Virus record (IMG/VR): IMGVR_UViG_3300046167_000632
Coordinates: 1 to 62,030 of that record
Source: a virus
Taxonomy: Duplodnaviria; Caudoviricetes
Strand: one strand, 5' to 3'
DNA: 62,030 nt
Below are positions 1 through 62,030 of the stretch, one piece after another. How positions within the stretch are numbered: the stretch's first letter is position 1; each line of letters starts with the position of its first letter. The notes beneath the pieces were generated by a model that saw only the letters and a list, made by a program, of their open reading frames with translations, did no database searches and was not told where the DNA came from. Made by a program: the position numbers and the translations under genes.

Positions 1-1
1 T

Positions 2-127
2 AGAATAGCAAAAACTAGAGAAAAAGGTAAACAAGCACTAGAAGATGGTAACACTTCAAAAGCTATGAGATTAAAGCGTAGAGAGAGAAGACTTAAAAAA
101 AGAATAGCTAAAAAATCTAATAAATAA
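2..127 (+). CDS. 3' end of a basic hypothetical protein (truncated by window start)
   Basis: Open frame RIAKTREKGKQALEDG...KKSNK* read by hand. Confidence 0.55.
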   Translation, partial: RIAKTREKGKQALEDGNTSKAMRLKRRERRLKKRIAKKSNK

Positions 128-186
128 AACAGATAGGACTGTATAAACCTAAAAAATAATATAAACGACAAAAAACTCAAAAAATT

Positions 187-492
187 ATGTCACAAAGATT
201 AAAAATTAATTATGAGCAATACGGAAGCAAAAAGACAGCTGTGTTTAACGCAGACGATATTTTTCGCGCTGTTTTTGTTCCAGATGGACTTGGAGATGAT
301 AAAGTGTATTTGTACACGTCAACTGGCTCTTATTTCATCGTACAAAGTGTAGGTTCAGATTTCGGTGTTAGTGCAATAGCTATAGAAAAAGCTATTAACG
401 ACGCTTTAACATCAAATCCAGGAGGTAGAGTTGTTGAAATCACACCAGCTGGTATGGAAGGTGTTGGAGATATAATCACAAACCCAAGTTAG
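187..492 (+). CDS. hypothetical protein
   Basis: 101-aa ORF with A-rich leader, followed by a hairpin. Confidence 0.7.
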   Translation: MSQRLKINYEQYGSKKTAVFNADDIFRAVFVPDGLGDDKVYLYTSTGSYFIVQSVGSDFGVSAIAIEKAINDALTSNPGGRVVEITPAGMEGVGDIITNPS

Positions 493-510
493 AAATGGTA
501 GACACAGTTA

Positions 511-533
511 GCAAGGGGTTAAACATCCCTTGC
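511..533 (+). terminator. stem-loop after ORF (possible terminator/stabiliser)
   Basis: GCAAGGG...CCCTTGC inverted repeat; no clear U-tract. Confidence 0.35.
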
Positions 534-589
534 AGTTGTGCTGCTAGAAAAAAGCATTAAATAAGATATTACCTTATAAAAAATAATAT

Positions 590-898
590 ATGGCATTTAA
601 ACTGGACAACCCACCTTATTCAAGTGATAACACACCTATATATAGGGTTGATATGGAAAATGGTGTTCTAGGTAAGGCCAATAAAAACGGTACCATAATA
701 TTAAACAATAATCTAAGCCCTTTTCAGGAACAAGATGTTATAGACCATGAAATGGTGCATATAGATCAAATGAGACGTGGTGATTTAGATTACGATGATA
801 ATTACGTTTATTGGAAGGGTAAAAAATATTCAAGAGCTCAAATGAGTGAAGGCTCTCCTAATTTAGCCTGGGAAAAAGAGGCGTATAGAAATTCATAA
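590..898 (+). CDS. small zinc-metallopeptidase-like protein
   Basis: HEMVH (HExxH) motif plus downstream WEKEAY glutamate. Confidence 0.6.
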   Translation: MAFKLDNPPYSSDNTPIYRVDMENGVLGKANKNGTIILNNNLSPFQEQDVIDHEMVHIDQMRRGDLDYDDNYVYWKGKKYSRAQMSEGSPNLAWEKEAYRNS

Positions 899-910
899 AT
901 AAACTAAAAA

Positions 911-1402
911 ATGGCAAAATTAAAAAACGAATCAAAACCGCCTTTTTACAAGACAGGGCCTATATACCTAACTGATGATGATCCCGCCGGACCTAGTAGT
1001 CCTAAAGCAACTAAATCTAGTAAAAAACCTGGCTTGCCAGGCTACCAGCCTCTTGGTGATGCCGATAAAATGAAAGGTGATAGTGTTGAAGCACAAGCGC
1101 TTAACACTATTAACGCTAAGGCTCAAAAAAAGATAAAAGCAGAGCATAAGAAACGTGATTTAGATACTAGATCCGTAAAAATAGGAGAAAAGATCGGAAT
1201 GGGCTATAAGGTTGTTGGTATAAATCCAAAAACAGGTGATGTTTTTAGTAGAAAAGGGAATAGATCTACGGTTTATAAAACCCCCAGAAGAGAAGCACAA
1301 AGATACTCACAATCGATAGGTCAAGGATATTCAGTTCCAATTACAACAGAAAAAATAAAATACGGCTACGACAGCAGTGGTAATATTTTTGAAGTAAAAT
1401 AA
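911..1402 (+). CDS. hypothetical basic protein
   Basis: 163-aa ORF in co-directional run. Confidence 0.65.
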   Translation: MAKLKNESKPPFYKTGPIYLTDDDPAGPSSPKATKSSKKPGLPGYQPLGDADKMKGDSVEAQALNTINAKAQKKIKAEHKKRDLDTRSVKIGEKIGMGYKVVGINPKTGDVFSRKGNRSTVYKTPRREAQRYSQSIGQGYSVPITTEKIKYGYDSSGNIFEVK

Positions 1403-1803
1403 TGAAAAAAATATTAGAATTTTTCAGTACTAAGGTCTTTAAGCAAGTTGGGGATGTAGTTGACAAACTATTTACCAGCGAAGAAGAAAGATTAAATGCT
1501 AGAAATGAAATATTCAAAGTACTACAAGATGCTCAGTTAGAGTTGCAAAAAATGCAGACTGAGATTATTGTAGCTGAAGCTAGCGGTAATTGGTTACAGA
1601 GAAGCTGGAGACCAATACTAATGCTTTCATTTGGTTTTATAATAATATATACAAAATTCATATCACAATTATCGGCACAACTGATAACACCTACGTTAGA
1701 ACCTCAATTCTGGGGTTTACTAGAAATAGGTATTGGAGGTTATGTGATAGGTAGAAGTGGTGAGAAAATAGTAGATAAGCTAGGACCTTTATTTAAGAAG
1801 TAA
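1402..1803 (+). CDS. holin, 3TM (GTA-holin-like) family
   Basis: 'EA.G.WLQRSWRP' motif, hydrophobic segments, GGYVIGRS.EK C-terminus. Confidence 0.75.
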   Translation: MKKILEFFSTKVFKQVGDVVDKLFTSEEERLNARNEIFKVLQDAQLELQKMQTEIIVAEASGNWLQRSWRPILMLSFGFIIIYTKFISQLSAQLITPTLEPQFWGLLEIGIGGYVIGRSGEKIVDKLGPLFKK

Positions 1804-1857
1804 TTAATAGGTAAACGGTGTAATTATATATAAAAATAAACAATTAAATTAAATAAA

Positions 1858-2115
1858 ATGGGAAAATTAACAGAAGAACAATTAAATTCAGTAAAAAAAT
1901 CACAAGCAAAAATAAACGCCATACTGCTTGAGATAGGTTTTTTAGAAACCAGAAAAGCTGAATTTTTAGGAGCACATTTTGAAGCTGCTAAAGCATTAGA
2001 GGAAATTAAAAAAGAGCTAAAAGAAGAATATGGTGATATAACCATCAATTTAGCTGATGGATCTTTTGACAAAGTGGAAGCTAAAGATACAAAAACTCTT
2101 GAAGTAGTTGACTAA
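1858..2115 (+). CDS. hypothetical coiled-coil protein
   Basis: 85-aa ORF, helical, 'LKEEYGDITINLADG'. Confidence 0.7.
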   Translation: MGKLTEEQLNSVKKSQAKINAILLEIGFLETRKAEFLGAHFEAAKALEEIKKELKEEYGDITINLADGSFDKVEAKDTKTLEVVD

Positions 2116-2342
2116 TGGGTTCTGTTATAAGAAAAATAAGTATAGGTTCAGACTATAAGAATGATGCAATGCATTACTCTGTAGGTCAAGAAGTATATGG
2201 CGGTCACAAGATAGCTTATATACTGCTGAGCGAAGAAGATAACTCTTATAATATACACATCAAAAAAAACAATGAGGTAATGCCATGGAAGAAGTTTAAT
2301 TCTAACATGGCAATATCCATTGAATACGATCTTCAGTATTAA
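2115..2342 (+). CDS. hypothetical protein
   Basis: 75-aa ORF coupled by TAATG overlaps at both ends. Confidence 0.7.
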   Translation: MGSVIRKISIGSDYKNDAMHYSVGQEVYGGHKIAYILLSEEDNSYNIHIKKNNEVMPWKKFNSNMAISIEYDLQY

Positions 2343-2947
2343 TGAGAAGTGTATACGACTTTATTGTAGAGCCAATAGGAGAGAGATACGACAACGAGTT
2401 AAAAATAGGTGATAAGAAATTAGTTTTAAATTCTAAAATAGAAAGTCACAAGTTTATAAATAATAAAGCTAGAGTGATATCTGTGCCAATAGCCTTCAAA
2501 ACCCCTATAAAAATAGGTGATGAGGTTATTATTCACCACAACGTATTTAGAAGATACTATAACCAAAAAGGTAAAGAGGTAAATAGTAGTAAGTACTTTA
2601 AAGATAATAAATATTTTTGTCAATTAGATCAAATATATTTGTATGGTAGGGATAACTCGTGGAAACCTTTTAATAATAGATGCTTTGTAGCGCCTGTACT
2701 TAATAAGGATGAGTTAGAGCTAAAGAAAGATAAAAACCATGTTGGAATACTAAAGTATGGTAATAGTTCCTTAGAAGCTCTTAAAATAAACGAAGGAGAT
2801 GTTATAGGCTTTACACCTAACAGCGAATTTGAATTTGTCGTTAACGATGAATTATTATATTGTATGAAATCAAAAGATATTGTAATTAAATATGAGCACG
2901 AAAAAAACAAAGCTCAGTATAATCCAAGCTGGGCAAAAAGCAGTTGA
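2342..2947 (+). CDS. GroES-like (tandem co-chaperonin fold) protein
   Basis: Two GroES-like halves: 'ARVISVP...IKIGDEVII' and 'GILKYG...INEGDVIGF...EFVVNDELLYCMKSKDI'. Confidence 0.55.
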   Translation: MRSVYDFIVEPIGERYDNELKIGDKKLVLNSKIESHKFINNKARVISVPIAFKTPIKIGDEVIIHHNVFRRYYNQKGKEVNSSKYFKDNKYFCQLDQIYLYGRDNSWKPFNNRCFVAPVLNKDELELKKDKNHVGILKYGNSSLEALKINEGDVIGFTPNSEFEFVVNDELLYCMKSKDIVIKYEHEKNKAQYNPSWAKSS

Positions 2948-3155
2948 GGAATTAATAAAGGTAGCTAAAGAGCCTATAGTAGATTCAGGTGACGACATAA
3001 CCGCTGACAGATTAAAAAATGCAGCAGCTACAAAAAAGCTAGCTATATTTGATGCTTTTGAAATACTAACACGTATTGAGGAAGAGAAAAGTATGATAAA
3101 CGACAACATTAAAGAAAAACCTTTTAAGGGTTTTGCGGAAGGGAGATCTAAGTGA
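2892..3155 (+). CDS. hypothetical protein, candidate terminase small subunit
   Basis: Helical 87 aa immediately upstream of and overlapping TerL; positional inference. Confidence 0.45.
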   Translation: MSTKKTKLSIIQAGQKAVEELIKVAKEPIVDSGDDITADRLKNAAATKKLAIFDAFEILTRIEEEKSMINDNIKEKPFKGFAEGRSK

Positions 3156-5380
3156 TGTACGAGCAAACATTAGTAAAAACGTTAGATGATTACATTAAGC
3201 CATCAGTTGTAAAGAAAAATAACAGACATAAGAAGTGGAGCTATGGTTACAATGAAGATCATGATATAGTTATAATAAGTAAAGACGGTACTTTAGGCGA
3301 AGTAGTACAAATACAAAACCTAGTTATAGGTTTGCCATCTGAACCTGAGAAAGTCTATAAGCGTTCAAATAAAAGAGCAGAGCAGAAGTGGGAAAAGTTA
3401 AACTACCCCAAAGAGCTATTGAAAATAAAAAGTGTGTTTGACTGGGAGAAATATCCTAACGCGTTTAAAGAAAAATGGTATGACTATATTGATGAAGAGT
3501 TTAAAAGACGTGAAGAAGGTTTTTGGTTCAAAAACAACGGTGTTGCTAATTATATTACTGGCACTCACTATATGTTCTTGCAGTGGTCCAAGATTGATGT
3601 TGGGGCAGCGGACTATAGGGAATCAAACAGATTATTCTTCATATTCTGGGAAGCTTGTAAATCAGATGTACGTTGCTACGGAATGTGCTATCTTAAGAAC
3701 AGACGGTCAGGGTTTTCTTTCATGGCGTCAAGCGAAGCGGTTAATCTCGCTACAATATCCACAGACTCAAGGTTCGGAATTTTATCAAAGTCTGGTCAGG
3801 ATGCAAAAAAGATGTTTACTGATAAAGTGGTACCCATCTCAGTTAATTATCCCTTCTTCTTCAAACCAATCCAGGACGGTATGGACAGGCCGAAGACGGA
3901 GCTCGCCTATAGAGTCCCAGCCTCCAAACTTACCCGTAAGAAACTCGACGAAGGTATTGCTTCCGAGGAGAGGCAAGGTCTTGATACCACGATCGACTGG
4001 AAGAACACCGGGGACAACTCGTACGATGGGGAAAAACTAAAGATATTAGTACATGATGAAAGTGGTAAATGGGAAAGACCTGACAATATATTAAACAACT
4101 GGAGGGTTACAAAAACATGTTTACGACTAGGTAAAAGAATTGTAGGTAAGTGTATGATGGGTTCAACATCAAATGCTTTAGATAAAGGTGGTGCTAATTT
4201 TAAAAAATTATATTATGCTTCAGACGTCAGGGAGAGAAACCGCAACGGGCAGACTAGCTCAGGACTATATTCTTTGTTCATACCTATGGAATGGAATTAC
4301 GAAGGATTCATCGACGCTTATGGAGTACCTGTATTCGATACGCCAAGTGAAAAGATTAAAGATCCAACAGGTGAGCTAATAACTACAGGAGTAATAGAGC
4401 ATTGGGAAAATGAAGTTGATGGTTTAAAAAACGATCAAGATGGTTTAAACGAATATTACAGACAATTTCCAAGAACTGAAAAGCATGCTTTTAGAGATGA
4501 AGCTAAACTATCTCTATACAACCTAACCAAGATATACGAGCAAATAGATTATAACGAAGAGGTTAAAAATAAAAGTCTAGTAACTAGAGGTAGTTTCCAC
4601 TGGAGAGGTGATGTTAAGGACACCGTGGTTGAGTTTAAGCCAAACAATAATGGTAGGTTTTATGTTTCATGGGTTCCATCAGCTAACCTACAGAATAATG
4701 TTATAGTAAAAAACGGGCTTAAATACCCTGGCAACGAACATATAGGTGCATTTGGGTGTGACAGCTACGATATATCAGGTACAGTTGATAAAAGAGGATC
4801 TAACGGAGCTTTACATGGTTTAACTAAATTTAATATGGACAATGCTCCATCTAATATGTTTTTCCTAGAATATATAGCTAGACCTCAAACAGCTGAGATA
4901 TTCTTTGAAGATGTGCTTATGGCTTTACATTTCTATGGTATGCCTATATTAGCTGAGAACAACAAACCTAGATTGTTATATTATTTAAAAAGAAGGGGTT
5001 ATAGAAACTTCTCTATCAATAGACCTGACAAGTTGTATAACAAACTTTCGGTTACTGAGAAAGAAATAGGTGGAATACCAAACTCTAGTGAAGATATAAA
5101 GCAAGCACACGCCGCGTCCATAGAGACATACATAGAAGATTATGTTGGTTTTACGGGTGAAGGTTACGGACAAATGTATTTACAAAGAACATTAGAGGAC
5201 TGGGCTAGATTCAATATTAATAATAGAACAAAGCATGATGCTACTATAAGTTCTGGTCTTGCTGCAATGGCTTGTAATAAAAACAAGTATTCACCAGCTT
5301 ATAAAACAGAAAAAAGAAAAGTTCAATTATCTTTCAACCGTTATGATAACAATGGAAATATTTCAAAAATAATAAAATAA
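3152..5380 (+). CDS. terL: terminase large subunit
   Basis: Walker-A-like KNRRSGFS, Walker-B LVHDESGK, motif III MGST, RNase-H-like FGCDSYD and C-terminal HDATIS. Confidence 0.9.
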   Translation: MMYEQTLVKTLDDYIKPSVVKKNNRHKKWSYGYNEDHDIVIISKDGTLGEVVQIQNLVIGLPSEPEKVYKRSNKRAEQKWEKLNYPKELLKIKSVFDWEKYPNAFKEKWYDYIDEEFKRREEGFWFKNNGVANYITGTHYMFLQWSKIDVGAADYRESNRLFFIFWEACKSDVRCYGMCYLKNRRSGFSFMASSEAVNLATISTDSRFGILSKSGQDAKKMFTDKVVPISVNYPFFFKPIQDGMDRPKTELAYRVPASKLTRKKLDEGIASEERQGLDTTIDWKNTGDNSYDGEKLKILVHDESGKWERPDNILNNWRVTKTCLRLGKRIVGKCMMGSTSNALDKGGANFKKLYYASDVRERNRNGQTSSGLYSLFIPMEWNYEGFIDAYGVPVFDTPSEKIKDPTGELITTGVIEHWENEVDGLKNDQDGLNEYYRQFPRTEKHAFRDEAKLSLYNLTKIYEQIDYNEEVKNKSLVTRGSFHWRGDVKDTVVEFKPNNNGRFYVSWVPSANLQNNVIVKNGLKYPGNEHIGAFGCDSYDISGTVDKRGSNGALHGLTKFNMDNAPSNMFFLEYIARPQTAEIFFEDVLMALHFYGMPILAENNKPRLLYYLKRRGYRNFSINRPDKLYNKLSVTEKEIGGIPNSSEDIKQAHAASIETYIEDYVGFTGEGYGQMYLQRTLEDWARFNINNRTKHDATISSGLAAMACNKNKYSPAYKTEKRKVQLSFNRYDNNGNISKIIK

Positions 5381-7796
5381 ATGATTTATACTAATACAAA
5401 TAGCTCTTTCCCTAGTCAGGTAGTACCAGATGCGGAAAAGCAAACTTTAGAGTATGGTTATGCTGTCGGTAGAGCTATAGAGAATGAATGGTTTAAAGGA
5501 GATAGAGGTACTAATATAGGTGGTAGATTTGCTAGCAATTGGCAATATTTTCATAAGTTAAGATTGTACGCTAGAGGAGAACAATCCGTTCAAAAGTACA
5601 AAGACGAGTTATCTATAAATGGTGACTTAAGCTACTTAAACCTAGACTGGAAACCTGTAGCTGTTTTATCTAAATTTGTTGACATTGTTGTTAATGGTAT
5701 GACAGATAAAGGCTATGAAATAAAATCATTTGCATCAGATCCTTTTGCTGTAAAAGAAAGAACACAGCACGCTACTGATCTAGCAGAGGATGCTTTTTCA
5801 CAGAACATAATACAAGAAGCTCAGCAAAACTTTGGTATAGATCTAAGTAGAACTAATACACCCAAAGACCAATTACCGAAAGAGCAAGGAAGAATTAGAG
5901 TTGCACATGCAACTTACATATAAGCAAGCTATAGAGATAGCTGAAGAGGAAGCTTATAAATAACGTACTAGATTATAACAAGTACGAAGAAGTTAAGAAA
6001 AGAGTAGCACACGATCTAGTTGTATTAGGTATAGGTGCTAGTAAAACTGACTTCAACTTAGCTAATGGAGTTACTGTTGACTATGTAGATCCAGTTAACT
6101 TAGTTCACTCTTACACAGAGGATCCAAACTTTGAAGATATATATTACGTTGGAGAAGTGAAAAGCGTACCGCTAGAAGAGGTTAAGAAACAATTTCCAAG
6201 CTTGACAGATAAAGATCTTATAGAGATACAGCAGTACCCAGGCGACTCTACCATGACTAGAAATTATAGCACTCAGGATGGTAACTATGACAATGTTCAG
6301 GTATTATACTTTGAGTATAAAACATACAGCAACCAAGTATTTAAGATAAAGCAAACTGATCAAGGTTTAGAAAAAGCTTTAGAAAAAGACGACACGTTTA
6401 ACCCACCTGAGAGTGATAACTTCAATAGAGTAAGTAGATCTATAGAAGTGTTATACAGTGGCGCTAAAATACTAGGGCTATGAAAAAATGCTAAAGTGGG
6501 AGCTTGCAGAAAATATGACTAGACCTTTTAGTGATCAAACTAGAGTTAATATGAATTATACTATATCTGCTCCTAGAATGTACAAGGGTAGAGTTGAAAG
6601 TATAGTTAGTAAGACTATTGGTTTTGCTGATATGATACAACTAACTCACTTAAAAATACAACAAGTATTAGCTCGTATGGTGCCAGATGGTGTGTTTGTT
6701 GATGTTGATGGATTAGCTGAGGTTGATCTTGGTAATGGAACAAATTATAATCCACAAGAAGCTCTTAATATGTACTTCCAGACTGGTAGTATAGTAGGTA
6801 GATCACTTACTCAAGATGGGGATATAAACAGAGGTAAAGTACCAATACAAGAACTACAAACATCGTCAGGTATAGGCAAGATACAAGCACTTATACAAAC
6901 TTATCAATATTACTTACAAATGATAAGAGACGTGACGGGTTTAAATGAAGCTAGAGACGGTAGTCAACCAGCGAGGGATTCATTAGTAGGTTTACAAAAA
7001 TTAGCTGCAGCTGCATCTAACACTGCCACAAAACATATATTACAGTCTCTAATGTATATAACCGTTAGAATATGTGAGAATATAAGTTTAAGAGCGGCAG
7101 ATATGTTAAACTTCCCTTTAACAAAAAATGCACTAATGAACTCCATAAGTAGTTTTAACGTAAATACGTTAGAGCAAGTAGAAAAATTAAACATGCATGA
7201 GTTTGGTATATTCTTAGACTTAGAGCCTGATGAAGATGAAAGACAAGTTCTTGAAAAGAATATCCAAATAGCATTGCAGTCTGGAGGTATAGATCTTGAA
7301 GACGTTATAGATTTAAGACAAATATCTAACATAAAGTTAGCTAATCAAATGCTTAAGATAAAACGTAAGCAAAAGATAGAGGCTGATAGAAAAACGCAAA
7401 TGGAGAATATACAGGCGCAATCTCAAGCCAATGCTAAAGCGGCTGAGAAAGCGGCTATGTCTGAAGTGCAGAAGCAACAAGCGTTAGCTCAAACAACTCT
7501 TCAAATAGAACAAGGGTAAATCTCAATTTGAAATGCAGCGTATGCAAGCTGAGGCTCAGATTAAGAAAGAGATAATGGCTGAAGAATTTAACTATAACGT
7601 TCAGTTAGCTAAAGTAAAAGCTGATGCTGAAAAAGGAAAAGAAAAAGATATAGAAGATCGTAAGGACGAAAGAACTAGAATACAAGCTACTCAGCAATCA
7701 GAGCTAATAGCACAACGTAAAAACGACGAGCTTCCAAAGAATTTCGAGTCTTCAAATGTTGACTCACTAAGCGGTTTTGGATTAGAACAATTCTAA
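5381..7796 (+). CDS. portal protein (split by several apparent sequencing frameshifts)
   Basis: Follows TerL; fragments 5381-5923, 6157-6483, 6488-7519 and 7533-7796 join into one ~800-aa protein with 'MIRDVTGLNEARDG' motif and Q-rich coiled tail. Confidence 0.85.
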
Positions 7797-7835
7797 CTTA
7801 GATAAAAAACTTTATTAATTTTATATTATTATATT

Positions 7836-8961
7836 ATGTCAGAACAAACAGTAAAACAAGAGGGTGAATTTAAATTAAAAAAAAGAAATACGCCTAAAAA
7901 ATTAGCTACACCAGAAAACAATATTACCAAGGTGAGCATGAAAGAACCTTTGATAGATACAGAGCCAGAGGTTACAAAAGTAGTAATAAAAGAAGATGAT
8001 TCGCCTGCTATTGAAAAGCCAGTGGCTGAAGTTATTGAAAGCGACTCGCCTATACAGTTAGTTGAAGAAACAGAAGAAGATGTTAAGGAGGTAGAAGCTG
8101 AGTACAAAGAAGCTATTAGAGATGAAAAAGTAATTGGTAAACCTTTACCAGAGAACATCGAAAAGTTAGTTTCTTTCATGGAAGAGACTGGTGGTAACAT
8201 AAATGATTACGTCAGGCTTAATGCTGACTACTCTAGTGTGGATAACGAAACACTATTAAAAGAATATTATAAACAAACAAAACCTTACTTAGAAGGTGAC
8301 GATATAAGTCTCATGCTAGAAGATTTTTCATATGACGAAGATCTAGATGAGGAAAGAGACATACGCAAGAAGAAACTTGCATTTAAAGAAGAAGTTGCAA
8401 AAGCTAGGAACTTTTTAGAGGAAACTAAGAGTAAATACTACGATGAGATCAAGTTGAAACCAGGCGTAACTCAAGACCAACAAAAAGCCACTGACTTTTT
8501 TAACCGATATAACGAAGAGCAGAAAGCTGGTAAAGCAAAACACTCGGAATTTTTAAAGCGTACTAATGAGCTGTTAACTGACGAATTCAAAGGTTTTGAT
8601 TTCAACGTTGGTGAAAGTAAGTTTAGGTATAGTGTAAAAAATCCGCGAAAGGTAGCAGAAGCACAATCTAATATCTCTGACTTCATTGGGACGTTCCTAA
8701 ATGATAAAGGAGAGGTTAAAGATACTAAAGGTTACCACAAAGCTTTATACGCTGCTAGAAACGCTGATACTAATAGCACAACATTTTTACGAGCAAGGCA
8801 AGGCTGATGCTGTTAAGGATGTTATGGTTAAATCAAAAAACATTTCATCAGAACCTAGAAAAACTAGCAGTGGTGATGTGTTTATTAATGGTTTAAAGGT
8901 TAAAGCTATTTCTGGTGCTGATTCTTCAAAATTAAAGATAAAAACAAGAAAATTTAACTAA
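7836..8961 (+). CDS. acidic scaffold-like protein (frameshift near 8770)
   Basis: E/D-rich N-terminus, between portal and capsid; fragments 7836-8807 and 8701-8961 join. Confidence 0.6.
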
Positions 8962-8975
8962 CAAAATTAAACAAA

Positions 8976-10419
8976 ATGAGTTTAACTCCACAATTTGGTT
9001 CATTGAAACCATCTCAAAAACAAGAGATTTTAGATAGCAATTATCTAAAGTTTAACGACGGTGCTGCTGGAACAGACACTTTTCGCACAACAATACCTAC
9101 CAGAGATCTACGAACAAGAAGTAGAGCGTTATGGAAACAGAACATTATCTGGATTCTTAAGAATGGTAGGAGCAGAAATGCCAATGAGTTCTGATCAAGT
9201 AATTTGGTCTGAGCAAAATAGATTACATATTTCTTACGAAGGATGTACTACTAACGGAACAACTACTATTGACTTACAACAAGATTTAGCACCAGCTGAT
9301 CCTAAAGATTACGTTGCTAATGTTATATCTGTAGGAGCTACTATTGTAGCTTTAGATGGAGCAGGAGTTGAAATAAAAGCTGTTGTAACTGCATCTGACT
9401 TAGCTACTGGTATAATTACCGTTGCCCCTTATACTGCTGCAGACATATCTGCTTTAGCAACTACAGGTGTAAAGGTATTTGTATTTGGATCTGAGTATGC
9501 AAAAGGTTCAAGCACACCTAACTATAGTGCTACTAACGTTAATGGATATGTATCTGTTGACCCTTCTTTCACACAATTCTCTAACTCACCAATCATCATC
9601 AGAAATAAATACGTTGTAAACGGATCTGATATGGCTCAAATCGGTTGGGTAGAAGTTGCTACTGAAGACGGAACATCTGGATATTTATGGTACTTAAAAG
9701 CTGAATCTGAAACAAGATTACGTTTTGAAGACTACTTAGAAATGTCTGTAGTAGAAGGAGAAAAAGCTGGAGCTGGATCTGCTGCTGCGGGTGCACAGTT
9801 TAAAGGTACTCAAGGTTTATTCGCTGCTATCGAAGATAGAGGTAATGTAAATGTAGGATTTACTGCTGCTGCAGGTCTTGATACTTTTGATGATATCTTG
9901 AAAAACTTAGATACTCAAGGAGCTATTGAAGAGAACATGTTATTCTTACAAAGACAAACGTCTTTAGATTTTGACGATATGTTAGCTGCAATCTCTGCAG
10001 GTGCTCAAGGTGGTACTGCTTATGGATTATTTGAAAACTCTGAAGAAATGGCATTGAACTTAGGTTTCTCTGGATTCAGAAGAGGTTCTTATGACTTCTA
10101 TAAGACTGACTGGAAATACTTAAACGACGCTTCTACGCGTGGTGGTATGACTGGACCTTCTTCAATCGAAGGTGTATTAGTACCAGCTGGAACTTCTACA
10201 GTTTATGACCAAGTATTAGGTACAAACATCAGACGTCCTTTCTTACACGTAAGATATAGAGCTTCTCAAGCAAATGACAGAAGAATGAAGCAATGGGTGA
10301 CTGGTTCTGCCGGTGGCGCTGCTACATCTGATCTAGATGCTATGGAAGTAAACTTCTTGTCTGAAAGATGTTTATGTGTACAAGGTGCTAACAACTTTGT
10401 ATTATTCAAAGGAGTGTAA
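8976..10419 (+). CDS. major capsid protein (frameshift near 9080)
   Basis: ~480 aa when joined, codon usage typical of highly expressed genes, followed by terminator; position after scaffold. Confidence 0.8.
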
Positions 10420-10438
10420 TCACTAACAAATGTAATTC

Positions 10439-10465
10439 TTACCCTCGTTGAACTGACGGGGGTAA
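10439..10465 (+). terminator. intrinsic terminator-like hairpin
   Basis: TTACCCTCGT-loop-ACGGGGGTAA downstream of capsid stop. Confidence 0.6.
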
Positions 10466-10501
10466 TTATTACTCTTATAAATTATTTAATTATATTATAT
10501 T

Positions 10502-11335
10502 ATGGCTACAAAAAAAGCACCAGCAAAGAAAGTTGAGGTTGCTCCTCAGCAAGAAATAGCAGTTAAAGCTGCTCCAAAAGTACAAAAACCAGCTAAACCA
10601 AGCTGGGAAATAAAAGATAGAACATATATATTAACTTCTAATAGATCACCGGTAACATTTACAATACCTAGTAAACATACTTCTAAACATGCTTTACTAT
10701 TTTTTGATAAAGAGAGTCGTGAACAAAAAGAATTAAGATATGCAACAAACCAATCTTCTCCATTTGTAAAAGAACAACAAGGAGAAGCTACTTTAGGTCA
10801 CATTATATTTAAAGACGGTTCGTTATTTGTTCCAAAAGAAAAACAAAATCTTCAGAAGGTGCTATCTATGTATCACCCATTAAAGAATAAGGTATACAAA
10901 GAATTAGACCAAGTAGAAATAGCTGAAGACGAATTAGATATATTAGAGATGCAAATTGAAGCTCTTAACGCAGCTAAAAACATGGATATAGATCATGCTG
11001 AAGCTATACTTAGGGTTGAAATAGGATCTAAAGTAACAACAATGAGTTCTAAAGAATTAAGAAGAGACTTATTGTTATTCGCTAAAATGAATCCAGCTTT
11101 ATTTATAGATCTAGCTAATGATGAGAATGTTCAATTAAGAAACTTCGCAATACAAGCTACTGAAAACAATATAATAGAACTGTCAAGTGATCAAAGATAT
11201 TTCACTTGGGCTACTAATGGTAGGAAATTAATGGAGGTTCCTTTTGACGAAAACCCATACTCTGCAATGGCTGCATTCTTTAAAACCGATGAAGGTGTAG
11301 AAGTTTACAGGTCAGTAGAGAAAAAGCTAAAATAA
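10502..11335 (+). CDS. conserved-type hypothetical protein downstream of capsid
   Basis: 277-aa ORF. Confidence 0.75.
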   Translation: MATKKAPAKKVEVAPQQEIAVKAAPKVQKPAKPSWEIKDRTYILTSNRSPVTFTIPSKHTSKHALLFFDKESREQKELRYATNQSSPFVKEQQGEATLGHIIFKDGSLFVPKEKQNLQKVLSMYHPLKNKVYKELDQVEIAEDELDILEMQIEALNAAKNMDIDHAEAILRVEIGSKVTTMSSKELRRDLLLFAKMNPALFIDLANDENVQLRNFAIQATENNIIELSSDQRYFTWATNGRKLMEVPFDENPYSAMAAFFKTDEGVEVYRSVEKKLK

Positions 11336-11354
11336 CATGTAATAATTAAAATAC

Positions 11355-11381
11355 GAGAGGTTGCAAAAAATGTAGCCTCTC
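11355..11381 (+). terminator. hairpin, possible terminator
   Basis: GAGAGGTTGCA-AAAAA-TGTAGCCTCTC. Confidence 0.5.
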
Positions 11382-11414
11382 ATATTAAACAAGTAAATTT
11401 AAAAATAAAAGAAA

Positions 11415-12143
11415 ATGGCTATAGACATAAACAAGGTTTATAAAGCTGTTCTAGTTGTACTGGAACAAGAAAAAAGAGGAGTGTTGACGCCTAACGAGTT
11501 CAACAAAATTGCTACTCAAGCACAGCAAGAAATTTTTACTCAATACTTTGATGATTTAAATCAACTACTTGGTATGCCTCAAACCTCATTAGCATACGCT
11601 GATAGGATGGCTTTATTAGATGAAAAAATATCTATATTTAAGAAAAACGAAAACGTTGAACTGATAAATAATATAGCTGAACCTTCGGAAACTGTTCAAG
11701 AATTAGGCTCTGTTATATACAACAGCCCTACTATAGGAGTGCCAGGTAGAGAGGCTCAAAGAATACAGCAATATGAGTTGTTTACAACAAATCAATCTCC
11801 TTTGACTGCACCTACAGAGTTCTACCCTGTGTACATATATGAAGGGAATAAAATAACAATGCACCCAGATAATTTAACAGGTAACAACACTACTGATAAA
11901 GTAATACAATTAAATTACTTGTACTTTCCAGCAGATCCTAAATGGGGATTTGACGTAGATACTGAACTAGGTCATTACGTATATAATGAGTTAGACTCTC
12001 AAGACTTTCAAATACATAAATCAGATCAACCATTGTTGATAGATAAAATACTTAGTTACGCAGGTGTAATGACTAAAGATCAATTTGTAATGTCTTTAGC
12101 TAACGGTAAAGAGCAACAAATAAACGCTAACGATCAAAAATAA
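11415..12143 (+). CDS. tail tubular/ring-type structural protein A1
   Basis: Paralogous to 12798-13614 (MAIDINKVY...TPNEFNK vs MAINVNTVY...TPSEFNK); position in tail module. Confidence 0.65.
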   Translation: MAIDINKVYKAVLVVLEQEKRGVLTPNEFNKIATQAQQEIFTQYFDDLNQLLGMPQTSLAYADRMALLDEKISIFKKNENVELINNIAEPSETVQELGSVIYNSPTIGVPGREAQRIQQYELFTTNQSPLTAPTEFYPVYIYEGNKITMHPDNLTGNNTTDKVIQLNYLYFPADPKWGFDVDTELGHYVYNELDSQDFQIHKSDQPLLIDKILSYAGVMTKDQFVMSLANGKEQQINANDQK

Positions 12144-12148
12144 TAAAC

Positions 12149-12785
12149 ATGGCAGTAACAGATACAAAAACAACAACAGCTTTTATAACGCTGAATGATA
12201 TAATAAATAACTTTATAATATCATACACTGGGCCTGGTAAGCTTATTCCAGATTCAAAAAGAACAGAAGTAATATTTCATGCTAGGCGTTGTCTTCAAGA
12301 ATTTGCTTATGAAACTTTAAAGAGTAAGTTTACAATAGAAGATACAACAATGCCGTCTTCAAATCAACTTAACCTGCCAAAAGACTTTGTAACTACAATT
12401 GAGGTAGGTGCTAAGCCAAACCCAGGAGATCCATTTGAGGTTTTTACTCAAGTAAAATATGATCCAGTAACACCAGGAACTTATGAAGATCCAGGATCTA
12501 ATAATTTTTCAATAGATTACGAATACAAGATTATGTATTTTAGTGTTTCTAACGCAAGTTATGGTGATTTTAAGTTAACGTATTTATCAAACGCTCTTAC
12601 GACGGATGAATCTGCTGCTATTCCAAAGCTAGCTGAAGAAGCTTTATACGCTTGTATGGTTTACGCTATACTAGCAAATAGAGAAAAAGACAAACCCAAA
12701 CTTACTACAAAGATTATTAATAGAAAAAATAGACAAATTAGAAAGATCAAAATCTAGATTAATTTTTACTAACTTTTCTGAATAA
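12149..12785 (+). CDS. tail ring-type structural protein B1 (frameshift near 12695)
   Basis: Paralogous to 13618-14730 (DIINNFI...KRT..IFHA.R...QEF.Y.TLKS; PKLAEEA). Confidence 0.6.
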
Positions 12786-12797
12786 AAACACACCAGT

Positions 12798-13614
12798 ATG
12801 GCAATAAATGTAAATACAGTGTATCAAACAGTTCTGTCAATACTCAACAAAGAGCAGAGAGGTTTTTTAACGCCATCAGAATTCAATAAGTTAGCTTCAC
12901 AGGTACAGTTAGATATATTTGAAAAGTATTTTGAAGATCTTAATCAGCAAATTAGAGTTCCTCAAGCTGACGATGATTATTCCGATAGGTTAATGAATCT
13001 TGATGAAAAAGTAGCTATATTCAAAACATTTGGTGTAGCTACATACAACAATTCCACTAACCCTAAATTAAAATCTTTCTCGCTACCCATTATAAATGAG
13101 TACGGTGATAATGTTGATTTTTATAGGTTAGGAACTGTAACTTATAACCCAGGATCATCTACTCCTATTGAAGTTCAAAGACTAACAAGAACTGAGTTTT
13201 ACAATATAGATAAATCAGATTTAACATTACCTACTGAAAACTTTCCTGTTTATTTATACGAAAACAGAGGTAATGCAAACAACCCCTGGTCAAGCCATTA
13301 ATAGCAATATACAGAATGTATTGTACGTAAAGCCTTTAAGTATAACTAGTGATATAGAGGTTGATTATATTAGAAAACCTATAGATCCTATATGGGGTTT
13401 TACAATTGGTACAAAAGGTCAATATATATTTACTAATAGTTATTATGACCCATCTAATGGTACAGGTTCTATAGACTTCGAACTTCACGAGTCAGAGCAA
13501 GTAAACGTTATATTAAGGATATTATCATATGCTGGTATAATAATAAGAGATCCACAGATAGTTCAAGCAGCTGCTAGAGAAGTTCAACAAAATGAAATAA
13601 ATCAAAAAAGCTAA
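12798..13614 (+). CDS. tail tubular/ring-type structural protein A2 (frameshift near 13290)
   Basis: Fragments 12798-13301 and 13273-13614 together match A1 end to end. Confidence 0.65.
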
Positions 13615-13617
13615 CAA

Positions 13618-14730
13618 ATGGGTTTAATTACAGAAAATAATGCACATTACTACTCTGGTCAACAAGAGTATGTTTCAGACTCAAACGCCTCAAATGTTAG
13701 TATAAAGTGGGTTGGAGACGTTGAGTTAAAGCCAACTATACAGGGCGCTCAAAATTCCAACTATCAGGTATTTATAAACAATCAACTCAAAACAGAGTTT
13801 ACAGACTATAACTTAGTTAATGGTTCTGTTGTTATCACGTCTTTGTTGGCAGGGGATGTAGTGATTATACAGCTTATAGAATCTGCTAGACAAGAGAATT
13901 ATGGATCTTATTCTTATATAAAGCTTGATGATATTATAAATAACTTTATAGTTGCTTACGTAGGTGATGGAAAACTAATACAAAGCTGTAAAAGAACTGA
14001 TTTAATTTTTCATGCTAAAAGAGCAATGCAAGAATTTAGTTATGATACTTTAAAAAGCATTAAATCGCAGGAATTAACTATACCACATAACTTGAGTATT
14101 GTGATACCACAAGACTACGTAAACTACGTTGGTATGTCTTGGTATGACAGTAATGGTGTTGGTCACAAAATCTACCCAACAACGCTAACAACTAATCCAC
14201 TTAAAAAACCAACACAGGACAATCAAGGTATACCAATTCAGGATAGTTTTGGAAATAATATACAAGGTACATCTGTGGTAGAAAAAAGGTGGAAAAATAA
14301 CTTTAATCAAGATATAAATTCAAGCAACATAGATTCTATTAATAACGGTGTGAGCAATGGTTATGGTTCTGCTTACGGCTTAAACCCTCAATACGCGAAC
14401 TCTAATGGTTGGTTTACTATAAACGAAAGAGAAGGTAAGTTTTCATTTTCTTCAAATCTAGTTGATAGATTAATAGTTTTAGAATATATATCTGATGGCT
14501 TAGCTTATGACTTAGACACTAAAGTTCCAAAGCTAGCAGAAGAAGCTATGTATGCATATATGTCTCATGCTGTTTTATCAGGTAGGGCTAACCAGCCAGA
14601 ATACATTGTCAATAGGTTGAAAAAAGAAAAATCTGCTAAACTAAGAAATGCTAAAATAAGATTATCTAACATAAAACCTAGCGAGATAGTTCAGGTTATG
14701 AGAGGTAAATCTAAATGGATAAAACACTAA
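13618..14730 (+). CDS. tail ring-type structural protein B2
   Basis: 370 aa; paralog of B1 with an extra N-terminal beta-rich domain. Confidence 0.65.
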   Translation: MGLITENNAHYYSGQQEYVSDSNASNVSIKWVGDVELKPTIQGAQNSNYQVFINNQLKTEFTDYNLVNGSVVITSLLAGDVVIIQLIESARQENYGSYSYIKLDDIINNFIVAYVGDGKLIQSCKRTDLIFHAKRAMQEFSYDTLKSIKSQELTIPHNLSIVIPQDYVNYVGMSWYDSNGVGHKIYPTTLTTNPLKKPTQDNQGIPIQDSFGNNIQGTSVVEKRWKNNFNQDINSSNIDSINNGVSNGYGSAYGLNPQYANSNGWFTINEREGKFSFSSNLVDRLIVLEYISDGLAYDLDTKVPKLAEEAMYAYMSHAVLSGRANQPEYIVNRLKKEKSAKLRNAKIRLSNIKPSEIVQVMRGKSKWIKH

Positions 14731-14736
14731 AATTAA

Positions 14737-17700
14737 ATGGCTAGTTTCAAGAATATTTTCATAAAGTCCAAGATGAATAAAGATCTTGACGATCGATTAT
14801 TACCTCAAGGAGAATATAGAAATGCAATAAATATACAAATTAGTAAATCAGAGTCTCAAGACGTAGGTGCTTTAGAAAACGTTTTAGGTAATGAAGTAGT
14901 TTTTGATCTTCAGTCTTTTAAAAAAGGTTCTGGTAGAGATCTTGTATGTATAGGTTACTTAGTATCTGAGGTTGACTCTAGTGTTTTTTTGTTTTTAACA
15001 GATAATACAATTGAAAATAACTCCAACGGAGTTTATGATCCTTCTGCTTCAAACTTTATAGTTAGATTAATTATATCACCAAATGCTTCCATACAAAGTG
15101 TAGCTTTAGTTCAAGGTGCTTTTTTAAATTTCTACGAGGGAAATCCTATACATGGTGTTAATTTATTAGAAGATCTTTTATTTTGGACTGATAATAGAAA
15201 TCAACCTAGAAAAATAAGAGTTAGCGCCGCAGCGGATTGGGGTGGTTACTACAGTATAGAAGATACAATATCTGTAGCAAAGTATATGCCTTATAACGCA
15301 CCTGTTCTTTGGCAAGAGAGTAGCGTGGTTGGTGAATATGAAACTACCATGAAAGATGTTGTTAGCGCAGTTTTACCAGACCCTACACTAGCTAATCCAT
15401 ATTACAATGCTAATTATCAAGGTGATCCTGATTACTTAGAGGATAAATTTGTTAGGTTTAGTTATAGATTTAAGTTTGATGACGGTGAGTATTCTGTATT
15501 TGCACCATTTACACAAGAGTGCTTTATACCAAAGCAAGATGGTTACTTTTTGTATACCAACGATGATGATAATGATATGTCAGCAGCTTATAGAAGTACT
15601 GTTGTTGATTTTATGGAAAACAAAGTAAATCAAATTGATTTATTAATAGATTTACCTAAAGTAGGTGATCCAAATTATGTAACAACTCTAGAGAATGTAA
15701 CTAGCCATTTTAAGATAGTAGAGATAGATATATTATATAAAGAATCAGATGGTTTAGCTGTAGCAGTTGTAGACACTATAACACCTGCTCAAATATCAGC
15801 TCAATTTGACTCAGCAAACCCTTCAAATACATATAAGTATACATACTCTGGAACAAAACCTTTTAGAACTCTTCCAGAAGATCAACTAATTAGAGTGTAT
15901 GACAAGGTTCCTGTAAAAGCTTTAGGTCAAGAGATAATAAGCAATAGGATTGTATACAGTAATTTTCAAACAAAACATACACCTCCGGTTGTAGAATATA
16001 ATGTTGGAGCAGGAGCTAAGAAAAGTTTTGATATAACAACAAGTCCAAATAACCAAACTTCGTGGACTACAAGCATAGTAGAATACCCAAATAGCACTTT
16101 AAAACAAAATAGAAACTACCAAGCTGGTTTTGTTTTTTCTGATAGATTTAGTAGAACCACATCTACTGTATTATCAAACTCATCAGACTCAACCGTTTCA
16201 GGGCCAAGCGCTACTCAGTTATCAACAGTTTATTCCGGGTACAACCCTTCAGGTGTAGACATAGGTCAATGGCCAGGTGATTCTTTGTTTATTGACGTAA
16301 AAGAAAAAATACAAACAACACCTATTAATTTAAATCTTTACCCCGGTGTATACAATGGAGATCCTAGTGACCCTAGTTATAATCCTCTAGGCTTTTATAC
16401 TTGGAAAGTTGTTGTAAAACAACAAGAGCAAGATTACTATAATGTATATCTTCCAGGAGCAATAACAGCATATCCAGAAGACGCTACTTTAGAAACGGGT
16501 TTAACTTCTCATATAACGTTATTAAACGACAATATAAATAAAGTACCTAGAGATTTATCTGAGGTAGGTCCTGATCAAAAACAGTTTAGAAGCTCTGTAA
16601 AGTTATTTGGTAGGGTTGAGAATTCAAACGTAACCGCAACAGGAGTAGCTCCTTATAAATTTGGAGTAGTTAATGAACAATATTATCCCTCAAGATCGTC
16701 TGATACGGTTTCTACAGTATCTAATATGTTTGATATGTTTAATATAGATCCCACAGGAACTATTCCTAATGAATACCCAGAGGCTTTTTACGAAGCGGAA
16801 TCAAATCCTTTGATTGGTAGAGTTAGCACATCAAATAAGTTTGGACAAATAGACCCAATAACAGGAAGTTTAACTTATAGTATACAAAATTTAGCTGTTT
16901 ACGAAACAGAGCCGATAGAATCTAGACTAGATATATACTGGGAAACTAGTAGTTCAGGTAAAATAAGTGATTTAAACGATCAAATAGATACAGATGGAAG
17001 CCAAACTATATTTAATATAGTAAATCTTGATTGGTATGTAAACGAATACTTTGGAATATATAGTGGGACCCCTTCCAGCCCAGAGCCCGGAGGAACAACA
17101 GATCAACCATCGGCAGCTAATGGTCTTCTTGGTAGATTTAGATCTGTTGTAACAGGTCAATTTCAATTTGAAGACTCCGTAGGAAATCCAATACAGACCA
17201 TAGTAAACCCATCTTTTACCGTAACTGACGCATCGCCAGGTGGAATAGATCGAACTTCTGATTTTGAATTAATACAGATAACAGGAACTCTTAACGGAGG
17301 AACAGGTAGTTACACTGATTATCAGGGAAATTCAACCCCTGCTTTAGCGGAAGACTCTTTTATAATAGTAAATAAAGCGTATAGAATATACACCTCTGTC
17401 AACGAAGATCAATTTGATTTTGTTGTTACAATAACTGGTACAGACGGAAATCCTACTATAATACCTCCACCACCTCCGTACACTCAGTTTTTTACATCAT
17501 TACCTACTCAAGGTGAAACAGAAGTAGACAACTTAGATACGATAATAGTAGGTGGTGAAACTTTTGGAGATGGAGCTATTTCTTGGGGACAAACTTCAAC
17601 AATAGTTGATTATGCTAAAGCGTGCCCTAACCCTCCTTCTTTACAAGTACCTATTGGATTAGCTACACAGCTTAAATTTTATGGATCTAATGGATCTAAT

Positions 17701-19320
17701 GCTTTATCTGCTGGTTTAAATAATCAAGAGGGTATTGTATGGAATATATCTGAGCAAACACAGGGTGGTAATACTGTTGCGATTTTTACAATAAACAATA
17801 GTGGGGAAATTAGTGACAGCCCGAGTAATCCTGCGCGTGGTGTTTATGATTTAGAAATAACCTTATCTGGCCCAGATAATTCATCTGATACTTGTTCTTT
17901 TCAATTAATTGTAGGTGAAACACCTGCTGATGGTAGCTTTAGTGTTAAAAACGACTTAACACTAAAAGCAAACTATGCTTATATACTAAGTGCTCACAAC
18001 TCAACAACTAATCCTTTTAGTCAATTAACTTCAGGTGCAGGGAATTCATTTACTGAAGTATATCCACTCTTACAAGATATTCCTAATACTGATCTTGTGT
18101 TTGCTCCTGCTTACATACCACCGGTTAATATTGGGCCACCGCCTCCACAAAACCCAAACGAAGGAACTACTACAACTGGATGTTCAGGTGTTCCCAATAG
18201 TCAAGACTATAATTACCTTGAAAGAAATAAAATACCTTCAGGAATAAATGCTAATTTAGCAGGTCCTTTAACTAAAGGTACAGCGTATATTAGCTTGCAG
18301 CCATATTTAGATGCAGCTAAAGGTAGTACAAACTCGACTCCTAACTTTGTAAATAACAACGATGTCTCTTGGGTTATAGAGTATAGAGTAGACTCTAGTT
18401 CACCGTGGGTAGCTGCAAAGGATATAGAAGGAAATGTATTGTCTTTTAACAGCGAAGTTAGTGGGTATGCAAGCCCTACTCAAATAAGTGGAAATACTGG
18501 TATTAATCAAACATTACCAGTACCTAACCCTCCATTTCCTCCAACGACTTCAGAAACAGATATAATTTATGGATCTTCTGAAGGACCTGGATTCGTAGGT
18601 AATTATGCTAATTGGATCAGGGTTGGTGCTGAAAATAACGCTAGCTCGGGAAGTTTCGGGGGAACTTTTGGTAGAGCAAAATATGGTAGATGGGCTGCTG
18701 TAGGTAAGAGCCCTTATTCAAGTGAATCAGATAAATTTGGTGAATACAGGGTTGTTGTGCAAAGAATAGGTGGAAACCAAGACAACTGTCAATCATGTGC
18801 TGCTATACCAGGGAGTTTGAATAATAGTCAAAACAACTTTGCAGGCGCTGGAGCTATTATTGAGACAGGGGATTTTTATTATGACTTAGGTCCTGAAGTT
18901 GCTTTTGGATATAAAATAAATCCAGCATTAAAAAGCAGTCACACTTTAGCTAAAGACGAAACAACTCACAATCAGGTAGTTTATGCTAGAGAAGGTGTGC
19001 ATAGATATGTTACTACTTTTTATACAGATGCTTCACTTCAAACCCCTTATACTGGATATACTCAAGTAAACACTACTACTGATAAATATTTATCTTATAT
19101 TTCTATAGAAAGTGACGGGCAAGATACAAACGGGTTCCCTTATACAACACCTTATAATTCAGGAACAAGTAGCTCGATTAACTCTGGATTAGCTTTAGCT
19201 GCGGAAGGAGCCGGTAGAGATAATGCTACAAACACTACATCTCAGAACTTAAGAACTTGGTCTTGCGAAATGAATCCAACAACTGGTTTAAAAGTAAAAG
19301 CATCTGCGCAACCTAGATAA
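14737..19320 (+). CDS. large tail stabilisation/nozzle-type protein with beta-rich insertions
   Basis: N-terminal 'MNKDLDDRLLPQGEYRNAINI' and 'DLLFWTDNRNQPRKI' resemble crAss-like tail stabilisation proteins. Confidence 0.65.
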   Translation: MASFKNIFIKSKMNKDLDDRLLPQGEYRNAINIQISKSESQDVGALENVLGNEVVFDLQSFKKGSGRDLVCIGYLVSEVDSSVFLFLTDNTIENNSNGVYDPSASNFIVRLIISPNASIQSVALVQGAFLNFYEGNPIHGVNLLEDLLFWTDNRNQPRKIRVSAAADWGGYYSIEDTISVAKYMPYNAPVLWQESSVVGEYETTMKDVVSAVLPDPTLANPYYNANYQGDPDYLEDKFVRFSYRFKFDDGEYSVFAPFTQECFIPKQDGYFLYTNDDDNDMSAAYRSTVVDFMENKVNQIDLLIDLPKVGDPNYVTTLENVTSHFKIVEIDILYKESDGLAVAVVDTITPAQISAQFDSANPSNTYKYTYSGTKPFRTLPEDQLIRVYDKVPVKALGQEIISNRIVYSNFQTKHTPPVVEYNVGAGAKKSFDITTSPNNQTSWTTSIVEYPNSTLKQNRNYQAGFVFSDRFSRTTSTVLSNSSDSTVSGPSATQLSTVYSGYNPSGVDIGQWPGDSLFIDVKEKIQTTPINLNLYPGVYNGDPSDPSYNPLGFYTWKVVVKQQEQDYYNVYLPGAITAYPEDATLETGLTSHITLLNDNINKVPRDLSEVGPDQKQFRSSVKLFGRVENSNVTATGVAPYKFGVVNEQYYPSRSSDTVSTVSNMFDMFNIDPTGTIPNEYPEAFYEAESNPLIGRVSTSNKFGQIDPITGSLTYSIQNLAVYETEPIESRLDIYWETSSSGKISDLNDQIDTDGSQTIFNIVNLDWYVNEYFGIYSGTPSSPEPGGTTDQPSAANGLLGRFRSVVTGQFQFEDSVGNPIQTIVNPSFTVTDASPGGIDRTSDFELIQITGTLNGGTGSYTDYQGNSTPALAEDSFIIVNKAYRIYTSVNEDQFDFVVTITGTDGNPTIIPPPPPYTQFFTSLPTQGETEVDNLDTIIVGGETFGDGAISWGQTSTIVDYAKACPNPPSLQVPIGLATQLKFYGSNGSNALSAGLNNQEGIVWNISEQTQGGNTVAIFTINNSGEISDSPSNPARGVYDLEITLSGPDNSSDTCSFQLIVGETPADGSFSVKNDLTLKANYAYILSAHNSTTNPFSQLTSGAGNSFTEVYPLLQDIPNTDLVFAPAYIPPVNIGPPPPQNPNEGTTTTGCSGVPNSQDYNYLERNKIPSGINANLAGPLTKGTAYISLQPYLDAAKGSTNSTPNFVNNNDVSWVIEYRVDSSSPWVAAKDIEGNVLSFNSEVSGYASPTQISGNTGINQTLPVPNPPFPPTTSETDIIYGSSEGPGFVGNYANWIRVGAENNASSGSFGGTFGRAKYGRWAAVGKSPYSSESDKFGEYRVVVQRIGGNQDNCQSCAAIPGSLNNSQNNFAGAGAIIETGDFYYDLGPEVAFGYKINPALKSSHTLAKDETTHNQVVYAREGVHRYVTTFYTDASLQTPYTGYTQVNTTTDKYLSYISIESDGQDTNGFPYTTPYNSGTSSSINSGLALAAEGAGRDNATNTTSQNLRTWSCEMNPTTGLKVKASAQPR

Positions 19321-19363
19321 CATATAAGCGGTAAAACACTTATAAACATGTAATATATATACT

Positions 19364-20920
19364 ATGGCACTAATAGAAGTAAAATACTATAACTCATTCA
19401 CCTTAAGGAAAAGTGTAGACTCAAACAGCGACATAAAATGGTTTGGTTCTAGAGGTATACCTCAATCTTTAGGTGGCTGGTACCAGACCGGTAATGTTCC
19501 AGAGGATGATAATGACCTAAACTGGGCTATTGAAGAGTCTAGAATTAGAGGCGGTTATAATAATACTTCAACTTCTTTAGGTGCTAAAGCTTACTTAGTA
19601 GAAGATGAGCCTAGTGGTAGTGTTAGAGGTAATGCTATGATATATTCAGGTATATATAACTCTAGAACAGGTATAAATCAAACAAATCAATTTTCTGTAG
19701 GTGAAGAAATAACTAAAGCAACTGATCCGGCTAACGGTAGTATACAAAAGCTATACGCCGAGGATTCTAATTTGGTTATATTTTCAGAGAAAAAAGTAAG
19801 TAGAGCTCTTATTGATAAAGACGCTATATATACGGCTGAAGGGGGAGGTACTTCTGTTAGTCAACTAAACCTAGTGATTGGTCAAATAATACCTTACGCT
19901 GGAAACTGGGGTATAGGAACAAATCCAGAAAGCTTTGCTGTATACGGTTATAGAAAATACTTTGTAGATAAGAACAGAGGAGCTGTTTTAAGGTTGTCTA
20001 GAGACGGTATAACTGAAATATCAAACTATGGTATGATTGACTGGTTTAGAGACAATCTGAGTATTGTAGACTCTTCAAGTTTTGGGCCAGGTAAAATAAT
20101 AGGTGGTTGGGATATATACACTAAGCAATATACTTTATCACTACAACCAAGCACGCCGCTTACATCAAGACCAGAGTTTGGTTCTTTAGAATATAGTACT
20201 CTTCAATTTGATGAAGCTGTTTTAGGTTGGCCTTCTTTTTATACGTTTAAACCTAGATTTACTTTTAGCCTAGCAAACAGAATGTACAGCATAGGTAATC
20301 AAGCTGGTAATTGGAACAAACTATATGTACACAACAGCACAAATGTTGATAGAGCTGAATTCTACGGAGAGTATAATAACTCAAAAGTAACTTTTGTAGT
20401 AAATCCAGAAGTAAGTACAAGTAAAGTTTTTAAAACAATAAGCTATGAAGGTAGTAATGGTTGGGAAGTTTCAGAATATGTTTCAGATGTTACAGGTGTT
20501 GATAGCTATGAGTTGGATAGTGGCGGAAATCCTATATGGATTTTACCACCTAGTTTAATAGATACTACAAACCCAATAAGTAGTTATTATGAAGGTGAAT
20601 ACATAATAAACCCTATACAATCAAGCTCCACATATAACGAGCCTGTTTATAGACCAGACTATGTTAGTACTTTTGGATCTAATAACCCGCCTTATAATAA
20701 AGAATATGCTGGTTTTGTTAGAAAAGAAAATAAATATTATGCTAATCTAGTAAATAATAGCGAAGGTCAAACAATGCCTGGAGAAATTATATTCGGAGAA
20801 GACATGACGGGTATAAAAGGTTACTATTGCACTGTGACTTTACAAAACGATAATAGTACTAACCCCGGTGGAGCTAAAGAGCTTTTTGCTGTAAATTCCA
20901 CTTTTGTCGTTAGTAGCTAA
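19364..20920 (+). CDS. tail stabilisation-type protein, C-terminal partner
   Basis: 'GIGTNPESFAVYG..YFVDKNRGAVLRLSRDGITEIS' and 'KVFKTISYEG' motifs. Confidence 0.6.
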   Translation: MALIEVKYYNSFTLRKSVDSNSDIKWFGSRGIPQSLGGWYQTGNVPEDDNDLNWAIEESRIRGGYNNTSTSLGAKAYLVEDEPSGSVRGNAMIYSGIYNSRTGINQTNQFSVGEEITKATDPANGSIQKLYAEDSNLVIFSEKKVSRALIDKDAIYTAEGGGTSVSQLNLVIGQIIPYAGNWGIGTNPESFAVYGYRKYFVDKNRGAVLRLSRDGITEISNYGMIDWFRDNLSIVDSSSFGPGKIIGGWDIYTKQYTLSLQPSTPLTSRPEFGSLEYSTLQFDEAVLGWPSFYTFKPRFTFSLANRMYSIGNQAGNWNKLYVHNSTNVDRAEFYGEYNNSKVTFVVNPEVSTSKVFKTISYEGSNGWEVSEYVSDVTGVDSYELDSGGNPIWILPPSLIDTTNPISSYYEGEYIINPIQSSSTYNEPVYRPDYVSTFGSNNPPYNKEYAGFVRKENKYYANLVNNSEGQTMPGEIIFGEDMTGIKGYYCTVTLQNDNSTNPGGAKELFAVNSTFVVSS

Positions 20921-20933
20921 ACAATTAAATTAA

Positions 20934-21338
20934 ATGCAATTAAATATTAGAAAATTAAAAGAGAGCGACTGGGAAACCTTATGTTCTTGGTGGGATCAAT
21001 GGCCTGAATGGCATAACCCACCTAGAGATTTTTTACCTGACAATGGTAAAGGAGGTTTAATGGTTGAAAAAGACGTGCCTATTGTGGCAGGTTTCATATA
21101 TTACACTAACTCTAAGGGAGCTTTATTGGAATGGGTTGTATCTAATCCAGATTACAAAGAAGCTGACAGAAAACACGCTATAGCGCTTTTAATAAATGCG
21201 GCTGAAGAAGTTTGTAAGAGCAACGGTGTAAAGTACATGTTCTCTATAGGTAGAAATAAATCATTAATAAATATACATGAAGAGCTTGGGTGGAAAGTAG
21301 ATCCTAGTCACTCTCATGAAATAGTAAAATTCTTTTAA
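20934..21338 (+). CDS. GNAT-fold acetyltransferase-like protein
   Basis: 'IRKLKESDWETL', 'EWVVSNPDY', 'LINIHEELGW' pattern; typical position before ejection proteins. Confidence 0.55.
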   Translation: MQLNIRKLKESDWETLCSWWDQWPEWHNPPRDFLPDNGKGGLMVEKDVPIVAGFIYYTNSKGALLEWVVSNPDYKEADRKHAIALLINAAEEVCKSNGVKYMFSIGRNKSLINIHEELGWKVDPSHSHEIVKFF

Positions 21339-21339
21339 T

Positions 21340-22044
21340 ATGGCAGTATTTTCAGCAATCGGCGGTGCGGTAGCATCAGGAGCAGCTAAGAAGGCAGGTA
21401 AAAGAGCTAGGGCAGACAAGCAAAGAGCTGAAGCTGAGTTAGAGTCTATAAAAAATTCAAGACAAGATATAACAAATCCCTTTGCTTCGACACAAGACCT
21501 TAGTAGTCTAGCATCTGATTTGAGTGGACAATTATCAAATCCTTTTGATGACTTAGGTGTAGCTACAAAAGCAGCCGAAATACAGATAGAACAAGCTGAT
21601 ATATCTCTAGCTAATACCTTAGATACTATAAGAGCTACTGGAGCTAGCGCCGGTGGAGCAACTGCCTTAGCTCAAGCGGCTTTACAAGGTAAGAAAGGTG
21701 TTGCTGCTAACATAGAACAACAAGAAGCTAATAACGAAAAACTAAGAGCTCAAGGAGAGCAAAACTTGATGAACGCTAAAATGTCTGAGCAGCAAAGATT
21801 ACAGAATATCGCTATATCAGAAGGTCAAAGAGTTCAAGCAGCTGACGCTGCTGGTCAACAATTTATGTTCCAGGCTGGTGAAAACAGGGTAAATATGGAT
21901 CTTGACAGGGCATCTGGTCAAATAGATCAAGCACGAGCACAAGAAGCTTCAGCTAACCAAGCTCAAGCTGCCGCTTGGAGTAACGCATTGACTTCAATAG
22001 GTGGTAATGTAACATCAGCAGCCGTTGGAGGTCTTTTTGATTAA
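21340..22044 (+). CDS. internal virion (ejection) protein
   Basis: A/G/Q-rich helical protein with G/A-rich termini. Confidence 0.6.
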   Translation: MAVFSAIGGAVASGAAKKAGKRARADKQRAEAELESIKNSRQDITNPFASTQDLSSLASDLSGQLSNPFDDLGVATKAAEIQIEQADISLANTLDTIRATGASAGGATALAQAALQGKKGVAANIEQQEANNEKLRAQGEQNLMNAKMSEQQRLQNIAISEGQRVQAADAAGQQFMFQAGENRVNMDLDRASGQIDQARAQEASANQAQAAAWSNALTSIGGNVTSAAVGGLFD

Positions 22045-22058
22045 TAAAAAAATAAAAC

Positions 22059-23633
22059 ATGAGTTATAGAAATCCACAAATAATAGTAGATAGATCAGCT
22101 GAGATATGGGCTCAAGGTGTTGCTAAAGTAGGTGATGTGCTAAACAGAGGTATAGAAGCCTATGCTACAGCTAAAAGAAAATCTGAAGATGCAAAGCGTA
22201 AAAGAGATGAAGCTAAAAACAGGTTTCTAGTAAACGCCGAAATAGAACAAGACAAAGATATAGTTAAAGCCGTAGGAGAAATAAAAGATACTAAAGTTAG
22301 AGATGTTTTTTCTAAGATATTCACTGAGAAAGGAGATGCTGCTATAAAAGCTCAAACTGAATTAGCAATGAATACAAATCTGTCTCAAATAGCTAGAAAG
22401 GAATATAGAAAAACTATAAGTGATTTCCAATCATACATGTTGAACAGTAAGGATCAAATAAATAATGTAATGGGTAGTGCTCAATCGTTTGATGAAAGAA
22501 CTATTGATCAAATAATAGCTGACGAAGCCCCTAGTAGCGGTGATGAGTTATCTAACTTGCTTGCTGTAATGGCTGTTAATGGTAAAAAATCTCCAGGCGT
22601 AGAAAGTAGTATAGATATAAGCGCTGATGGTGATAATTCAAATAGATTTAAAGTAAACTCTAGGATAAAAGTTGGTAGTCAAATTTACAATAAATTCAAA
22701 GAATCTGGTATGCTGGATGGCTATGAAGAATCTGATGGCTTTGTAAACGTATCTTTTGACAGAGATTTATCTGTATGGGACGGTTCTTTTTTCGAGCCTA
22801 TACCTGCTGAAAGTGATAGAAATAAAAATCTTCAAGAGTCTAATATATTTGATGATAAAAATAAACTTACTAAAGATTTTGTATATCAAAATGTAACTAC
22901 TAGGGTTGTAGGTGGTTTTGAATATACAGAGCAAGTTGTAAATAACGCTGCTATGGAAGACAATGTTGCTTACAGAGATTTAATAAAGTCAAATGCAAAA
23001 GGTATAATGTCTTATCCTATGAAGCAGCAAAAACAATTTATTACGGGAAGATTAAAATGGGATAAAGACACTGCTGATGCTTACGAAAATAGCCCAGTTG
23101 AAAAAAGAGAAGAGTTTTTAATAACCCAAATGATGGATAGAAACTTGAAGTCCTTGGGAACTGAAAGAAAAGCTACAGCTGAAGATGTTAAGAATTTAAA
23201 TATACCTGGTTTAAAAGTCAATGATCCAATATATACTAATAACATAGGTAAACCTAAAGCTGTAAAAGTTGAAAAACAAGAAGAGAAAGAAGAAAAAGGT
23301 TTTAAAGTAAAAGCTGCTGAAAGAGCTGTTAACGATCTTTTAGAAGATCCTATATCTTACTTAACAAACATTGGCGGTCCAGATGCTAGTGGAGTTGCTG
23401 ATAGAAATTACGATGAAGAAACTAAAATTCTTGAATTCTCTATGACAGATAAAAGCACTGGAAATAAAAAAATGAAAAAGTTTGATTTATCAGATAAATC
23501 TCAAGTTAAAAATTTAGCTAGAACATTGTTTAATTTTAGAGGTAATAAAAGTTTAGAGGTTTCTGAAAATATAGATAATGTAGTTGATAAGATATTTGAC
23601 TTTAACGAGACTGGCGATTTACCAATTTTTTAA
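22059..23633 (+). CDS. probable internal virion protein
   Basis: 524 aa between the small ejection protein and the giant protein. Confidence 0.55.
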   Translation: MSYRNPQIIVDRSAEIWAQGVAKVGDVLNRGIEAYATAKRKSEDAKRKRDEAKNRFLVNAEIEQDKDIVKAVGEIKDTKVRDVFSKIFTEKGDAAIKAQTELAMNTNLSQIARKEYRKTISDFQSYMLNSKDQINNVMGSAQSFDERTIDQIIADEAPSSGDELSNLLAVMAVNGKKSPGVESSIDISADGDNSNRFKVNSRIKVGSQIYNKFKESGMLDGYEESDGFVNVSFDRDLSVWDGSFFEPIPAESDRNKNLQESNIFDDKNKLTKDFVYQNVTTRVVGGFEYTEQVVNNAAMEDNVAYRDLIKSNAKGIMSYPMKQQKQFITGRLKWDKDTADAYENSPVEKREEFLITQMMDRNLKSLGTERKATAEDVKNLNIPGLKVNDPIYTNNIGKPKAVKVEKQEEKEEKGFKVKAAERAVNDLLEDPISYLTNIGGPDASGVADRNYDEETKILEFSMTDKSTGNKKMKKFDLSDKSQVKNLARTLFNFRGNKSLEVSENIDNVVDKIFDFNETGDLPIF

Positions 23634-23653
23634 CAATTAAAATAAAATAAAAT

Positions 23654-26600
23654 ATGTATACTTACAAAGATGCTTCATACACTGACGATCAGATAAAAAA
23701 AGCAGCTGAGCAATCTAATATGACTGTTAAAGAATATTTGAAAAAGCTAGAAGGAGATAAAGATCCTGAGCCTAAGATAAAAGACGGTGACTTGCTTGAT
23801 CCAAATTTTCAACAAGACGCTGCAGCGGGTGCGAATGCGGGGTCTCAACCAATGACAGCATCACAAGCGGGATATGTAGAAACAGAAGATACGGAATTAC
23901 TCTCGGAAGATACTTCTTCGGATTCAGTAAAAGTTAAACTACCTAAAGATAGAAAATACGGTAAAATTTTTGAAATTCCAAATTTTAAAAAACAATCACC
24001 TAAAGATATAGCTAATGCTTATAATCAAATGTATGGTGGTAAGGATGGTGGATTTGAATTTACTTCAAATGTAAATAACGTAACTATAAAAGCTTTAAAC
24101 GGTGAATCTATAACGGTAAATACTAAGGGTCTTTCAAATCCAATGGCTCAAGCGCGTATGAGGCAAGCTGATCCGTTCGATTTGTCAGGTAGTAAAACCT
24201 CTCCCCAGCAGGGTATTGGAGACGATCCCCAAGAAGTTATAAATAATTTTCTAAAAGAAAACTTCAATGAGGATTTAAATGTACAAAATCAAAAAAATAT
24301 TAAAAAATTTGAAAGTTCTATAACTGACAATATAGAGCAATTGGCTTATGATTATATTGAATCTGAAGATATTCCTTATGATCCCACTATGCCTATAAAC
24401 TCTTTAATGAAGTCAGATGGTTTTAGAGATTATGTAAGAAAAAACTCCGTTGAGAAATATGCTGAAAATAGAGACATATCAGGCTCTGGTTTTTTTGGTA
24501 GTATAAATTCTGAAGACATTGGCTTAACAGGTACTCAACCTGATAAATTAGTAGATAAAATGTTGCAAGACATGTCTGCTAAAGAAGAGCAATTAAATGA
24601 ATATAATATTATTGAGCAATATGTTAAACCGCTTAAAGAGTCTGGAAATTGGTTAGAAGCTAGTAACAGAGAGAAGTTGCAACATATAAATAGTATAAAA
24701 GACCCTAAACAAAAAGAACTTGCCAAGGTTAATGATAGATTAATTAAAATAAAAGAAAGCCTAAATCAACCTAATACAGGTGTTGGTGATGTGTCTCAAA
24801 GTGCTTTATCAGATGAATTTGAAAAACTAAAAGAAAGAGCTTCGCTTCTATTAAAACAAGCTATAGATGAAGATGCTGAGTTTTTATTTGCCTCAGACGG
24901 AACTAGAATTTCACCTGCATTAGCTAAAGCAAGTGGTGTAGATGTTGTTGATTTAACAAAAGACTATGATATAGCTAAAGTTGAGTTAAAAAAGAAACTA
25001 GATACCTCAGACTCTCAAACAATACAGAATGATTATAGAATACACTTAGCTGAATTTAGTGGTTTTCAAGAAGAGATAAATACTCGAAAGTTTGATATTA
25101 AAATCAAAGCTGGATTCATGCAAGAAGGTTCACCATTAGCCGAAAAATTATTTGATAGAGGTTATTCTATGATTGATACTAAAGGCAAGGAAACAACTTC
25201 AGAGTACGCAACAGAGGGTGTTATAAAAGGAGTTACGTTAAAAGACTTGATGGCAGTACAGCCTGGTTTTGCTACAGATGAAATAGTTATATCTAAGCCT
25301 GAAAGTAGACCAGGTGAAGCTACTATAACTATGAGTGATCTAGCTGGTTATGTAGCAAACACAAGACAAACTCAAAAAAGATTATCTACAGAACATGCTG
25401 CTTGGAAACAATTATATCTATTAAATGTAGATCCAGGTTCTATAAAAGCCAATGACATAGTTAGTCAAGGTGGTAATTTTATGGCGGGTGTATTAGATGC
25501 TTTGCCTGGACAAGGCAATGCTGGTTCTGATAGTTTTAGAAAAGATAATTTATTTAGAACAGATAGAGATGACTTGAATGATGCTGAAGCATTAATAAAT
25601 AAAGTAAACTCAACACTAGAACCAGATCAAAAGCCTTTTGAGTTATCTGCTGAGCAAATGGATTCTTTCAAGCAAGGGTTCGGAGAACAGTTTTGGACTG
25701 GTCTAGGTGGTTTTGTACCTATGATCGCGGAATTAGGTTTAGTTAGTGCCATGACTGGAGGTATGGGTAATTCTTTTGGTGTAGCTAACTACTTAAGTAA
25801 GTTAAAAAATGTAACCTACTTAGCTAAAACTGCTACAAAAGGCGCTACGCCTATATCTAGAGCTGTTGTAGCTGCTAAAGCTAAACAAGCTAAAATGAGT
25901 GTTGATGCGTATGTTAAGTCTCAAGGTTTAAGGAAGGCCACAGGTACTGCATTTAACAAGGCTCAAGCATTGTTTATTCAAGGAGCTCAAGAGGAAGGTA
26001 AGATGAAATTACTAAAATTTTTTGGCGTTGATATGCCTACTGGCGCAGGTGCTGGTTTTGTAATTGGTGGTCACGCTATGAGAAAAATATTACCTACTAA
26101 TGTGTTTAAAGGTTTCTCTGGAGCCGCAGCGATGAATACTGCTTTAGAAAAAGGTTTATACTCCGGTTTAGGTGGTGCTGCTGGCGCACAAACAGCTGCT
26201 CCATTAGAAGCCCTAATAGCTGACCTTCAAAACAAAAAATCTTTCGACACTTTTGTAGAGGAGAAGTATGGTGATATGGAAGACTGGGCTAAGCACGCTT
26301 TTATGGAGGCTTTGCAGTTTAGTGTGATTGGATTAACACATGCTAGTAAGGCTGACAGGAGCTTGACTATGCAGTCTAAAAGAAATCTATTACTTAGAAC
26401 AAACAAGGAAATAACTGACAGGTTAGAGAGAGGAGATGTAACAGATCAACTAGGTAACCAATTTCAATTAAGAAATGAATTAATAAATCAAATAAGAGTA
26501 GCTGAAAATAGAGAAAGATTCTTAGATAAAAATGTGTTGGCAGCGGAGACTCAAGGTTTGTTACAGAAATTTAACAAGCAATACAAAAAAGAAAATGGCA

Positions 26601-29600
26601 CAGATGCTTTTACTATGAATGTATCTACCAATGGTGAAGGCATGAAGCTAGGTGAAGGAGAATCAGCAGCCGTTACAAAACGTAATGGTAAACTACATGT
26701 GGATGTTGATGTGTCTAAAATGAATGAAGGTACACTTCCTCATGAAATATATCACGTTGTTTCGCGTTTAACTTTCGGTAAAGACGTAGGTGTACAAAAA
26801 GCACTACAAGAAGGATTAGCTAAGTCTGTTGGTAAAATGGATTTTGAAACTGTTGATCCAAGAACTGGAGAAATAAGAAATATAGAAAACTTACCTGAAG
26901 CAGTTAAAGAAGCTTACGAAAAAACACAAGATAAGGATTCAACTTTTGAGGAATTTAACGCTAACTTAATTGACTTGCTAAGTAGACCTGAAAATAGAGA
27001 CATGTTAATAGAAAACAACGTCTTAGGATCTCTAAAGCAAAATATAAATACTTTTTTAGAAAAATCTTTAACAGGTACTGCTTTAGAAAATACAAAGCTA
27101 GGTAAGGTTTTATTACCTGAACTAAATAATCCTGATGCTGTTGTCAAGTTTTTATCTAGACTAAGTAAAGACTTTGGTAAAGGTAACTATAGCCCAAAAT
27201 TAATAAAGCGATTTCAAGATATAGAAATAACTAAAGACGGTAAGAAACTAATTGAGAAACAGACTGGTAAGGTATTAAACATAGATAAAACTGCTCAAAA
27301 AGAGTTAAAACAAGAGTCTTTAGACCTATCTAATGCAAATAAAAAAGCTTTTGAAGAGTTTGAAGCAACTGGAAACAAATCGGATCTTATAGGTAAGGTT
27401 TATGAAAATAATCAAGGTTTAATACAAAGCTTTGTAAATAGAAAATTTGTAAAAGGATTAGGCGTATCAAGAGAGATGTTTGAAGGGGAGGTTGGATCAG
27501 AGATATACGATAAAATTCTCGGTACTTATTTAAAAAGAGATGCTAAATTAAAAGACGTGCCGTTTGGCGCTTATGCTAGACAAGCCTTGTTTGGTGGCGG
27601 TGCTTTTGGTGGAGGTAGACTTGGTAATATACTAAAAAGACTAGGCCAGCAAGGTGACTTATTTAATAAAGATCTTGAAAGTAAAGAAGCACAATCTGTG
27701 ATGTCTGAGGAGACTAGAGATTTTGATGAAAAAATTGTTTCGGAAAACAAAAAAACAGATCCTAAAGAACTACAATTAAGTATAGATGTTGTAAATGATT
27801 TAGTACCTGAAGTACAGAAAGATTTACAAGAAAAAAGCTTAACTAAAGAAACATATAAATCTTTAAGATTAGGGGAAAACGCTGCTAAAGCTCTAGCGAA
27901 GGCATACGATATACGTGAAAAAGATAAAACAACATCTGATGGTAAAAAGGTTAAAGGAGATTTACTACCAGAGTGGTTCACGGTACCCGCTAGAAACTTA
28001 CCCCAAGGTTCTATGGAAGGTTTTAGAAAATTAAGATCTGAGCTAAACAAAAATGCTCAAATGGTACTTAATATTTTACCTGAAGGTTACACGTTGGATA
28101 AAAAGTCTACAGGTGTGCCAAACTCTATACAAGAAGCATTTTACAATAAAAGAAAAATAGGTAGTAAGAACGTATATGAATTAAAGAAAAACATAAGTAT
28201 AAAGGATGTAAAAGATTTACTAAAAGAGCCAGAAGGTAAATTATATAGAGATAAACAAGTTCAACAGATAAAAGGCTTAGCGGAGTTAGTGTTTAGAGGT
28301 CTGGTGAATAACGTTGCTAGATCAAATATGAAAATAGAAGGAGCAACAGCTATAGAGTTACAGAAGTTAGCTGATGGTAAAAATCCTATGCTAGCTCAAC
28401 AGGTGCTAGGTAAATTAAAAAATACACCTGGACTAAACGAAGTTACTATTAAAAGATTAATTGGTAATTTTTTAGTAGATAGAGAAAAGTTAAGAGAAAC
28501 TAATCCTACTTTTGTAGAAAGATTTGAAAGCGAAATTATACAAGATAATATAGCTAAGGCTGAAGAAGGCAAAGCTGACGCTCCAACATTTAAGACTTCA
28601 GATAAAGCTGATATTAAAATAGCGGAGATAAATGGTGCGCCTAAAGGCGTTGATATAAGCAATATCATAGATGGCAACACCGGTAAGTCTATGCGTTCAA
28701 CAGAGACTTTTAAAAGAAAAACTGGTAAGTTTAAAAAAGGAGTATTTATAAAAGGTACTGAAGGTCCTGAGATGAAAAGATCTATATTTGATACAGCTAG
28801 ACTTGAAACCTTTTTAGATGGAATAAGTGAACTTTCAAAGTATTACCCTGAAGATTTACAGAAATATTTTACTAAAGAGGTTCTACTACAGTCGTTTGGA
28901 AGTACTAGTAGAGGTACCGCTAGAAATGTAGGTAAGGATGCTAGAAAAATAACCACAGAAGGTAAGTTGATGTCAGAGAGTGATCTTAGTAAAGGTCAGT
29001 ATGAAAGAATAACAGATAACCTAGGAAAGCTATATAAAGAAGGTGTATTTGATAATATAGAGCCTGGAGATTTTATGAGTGATGCACAGCAAAAGAATGC
29101 GTTACAAAAATTTCAAAATACCGGAGATATAAATGTTCTTAATAAATACATAAATTCTAAAGATAACGCATATAAATCAGATGTTTATTACGCTATGGGC
29201 GTTGCTAAGCAAAAATATTTATATGATGCTAAAACTTCAGCTGAATTCGAAAAAAGAGCAAAAGTTATATATCAATTAGCAGCTGAGAATAGTGGAGCTA
29301 CTTCTGGTTATGGTAGACAGTTTGTACCTATAATGGCTGTAAAGAAAACAGGTGAACCTGGTAGAATGAAGTTGGAACATTTAAAGTCCTCCTTAGAGCA
29401 GTCGATGCAAGAAGCTAAAGCTATTGTAGAAGGTAGATGGATGAAAGATGGTAAAAAAATAATGAACGACTATAAGGGTATTATATCTTTCAAAAAATAC
29501 CTAGACGTAATAGACAAGTTAGGTGGTGTTACAAATACTTCTGGTTTAGCTAGGATGGTTTTAGATTTCGAAAACTTAAAAGACTACGTAACTGTTGAAA

Positions 29601-32600
29601 GTGGTTTTAAAGAAACTCTATACGATAAATTAATGACTGATAATGCTCAGCGTGTTGGAGCAAAATTAAGAGAGCTAAATGTGCCGTGGATGAAAGACAA
29701 GGTTGCTGCAATATCTCTAGAACCTAGTAAATCTAATGAAGTTTTACTAAAAAGTTCTTTAGATAATAAAGCAGATGTTAAGTCTAGCTGGAAAGCCAAC
29801 GTTGAGTTGTCTAAGAAAGCAGGTACTTTAGACAATAAAAACTCTAGTAATGCTGAATTACTTGAAAATTTAAAAAATAGAGATAAAGCTATTAGCTTAG
29901 CTCAGAAGAAATTAAAAGAAACTAAAAAAGCTAGAGTCTTTGATTTTGATGATACGCTAGCTAGAACTAAAAGCAACGTGCTGTATACAATGCCTAATAA
30001 TGAAGGAGGTTTCAGCAAAGGTTCTACTAAATTAAAAGCTATATTTATGGTTGGTGGTCCTGGCGCTGGTAAAACAAACGTAGGTAAAGGACTACAGCTA
30101 GGTAGAAGAGGTTATAAAGTAGTTAATCAAGATATAGCTCTTGAAGCTATGAAAACAGAATCCGGATTACCTGCTAATGAATCAAACTATACAGCTGAGC
30201 AAAGATCAATTAGGTCTAAGTTAGGTTCTGCCGCTAGAAAAGCAGCTGTAGCTAAGTTCGATAAGTATGCCGCTAATGGAGACGGTATGGTAATTGATGG
30301 CACTGGCGCTTCATATAACGCTACTACTAAAAAGATAAAAGCATTACAAGAAAAAGGCTATGAAGTACATATGGTTGTAGCTAACACACCGTTAGAAACA
30401 GCATTAGAAAGAAACAGAGCTAGAAAAGAAAGATCACTAGAAGATTTTATTGTAGAAAAAACTTATAACCAAGTTCAAGAAAGTTTAGCTAAATATAGAG
30501 AGGATTTTGGAGATCGTTTATACGAAATAAATACTGAAGCTATAGAGTACGGAAAACCACTTCCAGGTGATTTCCTGCAAGGAGTTTACAAAGGAATAAA
30601 CGCTAACAAAGTAGGTAAAGTAGATGCTGCTACATTTGCTAAAGAAGCGGGTAATATGGAAGCTCAAGGAGCTCAATGGGATTTCTCTGAGTTTAGTAAG
30701 GTGATGCAAGGTAGCAAAGGACCTTTATTCGAAGTAGCTAAGTCTATAAGTGAAAGCCCAGGTGAAAGAGATATGTTCGTATTAACAGCTAGACCAGCAG
30801 ATGCAGCTCCAGCTATAAAAAGTTTTTTAAAAGAACTAGGTTTAGATATACCGTTAGAAAACATAACAGGTTTAGCAAATGGAGCTCCATCGGCTAAAGC
30901 TAACTGGATGCTTAAGAAAGCAGCTGAAGGTTATAATGACTTTTACTTTGCTGATGATCACTTAGGTAATGTTAAAGCTGTTAAAGATGTATTAAGTGTA
31001 GTAGATGTTAAAAGCAAAGTACAATTAGCATTAGCACAGAAAAAGCTAGGAAAAACATTTAATGATATAATACAGGAAAAAACAGGTATAGCTTCAGAAA
31101 AAGTTTTTGGAGAAGCTAAAGCTGAAATAATGGGTAAAAGCAAAGGTAAGTTTGATGTATTTATATCACCAACCGCTGAAGACTTTGCTGGTCTACTATA
31201 CAAGACTTTACCAAAAGGTAAAAAAGGTGAAAATGCTCTTAAGTTCTACAAAGAAAACTTATTCGATCCATTTGCTAGAGCTGAGGACAATATTACTAGA
31301 GATCAAGTAGCATTAAGTAATGATGTTAGAGCTTTAAAAAATAGACTGGGTATAATACCTAAGAAACTAAGAAAGAAAAATGAAACAGGTTTTACTAACG
31401 AGCAGGCTTTAAGAGTTCGTATGTGGACAAAAATGGGTTTAGAAGTTCCTGGCTTAAGCAAGTCTGATACTAGCTGAACTTAATAAAGTCATAAAAGATA
31501 ACCCAACATATGAAGCTTTTGCAAATGAACTTCTATCAACAACTAAAGGTGATGGTTGGGCTGAACCAGGCGAAAGGTGGCTTAGCGGTACATTGACTAG
31601 TGATGCTATGGCATTACTTGGTAAAGTAAAAAGAGCTAAGTACTTGGAGCAGTGGAAGCAAAATAAAGATGAAATATTCTCAAAAGCTAATTTAAATAAA
31701 CTAGAAGCAGCTTATGGTAAGAAGTACAGGAAAGCATTAGAAAAGACCTTAGAAAGGATGCAGTCTGGAAGAAATAGAAATTCTAAAAACACGGCTGGCG
31801 ATAGAGCTTTAGATTATATAAATAACTCTGTTGGTGCTATAATGTTTTTAAATACAAGATCAGCTGTTTTACAAACAATTTCTAGTATAAACTTTATAAA
31901 CTGGACAGATAATAATCCTTTAAAAGCTGGCGCTAGACTAGCGGATGTAAAGCAATATTCTAAAGATTTCTTAGAGATAATGAATTCTGACTACTTAGTA
32001 GCTAGACGTGATGGATTAAAATTAAATGTAAGTGAGGCTGAAATAGCTGCAGATACAGGCGCTAAGGGTATAATAAATACAATACTAAAAAAAGGTTTTG
32101 TATTTACTAAATACGCTGATAGTTTTGCTATAGCTTCAGGTGGTGCTACTTTTTATAGAAATAGAATAAACACTTATAAAAAGCAAGGGCTATCTGAGAT
32201 AGAAGCTAAAGAAAAAGCTTTTATAGACTTTAAAGAAATATCTGAAGAATCTCAACAATCATCTAGAACAGATAAGATAAGTCAACAACAGGCTAGTAAC
32301 TTAGGTAGAGTTATTTTAGCTTTTGCTAATACACCAATGCAGTATGCTAGGTTGCAGAAAAAAGCTATGTTAGACCTCGCTAATAGAAGAGGGGATTGGA
32401 GAGAACATACATCTAAAATAGTTTACTACGGATTTGTACAAAACTTAATATTTAATGCAATACAAAATGCTTTATTTGGTTTAGCCTTCGCTGACGATGA
32501 GCAAGATGAAAAGTTACTGTCTAAATCAGGAAGAGTTGCTAACGGTATGGCTGATTCATTACTTAGAGGTACTGGTATACCAGGAGCAGTAGTTGCTTCA

Positions 32601-33029
32601 GTAAAAAATGCTCTTATGGTTATAAATAGTGAGTCTGATAAAAAAAATCCTAAGTATTCTAAAGCTATTAAAGAAATAGTTAGCATGTCTCCAACCATAT
32701 CATCTAAATACAAGAAGCTAGTAAATGCGTCAAAAGCAGCCGAATATGGAGCTTTTGACAACATGGAGTTTAGTTTAGATAATCAAGCATATATGGCTAT
32801 AGCTAATGTTATTTCAGCTACAACAAACGTTCCAGTTGATAGAGCTTTACGTAAAGCACAGAATATAGAAGGTGCTTTAAATGAAGACTATGATACATGG
32901 GAAAGAATAGCTATGGCAGCTGGTTGGCAAGATTGGGAGTTAGGTATAGGAAAAAAGAAAAAGAGTAAGAAAAAGAAAACTACAAAAAAGAAGAAACAAT
33001 CCGGAGGAATAACATTTGACGAATTTTAA
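23654..33029 (+). CDS. giant polyvalent virion protein (~3,100 aa; frameshift near 31475): metallopeptidase, sigma-2-like segment, HAD phosphatase with nested P-loop kinase
   Basis: HEIYH (26741), FDFDDT (29942), GGPGAGKT (30053), LTARP (30782), FADD (30950); 31593-33029 continues the frame. Confidence 0.8.
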
Positions 33030-33039
33030 AAAATATATT

Positions 33040-33198
33040 ATGAGTGAACAATCACCTTTATTAGGAAAAATAAGCGCGGCTTGTAAGTCTGCGGCAAAAA
33101 GTAAATTTAAAGTATGGCCATCTGCGTATGCCTCAGGCTGGGGAGTTCGATGCACAAAAGCTGGAGGACCAGGTAAATTTGGTAAAAAGAAAAAATAA
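33040..33198 (+). CDS. small basic protein (KFKVWPSAYAS family)
   Basis: ATG at 33040 preferred over the TTG start; motif recalled from marine phage small proteins. Confidence 0.6.
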   Translation: MSEQSPLLGKISAACKSAAKSKFKVWPSAYASGWGVRCTKAGGPGKFGKKKK

Positions 33199-33474
33199 AT
33201 GTATATACAGCAATCACCATTTAGTAAAAAAAGTAAAGTCAAGGGTGGAGGTACTAAGAAAGTATGTCTGCCAGCGGCTAAAGTAAGATCAATGAGCTCT
33301 AGTGAGAAAAGTAAAGTGGTTTCTGCTAAAAAGTCGGCTGCTAGCTCTGGTGAATACAAAAGGTCTAGCAAGTCTAATGTTAAAGGTGCTAGAAAACCTG
33401 GAGCTACACTAAGAGATTGGTTTGAAAAAGAAAATTGGATAAACGTAGAAACAGGTGAACCTTGTGGAAAATAA
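33199..33474 (+). CDS. small basic Cys-containing protein
   Basis: 'LRDWFEKENWINVETGEPCG' and 'KVCLP' motifs. Confidence 0.6.
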   Translation: MYIQQSPFSKKSKVKGGGTKKVCLPAAKVRSMSSSEKSKVVSAKKSAASSGEYKRSSKSNVKGARKPGATLRDWFEKENWINVETGEPCGK

Positions 33475-33480
33475 ATAACT

Positions 33481-33762
33481 ATGACTAATAAATTATCAGA
33501 AAGTACTCAAGTAACTTTAGACTTAAAAACAATAGGTATAATAGTTGGTGGAGCTATATCTTTAGCTTCAGTATATTTTGCTTTGCAATCAGATATACAG
33601 CTAGCTAAAGAACTGCCAAAACCTCCTATAGATAGAACAGAATATGATTTAAAAGATCAACTTATTCGTGAAACTATCATAAACATAAATGAAAAAGTAG
33701 ACAATAACAGTAAAAAACTAGACAAAATAGATGAAAAGCTATTTGAGATCATAAACAAATAA
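33481..33762 (+). CDS. membrane-anchored coiled-coil protein (possible lysis accessory)
   Basis: Single TM segment followed by a coiled coil. Confidence 0.55.
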   Translation: MTNKLSESTQVTLDLKTIGIIVGGAISLASVYFALQSDIQLAKELPKPPIDRTEYDLKDQLIRETIININEKVDNNSKKLDKIDEKLFEIINK

Positions 33763-33764
33763 TC

Positions 33765-34085
33765 ATGAAAAGTATTTTAATTTTAATCGCATTTATATTA
33801 TCTTTTAACTTGTTTTCACAAGAGCCAACATTGCTCTATATGAATTCAGACTGGAACCACAACAATGATTACGAGTTTTTAAAATTAATAAAGGGTGCGA
33901 AGATATTGGAAGTAGACTACGATTCACAGCCTAAAAAATTTAAAGAAGCTATAAGCTCTGTACCTGCTATAATATTGTTTGATAAAAACAAGAAATTAAA
34001 AAAAATATGGCAAGCTGGTTTGACAATGAGATTAACTGTAGATCCTAAAGAAATACAAGAAGTTATAAATGAATTAAATAAATAG
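33765..34085 (+). CDS. secreted thioredoxin-like-fold protein lacking CxxC
   Basis: Signal peptide; 'NSDWN', 'ISSVPAIILF' (cis-Pro loop-like). Confidence 0.5.
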   Translation: MKSILILIAFILSFNLFSQEPTLLYMNSDWNHNNDYEFLKLIKGAKILEVDYDSQPKKFKEAISSVPAIILFDKNKKLKKIWQAGLTMRLTVDPKEIQEVINELNK

Positions 34086-34130
34086 GAACAAATATAATGG
34101 GCGTACCATACCCAACGTTCCTGTAACCAA

Positions 34131-34160
34131 GAAAGGGCCCTCATACGAGAGCCCTTTTTT
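34131..34160. terminator. intrinsic terminator between convergent arms
   Basis: AAAGGGCCCTC-ATAC-GAGAGCCCTTTTTT. Confidence 0.75.
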
Positions 34161-34248
34161 AATTACTTATACAGAAACGTGTATAGCATATTGAGTTTTT
34201 TATACACATTAGTTTTTATATGTATAAAAAAGTCATAACTTTTAGCAT

Positions 34249-35967
34249 TTAACCATCACAAGCTAAACAATCTTCACTCATAGCTTGCTGAGCTATATCG
34301 CCGCGTAAAACAGATTCTGTTCTAGTATAGTACAAGGTTTTAACACCTTTTTTCCAAGCATCAAAATGAACTTTGTTTAACCATTTAGGAGTAGCCTCAG
34401 ATGGAAAAGCTAAGTTTAAACTAACTGACTGATCTACATACTGTTGCCTAAGACCAGCTTGATTAACTAACTCTAGTTGATTAATCTCTTTAAAAGTTTT
34501 AAAAACTTCTTTAACTGGAATGCTGTGACCCATAGTAACATTATCCAGAGCATCGATATCCTGTATGCTACCTCCATCAGCCAATATTTTACTCCACGTT
34601 TCATTTGTATTTAGTTTGTGTTTCTTTAATAATTTAACTAACGTCGGGTTCTTCCTAATAAAAGTCCCTTTTGAACTTTGCTCCGTAAAAACATTCGCAG
34701 CCCACGGCTCAATACCAGGAGACACGTTGCCGCTAAGCTTGCTATTAGAAACGGTAGGAGCAATAGCACGCAAATGAGTATTACGCATACCGGTACCAAC
34801 ACACCATAAAGGCTCTCCGTAAATTTCTGCCAGATCTCTCGAGGCTCTTTCACTTTCGATCTTAATTTGCGAAAATATTTTCCTAGTTTCAAACTGTGCA
34901 AGTAAGCCTTCAAAAGGTATACCTCTTTCTTGGAGATATGTATGCCATCCAAGGACTCCCAAGCCCAAAGCACGCCCTTTTGTTGCTGATCTAACACTAT
35001 TCTCGAAACCTCTAAGTCCTTTTGCTCTTTGTATAAATTCTTCCATAACACCATCAAGAAAGTAAATGGCGTCATATATAAGGTTAGTATCTTTCCATTC
35101 GTCATATTTTGCTAAATTTAATGATGATAAACAACATACAAAACTGTGATTCTCATCTGTTGTTAATGTTATTTCTGAACATATGTTAGTCATATGAACT
35201 TTTAGTCCGTTATCTTTATATGCTGCTGGATTTGCTTTGTTAACATTTCCTTTAAACATAATATACGGCTCTCCAGTTGCTTTTCGTTTTCTAAGTAATT
35301 TACTCCATCTAGATCTCGCTTCCTTATCTCCTTGTTCAAGCTTACGCATAAACTTATCACCAATAACTGCGCACTGATGTAGGTTAAGCGATTGTCTGTT
35401 AACATCTCCTTTAGGTTCCCTGATTTCAAGCCACTCCTCGAAGTCATCATGTTCAATGTTGATATTAACTGAGGCAGCTCCACGACGGACACTCCCTTGA
35501 TTAGTTGCAAGAATTGTTGAGTCATATATCTTGCAGAAAGGTACGACTCCGTCTGATGTTCCATTACCTGTAATTCTAGCGCCGGCGGGTCTGATTTGAT
35601 TTATACCGATACCTACTCCACCGCCATGCTTAGCGAGTAGCATCATCTCTAGATTTTTCTGTCCTATGTCTTGTATAGAGTCAGCAACGTCGATACCAAA
35701 GCAACTAATAGGAAGACCGCGATCTGTACCAGTGTTGGAAAGGACAGGAGAAGCAAGACAAAGCCAACCATTCCAAATATAATTAAAAAAGGTTTCAGCC
35801 ATCTCCGGCTTATAAAGTCTACGAGCAACTGTTTTAGCGACTCTTTGGTATGCCTCTCTAGGCGTTTCTCCGTCAAGTAAATATCCCCCGGATATTGTCT
35901 TTTTGTATACGTCCGTATTACCCCACGCAGGGTAATCTTCTCCTTTTTTCCATTCATTATTCCACAT
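34249..35967 (-). CDS. nrdA: ribonucleotide reductase class I alpha subunit
   Basis: PISCF, TNICSEI, APTVSNS motifs and C-terminal CLACDG; probable start MWNNEW at 35967. Confidence 0.95.
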   Translation of the reverse strand: MWNNEWKKGEDYPAWGNTDVYKKTISGGYLLDGETPREAYQRVAKTVARRLYKPEMAETFFNYIWNGWLCLASPVLSNTGTDRGLPISCFGIDVADSIQDIGQKNLEMMLLAKHGGGVGIGINQIRPAGARITGNGTSDGVVPFCKIYDSTILATNQGSVRRGAASVNINIEHDDFEEWLEIREPKGDVNRQSLNLHQCAVIGDKFMRKLEQGDKEARSRWSKLLRKRKATGEPYIMFKGNVNKANPAAYKDNGLKVHMTNICSEITLTTDENHSFVCCLSSLNLAKYDEWKDTNLIYDAIYFLDGVMEEFIQRAKGLRGFENSVRSATKGRALGLGVLGWHTYLQERGIPFEGLLAQFETRKIFSQIKIESERASRDLAEIYGEPLWCVGTGMRNTHLRAIAPTVSNSKLSGNVSPGIEPWAANVFTEQSSKGTFIRKNPTLVKLLKKHKLNTNETWSKILADGGSIQDIDALDNVTMGHSIPVKEVFKTFKEINQLELVNQAGLRQQYVDQSVSLNLAFPSEATPKWLNKVHFDAWKKGVKTLYYTRTESVLRGDIAQQAMSEDCLACDG

Positions 35968-36233
35968 TATGTAATTAAGTGTATTAACCAGGCTATTAAC
36001 CCATTTATATTTAAAGCTACTAAGTTCCATTGTTTCCTAGAGCTTGTCTGTATTACTACTAATATAAATCCTACTATATAAAGTTTTGGATCTATAGTCC
36101 ATTGAGCAGCGATTAAAAAACCACTGCCCATATACCCTGCCCTAGTTGCTAATCTCTTCCAAGGAGTTAACCGCTTTTGCCTCACTAGCTTGTTTAGCAG
36201 CCTGTTCCTTAACTCTTTCGATCGCTTTATCAT
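35967..36233 (-). CDS. small membrane protein (start uncertain)
   Basis: Hydrophobic segments; stop overlaps nrdA start. Confidence 0.5.
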   Translation of the reverse strand: MIKRSKELRNRLLNKLVRQKRLTPWKRLATRAGYMGSGFLIAAQWTIDPKLYIVGFILVVIQTSSRKQWNLVALNINGLIAWLIHLIT

Positions 36234-36372
36234 AATCTGGCATTTGTTTAATTGTTTCTAATACACCTATAGCTATTGTAGCTGTCTGGTTTAATTCACT
36301 TATTAGTTTTTGATTGATCAAGCCTAAGGTCTCAATCTTATTCTTCATCTCAATCAGAGTCTGTTCTTTCAT
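36142..36372 (-). CDS. hypothetical coiled-coil protein
   Basis: 76-aa ORF. Confidence 0.55.
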   Translation of the reverse strand: MKEQTLIEMKNKIETLGLINQKLISELNQTATIAIGVLETIKQMPDYDKAIERVKEQAAKQASEAKAVNSLEEISN

Positions 36373-36410
36373 ATAACTGTTTTATAATTTCATTTTTATT
36401 TAATTCTATT

Positions 36411-37379
36411 TTACCAAATGTCTTCGTAGTCTTCATCTTCTCCAGCTTTTGAATAATCAGTCGGCCTAATAGCGAAAAAATCAGTATGAGTGACGCCCCC
36501 GGTAAGATGGTAAAACCAATCAAGATTAGCTGCTGCTTTCTCGTCATACGCGAAGTAGTTGCCCAAGTCGACATAACCAAGTTCCACAAGTTTTTCATTT
36601 GTTCTCTTTTTTATAAAATGCTTTAGATCATTAGCTGATATACCTTCTATATCGCCCATCTCAAACATCTTCTCAATGTATTTAATCTCTAAGTCAACCA
36701 TTGTCTCTGCTGCCTTTACAACATCCTCTCTACACAAGTTAAGTAACTGATTGTCTTCCTGACACATATGCCTAAATAATTGACAACCCATTTTGCTATG
36801 CAATGATTCGTCTCTTACAGACCATTTCATTTGCTGCCCAATTCCTTTAAGTAGATTACGTAACTGAAAAGAATACAACACTGCAAAGGCAGAATAAAGA
36901 CTAACACCTTCAGCGAAGGCTGAAAATATAGCAAGAGATTTAGCAATACCAGTTGTATTGTTGCCATCGTAAGAAACGAGGTTATCAAAACGATCTGCCG
37001 TAGCAGGTTCGTGTAAAAATGCTTCATAATCTTCTAATTTTAAAGTTTCATTTAAATAACTATAAGCTACTGCGTGTACAGTCTCTTGCGAGCCAAACAT
37101 CATTGCCATTTGCTGGATCTCGTGTTTAGGAAACCATCCAACAACTTTCTGAGTCCAATAGTCTGACACTGCGCATTCCGTCTGAGCAAACCCAAGTAAA
37201 ATGTTTCCGACGAGATGTTTTTCTTTTTCGTTAAGTTTTTCATTCCAATCTTTTATATCGCTTTGCATTGAGATCTCAGTATGTAACCAAAATGCTTGTG
37301 CTTGTTTTAACCAACCCTCAGTGTAGTACTCAGGGTATTCAAATGGCTTGTATGCTATTCTTTCATCAAATAATCCCAT
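36411..37379 (-). CDS. nrdB: ribonucleotide reductase class I beta subunit
   Basis: ETVH and DESLH metal ligands, FAEGVSL, TDFF C-terminal motif. Confidence 0.95.
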   Translation of the reverse strand: MGLFDERIAYKPFEYPEYYTEGWLKQAQAFWLHTEISMQSDIKDWNEKLNEKEKHLVGNILLGFAQTECAVSDYWTQKVVGWFPKHEIQQMAMMFGSQETVHAVAYSYLNETLKLEDYEAFLHEPATADRFDNLVSYDGNNTTGIAKSLAIFSAFAEGVSLYSAFAVLYSFQLRNLLKGIGQQMKWSVRDESLHSKMGCQLFRHMCQEDNQLLNLCREDVVKAAETMVDLEIKYIEKMFEMGDIEGISANDLKHFIKKRTNEKLVELGYVDLGNYFAYDEKAAANLDWFYHLTGGVTHTDFFAIRPTDYSKAGEDEDYEDIW

Positions 37380-37816
37380 TATGTTTTTGTAAATTGTTTT
37401 ATTGTTTCTAATTCATTTTTCCAAGCATCTATATGAGCCAATATTACGGGCTTAGTAGTAGACTTAGATACGTTCTTCATATCGTAAAGCACATTGTCTA
37501 TAAATAATCTTACGCTTTCTATTACTAAGTCCTTGTCCATTATTTAAATACCTTTAGTGATATATCAAAAAATGGTATATAAAGTACGTGTATTGAAAAT
37601 TCTTCCTCTACGTAAGATCTAAATCCAAGCAATACGCCTGGGTAAAAACCTACTTCTATTATCCAAGCTGTTTCTTCTTCGTTTTCTTTCATGTGCATAT
37701 AATATTATATCTTTTATGTAATTGTTCTATATCTATTGATCTTACTTTGCCTTTTACCTCCCAGCTCCATTTAACCCATTTGTCAATCTTTCTCTCTGCA
37801 TACCTTTGTCTAGCTA

Positions 37817-38272
37817 TTATTTTCTTTTCGAAAGGATTAGCTCTATCGTTCTGTCGCATTCTTTTTGATTTTGTGGTTTATATAATGTAACTGTTGGAAA
37901 CTGGTTCATAACTAATCTTTTGAATAACTTCCATCTCATTGGAAAAGACTCGTTAGCTCTACCTTTTGTTTCTATTATAAAATCATCTCCTATGAAATCA
38001 GGTGTGTACTTAATAGGTAATATACGTTTACATCCTCTATTTTTGTATTCACCTTTTCCATTTGATTGTCTTTCATATACTTCATTTTCAAAATGAAAGC
38101 CACTCAGTAGTACAAATGTTTCTCCTTCGTACTTGGCTTTTATCTTAGCTTTTTTTAACGCCATATACATATAACGTTCTAAGCCTGAAGCAAATTTGAT
38201 CCCGTCATAAGTAACTTTCTTACTTACAACAGGACCTCTTTTCTTTTTAAAAGGTCTCTTACCTCTTATCAT
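37817..38272 (-). CDS. T7 endonuclease I-like PD-(D/E)XK nuclease
   Basis: FASGLE...YE...YTPDF...IIETKG. Confidence 0.8.
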   Translation of the reverse strand: MIRGKRPFKKKRGPVVSKKVTYDGIKFASGLERYMYMALKKAKIKAKYEGETFVLLSGFHFENEVYERQSNGKGEYKNRGCKRILPIKYTPDFIGDDFIIETKGRANESFPMRWKLFKRLVMNQFPTVTLYKPQNQKECDRTIELILSKRK

Positions 38273-38618
38273 GATAACCGATTACTTCATAGTTAACGTC
38301 TAAGTCTCCTAAGTTGTCGTAATGTAAACCGCTATTACCGTTTTGTGATATAACCTTCATTCTTTCATCTTCATAAGCATGATGCTTTAACATCAACTCT
38401 TCAACCTCATCTGACAAGCAGCGTTTAGCAGCTTCAATATATAATAATGCATCCATTAACTCTTCTTGAACATCTACTAAAAACCTATTAAGATCTTTCT
38501 CTTGGCCCTCTATCTCTTGCATCATTGTAGCTCCATACTTTTTCTGACCTACCAAACTACGTTCATCCATTTTTCTAAGTACTTTTCGTACTATTTCATC
38601 CTTTGTTTTTATTTTCAT
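38259..38618 (-). CDS. all-alpha NTP pyrophosphohydrolase-like protein
   Basis: 'GQKKYG...QEELMDALLY' acidic helical motif. Confidence 0.55.
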   Translation of the reverse strand: MKIKTKDEIVRKVLRKMDERSLVGQKKYGATMMQEIEGQEKDLNRFLVDVQEELMDALLYIEAAKRCLSDEVEELMLKHHAYEDERMKVISQNGNSGLHYDNLGDLDVNYEVIGYHDKR

Positions 38619-38620
38619 AA

Positions 38621-39370
38621 TTATAAGCTTTCTTGTTTAACAAATGTTCCATTAACCATTTTACCCTGTCTAGACTTTATAACGTTATACGCGCTGTCTA
38701 TACATTTTTCTATGCTATAGCCTCTAAGCTCTGCTAAGTTAGTTAATACAACAACCATATCGCCAATAGCATCTATTACTTCAGGTTCATCGTTCTTTAA
38801 TATAGCCTGAGCAAGCTCACCAGCCTCTTCCATAAGTTTCACAAACTGAGTTCTGGCATCACCTGATTTATATATACCCTTGTCTCTAGCCCATTGACGT
38901 ATATCATCAAACCTGTTTGATTCTGTATTTTGCTCTATAAACTTATTAGCGTATGCTTTATTATATATATAACATCTGTTTACGTTAAACATAGATGTTC
39001 TAGCGTTTTTAACTATCCAGTCAATAGTTTGATTGTCTAAGCTAAATACTCCATTATTGGTTGACCATTTTAAGCCTATATTATCCATAAGTTGTCCTTT
39101 AAGCTTATTTAAAGGCACTGGAAATGTTGATGTTTGTTCTGTTGCGTTTATATTCATTTGATTAAATAGTTTTTTATATGGTTTTATATCTACTTTGTAG
39201 CCATAAGACTTTTGAAGTTCTATTTCCTTGTCAGATATATAATCTATATCATCGCTAGTAAGTAGAACTTCGTATTCGTCTGGTCTGTAACCCTGTTGGA
39301 TAGTTACCCGACTATTAAGATCACGTGTAACACCGATCTTTTTACCAGGTATGTGGTATAAATAATACAT
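38621..39370 (-). CDS. MazG-like NTP pyrophosphohydrolase with GIY-YIG-like N-terminus
   Basis: C-terminal KLMEEAGEL...DAIGD; N-terminal YYLYHIPGKKIGVT..L..R; probable start at 39370. Confidence 0.75.
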   Translation of the reverse strand: MYYLYHIPGKKIGVTRDLNSRVTIQQGYRPDEYEVLLTSDDIDYISDKEIELQKSYGYKVDIKPYKKLFNQMNINATEQTSTFPVPLNKLKGQLMDNIGLKWSTNNGVFSLDNQTIDWIVKNARTSMFNVNRCYIYNKAYANKFIEQNTESNRFDDIRQWARDKGIYKSGDARTQFVKLMEEAGELAQAILKNDEPEVIDAIGDMVVVLTNLAELRGYSIEKCIDSAYNVIKSRQGKMVNGTFVKQESL

Positions 39371-39374
39371 AATT

Positions 39375-40016
39375 TTATAGTTTATTATTATATAGGTGCA
39401 TGTTATGAGCGTGGTGATAATACCAGCCCGTTTCAATAGACAGCCTGTCTGCAACCATTTCCTGCAATGATGCAAATTGATACTGATCATTACAGAAACC
39501 GTACCAGATGTCATTAGAACGCATATAAACTGACATACACAGTCTATTGTTTATGATCGTAAATTGCACAGCATAAGTACATGGCGTGTCATAACCGTAG
39601 TCACTTATTTCTTTAGCATCATATATAGATATAGCTGCTTGTCTAGTGCTTGGATCTCTTCTAAGTATATCAACGACATTATCTAATTGATTTCTACGCT
39701 GCCATTGGTAACCATAATTAGAATTAACCTTACGATCTTCATTTGCCATACGTTCCCATATAGGTGGTATACTACCATATAATTCTCCTAATTTGTCAAT
39801 ACTAGGATCACCAGATAAATACCAAGCCCATTCAGCTGCGGCGTATTTTTTATTCCACTTACGTTCAACATTTGTTATAACTTTATCTGAAGGATTATCT
39901 ATATAAAAACCACAGTTGAATATAGCCCTTGTATCACCAAAGTCAATACCTTTTTGCAGTATTTCATCTATAACACCTTCATATGCTTCATTAGCATTGT
40001 TAAATCTTGTTTTCAT
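39375..40016 (-). CDS. thymidylate-synthase-superfamily enzyme, T4 gp42-like dCMP hydroxymethylase type
   Basis: NSNYG, PCT, MRSNDIWYGFCND (Asp at the dUMP/dCMP specificity position), NMHLY. Confidence 0.75.
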   Translation of the reverse strand: MKTRFNNANEAYEGVIDEILQKGIDFGDTRAIFNCGFYIDNPSDKVITNVERKWNKKYAAAEWAWYLSGDPSIDKLGELYGSIPPIWERMANEDRKVNSNYGYQWQRRNQLDNVVDILRRDPSTRQAAISIYDAKEISDYGYDTPCTYAVQFTIINNRLCMSVYMRSNDIWYGFCNDQYQFASLQEMVADRLSIETGWYYHHAHNMHLYNNKL

Positions 40017-40254
40017 ATTTATTGTAATAATATTTATAGTAGCTGTACATCTTGATCCATATATCTAACTTTTTATAGTTGTTTGGATCTGTACTAGTCT
40101 TACCGTTATTTAGTATCTCTATAGTCCATCTAGACTCTCTTATAGCTACTGGCGATATGTATATTTGGTTTCTTACACACCATCTCATAGCTTCAGCCTC
40201 TTCGTTTGTCGGAGTATAATCACCCATATCCCATGGTGACTTTTTCTTACCCAT
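40000..40254 (-). CDS. hypothetical protein
   Basis: 84-aa ORF coupled to neighbours. Confidence 0.6.
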   Translation of the reverse strand: MGKKKSPWDMGDYTPTNEEAEAMRWCVRNQIYISPVAIRESRWTIEILNNGKTSTDPNNYKKLDIWIKMYSYYKYYYNKYENKI

Positions 40255-41976
40255 TTATTCCCAAGGCATTTTATCAGCTGATACATCTAAAGGTTCATGA
40301 GGTAGAAAACAACCTGATCTTGGTTCCCATTTAAAATGTGCTTCAGCTCCGTTCTCACCGAGGTTTTGAAACTTTATTTTAAGCACCTTAGCTTTAACTG
40401 TTTTGTTCTCATAATCTCTATGTACTAACAAACCGTGATAAGATGCATCGTACCATTCACCACCACCTTTAATGTTATACATTGTAGGCTCTTCAATCTT
40501 ACCATCTTTGTCTTTGTACATTTTAGTTGGATGCGCTACGATAAATACAAGTACATCAAACTTCTTAGCAAATGTTTCTATCTTAGTGAGATACTCCATT
40601 GTATAACGGTTAACATCCTCTGTCTTACAGTCTACGTCTCTAACTTTATTAAACGGATCAATAACTAGGCATTTAATACCTTTACGTTTAACTAGCTCAG
40701 CAGCTTTTTTAAGCACTGACTCTAGGGTATAACGTTCCATATCAATGTGAAAGTAATTACTATTACAATGATCTGCTATTTGATTCCATTTATCTCCACC
40801 GATATCTTCTTTAGTTGGCATACCTTGCCAAGTCTTACGCATTAATTTATGAGCGTGTAGATATGTCGGTACATTCTCTGGAGATGCGAAAGCTGTTTTC
40901 CAACCGTAGTTTGCGTTATAGCCAACAACCATTTGATCCACAAAATCCGACTTCCCTGAAGAAGGTATTCCAGTGACAGTAATAAATTGACCAGTATACG
41001 TAGAAAATATATCGTCAAAGTTCTGTAAACCAATTTGGAAGCCAGGCTTAAAACCATTACGAACAAAGTCAGTGACTTCATCCTCGATATCTCTGAACGT
41101 AGTAACGTTTTCAAGAGGTACGGGCCTCGCGCCAGTGATTCTTTCTGTAAGTTTTTCTTTGCCATATTTTTGTAAGTATTCATTTGCGTCTTTACAGTCT
41201 TCAAATGTTGATAGAAAACAAACCTCAGATCCTAGCCTTCTAATTAACTCTGTCTGCAATGCTTGTCCAGCTTCGTCAGAGTCTACAGCTAATATAATCT
41301 TTTCTTTATCTTCAAAGTAATCAATACAACTATCTAAGTAGTCTAAGTTGTTAGAGTTAAGTGTAGCACCATTTGGAACTGATATAGCGTTTGTGATACC
41401 TGCTTCATGCAGCGCTAACACGTCCATCTCGCCCTCTACTATAACACAATATTCATAGCCTACAATACTATCTATATTATAAAAGACTTTCTCAGCCCCT
41501 TTATATAATTTAAAGTTCTTTCTTCCATCTCGGTATTTAACGTTTGTTAACTCACCGCCCATAAAATAATTGAACTTTATAACATTCTCGGTTTTACCGG
41601 TCTGTGGCATCCACTCAGGACCCTCACTGATTTGTAAATCAATAAGAGTCTGAGCTGATATACCTCTTGCTTCAAACCATCCTATAACCTTATCACTTAC
41701 AAACTCAGGTTTTTCTGGATTTGTTTTGACTTCAGGTTTTATATATACTTTCTCAGCTTTACCTTTACGCTGATAGGTGTGTAATTGAAATGATTTGTTA
41801 CAGTTGTGACAAGTACCGAGACCCCGTTCCCAATCATAAGAAGCACATTTTGCTTTTTGATTTTTGGGTTTCCTATTGTGAGAGCATAAAGGGCATGTAC
41901 CCTGTTTTTTACCCTCTTCTAGGCCATGCTGATTGAAATTTTCAATAGCAAATCCATTGATCTCTGTTGTCTGCAT
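40255..41976 (-). CDS. primase-helicase (T7 gp4/Twinkle-like)
   Basis: N-terminal CPLC...CHNC zinc finger, TOPRIM EGEMD/DSD, GIPSSGKS Walker A, VIDP, VAHP. Confidence 0.92.
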   Translation of the reverse strand: MQTTEINGFAIENFNQHGLEEGKKQGTCPLCSHNRKPKNQKAKCASYDWERGLGTCHNCNKSFQLHTYQRKGKAEKVYIKPEVKTNPEKPEFVSDKVIGWFEARGISAQTLIDLQISEGPEWMPQTGKTENVIKFNYFMGGELTNVKYRDGRKNFKLYKGAEKVFYNIDSIVGYEYCVIVEGEMDVLALHEAGITNAISVPNGATLNSNNLDYLDSCIDYFEDKEKIILAVDSDEAGQALQTELIRRLGSEVCFLSTFEDCKDANEYLQKYGKEKLTERITGARPVPLENVTTFRDIEDEVTDFVRNGFKPGFQIGLQNFDDIFSTYTGQFITVTGIPSSGKSDFVDQMVVGYNANYGWKTAFASPENVPTYLHAHKLMRKTWQGMPTKEDIGGDKWNQIADHCNSNYFHIDMERYTLESVLKKAAELVKRKGIKCLVIDPFNKVRDVDCKTEDVNRYTMEYLTKIETFAKKFDVLVFIVAHPTKMYKDKDGKIEEPTMYNIKGGGEWYDASYHGLLVHRDYENKTVKAKVLKIKFQNLGENGAEAHFKWEPRSGCFLPHEPLDVSADKMPWE

Positions 41977-41993
41977 TTAATTTAATTTAATTG

Positions 41994-42101
41994 TTAATCT
42001 CCATCTCTACAATGAGGACATATGTCGCAGAATTCAAATTCTTCTATGTCCATTCCAGCATGACAAATCTGACACGCTGTCTCTCCGTTATTTCTATACA
42101 T
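41994..42101 (-). CDS. 35-aa zinc-finger peptide (not in ORF track)
   Basis: MYRNNGETACQICHAG...FCDICPHCRDGD*, start overlaps upstream stop. Confidence 0.55.
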   Translation of the reverse strand: MYRNNGETACQICHAGMDIEEFEFCDICPHCRDGD

Positions 42102-42412
42102 TAGAACGGTAAATCATCTTCTTGAGCAGTTAACTGTGGAGCCGCTTGTTGCGGTTGACCATCTCTAGGCGCTGCAGCAACATTGTCACCATTAGTCCAT
42201 ACAACTTTTACATTACCTAAATAAACCTTTGGAGCTTTAGCCTCACGTTCTTCCTTAGACTGTTCTACTACTACAGGTCCTTGGTTACCGTAGTTATCAA
42301 CTTCATCGTTGATTGTTATTGTAATTGGTAAATAGTTACCTTTTTTACCCTTGTAGATCTTGTCTTTAGGTATTTCATTTAAGTTGATGTTTGCTTTAAT
42401 AATACTTGCCAT
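42101..42412 (-). CDS. ssDNA-binding-like protein
   Basis: Short beta-rich protein with Q/P linker and acidic DDLPF tail. Confidence 0.65.
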   Translation of the reverse strand: MASIIKANINLNEIPKDKIYKGKKGNYLPITITINDEVDNYGNQGPVVVEQSKEEREAKAPKVYLGNVKVVWTNGDNVAAAPRDGQPQQAAPQLTAQEDDLPF

Positions 42413-42424
42413 AATTTCCTTTTG

Positions 42425-43165
42425 TTATAAAGTCTTGTTAATAAAAAATTGTTGTGGATCGAAATCCGGTGTTTCGTAGAACAGTTTGTACTGATCTACA
42501 GCTCTTTGTACTTTATCTAAACCGCTTTCATAGAAAGCATCTGAACAGTCGAATATTCCTATTTGATGTGTGTTCTTATCTATAGCTATAAACACTAAGT
42601 CATAGCCGAACAGTCTTCGATAAATGTACGCTTGACTGTCGTAGTTATAACGAAAAGCTGAGCTTCTGAATTTTGATATATCACTTGTTGTTTTAAGATC
42701 AATAACTAATTTCTCATCGTGGTTAACGATATCTGCTTTACCTTTCCACCATAACCCTTCAATCTGTTTAACTCCAGGTTGTTCATACTCGACATTAATA
42801 CCATTGATTAGATCCATACAAACTTTGTTCTGTTTCATTGTATCAATTAGTAATTCTGTCTTGTCTACCTCGTGTTGTAGTAGACACATTTCACCGCCTG
42901 AAATCTCCTTATAAGCCTTTGTATTTCTTGTCGTAGATTCCACTATTTTAAAATTCTTTAGTTTATCTGGCTCTAATATAGCCGTGTGGAAATAACCACC
43001 AACTAAGAAATTAATATTAGTACCTTGACGTTGGTTAAGGGCTAAAGGGTTTTTTAACAATGTAGATATATCAGAATTACTTCTAAACTGTTGACCAAAC
43101 TCTCCATAGTAATGCTCATCTATTTTAAGCTTTTCTAATATATCTTTTCTTGTTAAATCATCCAT
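42425..43165 (-). CDS. RecE/DUF3799-like PD-(D/E)XK exonuclease
   Basis: G..FHTAILEP, KGKAD, IDLKTT, Y..QAYIY. Confidence 0.8.
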   Translation of the reverse strand: MDDLTRKDILEKLKIDEHYYGEFGQQFRSNSDISTLLKNPLALNQRQGTNINFLVGGYFHTAILEPDKLKNFKIVESTTRNTKAYKEISGGEMCLLQHEVDKTELLIDTMKQNKVCMDLINGINVEYEQPGVKQIEGLWWKGKADIVNHDEKLVIDLKTTSDISKFRSSAFRYNYDSQAYIYRRLFGYDLVFIAIDKNTHQIGIFDCSDAFYESGLDKVQRAVDQYKLFYETPDFDPQQFFINKTL

Positions 43166-43166
43166 A

Positions 43167-43718
43167 TTATAAAGTTGTTAATTTAGTTTCTATCTCTTTA
43201 GAGATACTGTATTTAGCTTTTATAGCTGATAACTTACCTCCTTTTTTAATAAACTCCACTGCTTTTGGATAAGCTGGATCTTTTTCTGAGGTTAACGTGT
43301 TTTTAGCTTTCGGTGCTTTACCGTGAGTGTTCGTTGCATCACTGTCCGCAGTGTCGTCAATCAAGAATAGATTACCTAACGCGTATTTTTTTGCGTACGA
43401 GGATGCACTACCAAATTGCTGAGGTACATTCATACCTTTTTGATTTAAGTCTACGCCAACTATAGCAGTAGCGTGTATAGCATTATCACCGTCACTAATT
43501 GTAGCGGTTGACTGCATCATTGGTAATGGATCAACACTGATAATTTCTTCATTGATTCTTACACTAACTCCTAACTCTAACAGAAAGGGTTTTATTGCTT
43601 CTAGGATGTCTTCGGCTGATCTGAAGTTGTACTTGCCGAATGAATTAAACCTACTTTTCTTCGATTTAAATCTTGTCTGGACTGACGCCAGTTTGTCATT
43701 TAAGGTATTTAATTTCAT
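43167..43718 (-). CDS. ERF-family single-strand annealing protein
   Basis: NSFGKYNFRSAEDI and Q.FGSASSYAKKYAL...DD..DSD. Confidence 0.85.
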   Translation of the reverse strand: MKLNTLNDKLASVQTRFKSKKSRFNSFGKYNFRSAEDILEAIKPFLLELGVSVRINEEIISVDPLPMMQSTATISDGDNAIHATAIVGVDLNQKGMNVPQQFGSASSYAKKYALGNLFLIDDTADSDATNTHGKAPKAKNTLTSEKDPAYPKAVEFIKKGGKLSAIKAKYSISKEIETKLTTL

Positions 43719-43781
43719 ATTAGTCTATACATATATAATTACATATTAATTTTAAGTTTTACATAAATTTTTTCACTTAAC

Positions 43782-44561
43782 TTACAGGAAGTCAATCACT
43801 TGCGAGCTATCTACATTGGCTATTAACTTGTCTATTGCAGCCTTTTTTATCTCAGATATTCGCACATAATTACTAACTCCAGTTATATTCAACTTAACAG
43901 CTATTTCTTTAGCTGAGTGCTTGTCACAGTCCATACCGTAACTCAGTCTTACTACTTCATACTCAGCATTGCTTAAGTATTGTTTCATTATACCCATAAG
44001 ATATGCATTCATTAAATCTATATTGTAAGATTCAGATTCATCCGCAACATCATAACTCATTTCAACATCGTCGTTCTTATAAGTATTACTTTTACTTGTA
44101 TGCTTATTATCTAATGAAGCAAACATACTAGTTATAAATATTTTACTTAAGTCTTCGTTGTCGGGATTTTTACGTATCTCGTTTAGTTTATGCTCTGGTA
44201 TTCTCATACCGCCTTTGTTTATATCTATTCTTCTACGTATTGCACCTTTAATTCTCTTACTTAAAAATGATTTTAAAGTTTTTTCAACATCAGGTGATTC
44301 ATCTATAACTAACCAATCTATTTTATTTACAGCCTTGATTAATGCTTCGTTACCTATTTGTATTAAGTCATTAATACTTAGTATTCCAGAGGCTTGATCG
44401 CTGGTTGAAAACTTTCTAGCTAAATTTTCTACTAAAGGCATAAACTTTATTATAAGTTCGTCTTTAGTGTATTCATCCCAGAACTTACCTTCAAGATTAG
44501 CTATAGATGTTTTAACATCTGTTTTATATCTTATATAATTCTGTACATTATATTTCTTCAT
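43782..44561 (-). CDS. sigma70-family RNA polymerase sigma factor
   Basis: Region 2 'LVENLARKF...DLIQIGNEALIKAV', 'MRIP', region 4 'VVRLSYG...SAKEIA...RISEIK.AIDKL'. Confidence 0.85.
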   Translation of the reverse strand: MKKYNVQNYIRYKTDVKTSIANLEGKFWDEYTKDELIIKFMPLVENLARKFSTSDQASGILSINDLIQIGNEALIKAVNKIDWLVIDESPDVEKTLKSFLSKRIKGAIRRRIDINKGGMRIPEHKLNEIRKNPDNEDLSKIFITSMFASLDNKHTSKSNTYKNDDVEMSYDVADESESYNIDLMNAYLMGIMKQYLSNAEYEVVRLSYGMDCDKHSAKEIAVKLNITGVSNYVRISEIKKAAIDKLIANVDSSQVIDFL

Positions 44562-44654
44562 ATTGATCTATTTTTTCAAAAGCTTTAGCCATTAAATTAT
44601 CGTTAGCGTAATGTATATTACCTATCTTAGCCATCCACTCGTTAAAGTCTTGTC

Positions 44655-45275
44655 TCATAATTGTTGGTTTAATAATTCTTTTTCTTTCTTCAATGTATTG
44701 TTCATGTTTCTGTATATAGTTCTAGTTGAGCAATCAAGCAAACCAGCTAGACCGCTTATAGTTATTTTCTTGCCAAACTCGTTAATATCTAACATACATT
44801 GGTAAATTGCTTCACTATCTACATTACTAGTTTTACCTATTAACTTACCGACTATACTTAGTTTCTCACTGACAGTCAGCATGTTATGATCTTTAAATAT
44901 AACTTTACGTAATTTATTTCTAGGTGGTTCATCAAGATCACTCATTAATACATCATATACTATTTTTTCATAGTGCCAAGAGCTAATATCAAAGGTAACA
45001 AATCCATTTTTTTTATCACATATAACTTTAGCCATGTTATCAAACTGATCTTGATTCATAGTGGTATTTAAATACCATAAAACATACAAATGCCATTTAA
45101 GACTTTTGTAAGAGGTTATCTTAGCGTTGGTGTTAAATAATGTGTAGCATTCATAAGTACCATTTTCAAAGAACATATACTTTTCAGTTTCTATAGTAGG
45201 TATATCGCTTATAGGGTCTTGTCTATATACGATGCCTCTGTTTACTAAATATTTTATGTTTCTTGTATATGACAT
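44655..45275 (-). CDS. DNA-binding protein with C-terminal helix-turn-helix
   Basis: 'ITISGLAGLLDCSTRTIYRNM' HTH; palindrome overlaps its start codon. Confidence 0.65.
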   Translation of the reverse strand: MSYTRNIKYLVNRGIVYRQDPISDIPTIETEKYMFFENGTYECYTLFNTNAKITSYKSLKWHLYVLWYLNTTMNQDQFDNMAKVICDKKNGFVTFDISSWHYEKIVYDVLMSDLDEPPRNKLRKVIFKDHNMLTVSEKLSIVGKLIGKTSNVDSEAIYQCMLDINEFGKKITISGLAGLLDCSTRTIYRNMNNTLKKEKELLNQQL

Positions 45276-45311
45276 TAGCCCCTTACTATATAATCTTATG
45301 GGCTGTTGTCA
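45270..45311. promoter_or_regulatory. spaced palindrome copy A (operator/origin-like)
   Basis: TGACATTAGCC-N20-GGCTGTTGTCA. Confidence 0.7.
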
Positions 45312-45370
45312 CAGTACCCTTTTTCTTAGTTTTATTTTTTTTAAGATTTTCAATCTTATCCTTCATGCCT

Positions 45371-45868
45371 CTAAAGTTGGTTGTCAAGTTGTGTACGTAT
45401 AATTTTCTGCTCATCTTTATTTTTTATTTTGTGTTTTTCATTTTCATAATAGTTCCAGTATGCTGATATACTATCGTCTTGCACCTTGTATTCTTCTGGC
45501 ATACATTGAGGAGGTTCTGTAAAAGTACCCACCGGCATACCTAGAGGTAATTGTTTTAAAACTTCTTTGCATTTCTTAATTGTTAAATGTGTTTTGTTAT
45601 ATCTTTTAGTATATTCTTCTCCTAATGCTAGCATGTGTTTATACAACCACATATACTGTTTAGCATTTTGCCTACACCATATAGTCGATGGATGATTATA
45701 ATGCGCTTTCTTATACGGAACTTCTACCATAGGGTAATTTAGTTCCGCATAATGATGATGCGCAGTACAAAGCATCTGAGCTGATTCTAAGATCATCTTA
45801 ACTACATGCTTATTGTATTGTATTCTAGCAGCTTTAACTGGATCTCTGTGTAAATAAAATATATTCAT
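45371..45868 (-). CDS. pyrimidine-dimer DNA glycosylase-like protein
   Basis: MNIFYL...KHVVKMILESAQML...H.NHP..IW pattern. Confidence 0.7.
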   Translation of the reverse strand: MNIFYLHRDPVKAARIQYNKHVVKMILESAQMLCTAHHHYAELNYPMVEVPYKKAHYNHPSTIWCRQNAKQYMWLYKHMLALGEEYTKRYNKTHLTIKKCKEVLKQLPLGMPVGTFTEPPQCMPEEYKVQDDSISAYWNYYENEKHKIKNKDEQKIIRTQLDNQL

Positions 45869-45949
45869 AATTACTCGTAATGTTTATCTAATAAAATCAT
45901 AGCTACTTCCTTGCTTATCATGTTTTCGTTATATAATTTCCATATTAAC

Positions 45950-46777
45950 TTACTCATAATTTCTAATTGTTTTGAAGAACGGATGCCTGTAGCTATTAGC
46001 CTTAGTACGTTCGAAGTAAGTAAAGGTAGCACGCTGACCTATGTAGTCATTAATGTTAATGAGTATGTCTGCTAAATCCTTGTAGTTGTAGCCTTTGCCT
46101 GGTGGACAACCAAACCGTACACCTTCGTCATCTAGCATTATAAACTTACCAAGCGTGCCTTGTCGCTTACCTTTACCTTCTACGTAGTCTACAATAGTAG
46201 CTTCAGTGTCGTGAAAGTCTTTGAACTTTTGTAAGTTATAAGAACGTTTTTGTTCATATCTTTTATTCAGTCTAAGTATAGAGCCTTCATAGCCCTGAGC
46301 CAAGTGTACATTATGTAACATCTTAGCTTCATCATAACTACTGACTAATGTATTTTTAATAAGAGTTAATGAAGCAGCTATAGGTAGATTTGTAGTCAGC
46401 CAATTAAATCTTTGTTCATACACAGGACCTTCCGCAATAGTATCATAAACATGATACTGTACAAGGTGTTGTGCATTTCTCATATCGTCTTCAGTTGGAG
46501 TTTGTTTTCTAACTAAAGATATAATTTTCTCAAAGTCATTGCTCAACGCGTGGTTGTAAAGCTCACCGTCTAGTACAGTGAACGGATGTTTAGAAAAGAA
46601 GTCTTGTAGATCATAAGTTATATGTCTTACATTTTTGAACTCCTTACCTGTACGTGAGTAAGCACCGTCTTTGGTAAATATACAACGCACGCCATCTAGC
46701 TTAGGTTGTAAGAAAACTTTCTCGGACCAGTCGACAGGTTTCTTGTCTACTTTGTATGCGAGCATAGGTTTTATCAT
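45950..46777 (-). CDS. ATP-dependent DNA ligase
   Basis: QPKLDGVR, LDGELY, YEGSILR, KFK, RHP motifs. Confidence 0.92.
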   Translation of the reverse strand: MIKPMLAYKVDKKPVDWSEKVFLQPKLDGVRCIFTKDGAYSRTGKEFKNVRHITYDLQDFFSKHPFTVLDGELYNHALSNDFEKIISLVRKQTPTEDDMRNAQHLVQYHVYDTIAEGPVYEQRFNWLTTNLPIAASLTLIKNTLVSSYDEAKMLHNVHLAQGYEGSILRLNKRYEQKRSYNLQKFKDFHDTEATIVDYVEGKGKRQGTLGKFIMLDDEGVRFGCPPGKGYNYKDLADILININDYIGQRATFTYFERTKANSYRHPFFKTIRNYE

Positions 46778-47028
46778 AATTCTTTTATTTTATTTTCTAA
46801 GTATTTTATTTTTCCATGTATAAGAGCAGCTTTAGCATAATCTTCTTGTTCTTCAGCTCTCTTTAATTCTCCCTTCCAATGGTATATCTCTTCAAGCACT
46901 AGTTCCTTTGTCTCTTGCTCGACACTAACATTAAATTGCTGATCCCATTCGTCTTGCTTTTTTTGTAAAGCAGTTAGAATAATATCAGCAACTTTGTTAG
47001 CTAGAATATCTAACTCTTTGTCTGTCAT
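46774..47028 (-). CDS. hypothetical protein with UVR-like C-terminal helix pair
   Basis: 'LKRAEEQEDYAKAALIHGKIKYL'. Confidence 0.6.
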   Translation of the reverse strand: MTDKELDILANKVADIILTALQKKQDEWDQQFNVSVEQETKELVLEEIYHWKGELKRAEEQEDYAKAALIHGKIKYLENKIKEL

Positions 47029-47262
47029 TTAGTTAGCGTAGTTAAACTTGTAAACTGGTAAAATATATTTGTTAATAAATTTACCTTTAGACTGTGAAGA
47101 TCTTAAACCTTCAAAGACATGATTCGGTACGCCTTCGTAATTATAGCGACCGCCATTGTTAAACGTAAGAGTAAGTCTGTAGTTATCGTACTTGTAACTT
47201 GCTCTGTCAATTGCTGTAGAGTTAACATCTACAGTCTGCATTGGTAATACTAATCTGTTCAT
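47029..47262 (-). CDS. KTSC-domain protein
   Basis: STAI...Y...L.LTFNNGGRYNYEGVP...L.SSQSKGKFIN. Confidence 0.85.
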   Translation of the reverse strand: MNRLVLPMQTVDVNSTAIDRASYKYDNYRLTLTFNNGGRYNYEGVPNHVFEGLRSSQSKGKFINKYILPVYKFNYAN

Positions 47263-47327
47263 AAGTGTTTAATTTAATTGTTAATATTTAGTTTATTATC
47301 CATTAGTGAATAAATTTTGTTTGTAAA

Positions 47328-47933
47328 TTAATGAAATACTAATCCTACTTTTACAGTGTTGTTAAACCATCTTGTAGCATGTAGGTCAATAGAAGACGCA
47401 TCAGTATAGCCAGCGCTATTAAGGTCATCGTTACTTTTAAATATTTTGGTATGCCTGTGTTTTCTTTCATCTATTAAATGTTTTTGTTTCCCTGAGTCAG
47501 AGAAGATTATATCATAATTATCTGGTAATGAGGTTTTTAACATCATATCAATCATATTAGTGTAACTGTAAAACCGTACGTTAGGATTGCTATTAGCAAT
47601 GTCGATCCACTTTTTTAGATATGCGCGAGAGTAATAATCGCCGCTATCATGGACTCTGACGTAATCAGGTTTCTTCTTACGTATTTCAGCGTTCATAGCA
47701 TCAACAAACATGTCAGTTTTGCTGAGTTGATAACGCTTTTCAAACGCAGGTTTTACGTTACTCCAGATGTAGGCTCCTTTCTTGGCATAACAGAATTTAA
47801 CACAACTGTCAGCCATGGGGCACGTCAGTTTCCCGCTAGCAGATTTGTAGGCAGGAATACCGAAGTTAAAGACCCGAAGCCCGAGTTCTTTTGATGTCTT
47901 TTTTAATTTAGTATTTTGAGTCAGTAAGTTCAT
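47328..47933 (-). CDS. gp88-like Cys-cluster protein
   Basis: TCPMADSCVKFCYAKKG and RVHDSGD motifs. Confidence 0.7.
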   Translation of the reverse strand: MNLLTQNTKLKKTSKELGLRVFNFGIPAYKSASGKLTCPMADSCVKFCYAKKGAYIWSNVKPAFEKRYQLSKTDMFVDAMNAEIRKKKPDYVRVHDSGDYYSRAYLKKWIDIANSNPNVRFYSYTNMIDMMLKTSLPDNYDIIFSDSGKQKHLIDERKHRHTKIFKSNDDLNSAGYTDASSIDLHATRWFNNTVKVGLVFH

Positions 47934-47935
47934 AG

Positions 47936-48199
47936 TTAATCTAGTAATACCATATATGCTTCAACGTTATTCTTGCGAAACCAAGATAATGCTTTATGAA
48001 ACTCGTTAATTTGTTTTTCAGTAACTGTTTTAGGTGCTACCTCCATTACATATTGACTACCCATTATGAAGTCATACATTGATAGCTCGACAGCACTAAG
48101 CTCGTAGCTATCTCCACTGAAAGGGTTTGTTACTAATTCACCTTTGTCGTAAATCATACCTTTAAACCACTTAGGTACTGTTTGTTCTTTAGTTTTCAT
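47936..48199 (-). CDS. hypothetical early protein
   Basis: 87-aa ORF ending AYMVLLD. Confidence 0.65.
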   Translation of the reverse strand: MKTKEQTVPKWFKGMIYDKGELVTNPFSGDSYELSAVELSMYDFIMGSQYVMEVAPKTVTEKQINEFHKALSWFRKNNVEAYMVLLD

Positions 48200-48857
48200 T
48201 TTTTAATTCTTTAAATATTAATTCACCTTTAATGGCTCTTTCGATAGTTAGACCATAATGATTAGCTACAATCTCATACCTTGCTCTGTCTTTAATTATT
48301 TGACTAGCATAGTTTAAGTACCTATAGTCTTCATCTACTGTTAGATTTATAGCTCCTATATATAGTTTAGGTAGATCTTTGTTAAACTGATCGTCTTGAG
48401 AGATCATCTCTATGTATTGCAGTGTATTTATAGGGTTAACTACTTTATGGCTATAACCTTCATCAAGTAGCTCATCTATAATTTCGTCTTCGATTCTACA
48501 TAATAGATCTTCGTAGTGTCTAGTGATAGCATCTTCAACAAAGTCATAGTTGTCACAGTATATCTGATTGTAGTCAGGTATTGCTTCGTATAACACATCT
48601 GTAAGTTCGCTTTCATAGTAGTATACGTCTTCACTAACATTTATACTTTTGTCATTAGCAGTAGCAATCCACACAGAGTAACCATCAGCTGTTGATTCTT
48701 CGTATACACTGAAGTCAGGGTTTCGCCATTGATCAGTTATTTCACATTCGTAGTGTGCAAGCACTTGGTTTCTAGCGTGCTCATCATCGCAACCTTCGAT
48801 CCAGCCTTTTTCAGCCATTTTCTCAGTTATTAACTTATCTGTTATATACTTAGTCAT
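48189..48857 (-). CDS. acidic hypothetical protein
   Basis: 222 aa, D/E-rich. Confidence 0.7.
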   Translation of the reverse strand: MTKYITDKLITEKMAEKGWIEGCDDEHARNQVLAHYECEITDQWRNPDFSVYEESTADGYSVWIATANDKSINVSEDVYYYESELTDVLYEAIPDYNQIYCDNYDFVEDAITRHYEDLLCRIEDEIIDELLDEGYSHKVVNPINTLQYIEMISQDDQFNKDLPKLYIGAINLTVDEDYRYLNYASQIIKDRARYEIVANHYGLTIERAIKGELIFKELKNEN

Positions 48858-49098
48858 CTGTCTCTGATATTAAAATGTTATCACCATGTTTAAAATCCCA
48901 TGTAGAAACTCTAAAGAATTCTATATCAGCCCATGTATATAACGAGCTAACGTCACCTATAGTCAAGTCACTGTAGAACGTAGTGCTGTTTAACTTTGCT
49001 ATAATTAGTCTTACAGATGTACTGTATTTTTCTTCTTGCGAAGCTAGAGCTTCTTTGATTTCAGGCCTTAGCCTTTCGTAAATTGTTAATCTTGCCAT
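48850..49098 (-). CDS. hypothetical early protein
   Basis: Directly downstream of repeat copy 49113-49154. Confidence 0.65.
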   Translation of the reverse strand: MARLTIYERLRPEIKEALASQEEKYSTSVRLIIAKLNSTTFYSDLTIGDVSSLYTWADIEFFRVSTWDFKHGDNILISETDD

Positions 49099-49151
49099 TT
49101 TTATTTATTTAATTACATTTATATTATCCAACTTTATTTTAATTTTGTTTG

Positions 49152-49249
49152 TAACTAGTGAGGAATCGAACCTCATACCCGTCGGTAGCCATAGTCATTA
49201 TATGCTCGTGAAGACGTTTACATATTTCAGTACTAAACCTGACCTAGTT
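49152..49249 (-). ncRNA. tRNA-like RNA 1 (non-canonical)
   Basis: AACTAG/CTAGTT acceptor-like stem; TGAGG-TTCGATT-CCTCA T-arm; TACC-GACG-GGTA hairpin; no D stem or anticodon arm. Confidence 0.65.
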
Positions 49250-49334
49250 GCCGGCTATTATGTGATCGTTAATCGTATCTGTCGCCATCGGTTTTCTTAT
49301 TTAGATAGAGCTATATACCGTAAAACTCTTTTAG

Positions 49335-49425
49335 TAACTAGTTGAGGAATCGAACCTCAATACTCGTCAGTAGTATGCGCACCACGATCGAGCTAATGCC
49401 CCGGTAATCGCAACCATACCTAGTT
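49335..49425 (-). ncRNA. tRNA-like RNA 2 (non-canonical)
   Basis: Same acceptor stem and T-arm as RNA 1; TACT-GACG-AGTA hairpin; different central hairpin. Confidence 0.65.
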
Positions 49426-49618
49426 GCCGCTAGCTATTCGCTTATGTGTAGTCATCGAGCCGACGTCACGCTGTACCTCGTCGTTAGACTTCTCGCTGTG
49501 CTTAGTCGCCTTTAATCATACCTAATTAAGCTACTCGTCTAGCTATTTACTACCTTAGAGGATCTTCGTTAGCTTAACCACTTAAAATACCGTAGCCGTA
49601 CTAAGCCCTCCACCGTGT

Positions 49619-50071
49619 TTATATTCTTTTATATAATACACCATCAACTTCGATTACATCTTGCACTGAGTCTAAGTCGTAGTTTCTTATTAAGTATTTT
49701 TCTAGATACACTAATCTAGCAAGGCCGTTAGTTATTTTTACTCTTTGTACACCTGTGCAAGAGCTCACATTTAACTCGCTATTGTCACTAAGTGTCATAT
49801 AATAACTAGTTGTTGGTCTTTGAGGATTTATTTGGTAGCAAGATAAATCATTAAACCTACTTCTTATTATTTTACGAACCATACCTGATTTGTATGTAGC
49901 GAATTTACATAAACCATACTTTTTGTGGTTAAGTTGAAACGTTCTAGTTCCGTTTTTACGCTGTGTATTTGTAGTTACATCAGTTAGTAGTGGGTACTTA
50001 GCAAGCATTAACTCTACATACTTGTCTTCTAGCTCTTTTCGGCGAGCTTGCCAATGTGTTAGTGTATTCAT
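49619..50071 (-). CDS. hypothetical early protein
   Basis: Probable ATG at 50071 (MNTLTHW). Confidence 0.65.
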   Translation of the reverse strand: MNTLTHWQARRKELEDKYVELMLAKYPLLTDVTTNTQRKNGTRTFQLNHKKYGLCKFATYKSGMVRKIIRSRFNDLSCYQINPQRPTTSYYMTLSDNSELNVSSCTGVQRVKITNGLARLVYLEKYLIRNYDLDSVQDVIEVDGVLYKRI

Positions 50072-50072
50072 A

Positions 50073-50261
50073 TTATCTTCGTCTTTGTGATTTATGTACA
50101 AGCGCACTTAGCTCTTGACTTACTATTTGAATTGTATTACCTGTTTTATGGTAAGTAATTGGAACATAAGAATGTTTTTTTACTTCAGAACAGGGTGGAC
50201 ATGTCTTATATCCTAAGTTTAATCGGTAAGGGTGGACTTCGTCGCCGCATTTACAGTACAT
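50073..50261 (-). CDS. small zinc-finger protein (DksA/TraR-like C4 pattern)
   Basis: CKCG....RL..G..TCPPC; follows repeat copy 50281-50322. Confidence 0.55.
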   Translation of the reverse strand: MYCKCGDEVHPYRLNLGYKTCPPCSEVKKHSYVPITYHKTGNTIQIVSQELSALVHKSQRRR

Positions 50262-50307
50262 AGTTTATTATTTTTATTTGTTACATATATATTATCCAGT
50301 AGTAATT

Positions 50308-50733
50308 TTATTTTGTTTGTAAATAATTTAATACACTTGACCAATCAGGAAATTTATCACTACCAAACTGTATAAGTTCGCCACTGAACTCACCCGCACC
50401 GTTAGCCGTTCTGTCATCTATCAAGTAATCTCCACTTAATAAGTTTTTGTGGTTAGATAAGATCAACTTTTTATAAGCGTGTTTACCTAAGTGTTTACTT
50501 ACCCACATTCTCTTATGAGTCCATGATTCAGGCATACCCCATGGAGCAGTGGATAGTATATAAACATCAAAGCCATCGGTTTCGCATAACTTTTTAAATG
50601 CTTCAACCGCATAACCTATAGGTCGTAAGTCTTTAAATATATTTGAGTGCCAACCTGTTCTATTTAGCTCGGTTTGTAGATCAACAAGGACACCGTCCAT
50701 GTCTATGTATATTATCTTATTCTTGTTTTTCAT
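50308..50733 (-). CDS. 5'(3')-deoxyribonucleotidase (HAD, NT5C-like)
   Basis: IDMDGVL, ILST.P, K..W, LIDDR. Confidence 0.85.
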   Translation of the reverse strand: MKNKNKIIYIDMDGVLVDLQTELNRTGWHSNIFKDLRPIGYAVEAFKKLCETDGFDVYILSTAPWGMPESWTHKRMWVSKHLGKHAYKKLILSNHKNLLSGDYLIDDRTANGAGEFSGELIQFGSDKFPDWSSVLNYLQTK

Positions 50734-50923
50734 AATACTTTCTCTTAGTAGACATATACATTTTCTCGATAGCTAAGAACATAACCATATCGTGGAGTTC
50801 GTTATATTCATCTCCGTTAACGGGTTGATCTGCTATTTGCCAATCAATACTGTCTTCCATTAATTCCTTAGTTACGTCAGCAATACCTTGTGCTATTTCG
50901 TCTATTTCTTTCATCTTACTCAT
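50717..50923 (-). CDS. hypothetical acidic protein
   Basis: 68-aa ORF. Confidence 0.55.
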   Translation of the reverse strand: MSKMKEIDEIAQGIADVTKELMEDSIDWQIADQPVNGDEYNELHDMVMFLAIEKMYMSTKRKYYEKQE

Positions 50924-51046
50924 ATATTATTTCATCTAGTAGTTCATCTTTGTCAAATCCGTTATCAAGTGCAAGTTGAAATGCGTCAACACCATACTTT
51001 TCATTGAATTGCTTTATAGTTAATTTATTTGTTTTAAACTTATTCA

Positions 51047-51301
51047 TTACTTTTGGTTTAATATTGTTACTTCAACCCAACCTTTTTCTGAATGGTTAGC
51101 TTCACATTTAACACCAGCTTTAGTTAGTTCATCTTCTAGTTTTATCGCTGCATCCCATAAACTTGGTTCTGGTATCTCATCATGGTCATCGTCATAGAAC
51201 ACATCACCTCTACACTGAAAAAACCTATCGTCGTAGTCATTTTCTACGTATTCGAAATCCCATCCGTTAATTCTAGTATCTTGTTTCATCCACTCTTTCA
51301 T
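51047..51301 (-). CDS. hypothetical acidic protein
   Basis: 84-aa ORF. Confidence 0.6.
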   Translation of the reverse strand: MKEWMKQDTRINGWDFEYVENDYDDRFFQCRGDVFYDDDHDEIPEPSLWDAAIKLEDELTKAGVKCEANHSEKGWVEVTILNQK

Positions 51302-51428
51302 ATCTATAATTGATTTATTAGTTCTTGTACTTCATTAAACAGCATTTCATCTATCTGTTTTCTTGAATAGTGGTCTTTATACGCTTCGTATACTAAATCC
51401 CACGGGTTTTTAACTGGTTCGTCGTTCA

Positions 51429-51641
51429 TTATAAGAATTTTTTAACTTGTTCTTTGATTAATAATATATCTTTATCTGTTATGCGCATAGCTTGATCATA
51501 GTCTACGGTGTTCTGTATTATATCACTAAAGCTTTCCCACATCTTAAGATCCATTTGCATAGCAATAGAATCTATACTTTCCTCTGACAAACTTTGTTGA
51601 TCTTCTTGGATCTCATGCCATTTTTTTACTGAATCGCTCAT
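51429..51641 (-). CDS. hypothetical protein
   Basis: 70-aa ORF, coupled start/stop. Confidence 0.55.
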   Translation of the reverse strand: MSDSVKKWHEIQEDQQSLSEESIDSIAMQMDLKMWESFSDIIQNTVDYDQAMRITDKDILLIKEQVKKFL

Positions 51642-51844
51642 TAGTCTTGGTATTTTTTAAGTGTCATACTGTTTACTTTATCTATGATCTCGTTACCTAC
51701 TAAAGTAAAATAACCAGGTGCATATATAGATCTTTTACCATCAGCTTCAGCTGCTAATACATCTTTTTCTGCTTCTTCGATAGCGTGTTTTAACGCTGTT
51801 TGGATGAAATACTTTTCAAATCCATTAAATTTAGTTTTACTCAT
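51641..51844 (-). CDS. hypothetical protein
   Basis: 67-aa ORF, coupled start/stop. Confidence 0.6.
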   Translation of the reverse strand: MSKTKFNGFEKYFIQTALKHAIEEAEKDVLAAEADGKRSIYAPGYFTLVGNEIIDKVNSMTLKKYQD

Positions 51845-52110
51845 TATAGTGTCTTTTTTATTATTAGTAATTGCTTTGTGTCAAACTTCTTGTGAGTTTC
51901 TTGCCACATACGGTTGTGGGTGAACTTTCTAGCTTTTGCGAAGTTAGATTTCTGACGAGTTGTAATACTATTGTATTCTTTGTCAGTTAGTCCACCACAT
52001 ACACCGTTTGCTCGAACAGCACGTCTATGCCCGTCTGCTCGTGATTTTTTCTGTAGTTCCGAGTAAGCTAGTAGCTCTTTCATAGTTCTCGGGTTAGATA
52101 CTACGTCCAT
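51844..52110 (-). CDS. hypothetical basic protein
   Basis: 88-aa ORF. Confidence 0.55.
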   Translation of the reverse strand: MDVVSNPRTMKELLAYSELQKKSRADGHRRAVRANGVCGGLTDKEYNSITTRQKSNFAKARKFTHNRMWQETHKKFDTKQLLIIKKTL

Positions 52111-52295
52111 ATACTCTCAGGTTTTTGAATATAAGTTAAACCTTTGTAGTTGAACCATTGAGTTATACCTTCTCTGTCTTCATCCTCGTTATAGATGAAA
52201 GCAAACTTTCTAGGTAGATTACCTACAGTATAGCCTTTGAAGACAACACCGTTGAGTTTTATTGTACTTGAATTTTTAAATTTAATTTTCTGCAT
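52101..52295 (-). CDS. hypothetical early protein
   Basis: First gene after repeat copy 52313-52354. Confidence 0.6.
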   Translation of the reverse strand: MQKIKFKNSSTIKLNGVVFKGYTVGNLPRKFAFIYNEDEDREGITQWFNYKGLTYIQKPESIWT

Positions 52296-52827
52296 AGTTT
52301 ATTATTTATTATTTACATTTATATTATCCAATAGAAATATTATTTTGTTTGTAATTTTCTACTTGTATATCTCATTTATTAGATCTTGTACTAACATGTC
52401 TTCAGTCTCTTCCTCTGCAGGAATACAGTCCGTTTCTACAAATAGCTCGATCTTACGAACAGTTTGTTTTTTGCTTAAATAGCTACTTATAAATTTAAAG
52501 TAACTTATAGTTTCTTCTGACCAATAGAATAGACTCATACTACTTGAATTTAGCAGCGACTTCTTGTATTTCTACTTTGTCTTGATGATCTAATCCACTA
52601 GTTTGACTTGCGTACATTCTTAGTACATAGTGTACAAAGGTACAATCGCTTTCTGTAAGTTGTATATTTCTCATAATTAGTTTTTTATCGCCCAAGCAGC
52701 AGCGCTACCTAGTTTAGTTAATACTTTGTTTGCTTTTTTTAGTACTAATAGTACTTTGTGTGAAAATTTTATCATTGTTATTAGTTTATTATATTATCCA
52801 ATAGTTATTATTATTTGTTTGTAATTC

Positions 52828-53100
52828 TTAATCGCCTGTATACTCACCTGAGTATGTATTAGAATACCAATCTCTTCGCGCTTCGTGCACTAGATCTTGT
52901 ATTTGTAATAGATCTTGTCTTTGATCGATCAAGTGATCTATTTCATCTCGCATATCTTGCTCGCTTAGTTTAGTAAACATACTTGTTTCTAAGCCATCTA
53001 GTAAGTTTCTGTCATTGCAGTGATAGTTATCGTACTTGATACCATTCCAAGTCTCGCTTAGTATATAAGTATACTCTATATTTCTGTAAGTTTTAGTCAT
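52828..53100 (-). CDS. hypothetical early protein
   Basis: 90-aa ORF; stop abuts next repeat copy. Confidence 0.6.
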   Translation of the reverse strand: MTKTYRNIEYTYILSETWNGIKYDNYHCNDRNLLDGLETSMFTKLSEQDMRDEIDHLIDQRQDLLQIQDLVHEARRDWYSNTYSGEYTGD

Positions 53101-53240
53101 TATTAGTAGATTTATAAAAGTTAATTCTTGTAAGTATCTCGCATCGAGAGATCTTACCTTCCACTTGTAATAGTATATCGCTTGACATATCTATTTTTTT
53201 ACCATTAGGTAGATTTAGTATAAATTGCATAGTTTATAGT

Positions 53241-53360
53241 TTAGTAGAAGTCATAGTATATATCTATTACTTGAGATCTTTGATCACTAGTTAGTTCGTT
53301 AAAGTCTTTCTTGAATATTCTTCTTGATATTTTTAGTAAGGTATATGATTTTGTACACAT
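53241..53360 (-). CDS. 39-aa early peptide (not in ORF track)
   Basis: MCTKSYTLLKISRRIFKKDFNELTSDQRSQVIDIYYDFY*; similar to 55186-55356. Confidence 0.55.
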   Translation of the reverse strand: MCTKSYTLLKISRRIFKKDFNELTSDQRSQVIDIYYDFY

Positions 53361-53382
53361 AGTTTTATTATTTATTAGTTAG

Positions 53383-53458
53383 TAGTCGTTGGTGGAATCG
53401 AACCACCTCACAAAGTAGAGCTCACGTAGTCAAAATGCAGAGTGAAACCGTTACGACT
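53383..53458 (-). ncRNA. tRNA-like RNA 3 (non-canonical)
   Basis: AGTCGT/ACGACT acceptor-like stem; GGTGG-TTCGATT-CCACC T-arm; GGTT after the 5' strand as in RNAs 1 and 2. Confidence 0.6.
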
Positions 53459-53475
53459 TGTTTGATCTGAGAGTA

Positions 53476-53703
53476 CTATTTTTCTAGTACTTCTCGAGCG
53501 ATCACTGGTACACTAGTTGAAGAAGTGTAAGACTTGTACTTAATGAAGCACGCCATATTTTCCAGTTTAGACTTCATTACTTCATACACTTTATCGTGAT
53601 TGTAGGTAACTGTTTTACCATTTTTGAAGTTGACAGTGATTAACTGATTTTTACCGATTAGAGATTTTCTGATTACAAATCTTTTTGAAATTAAAGTTGA
53701 CAT
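53476..53703 (-). CDS. early protein, paralog of 54857-55087
   Basis: About 51/75 identical residues by hand count; has its own promoter repeat. Confidence 0.8.
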   Translation of the reverse strand: MSTLISKRFVIRKSLIGKNQLITVNFKNGKTVTYNHDKVYEVMKSKLENMACFIKYKSYTSSTSVPVIAREVLEK

Positions 53704-53790
53704 AGTTAAAATTATTTAGTTATTATTATTATTATTATTAGTTTGTTACATTTATATTATCCAAATGGAATATTATTTTGTTTGTAAAAT

Positions 53791-53958
53791 TTATATAGTT
53801 TTAAAAGTTATAAAGTTTTTAGTTAATAGTTTTGGAATATCAATATTAGAAGGATTATTAATAATTTTAAGTTTATTATTTAAAGTTATAATATTAATAT
53901 AATTATTAGTTAATAAGTTAGTAGTTTGTTTAATTTGGTATTTATTTATTAAAAACAT
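53791..53958 (-). CDS. 55-aa ORF with G-less coding strand (not in ORF track)
   Basis: MFLINKYQIKQTTNLL...FITFKTI*; fills the space between two repeat copies; 2 G in 168 nt. Confidence 0.55.
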   Translation of the reverse strand: MFLINKYQIKQTTNLLTNNYINIITLNNKLKIINNPSNIDIPKLLTKNFITFKTI

Positions 53959-54198
53959 AGTTATTATTTTTTAAAGTTTATTATTATTATTTATTTTCAT
54001 TAATATTATCCAATACTTAATTTATTTTGTTTGTAAAAGGTGTATAATTATTTATTAGTAAAAATAGTTACAGAAGTATAATACTCTTTCTCTTCTTGTA
54101 CAATACAGAAAGTTTCTCGTAGGACGGAGTCTACTCTTCCGATCTTGTTTCAGAATCAGGCCTGCAATGGAACACTAAACTTAGTTTCTCAAAAAGTG

Positions 54199-54241
54199 TG
54201 ACATTTGCCTATTAGATTAAGATAGTAACAGGCTATTGTCA
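54199..54241. promoter_or_regulatory. spaced palindrome copy B
   Basis: TGACATTTGCC-N21-GGCTATTGTCA. Confidence 0.7.
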
Positions 54242-54245
54242 CAGT

Positions 54246-54395
54246 TTACAGATGCTCATCAACTAGCATGTTGAGATCATCCCACAGTTTTCCAGTTTGT
54301 TTAGTATCATACACATCATAGATTGTATATACTTTATTGTCCACTGTCAATTCATAAAGATCATTGTCTTGATCAATTTTAAATGATACTACCAT
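54246..54395 (-). CDS. 49-aa acidic early peptide (not in ORF track)
   Basis: MVVSFKIDQDNDLYEL...LVDEHL*. Confidence 0.5.
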   Translation of the reverse strand: MVVSFKIDQDNDLYELTVDNKVYTIYDVYDTKQTGKLWDDLNMLVDEHL

Positions 54396-54559
54396 TGTTT
54401 TCTAGGATTAAATTTGATTTGTACAACATATTCATTTTTCTCTTGATCATCATCTCTGTGATCACAATATTCTGAGAAGTCTATTATTTTTGATTGATCC
54501 AGTGTATCATAAAATTTGTTGAGGTTTGAGATCCCTGTGATCATTTTTTCTATTATCAT
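54389..54559 (-). CDS. 56-aa early peptide (not in ORF track)
   Basis: MIIEKMITGISNL...NPRKQW*, preceded by AAT-rich leader. Confidence 0.5.
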   Translation of the reverse strand: MIIEKMITGISNLNKFYDTLDQSKIIDFSEYCDHRDDDQEKNEYVVQIKFNPRKQW

Positions 54560-54560
54560 A

Positions 54561-54620
54561 ATTATTAGTTTTATTATTATTAGTTTATTATTATTAGTTT
54601 ATTATTATTAGTTTATTATA
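54561..54620. repeat. 14-bp tandem repeat, ~4 copies
   Basis: (ATTATTATTAGTTT)n forming the leader of the 54559 ORF. Confidence 0.75.
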
Positions 54621-54778
54621 TTATTTAGTTGTGCTAAATTTTGTTTTAGGTTTTGAATATTATTAATTGAAATTAGGTGATTTTTTAGATAATTGTTTTT
54701 TAAGTGTTCTGGTGTAATTGTAGTTGAAGGGTGAAATAGATTTTTGTGAGTTAAGATTTGGTTGATTAATTTTTGCAT
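54608..54778 (-). CDS. 56-aa ORF with G-poor coding strand (not in ORF track)
   Basis: MQKLINQILTHKNLFHP...AQLNNIIN*; follows repeat copy 54808-54849; 3 G in 171 nt. Confidence 0.55.
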   Translation of the reverse strand: MQKLINQILTHKNLFHPSTTITPEHLKNNYLKNHLISINNIQNLKQNLAQLNNIIN

Positions 54779-54856
54779 AGTTGTTAATTATTTAAGTTAT
54801 TATTTATTTACATTTATATTATCCAAGTTGGATTTCGTTTTGTTTGTAGTAAGATC

Positions 54857-55087
54857 TTAATCAGTTATGATTAATGATCTTGTAACTACAGGCATTGAAG
54901 TTGATGAAGTGTATGATTTATACTTAGCCCAACAGTTCATTGTTTCAAGTTTTGGTTTCATAACATTGTATACATCGTCGTGATTGTACTTTGAAACTTT
55001 TCCGTTTTTGAATGTTACTTCAATGATTTGATTTTTTCCGATTAATGATTTGCGAACAACAAATCTTTTTGATTTTAAGATTGACAT
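54857..55087 (-). CDS. early protein, paralog of 53476-53703
   Basis: Shared SKRFV.RKSLIGKNQ and KYKSYTSSTS blocks. Confidence 0.8.
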   Translation of the reverse strand: MSILKSKRFVVRKSLIGKNQIIEVTFKNGKVSKYNHDDVYNVMKPKLETMNCWAKYKSYTSSTSMPVVTRSLIITD

Positions 55088-55185
55088 AATTTATTTATTT
55101 TATTTAGTTATTATTAATTATTTATTTCATATATATTATCCATTATATATATTATTTTGTTTGTAAGTAGTTTACGATAATTCGA

Positions 55186-55356
55186 TCAAGATTTCCTGGA
55201 TAGATCGAAATCGTTACGAGCTGCCCAAGCCTTGAGCTCAGGGATTGGACCGAAGAAGATCTCTTCGACTGATCCGCGTTGATCATGATCAAGCTCCGCG
55301 TAAAGCTTTTGGTGAAGACTCATTGAGATCTTATCAATTGTGGTAAGGTATGACAT
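55186..55356 (-). CDS. 56-aa first gene of the early arm (not in ORF track)
   Basis: MSYLTTIDKISMSLHQKLYAELDHDQRGSVEEIFFG...SRKS*; between two repeat copies. Confidence 0.6.
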   Translation of the reverse strand: MSYLTTIDKISMSLHQKLYAELDHDQRGSVEEIFFGPIPELKAWAARNDFDLSRKS

Positions 55357-55483
55357 ATTTTGTGATTTAGATGTAGAGCTTAATTGCTTACATATATATT
55401 ATCCATGATCATATGTGTTATGTTTGTGAAATCAGCTCTACGAAAATGATCGATGATCACAGTATGGATCGATCCTACGAGGC

Positions 55484-55517
55484 AAAACGTAAAACGTAAA
55501 ACGAAAAACGTAAAAAA
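55484..55517. repeat. 7-bp tandem repeat AAAACG(T/A) x4
   Basis: aaaacgt aaaacgt aaaacga aaaacgt in the divergence region. Confidence 0.75.
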
Positions 55518-55616
55518 TGTGGGGCCGTGGGCTAAATGAAAATGATTTTGTGATCAGGGGCCGTTGGTGAAAAAAGAGGTGTAACACTTTTACCCCTATA
55601 TATCTAACGAAAACTA

Positions 55617-55658
55617 TGACATTAGCCTTATAGAGTATATAGTAAGGGGCTATTGTCA
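55617..55658. promoter_or_regulatory. spaced palindrome copy C
   Basis: TGACATTAGCC-N20-GGCTATTGTCA; spacer is the reverse complement of copy A's spacer over CCTTACTATATA. Confidence 0.7.
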
Positions 55659-55715
55659 CATTATTGTAAAAAATAGCTGTTTTATGTGAGTATATATACT
55701 ATAATAAATAGAATT

Positions 55716-56033
55716 ATGGCTAAACCAAAGAAAAAGGGAGGACCTATACAAAAGTTATCACCTACTGGGCGTGCTAGAAAGGCTGCTAGAGACGTGTGTT
55801 ATGCTAAAGGATGGGTATGGAACAAAGATAATGGTACATGCTCTAAATCTGGAGAGGGAACATCGACAAATGCTTTGCAGAGAAAAGAGAAAAAGGCAGA
55901 AAATCAAAGAATAGGGCAGAATAGTAGCACAGATATACACCATATTGGTGGTAAATTAGGTAAAACTAAAAGAGTACCAACTGGTAGCAACAGAGGAGAT
56001 AGCGGAGATGGCACAAAGAACGACAGAGAATAA
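55716..56033 (+). CDS. basic protein with HNH-like C-terminus
   Basis: 'TDIHHIGG...RVPTGSNRG'; probable ATG at 55716. Confidence 0.5.
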   Translation: MAKPKKKGGPIQKLSPTGRARKAARDVCYAKGWVWNKDNGTCSKSGEGTSTNALQRKEKKAENQRIGQNSSTDIHHIGGKLGKTKRVPTGSNRGDSGDGTKNDRE

Positions 56034-56048
56034 TCAAAAAAATAAAAC

Positions 56049-58158
56049 ATGGCAATAATATATTCATATCCAGTAGCATCAGCTGTTGAAGCTGGTGATC
56101 TAGTGATAGGTACTGATACAACTGGTAAGCAAACAAAAAACTTCACGCTGCAGTCGATAGTTGACTTGGTACCTGATAATGTAAACGGTACAGTAGGTAC
56201 TATACCAGTATTTACAGGAACTAAAGCTATAGGTGATTCTTGGATTATTCAGACCCTTAACCCAAGTGTAAGCTCTGGAAAACTGGTATATGTTGAGGGC
56301 AGCCTTGGTGTAGACGCATCGGCAACTGTTGCTGAATTTTTTGAGGTTGGTGGAAGTGCTAATATACTTGGTAGTCTAACTGTTGGCGTGAACCCATATC
56401 CAAACATGCCAAACTCTCATCTAAAAGCACCTGCATTAACCGCGGTAAAAGCAACATATGGCTCTACAGATGTAAGAGAAGGTATAGTTTATATAGGTGG
56501 TTGGATTGATGATGCTTCTGGTGGTTCCACTTATTCTGACTATACATTAAATTTGTATACAAAAAATCAGTTTGATGATCCAGTCACTTTTACCGACGCT
56601 AAGGCTTTTGAATATAAGTTTAACGATGGCTACGTATTCGCTAGAATTCAGGCAGAAGACTATGCTGGCGGTAATATAAATCCTTTATGGGAAATAGGTG
56701 ATGTAGAATCAGAGAATACCACATATGCGTGGAGAGTTAATTTTGGTAACTACGCTGAGTTCTCTAGTAAATACCTCGGTGTTACGGCTTTTAAGGTAAC
56801 ACCTTCAAGTGTTGAAGTAAATACACCACTAGCTTTAACAGATGATATCGATATGAACGCGTCTGGTAAAATAATAGATCTATTAGACCCTACAGATCCG
56901 CAAGATGCAGCAACAAAAAGTTATGTTGATGCTGGTAACACTGGTCAAGTAACAGGAACAGGCACAAACGGATCTTTACCACTATGGTCAGATGGGCCAA
57001 ACGGGGTGTTAGGTAACTCTGCTATTAAACAACATATGGGTAACAATATTACTATAGGGTCACCTAACGTTGGTTCACAAGGTAACTATACTTTATCTGT
57101 GGGTAACGGCAATGACTTTGCTAGTGGCGCAGCAAGAGTTTTAGCTGTAGGTAACGAAAATGGCTTTGCTAGTGGCACAGCAAGAGTTTTAGCTGTAGGA
57201 CTTGGTAACGTTGTGATGGACCCGACAGGTGTTGTGGACTCAGCTATTATAGGTTTATCTAATCAAGTTCAAGGTAGTTATTCATTAACTGTTGGGCAAA
57301 ACAATCAAACGAATAGCGGAACTAGCTTTGTGGCTGGTATTGATAATATTACTTCTTCAGGCGTTCCAAGACAATTTGTAATTGGTAGAGAAAACGCTGT
57401 AGATTCTATTGACACTATTGTTTTAGGTGACAGAAATATAGTTACAGAAACAGGTGATGGTTTTGGGTCTATGATGGTGTTTGGGCACTTAAACGATGTA
57501 AAAGGTGATCGTATACTTTGTTTAGGTACGTCTAATATTGTAAACAGCGACAATCAAGGAGCTTATATTATTGGTGCTGGTAGTAGTTCTACTGCTGATA
57601 GAACATATTCAGTTGGTCAACAAAATGCAATTACTGGCAATGAGTCCTATGCTTTTGGAAAGTCTAATACAATCGCAGCTTCTGCATCTGTGGCCGTTGG
57701 TACTAACAATAGTATATCTGCTGTTGAAAAAGCATATGCATTTGGTTTTGGAAATGATAATATTAATTTTAAATCATTTGCAATAGGGGATAATAACGAT
57801 GTTTTAAGTGCACAAAGAACTTATTTAATTGGTAGAGAAAATAAACCCGCTACGGACAATACATTATTCTAGGGCAATACTCTGACCCTAGTGTTCTTAG
57901 GACGAGTAACATAAACTGGTAGGATCAACCGTAGCTTTCGGGGTTGGGGTAAACAATGGAATAAGACGAACAGCTTGGGAGTTCAGGGGCAAACCAACAT
58001 CCACAGGCGATACAAGTGCGGGTGACTCTATGCAGATTATGGCGTGGGCTTTGCTCTATAGCACTTCTTATGCGGATGACACGGCGGCAGCGGCAGGTGG
58101 AGTTGAAGTAGGACAATTATATAGAACTGGAAGTACAGTTAAAATAAGAATGACATAA
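56049..58158 (+). CDS. tail fibre / receptor-binding protein with YadA-like beta-roll repeats (C-terminus frameshifted)
   Basis: DPTDPQDAATKSYVD stalk motif; repeated 'xxxG..N' units; end YADDTAAAAGGVEVGQLYRTGSTVKIRMT* in another frame. Confidence 0.75.
57102..57199 (+). repeat. 48-bp in-frame tandem duplication in tail fibre
   Basis: GNGNDFASGAARVLAV / GNENGFASGTARVLAV, near-identical DNA. Confidence 0.85.
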
Positions 58159-58168
58159 AATAAAACAA

Positions 58169-58483
58169 ATGGCAAATTGGAAAGTATTAGAAATGAATCA
58201 CCAAGTATCAGATGGGTATGTAGTGGAAGTTACTACGGTGTGCGAGAAAAAAGACGGTCCTGGTTATGCTCGTAAAGTGTTTATTAGTGAATACGAAGGT
58301 GTACCGGGGACTGGCTATATTCCCTACGAAGATCTTACTGAAGAAGTGGTATTGAGCTGGGTTAAAGATGATTTAGGGGCTGGGGTTGTTTTACAAACAG
58401 AAACAAATATAGACGCGGCAGCTTTAGCTAACAAGGAAGCTATTGTGAATCCCCCGCTTAAGAGTGGGGTACCATGGGTATAA
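58169..58483 (+). CDS. tail-fibre-associated small protein
   Basis: 'YIPYEDLTEEVVLSWVK...GVPW' motif; follows the fibre. Confidence 0.6.
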   Translation: MANWKVLEMNHQVSDGYVVEVTTVCEKKDGPGYARKVFISEYEGVPGTGYIPYEDLTEEVVLSWVKDDLGAGVVLQTETNIDAAALANKEAIVNPPLKSGVPWV

Positions 58484-58609
58484 AAAATAAACAACTTAAT
58501 AACGCCTACTAGTGTAACGCTTGAAATAAAATAGTAAAAAACACATAAAAAGAGTAATAATAAAATTACTAGTTATATTACAATCAAATAAAATTTAATC
58601 AAATAAACT

Positions 58610-60163
58610 ATGGATGCAATAGTTAAAAATCTAAACTTCGGAGAGAAGGCTAGAAAAAACGTCTATGAGGGTATAGACAAGTTAACAAAAGCTGTAAGCT
58701 CTACATTAGGTGCTAGCGGTAAATGCGTTATGCTAGAAGATCACACTGGTAAACCAATAATAACAAAAGACGGTGTTACAGTGGCAGAGTCAGTTATATT
58801 AAGAGATCCAGTTGAAAACATGGGAGCTACGCTTTTAAAAGAAGCGGCTCGTAAAACTGTTAAAGAGGCTGGCGATGGTACAACTACAGCTACAGTACTT
58901 GCTCATGCAATACTTACTGAGGCTTACGAAGTCTTAGATAAAACAAATAGTAGAGATTTAAAAGAAGGTATTGACAAGTCTGTTGAAGCTGTTGTAGATT
59001 ACTTAAAAGAGAACTCTGTAGAAGTAACTGATGACATGCTAGATCAAGTAGCTACTATATCAACCAACAACGATCCTGAATTAGGTAAGATAATTGGTGA
59101 TGCTTTTAGGTTAGTTGACTTAACAGGTGTTGTCGTAATGGAACCTACAGAAGATAATGAAACTTCGGTTGAATTAGTCGAAGGTGTAGAGTATGACAAA
59201 GGACTTGTAAACTCACATTTTGTAACAAGCAAAACAAAAAGAGCTGCAGAACTTGAAAACGCTTTAGTGTTAATAGTAGAATCACCAGTTGAGTCTATAA
59301 GAAAAATACAAAGTGTTTTAGAATATGTTATAAAGAATAACAAGGCTTTATTAGTCATAGCTGATTGTGAACAAAGCGTTATATCGGCACTGGCAATGAA
59401 TAAGGTTAAGGGTAATATAAAAGTAAACGTCATAAACGCACCTACATATGGTGTAAGCAAAAAAGATACATTAAATGACTTAGCACTATTAACTGGCGCT
59501 ACAGTTATAAATGAAGATCTTGGAGATGATATGGACCTTATACAACCAGAATATCTAGGAAGTTGCTTAAAAAGCATTACAACAGACCTAGAGACTATAA
59601 TACAAGTAGAGGATAATAATCCAGATGTAGAAAAACTAGTCAAAGACTTAAGACATCAAATAGAAACAACTAAAAATCCTAACGAGATAATAAGACTAGA
59701 AAGAAGACTTGGTAGAATATCGGCTAAGGTTGCTATTGTCAAGGTTGGGGCAAATTCTGAAATAGAATTAAAAGAAAAACAGGATAGGGTTGAAGACGCT
59801 ATCTGTGCTACTAAAGCCGCAATAAAAGAAGGTATTGTTTCTGGTGGTGGCATTGCACTCCTAAATGCATCAAACAAAATAAAAGCAAAAACAGTAGGGG
59901 AGAAAGTTTTATTGAAGGCAATAAAGGCTCCATTTAAAACAATACTAAGTAATGCCGGTATAGATAAATACGACAAGCCTGATGCTGATGGTAAAGGATT
60001 AAACGTGGTTACAGGAAATATGGTAAATATGATAGACTCAGGAATTATCGATCCTTTACTAGTAACTAAAAGCGCTTTAAGAAACGCGGCTTCTGTAGCA
60101 TCAACAATACTATCTACTGATTGTGTAATTAATAACTTGAGGATTGATGATAGCAATAGGTAG
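58610..60163 (+). CDS. groEL: chaperonin GroEL
   Basis: [44 protein letters not shown]. Confidence 0.97.
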
Positions 60164-60407
60164 GAATTTAATAATAAACAAACATAAAGTAGGTACTGCT
60201 AAAACAAAAGGTGGTTTACTACTTGCTGAATCTCAAAGAGAGGATATACGATATATACAAGCTGACGTTGTTAGTGTTGGTAATGAGGTTGAAGGTATTA
60301 AAACTGGAGATCAAATATACTACGATAAACACGCTGGGCACGGTATAGAGCATAATGGTGAAAAATATCATATTATAAGATTTCAAGACGTAGTTGTTGT
60401 TTTATGA
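60147..60407 (+). CDS. groES: co-chaperonin GroES
   Basis: KTKGGLLL mobile loop, VVSVG, IKTGDQI; adjacent to groEL. Confidence 0.85.
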   Translation: MIAIGRNLIINKHKVGTAKTKGGLLLAESQREDIRYIQADVVSVGNEVEGIKTGDQIYYDKHAGHGIEHNGEKYHIIRFQDVVVVL

Positions 60408-60847
60408 AAAGGCTAGAAGCAAGGGACATAAAAGATATGAACTTGTTGAAACACTATCGAGTAATAAGACGGTGGGCTTGCAGGAACAACAACCTTAATG
60501 ATGCTGATTTAGAGCTATTAATATATCTTGATTGTATGGACCTATTTTCAAAGCACGACTTTGAAATGGGTGTATACTCTTATAGTTGGGATAACAGGCG
60601 TTGGAACAGGCTTTTAAAAGAGGGTTGGATAACAGTTTGGCGCCATAGAAACAGGAAAGATATAAAATATAGTATATACAAGGTATCTTTCAAGTGTAAG
60701 CAACTTATAAATAGAATATACAAAGTAATGCTAGGTGAAGAAGATATACCGACAGGTAAATCAAATAGCATTATAACAGGAGAAACTTACACTGATAAAG
60801 TGTTAAGAACGTCAATAAGAAACATTAATAGAGATAAAAATAGATAA
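60404..60847 (+). CDS. hypothetical protein, possible winged-helix
   Basis: 'LNDADLELLIYL...RLLKEGWI' pattern. Confidence 0.55.
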   Translation: MKRLEARDIKDMNLLKHYRVIRRWACRNNNLNDADLELLIYLDCMDLFSKHDFEMGVYSYSWDNRRWNRLLKEGWITVWRHRNRKDIKYSIYKVSFKCKQLINRIYKVMLGEEDIPTGKSNSIITGETYTDKVLRTSIRNINRDKNR

Positions 60848-60848
60848 T

Positions 60849-61190
60849 ATGTACACACCACTAGATTTAAATGCTAAGCAAGAGGCTAACCTAAATGAAG
60901 GATTAAAAGCAGCTATAGAAGCTAAAGAAGGTAAAGGTGCACCAACTCAAATGGGTTATGACGCACCAGCAAAGCAGGTTGTAGTAGACCCTATGACAGG
61001 GATGCCTACGCAACAAGAAGAGATGACAAACGTGCCACCTCAACAATATAACACAATGGGTAATGCTAGGCCAATTTTTTCAAAACAAGCACAATTGTAT
61101 TCTGAAAAAATAAATGGTACGTTTCCAGAAAGACAAAATTCAGTTTTTGCTTCGCCTGTGTTTAAGAAAGATTGTAATAAAAAATACTAA
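60849..61190 (+). CDS. hypothetical low-complexity protein
   Basis: 113-aa P/Q-rich ORF. Confidence 0.55.
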   Translation: MYTPLDLNAKQEANLNEGLKAAIEAKEGKGAPTQMGYDAPAKQVVVDPMTGMPTQQEEMTNVPPQQYNTMGNARPIFSKQAQLYSEKINGTFPERQNSVFASPVFKKDCNKKY

Positions 61191-61191
61191 T

Positions 61192-61392
61192 ATGAAAGAC
61201 ATTAAACAATTAAAAGTAGATTTAGCCGGTCAAGTAGGTGAAAACGCTATATGGGATGGACCTCTAAGTAAAGAAGGTTTTCCAATGGGTAAAGGATCTA
61301 GTTCAGGTTCTCAAGGTATGGAGGTTAGTAAAGCCGACTGTGGTTGCGACTCTGTAAAAGGACCTATCACTTCAAGAGCTAAGGCATATTAA
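61192..61392 (+). CDS. hypothetical protein
   Basis: Probable start MKDIKQLK at 61192. Confidence 0.5.
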   Translation: MKDIKQLKVDLAGQVGENAIWDGPLSKEGFPMGKGSSSGSQGMEVSKADCGCDSVKGPITSRAKAY

Positions 61393-61395
61393 TAA

Positions 61396-61755
61396 ATGAA
61401 GTTTAAGTACTTTACTTACGATGAGTTTGATTGCCCAAGCCTAAAAGGTAGTGGTAAAAAAGTGAGTGATGAGCTAATAAGCATGCTAGATATTGTTCGT
61501 AAAAAGTACGGTAAGTCAATAACTATAAACTCAGGGTATAGAACACCTGAGAGAAATGAAAAAGTAGGTGGTAAACCTGGTTCATCTCATTTAAAAGGAT
61601 TAGCAGTTGATATTGCGTGTAAAAACTCTACAGATAGATTAAAACTGACAAGTGTATTACTAGAGGTTGGATTCAGTAGAATAGGTATGGGCTCAACATT
61701 TATACATGTAGATATAGATAAAGATAAATCACAAAACGTCCTTTGGACATATTAA
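61396..61755 (+). CDS. peptidase M15 family (endolysin-like)
   Basis: INSGYR, SSHLKGLAVD (SxHxxGxAxD), FIHVD. Confidence 0.88.
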   Translation: MKFKYFTYDEFDCPSLKGSGKKVSDELISMLDIVRKKYGKSITINSGYRTPERNEKVGGKPGSSHLKGLAVDIACKNSTDRLKLTSVLLEVGFSRIGMGSTFIHVDIDKDKSQNVLWTY

Positions 61756-61756
61756 T

Positions 61757-62030
61757 ATGAGATCACCTCTTAATATAACAGAAAGCTCGTACGAGAAAAG
61801 AAACAAAAAAATGCGTTCAAAGCATAAGGCTGAAACTGGTAAGACACTAGGTAGAAGGTTGACTGAAGGCACAAGCTCCAGAAGGGTTAGTTTTGCCTGC
61901 AGGTTTCGCTGGAATGTCAGGTGCCATGAAGAACGCTAAAGGAGAACCTACTCCATATGCTAAAGCTCTTAAAAAATGGGGTTTTGGAAGTAGAGAATCT
62001 GCTAGAAACTTCTGTCAAAAAAATAAATCT
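61757..62030 (+). CDS. small basic protein (frameshift near 61905; runs off window)
   Basis: RRVSFACRF joins GMSGAMKNAKGEPTPYAKALKKWGF in another frame. Confidence 0.55.

What the first reader, a model, noticed from the sequence alone, without database searches (positions are those of the whole stretch)
53791..54778. Two early ORFs whose mRNAs are essentially G-less (template strand C-less)
Seen: 53958-53791 has 2 G in 168 nt and 54778-54608 has 3 G in 171 nt, start codons included; their leaders are also nearly G-free, while C remains common on the same strand. Both stay open for 55-56 codons in sequence where TAA should be frequent, and each starts just after a promoter repeat. The peptides are almost only N/I/K/L/T/Q/H. 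Neighbouring cassettes have normal G. Inference, alternatives: (a) a template free of modified cytosine is easier to transcribe at entry, which ties to the gp42-like gene; (b) the mRNA resists G-directed toxins or GTP depletion; (c) an unstructured RNA or easily melted DNA element; (d) strand-specific C-to-T hypermutation scars.
Basis: partly seen in the sequence, partly recalled or inferred. Interest (0 to 1): 0.85.

Follow-up and report, generated by a model that had tools for sequence, protein, structure and literature searches.

The report
Phage early genes written without guanine
Two small early genes of an uncultured marine phage are spelled almost entirely with A, C and T and are kept that way by natural selection, so their proteins use only about a dozen amino acids; why guanine is excluded is still unknown.

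Summary
ORF1 (53958-53791, minus strand) has 2 G in 168 nt and ORF2 (54778-54608) has 3 G in 171 nt. No other base or strand shows such a tract in the 62-kb phage genome.

Both are real genes. They have no in-frame stops against many out-of-frame ones, and each follows a repeated early promoter. Both have conserved relatives: 286 and 16 protein clusters. The ORF1 family folds with pLDDT 97 as a 55-residue beta-alpha-beta-beta-alpha-beta domain.

The lack of G is selected at the nucleotide level. In 15 distinct ORF1-family sequences, 0 of 40 variable third codon positions hold G. The neighbouring gene in the same genomes has G at 22 of 64. Six sequence-unrelated G-poor gene groups occupy promoter-proximal slots in this phage clade, and the closest relatives lack both cassettes.

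The cause is open. My preferred reading (inference, about 0.35) is that the transcribed strand is kept free of cytosine, which this phage probably replaces with hydroxymethylcytosine. I found the mirror case here: Flavobacterium phage immuto, whose G is fully replaced, has a nearly C-free gene. Hypermutation scars, chance ORFs and GTP shortage are rejected or unlikely.

This scan has noted similar base-free early genes on other phage DNA. My four searches of an open-access library found nothing in print.

The parts
54800..54850 (-). Early promoter repeat that precedes ORF2 (core GATAAT-type box at 54824-54814).
   Evidence: It is a member of the 10-copy direct-repeat family D2. The core was located.
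54779..54813 (-). A 35-nt A/T-rich leader of ORF2. Its single G lies in the promoter-motif ATG.
54608..54778 (-). ORF2, 56 codons, 3 G in 171 nt. It belongs to family F2 and is predicted to be helical.
   Evidence: Searches give the counts and frames. The family has 16 protein clusters. Across 17 distinct DNA sequences the stops by frame are 0/127/108. AlphaFold2 gives pLDDT 80.6 with four helices.
54560..54607 (-). G-free tandem AAT-rich spacer (a 14-nt unit about three times) between the ORF2 stop and the next ATG. No promoter repeat lies here, so the two G-normal genes 54559-54389 and 54395-54246 probably share ORF2's transcript.
   Evidence: Sequence; repeat families D4 and D11; C positions.
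53987..54037 (-). Early promoter repeat that precedes ORF1 (core at 54011-54001).
53959..54000 (-). A 42-nt leader of ORF1 with one G.
53791..53958 (-). ORF1, 55 codons, 2 G in 168 nt. It belongs to family F1, a mini ferredoxin-like beta-alpha-beta-beta-alpha-beta protein built from 12 amino-acid types, with pI 10.1.
   Evidence: Searches give counts and protein properties. The family has 286 protein clusters. Across 15 distinct DNA sequences the stops by frame are 0/83/147. AlphaFold2 gives pLDDT 97.4 and pTM 0.78.
53738..53788 (-). The next promoter repeat. It starts 2 nt after the ORF1 stop and ends the G-poor tract.
53682..54070 (.). Tract 1: 5 or fewer plus-strand C per 170 nt.
54535..54835 (.). 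Tract 2: 5 or fewer plus-strand C per 170 nt.
39375..40016 (-). Thymidylate-synthase-fold gene, most similar to cytosine C5-hydroxymethylases. It is context for the template-strand reading.
   Evidence: Pfam PF00303 at 4e-28. In the PDB search, CMP 5-hydroxymethylase scores 4e-21, ThyA 1e-17 and T4 dCMP hydroxymethylase 1e-12.
38621..39514 (-). MazG-type nucleotide pyrophosphohydrolase next to the hydroxymethylase-like gene (context).

Best explanation
SHOWN. ORF1 and ORF2 are two unrelated, real, protein-coding accessory early genes. Each is the first gene behind a copy of the phage's repeated early promoter. Ongoing selection at the nucleotide level keeps guanine out of their sense strand, in the leader, at synonymous sites and in amino-acid choice. 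That limits the proteins to roughly F, L, I, S, P, T, Y, H, Q, N and K, plus the initiator Met and a rare Asp, Glu or Ala. The cassettes come and go between promoter repeats.

INFERRED (cause). What is being avoided is cytosine in the transcribed DNA strand. This phage probably replaces C with 5-hydroxymethylcytosine or a derivative. A template strand with no C would carry none of the modified base. These genes could then be read at full speed and without error whatever happens to that base, for example poor reading by RNA polymerase, or excision or nicking by host enzymes that attack modified bases. Lesions on the non-template strand hardly affect RNA polymerase. Small, swappable early genes of this kind would suit counter-defence proteins, but their function was not determined.
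For: Coding:
- The reading frame has no in-frame stops, against 83 and 147 in the other two frames, in 15 distinct F1 sequences. For 17 F2 sequences the counts are 0/127/108.
- Variation by codon position in F1 is 29/24/40.
- The F1 fold has pLDDT 97.4 and the F2 fold 80.6.
- The families hold 286 and 16 protein clusters.

Selection against G:
- In the window, 0 of 26 and 0 of 27 K/L/Q/T/P/S codons hold G, against 3.7-5.8 expected.
- In F1, 93 of 147 columns vary and 35 columns show A, C and T, yet 0 of 40 variable third positions hold G. In the adjacent 75-aa gene of the same 11 genomes it is 22 of 64. Fisher p = 8e-6.
- Of 336 distinct promoter-proximal ORFs of the clade, 13 have under 5% G, 4 lie between and 319 have 8% or more.
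- The low-G ORFs fall into six blastp-unrelated groups.
- All 15 low-G ORFs out of 2382 are on the sense strand. No C-less tract was found in any of the 80 loci.

Accessory nature:
- The closest relatives L008 and L009 lack window 54853-54249 and 53955-53790.

Template reading:
- The thymidylate-synthase-fold gene matches CMP 5-hydroxymethylase best. An Asp aligns with that enzyme's Asp in the N-D motif.
- MazG-type genes lie beside it and a deoxynucleotidase is encoded in the early region.
- The gene is present in 7 of 7 relatives that are at least 90% complete.
- Mirror case checked here: Flavobacterium phage immuto lost its dG peak to fdPreQ1 (passages of bioRxiv 10.1101/2023.04.13.536721). 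It has plus-strand C-less tracts, and its plus-strand gene gp143 has 5 C in 357 nt.
- A review states that non-template lesions have little effect on RNA polymerase, while template abasic sites cause pausing and A insertion (passages of PMC8989532).
- Defence glycosylases that excise modified phage bases are described (passages of bioRxiv 10.1101/2025.10.29.685425).
Against: - No measurement shows that this phage's DNA is modified.
- The hydroxymethylase-like gene is equally present in relatives that have no G-less cassette within 6 kb of the marker gene (5 of 5). Presence of the enzyme therefore does not predict the cassettes.
- Of the clade's promoter-proximal genes, 319 of 336 have normal G, including the window's first early gene. 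Modified C in a template cannot be a general obstacle.
- Base-free genes are not universal in modified phages. I found none in T4, whose C is fully replaced according to the glycosylase preprint. I found none in Campylobacter phage CP220, whose G is fully replaced. I found none in Cellulophaga phage phi38:1.
- My own test of the pairing rule therefore rests on two genomes.
- ORF2 seems to share its transcript with two G-normal genes.
- Every sequence fact fits avoidance of G in the RNA equally well.
Confidence: 0.35

Rival explanations
1. Target-free message. G is avoided in the RNA because something cuts or marks RNA at guanosine. Candidates are a host decay-initiating endonuclease of RNase Y type, a G-specific defence toxin, or a shut-off nuclease of the phage itself. 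The G-free messages then outlast the others.
For: G is excluded from leader, coding and synonymous sites alike. S. aureus RNase Y cuts after G at 58% of mapped sites in A/U-rich RNA, and the authors remark that 'all RNAs have guanosines' (passages of PMC4608709). The RNase Y family model registers a match in Bacteroides thetaiotaomicron among the control genomes.
Against: No nuclease of this kind was found in the phage. The host is unknown. One search does not say whether the Bacteroides match passes the family cut-off. The mirror case, a C-poor gene in G-modified immuto, would need a second, C-specific agent, whereas the template reading needs one principle. ORF2's message probably continues into G-rich genes.
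Confidence: 0.25
2. Structure-free message. Without G, an RNA can form only weak A-U pairs. This favours fast, Shine-Dalgarno-independent initiation on Bacteroidia ribosomes, or escape from structure-dependent RNases. C can stay because it has no partner.
For: The minimum free energy is -9.4 kcal/mol for ORF1 and -0.8 for ORF2, against -17 to -37 kcal/mol for six neighbouring 150-nt gene starts. In Flavobacterium johnsoniae, initiation is tuned by mRNA structure and upstream adenines (abstract and passages of PMC6847099). This reading explains why G is lost while C is tolerated.
Against: ORF1 folds better than its dinucleotide shuffles (z -1.9; 7 of 200 shuffles fold as well), so A-U pairing is not minimised. 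In 319 ordinary promoter-proximal genes, G drops to 3% only at -15..-1 and is back at 13% right after the ATG. The cited paper places the effect at about -20 to +20, not across a whole ORF. It does not explain a C-poor, G-rich gene in immuto.
Confidence: 0.15
3. Rho loading site. A long stretch with C far above G is the signature of Rho-dependent termination. The cassettes would then be attenuators, read through only while ribosomes cover the short ORF.
For: The C-over-G skew is 0.81 and 0.84 over about 170 nt, with T at 39% and 26%. In B. subtilis, Rho-terminated fragments have stretches over 150 nt of high C relative to G, plus T-richness (passages of PMC13323073). One F1 subclade lacks an ATG.
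Against: C is not enriched in ORF1: it is 11% against 15% in other genes. ORF1 is followed at once by another promoter, so polarity there would have nothing to regulate. Protein sequence and fold are conserved. Even the ATG-less copies keep the frame and a third-position excess of changes.
Confidence: 0.07
4. Mutational footprint. The pattern comes from a one-off or continuing strand-specific C-to-T (sense G-to-A) hypermutation, or from genes born recently out of G-free leader sequence that have not yet regained G.
For: Where G does occur in the F1 family, the alternative base is mostly A. N, K, I and T are the G-to-A products of D, E, V and A. Leaders of all cassettes are G-free and carry expandable tandem repeats.
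Against: In F1, 93 of 147 columns vary and 35 of them show A, C and T together, yet no third position ever shows G. The gene next door in the same genomes has G at 22 of 64 variable third positions, so there is no regional mutation bias. Synonymous G use in the other early genes equals that of late genes. The F2 family shows a graded 3-10 G per gene, not a single event.
Confidence: 0.04
5. Not genes at all. These would be A/T-rich spacers or long leaders that happen to stay open, because without G only TAA can stop a frame.
For: There are no Pfam or PHROG hits. The composition is low-complexity. Six loci carry an F1 copy without an ATG: five and L100 (alignment).
Against: The stop counts by frame are 0/83/147 and 0/127/108. 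The start context is conserved. The families hold 286 and 16 protein clusters. The F1 model has pLDDT 97.4.
Confidence: 0.02

Closest known systems
[quoted passage not shown]
   Same: It is a small hypothetical gene within a run of small genes of a Flavobacteriaceae phage. One base is almost absent from its sense strand: 5 C in 357 nt. The missing base is the partner of the base the phage modifies; G is fully replaced by fdPreQ1.
   Different: The missing base is C, not G. The protein is acidic and unrelated. The phage is a 160-kb myovirus. I did not test selection in that family.
Site-free messages, such as ACA-less mRNAs that escape the MazF endonuclease
   Same: Sequence is shaped by avoiding what an enzyme recognises, down to synonymous sites.
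   Different: Here a whole nucleotide is missing, not a trinucleotide. That removes nine amino acids from the protein. No cognate enzyme is known.
Laboratory G-less cassette for in vitro transcription (recalled: Sawadogo and Roeder 1985; not read)
   Same: It is a promoter-driven unit whose transcript needs no GTP beyond its start.
   Different: This one is natural, protein-coding, conserved and under selection.
Rho utilisation regions, and the purine bias that avoids them (PMC13323073: abstract and passages)
   Same: C exceeds G strongly over more than 150 nt.
   Different: The skew comes from loss of G, not gain of C. The stretch is a conserved, apparently translated ORF. Avoiding Rho would predict the opposite composition.
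Shine-Dalgarno-less, A-rich initiation regions of Bacteroidia (PMC6847099: abstract and passages)
   Same: The leaders here are A-rich and G-free, as in all cassettes of this phage.
   Different: In ordinary genes the depletion ends at the start codon. Here it runs to the stop codon.
Promoter-early cassette arrays of T4-type phages
   Same: Small accessory early genes, each with its own promoter copy, are exchanged between relatives.
   Different: This is a different phage type. No G+C-rich stem-loop can exist in a G-free unit. Base exclusion is not part of that description as far as I know.

Membership tests
Protein-coding gene (as opposed to spacer or non-coding RNA) | The frame is kept open against its composition, and substitutions follow codon periodicity. 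| tested here: met
   Stops by frame are 0/83/147 (F1, 15 sequences) and 0/127/108 (F2, 17 sequences). Variable columns by codon position are 29/24/40.
Protein-coding gene (as opposed to spacer or non-coding RNA) | A canonical start codon is present in all members. | tested here: not met
   Six loci hold an F1 copy with no ATG: L026, L028, L029, L038, L041 and L100 (L026 and L100 are identical in the core block). ATT or ATC stands at the aligned start. The copies still differ by 5-25 of 174 nt with a third-position excess.
Protein-coding gene (as opposed to spacer or non-coding RNA) | Transcript and protein have been observed. | not testable with these tools
Ferredoxin-like (beta-alpha-beta-beta-alpha-beta) fold | Order of secondary-structure elements. 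| tested here: met
   The AlphaFold2 model has E2-4, H6-18, E22-26, E29-34, H41-47 and E52-54.
Ferredoxin-like (beta-alpha-beta-beta-alpha-beta) fold | A significant structural match to a solved member. | tested here: inconclusive
   Foldseek against the PDB gave a best E of 0.7, with TM about 0.6 to the UreE C-domain and to designed ferredoxin folds. Against BFVD the best E was 0.15. The VIA-align library was not available.
Cytosine C5-hydroxymethylase (T4 gp42 / MilA type), for gene 39375-40016 | Thymidylate-synthase fold. | tested here: met
   PF00303 at 4e-28.
Cytosine C5-hydroxymethylase (T4 gp42 / MilA type), for gene 39375-40016 | Closer to cytosine hydroxymethylases than to thymidylate synthases, with Asp in place of the ThyA Asn at the base-specificity position. 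| tested here: inconclusive
   The best PDB hits are CMP 5-hydroxymethylase (4e-21), against ThyA at 1e-17 and T4 dCMP hydroxymethylase at 1e-12. In the printed alignment, the query's N-D lies over the enzyme's S-D. That this is the specificity position is recalled, not tested. PHROGs calls the protein a thymidylate synthase.
Cytosine C5-hydroxymethylase (T4 gp42 / MilA type), for gene 39375-40016 | Modified cytosine is present in virion DNA. | not testable with these tools
   The phage is uncultured, and there are no chemistry or raw-signal data.
Rho utilisation (rut) site | C well above G over 80-150 nt or more. | tested here: met
   The skew is 0.81 and 0.84.
Rho utilisation (rut) site | C-rich, untranslated RNA. 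| tested here: not met
   C is 11% in ORF1, below the 15% of other genes. The stretch is a conserved ORF.
G-to-A hypermutated sequence | G is replaced by A only. The change is a single event, so later substitutions restore G at neutral sites. | tested here: not met
   A, C and T alternate at 35 columns, and 0 of 40 variable third positions have G. The control gene has G at 22 of 64.
Target-free (nuclease-resistant) message | The target is absent beyond chance, and this is conserved among homologues. | tested here: met
Target-free (nuclease-resistant) message | A cognate nuclease is present in host or phage. | not testable with these tools
   The host is unknown, and no RNase was recognised in the phage.

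The most novel reading that the evidence does not exclude
A general rule of phage genome writing. Phages that replace one DNA base keep a swappable set of small early genes whose transcribed strand contains none of that base: G-free messages in cytosine-modifying phages, and C-free messages in guanine-modifying ones. These would be damage-proof templates. They stay readable, and are read without error, while host glycosylases or nucleases attack the modified base. They would encode the counter-measures. As a by-product, nature has built well-folded proteins from alphabets of 11 to 15 amino acids.
Probability: 0.25. Interest if true: 0.9.

Novelty: categorically new. Interest (0 to 1): 0.75.

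Why it matters
First, a selective force that removes a whole nucleotide from genes, at the price of nine amino acids, has not been described in the literature I could search. Whatever it is, it acts at the start of infection and is likely part of the phage-host arms race.

Second, if the missing base tracks the base a phage modifies, composition alone would predict DNA modifications. It would also flag candidate counter-defence genes in uncultured phages.

Third, the ORF1 family is a natural 55-residue domain built from about 12 amino-acid types, with no Gly, Ala, Val, Glu, Arg, Cys or Trp, yet it is predicted with very high confidence. That bears on questions about minimal protein alphabets.

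Fourth, G-free natural messages with known promoters would be handy tools for studying transcription and RNA decay in Bacteroidia.

Tried and rejected
1. ORF1 as a G-to-A 'recoded' paralogue of the neighbouring 75-aa gene. This was my own idea from reading the two sequences side by side. hhalign of the two family profiles gave probability 1.4% and E 0.037 over 16 columns. Local alignments with G and A treated as one letter, and with residues merged into their G-to-A classes, scored within 2 SD of codon or residue shuffles. Rejected.

2. Function by homology or fold. There were no significant Pfam or PHROG hits for either ORF or its small neighbours. Foldseek against the PDB and BFVD found nothing at E <= 0.001. 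The ESM Atlas gave no usable hit.

3. tRNA and Rfam scans of the whole window found nothing.

4. Close cultured relatives. blastn of 53400-55400 and tblastn of the 75-aa protein found nothing in GenBank phages. The nearest cultured phages share about 29% in a structural protein: Cellulophaga phi38:1, phi40:1 and Calle, and Flavobacterium elemo.

5. A virion RNA polymerase in the 2607-aa protein. phmmer against the PDB found nothing, and Pfam found only a kinase module. Which polymerase reads the early promoters remains unknown.

6. Pfam TGT (PF01702) as a marker of guanine modification found nothing even in immuto. The record's own annotation names DpdA, FolE and QueC-F-type genes.

7. More F2 DNA in IMG/VR: only the same two contigs. 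The metagenome scan gave 21 loci.

8. Expression.

9. Literature. Searches for guanine-free or G-less phage genes, and for modified cytosine with template strand, gave no description of natural base-free genes. The library holds open-access papers and preprints only, and supplements were closed.
Full report
WHAT THE WINDOW IS

The window is a whole IMG/VR virus record of 62,030 bp, estimated 96% complete. Its GroEL is about 41% identical to those of Flavobacterium phages. One structural protein is about 29% identical to proteins of Cellulophaga phages phi38:1, phi40:1 and Calle and of Flavobacterium elemo phages. One protein carries a crAss-type muzzle domain. It is therefore an uncultured tailed phage related to phages of marine Flavobacteriaceae.

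Genes on the minus strand from about 55.4 kb downwards form the early and replication arm. Ten copies of a roughly 50-bp repeat lie between 55430 and 47277. Each stands shortly before an ATG and an A/T-rich leader. I call them early promoters from this geometry only. No transcript data were available, and the polymerase that uses them is unknown.

THE OBSERVATION

The counts are right. ORF1 (53958-53791) has 2 G in 168 nt and ORF2 (54778-54608) has 3 G in 171 nt. The G's are the two start codons plus one Asp, one Glu and one Ala codon.

Over the whole genome, only plus-strand C (that is, minus-strand G) shows such holes. There are 194 windows of 170 nt with 3 or fewer, and none for the other three bases. 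They merge into two tracts, 53682-54070 and 54535-54835. The chance expectation is about 1e-5 per genome.

The leaders are 42 and 35 nt, each with one G that belongs to the promoter motif. The sequence is present in many independent assemblies.

ARE THEY GENES?

Yes, with high confidence.
- In the window, the reading frame has no internal stop, while the other two frames hold 22 stops (ORF1) and 13 stops (ORF2).
- ORF1 has homologues in 11 of the 80 related loci fetched through the neighbouring 75-aa gene. Six more IMG/VR loci were found with the family profile. The large protein collection holds 286 clusters at E <= 0.001.
- ORF2 has 16 clusters and 21 metagenome loci.
- Across 15 distinct ORF1-family DNA sequences, stops by frame are 0, 83 and 147. 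Across 17 ORF2-family sequences they are 0, 127 and 108.
- AlphaFold2 folds the ORF1 family (41 sequences) with mean pLDDT 97.4 and pTM 0.78. The model is a 55-residue beta-alpha-beta-beta-alpha-beta domain. The ORF2 family (18 sequences) gives four helices at pLDDT 80.6.
- Neither model matches a known structure significantly, and there are no family hits. Function is unknown.
- Both proteins are basic, with pI about 10, and use 12 and 14 amino-acid types.

IS THE LACK OF G SELECTED?

Yes.

Within the window:
- None of the 26 and 27 Lys, Leu, Gln, Thr, Pro and Ser codons uses a G-containing synonym. From this genome's own codon usage, 3.7-5.8 were expected.
- Residues whose codons must hold G number 1 of 54 and 2 of 55, against about 40% elsewhere.

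Across the ORF1 family:
- 93 of 147 aligned nucleotide columns vary, and 35 of them show A, C and T.
- None of the 40 variable third positions ever shows G. The six columns with any G are first or second positions that make Asp, Glu or Arg.
- The adjacent 75-aa gene, taken from the same 11 genomes, has G at 22 of 64 variable third positions. Fisher p = 8e-6.

This rules out a one-time mutational event and any regional mutation bias.

The ORF2 family is graded. It has 3 to 10 G per gene. Third-position G is 4.2%, against 9.9% in the control gene. G appears at 8 of 46 variable third positions, p = 0.054. The window's copy lies at the extreme end.

A CLASS, NOT A CURIOSITY

- In the 80 related loci, 15 tracts with 3 or fewer G per 150 nt occur in 14 loci. 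All are on the sense strand. No C-less tract occurs. One of the tracts, in L035, is only promoter, leader and gene start.
- Of 2382 ORFs of 40 codons or more in all six frames, 15 have under 4.5% G, and all are on the sense strand. The single ORF with under 4.5% C is the antisense shadow of ORF1.
- Of 336 distinct promoter-proximal ORFs, 13 have under 5% G, 4 lie between 5 and 8%, and 319 have 8% or more. The distribution is therefore two-humped.
- In the ordinary genes, G is depleted only at -15..-1 (3%) and is back at 13% in the first 15 nt after the ATG.
- The low-G ORFs form six groups with no blastp similarity between them.
- The cassettes are accessory. The closest relatives, L008 and L009 (100% and 99% identity in the 75-aa protein), lack exactly window 54853-54249 and 53955-53790. 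These are stretches bounded by promoter repeats.

AN ODDITY

Six loci carry an ORF1-family copy with no ATG. ATT or ATC, or AAT-ATC in one locus, stands where relatives start. The unit from the promoter to the next gene's ATG then holds no G at all. These copies differ from each other by up to 25 of 174 nt, with most changes at third positions, and the frame is intact. They still look translated. Related proteins with an ATG a few codons upstream exist.

WHY IS G EXCLUDED? WHAT THE DATA SAY

Hypermutation scars and chance ORFs are excluded, as shown above.

Easily melted DNA cannot explain a strand asymmetry.

The RNA is indeed almost structure-free. The minimum free energy is -9.4 and -0.8 kcal/mol per 150 nt, against -17 to -37 for six neighbouring gene starts. 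Structure-free starts do matter in Bacteroidia (PMC6847099). But ORF1 is more structured than its own shuffles (z -1.9), and ordinary genes of this clade need G-poverty only just upstream of the ATG.

By the criteria measured in B. subtilis, a strong C-over-G skew makes the cassettes look like Rho targets (PMC13323073). However, C is not enriched in ORF1, the ORFs are conserved as proteins, and ORF1 abuts the next promoter.

A G-preferring decay nuclease such as RNase Y is a real possibility (PMC4608709). It is untestable here.

THE TEMPLATE-STRAND READING

I checked that gene (39375-40016).
- It has the thymidylate-synthase fold.
- Its best solved relatives are CMP 5-hydroxymethylases, ahead of thymidylate synthases and of T4 dCMP hydroxymethylase. 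An Asp aligns with that enzyme's Asp in the N-D motif.
- MazG-type genes lie beside it and a deoxynucleotidase is encoded in the early region.
- It is found in 8 of 10 related records searched, and in 7 of 7 that are at least 90% complete.

The phage is thus probably a cytosine modifier, and a G-free message means a C-free template.

Earlier notes of this scan (unchecked AI notes) report the same pairing in other phages. They also report the mirror pairing, C-free messages in guanine-modifying phages. I tested the mirror case myself on a cultured phage whose chemistry is published.
- In Flavobacterium phage immuto 2-6A, the dG peak is gone and is replaced by fdPreQ1 (passages read).
- Its genome has plus-strand tracts with 4 or fewer C per 150 nt at 68218-68724, 69418-69580 and 73173-73329, and no G-less tract.
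- These tracts lie in plus-strand small hypothetical genes. One of these, gp143, has 5 C in 357 nt.

Results against the rule:
- T4, whose C is fully replaced according to the glycosylase preprint, shows no base-free tract. The minimum is 8-9 per 150 nt.
- Campylobacter phage CP220, with fully modified G, shows none. Its minimum is 5 C, with one window of 4 G.
- phi38:1 shows none.

So base-free genes are optional. Where I saw them, in 2 of 2 genomes, the missing base fits the rule. That is suggestive, not proof.

A mechanism that would make sense of the rule comes from two sources. Lesions on the non-template strand hardly affect RNA polymerase, while template abasic sites cause pausing and insertion of A (PMC8989532). 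Defence glycosylases that excise modified phage bases exist (bioRxiv 10.1101/2025.10.29.685425). A gene whose template holds no modified base would stay readable under such attack. This step is inference.

WEAKNESSES OF MY PREFERRED READING

- Modification is not shown.
- The enzyme is present in relatives without cassettes.
- Most early genes have normal G.
- ORF2 probably shares its transcript with two G-normal genes.
- Every sequence fact is equally compatible with avoidance of G in the RNA.

I therefore give it 0.35, the RNA-target reading 0.25, structure-free RNA 0.15 and Rho 0.07.

NOVELTY

My four literature searches found no description of natural genes lacking one nucleotide. The library is open-access only, and supplements were closed. 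This scan has met the phenomenon repeatedly on other phage DNA.

What this window adds:
- a G-free case in a Flavobacteriaceae-type podophage-like genome that probably modifies cytosine;
- six unrelated G-poor families in one clade;
- a clean neighbour-gene control;
- a very confident fold from a 12-letter alphabet;
- copies that have lost even the G of the start codon;
- a named, cultured mirror case (immuto gp143) on which experiments are possible.

Noticed in passing
L026:6590-6766, L028:7120-7296, L029:5742-5918, L038:5743-5919, L041:5746-5922, L100:274-459: These ORF1-family copies have no ATG. ATT or ATC stands at the aligned start, the frame is intact, changes are mostly at third positions, and there is no G from the promoter to the next gene's ATG. 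This may be non-AUG initiation in a Bacteroidia phage.
   Followed up: partly
window 54070-54245 (minus strand): This is a roughly 180-nt stretch with normal G and no ORF, lying between the 49-aa gene and the ORF1 promoter. Part of it (54110-54162) is 88% identical in relatives L010, L011 and L013. A similar block follows the ORF1-family gene in L094. There is no tRNA or Rfam hit.
   Followed up: partly
window 54246-54559 (minus strand): The two G-normal genes between the G-less cassettes are visibly dense in GATC. The G-less cassettes can hold none.
   Followed up: no
window 54560-54607: A 14-nt A/T/C unit is repeated about three times between the ORF2 stop and the next ATG. Leaders of other cassettes hold similar AAT repeats. 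This shows how G-free sequence can grow.
   Followed up: no
window 53476-53703 and 54857-55087 (minus strand): A 75/76-aa early gene is duplicated (68% identity). It is present in 321 IMG/VR stretches. G-less cassettes usually sit just before or after it. It has no family hit.
   Followed up: partly
window 45268-45316 and 55615-55663: Two copies of a 49-nt element (73% identity) bracket the early region. One lies at the divergence point of the two transcription arms.
   Followed up: no
window 23654-31477 (+) and 19364-20920 (+): A 2607-aa protein carries a zeta-toxin/AAA_33-type kinase module (residues 2128-2270) and has no PDB relative. A 518-aa protein carries a crAss-type muzzle C-terminal domain.
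   Followed up: no
NC_055915.1 68330-68686, 69418-69580, 73173-73329 (loci L135, L149): Flavobacterium phage immuto, whose G is fully replaced by fdPreQ1, has a nearly C-free gene (gp143, 5 C in 357 nt). Two further genes have C-free 3' parts. This is a cultured system for experiments on base-free genes.
   Followed up: partly
G009:C1:60092-60725 (record of L019): In this relative, rated 100% complete, the hydroxymethylase-like gene is interrupted by a TAA.
   Followed up: no
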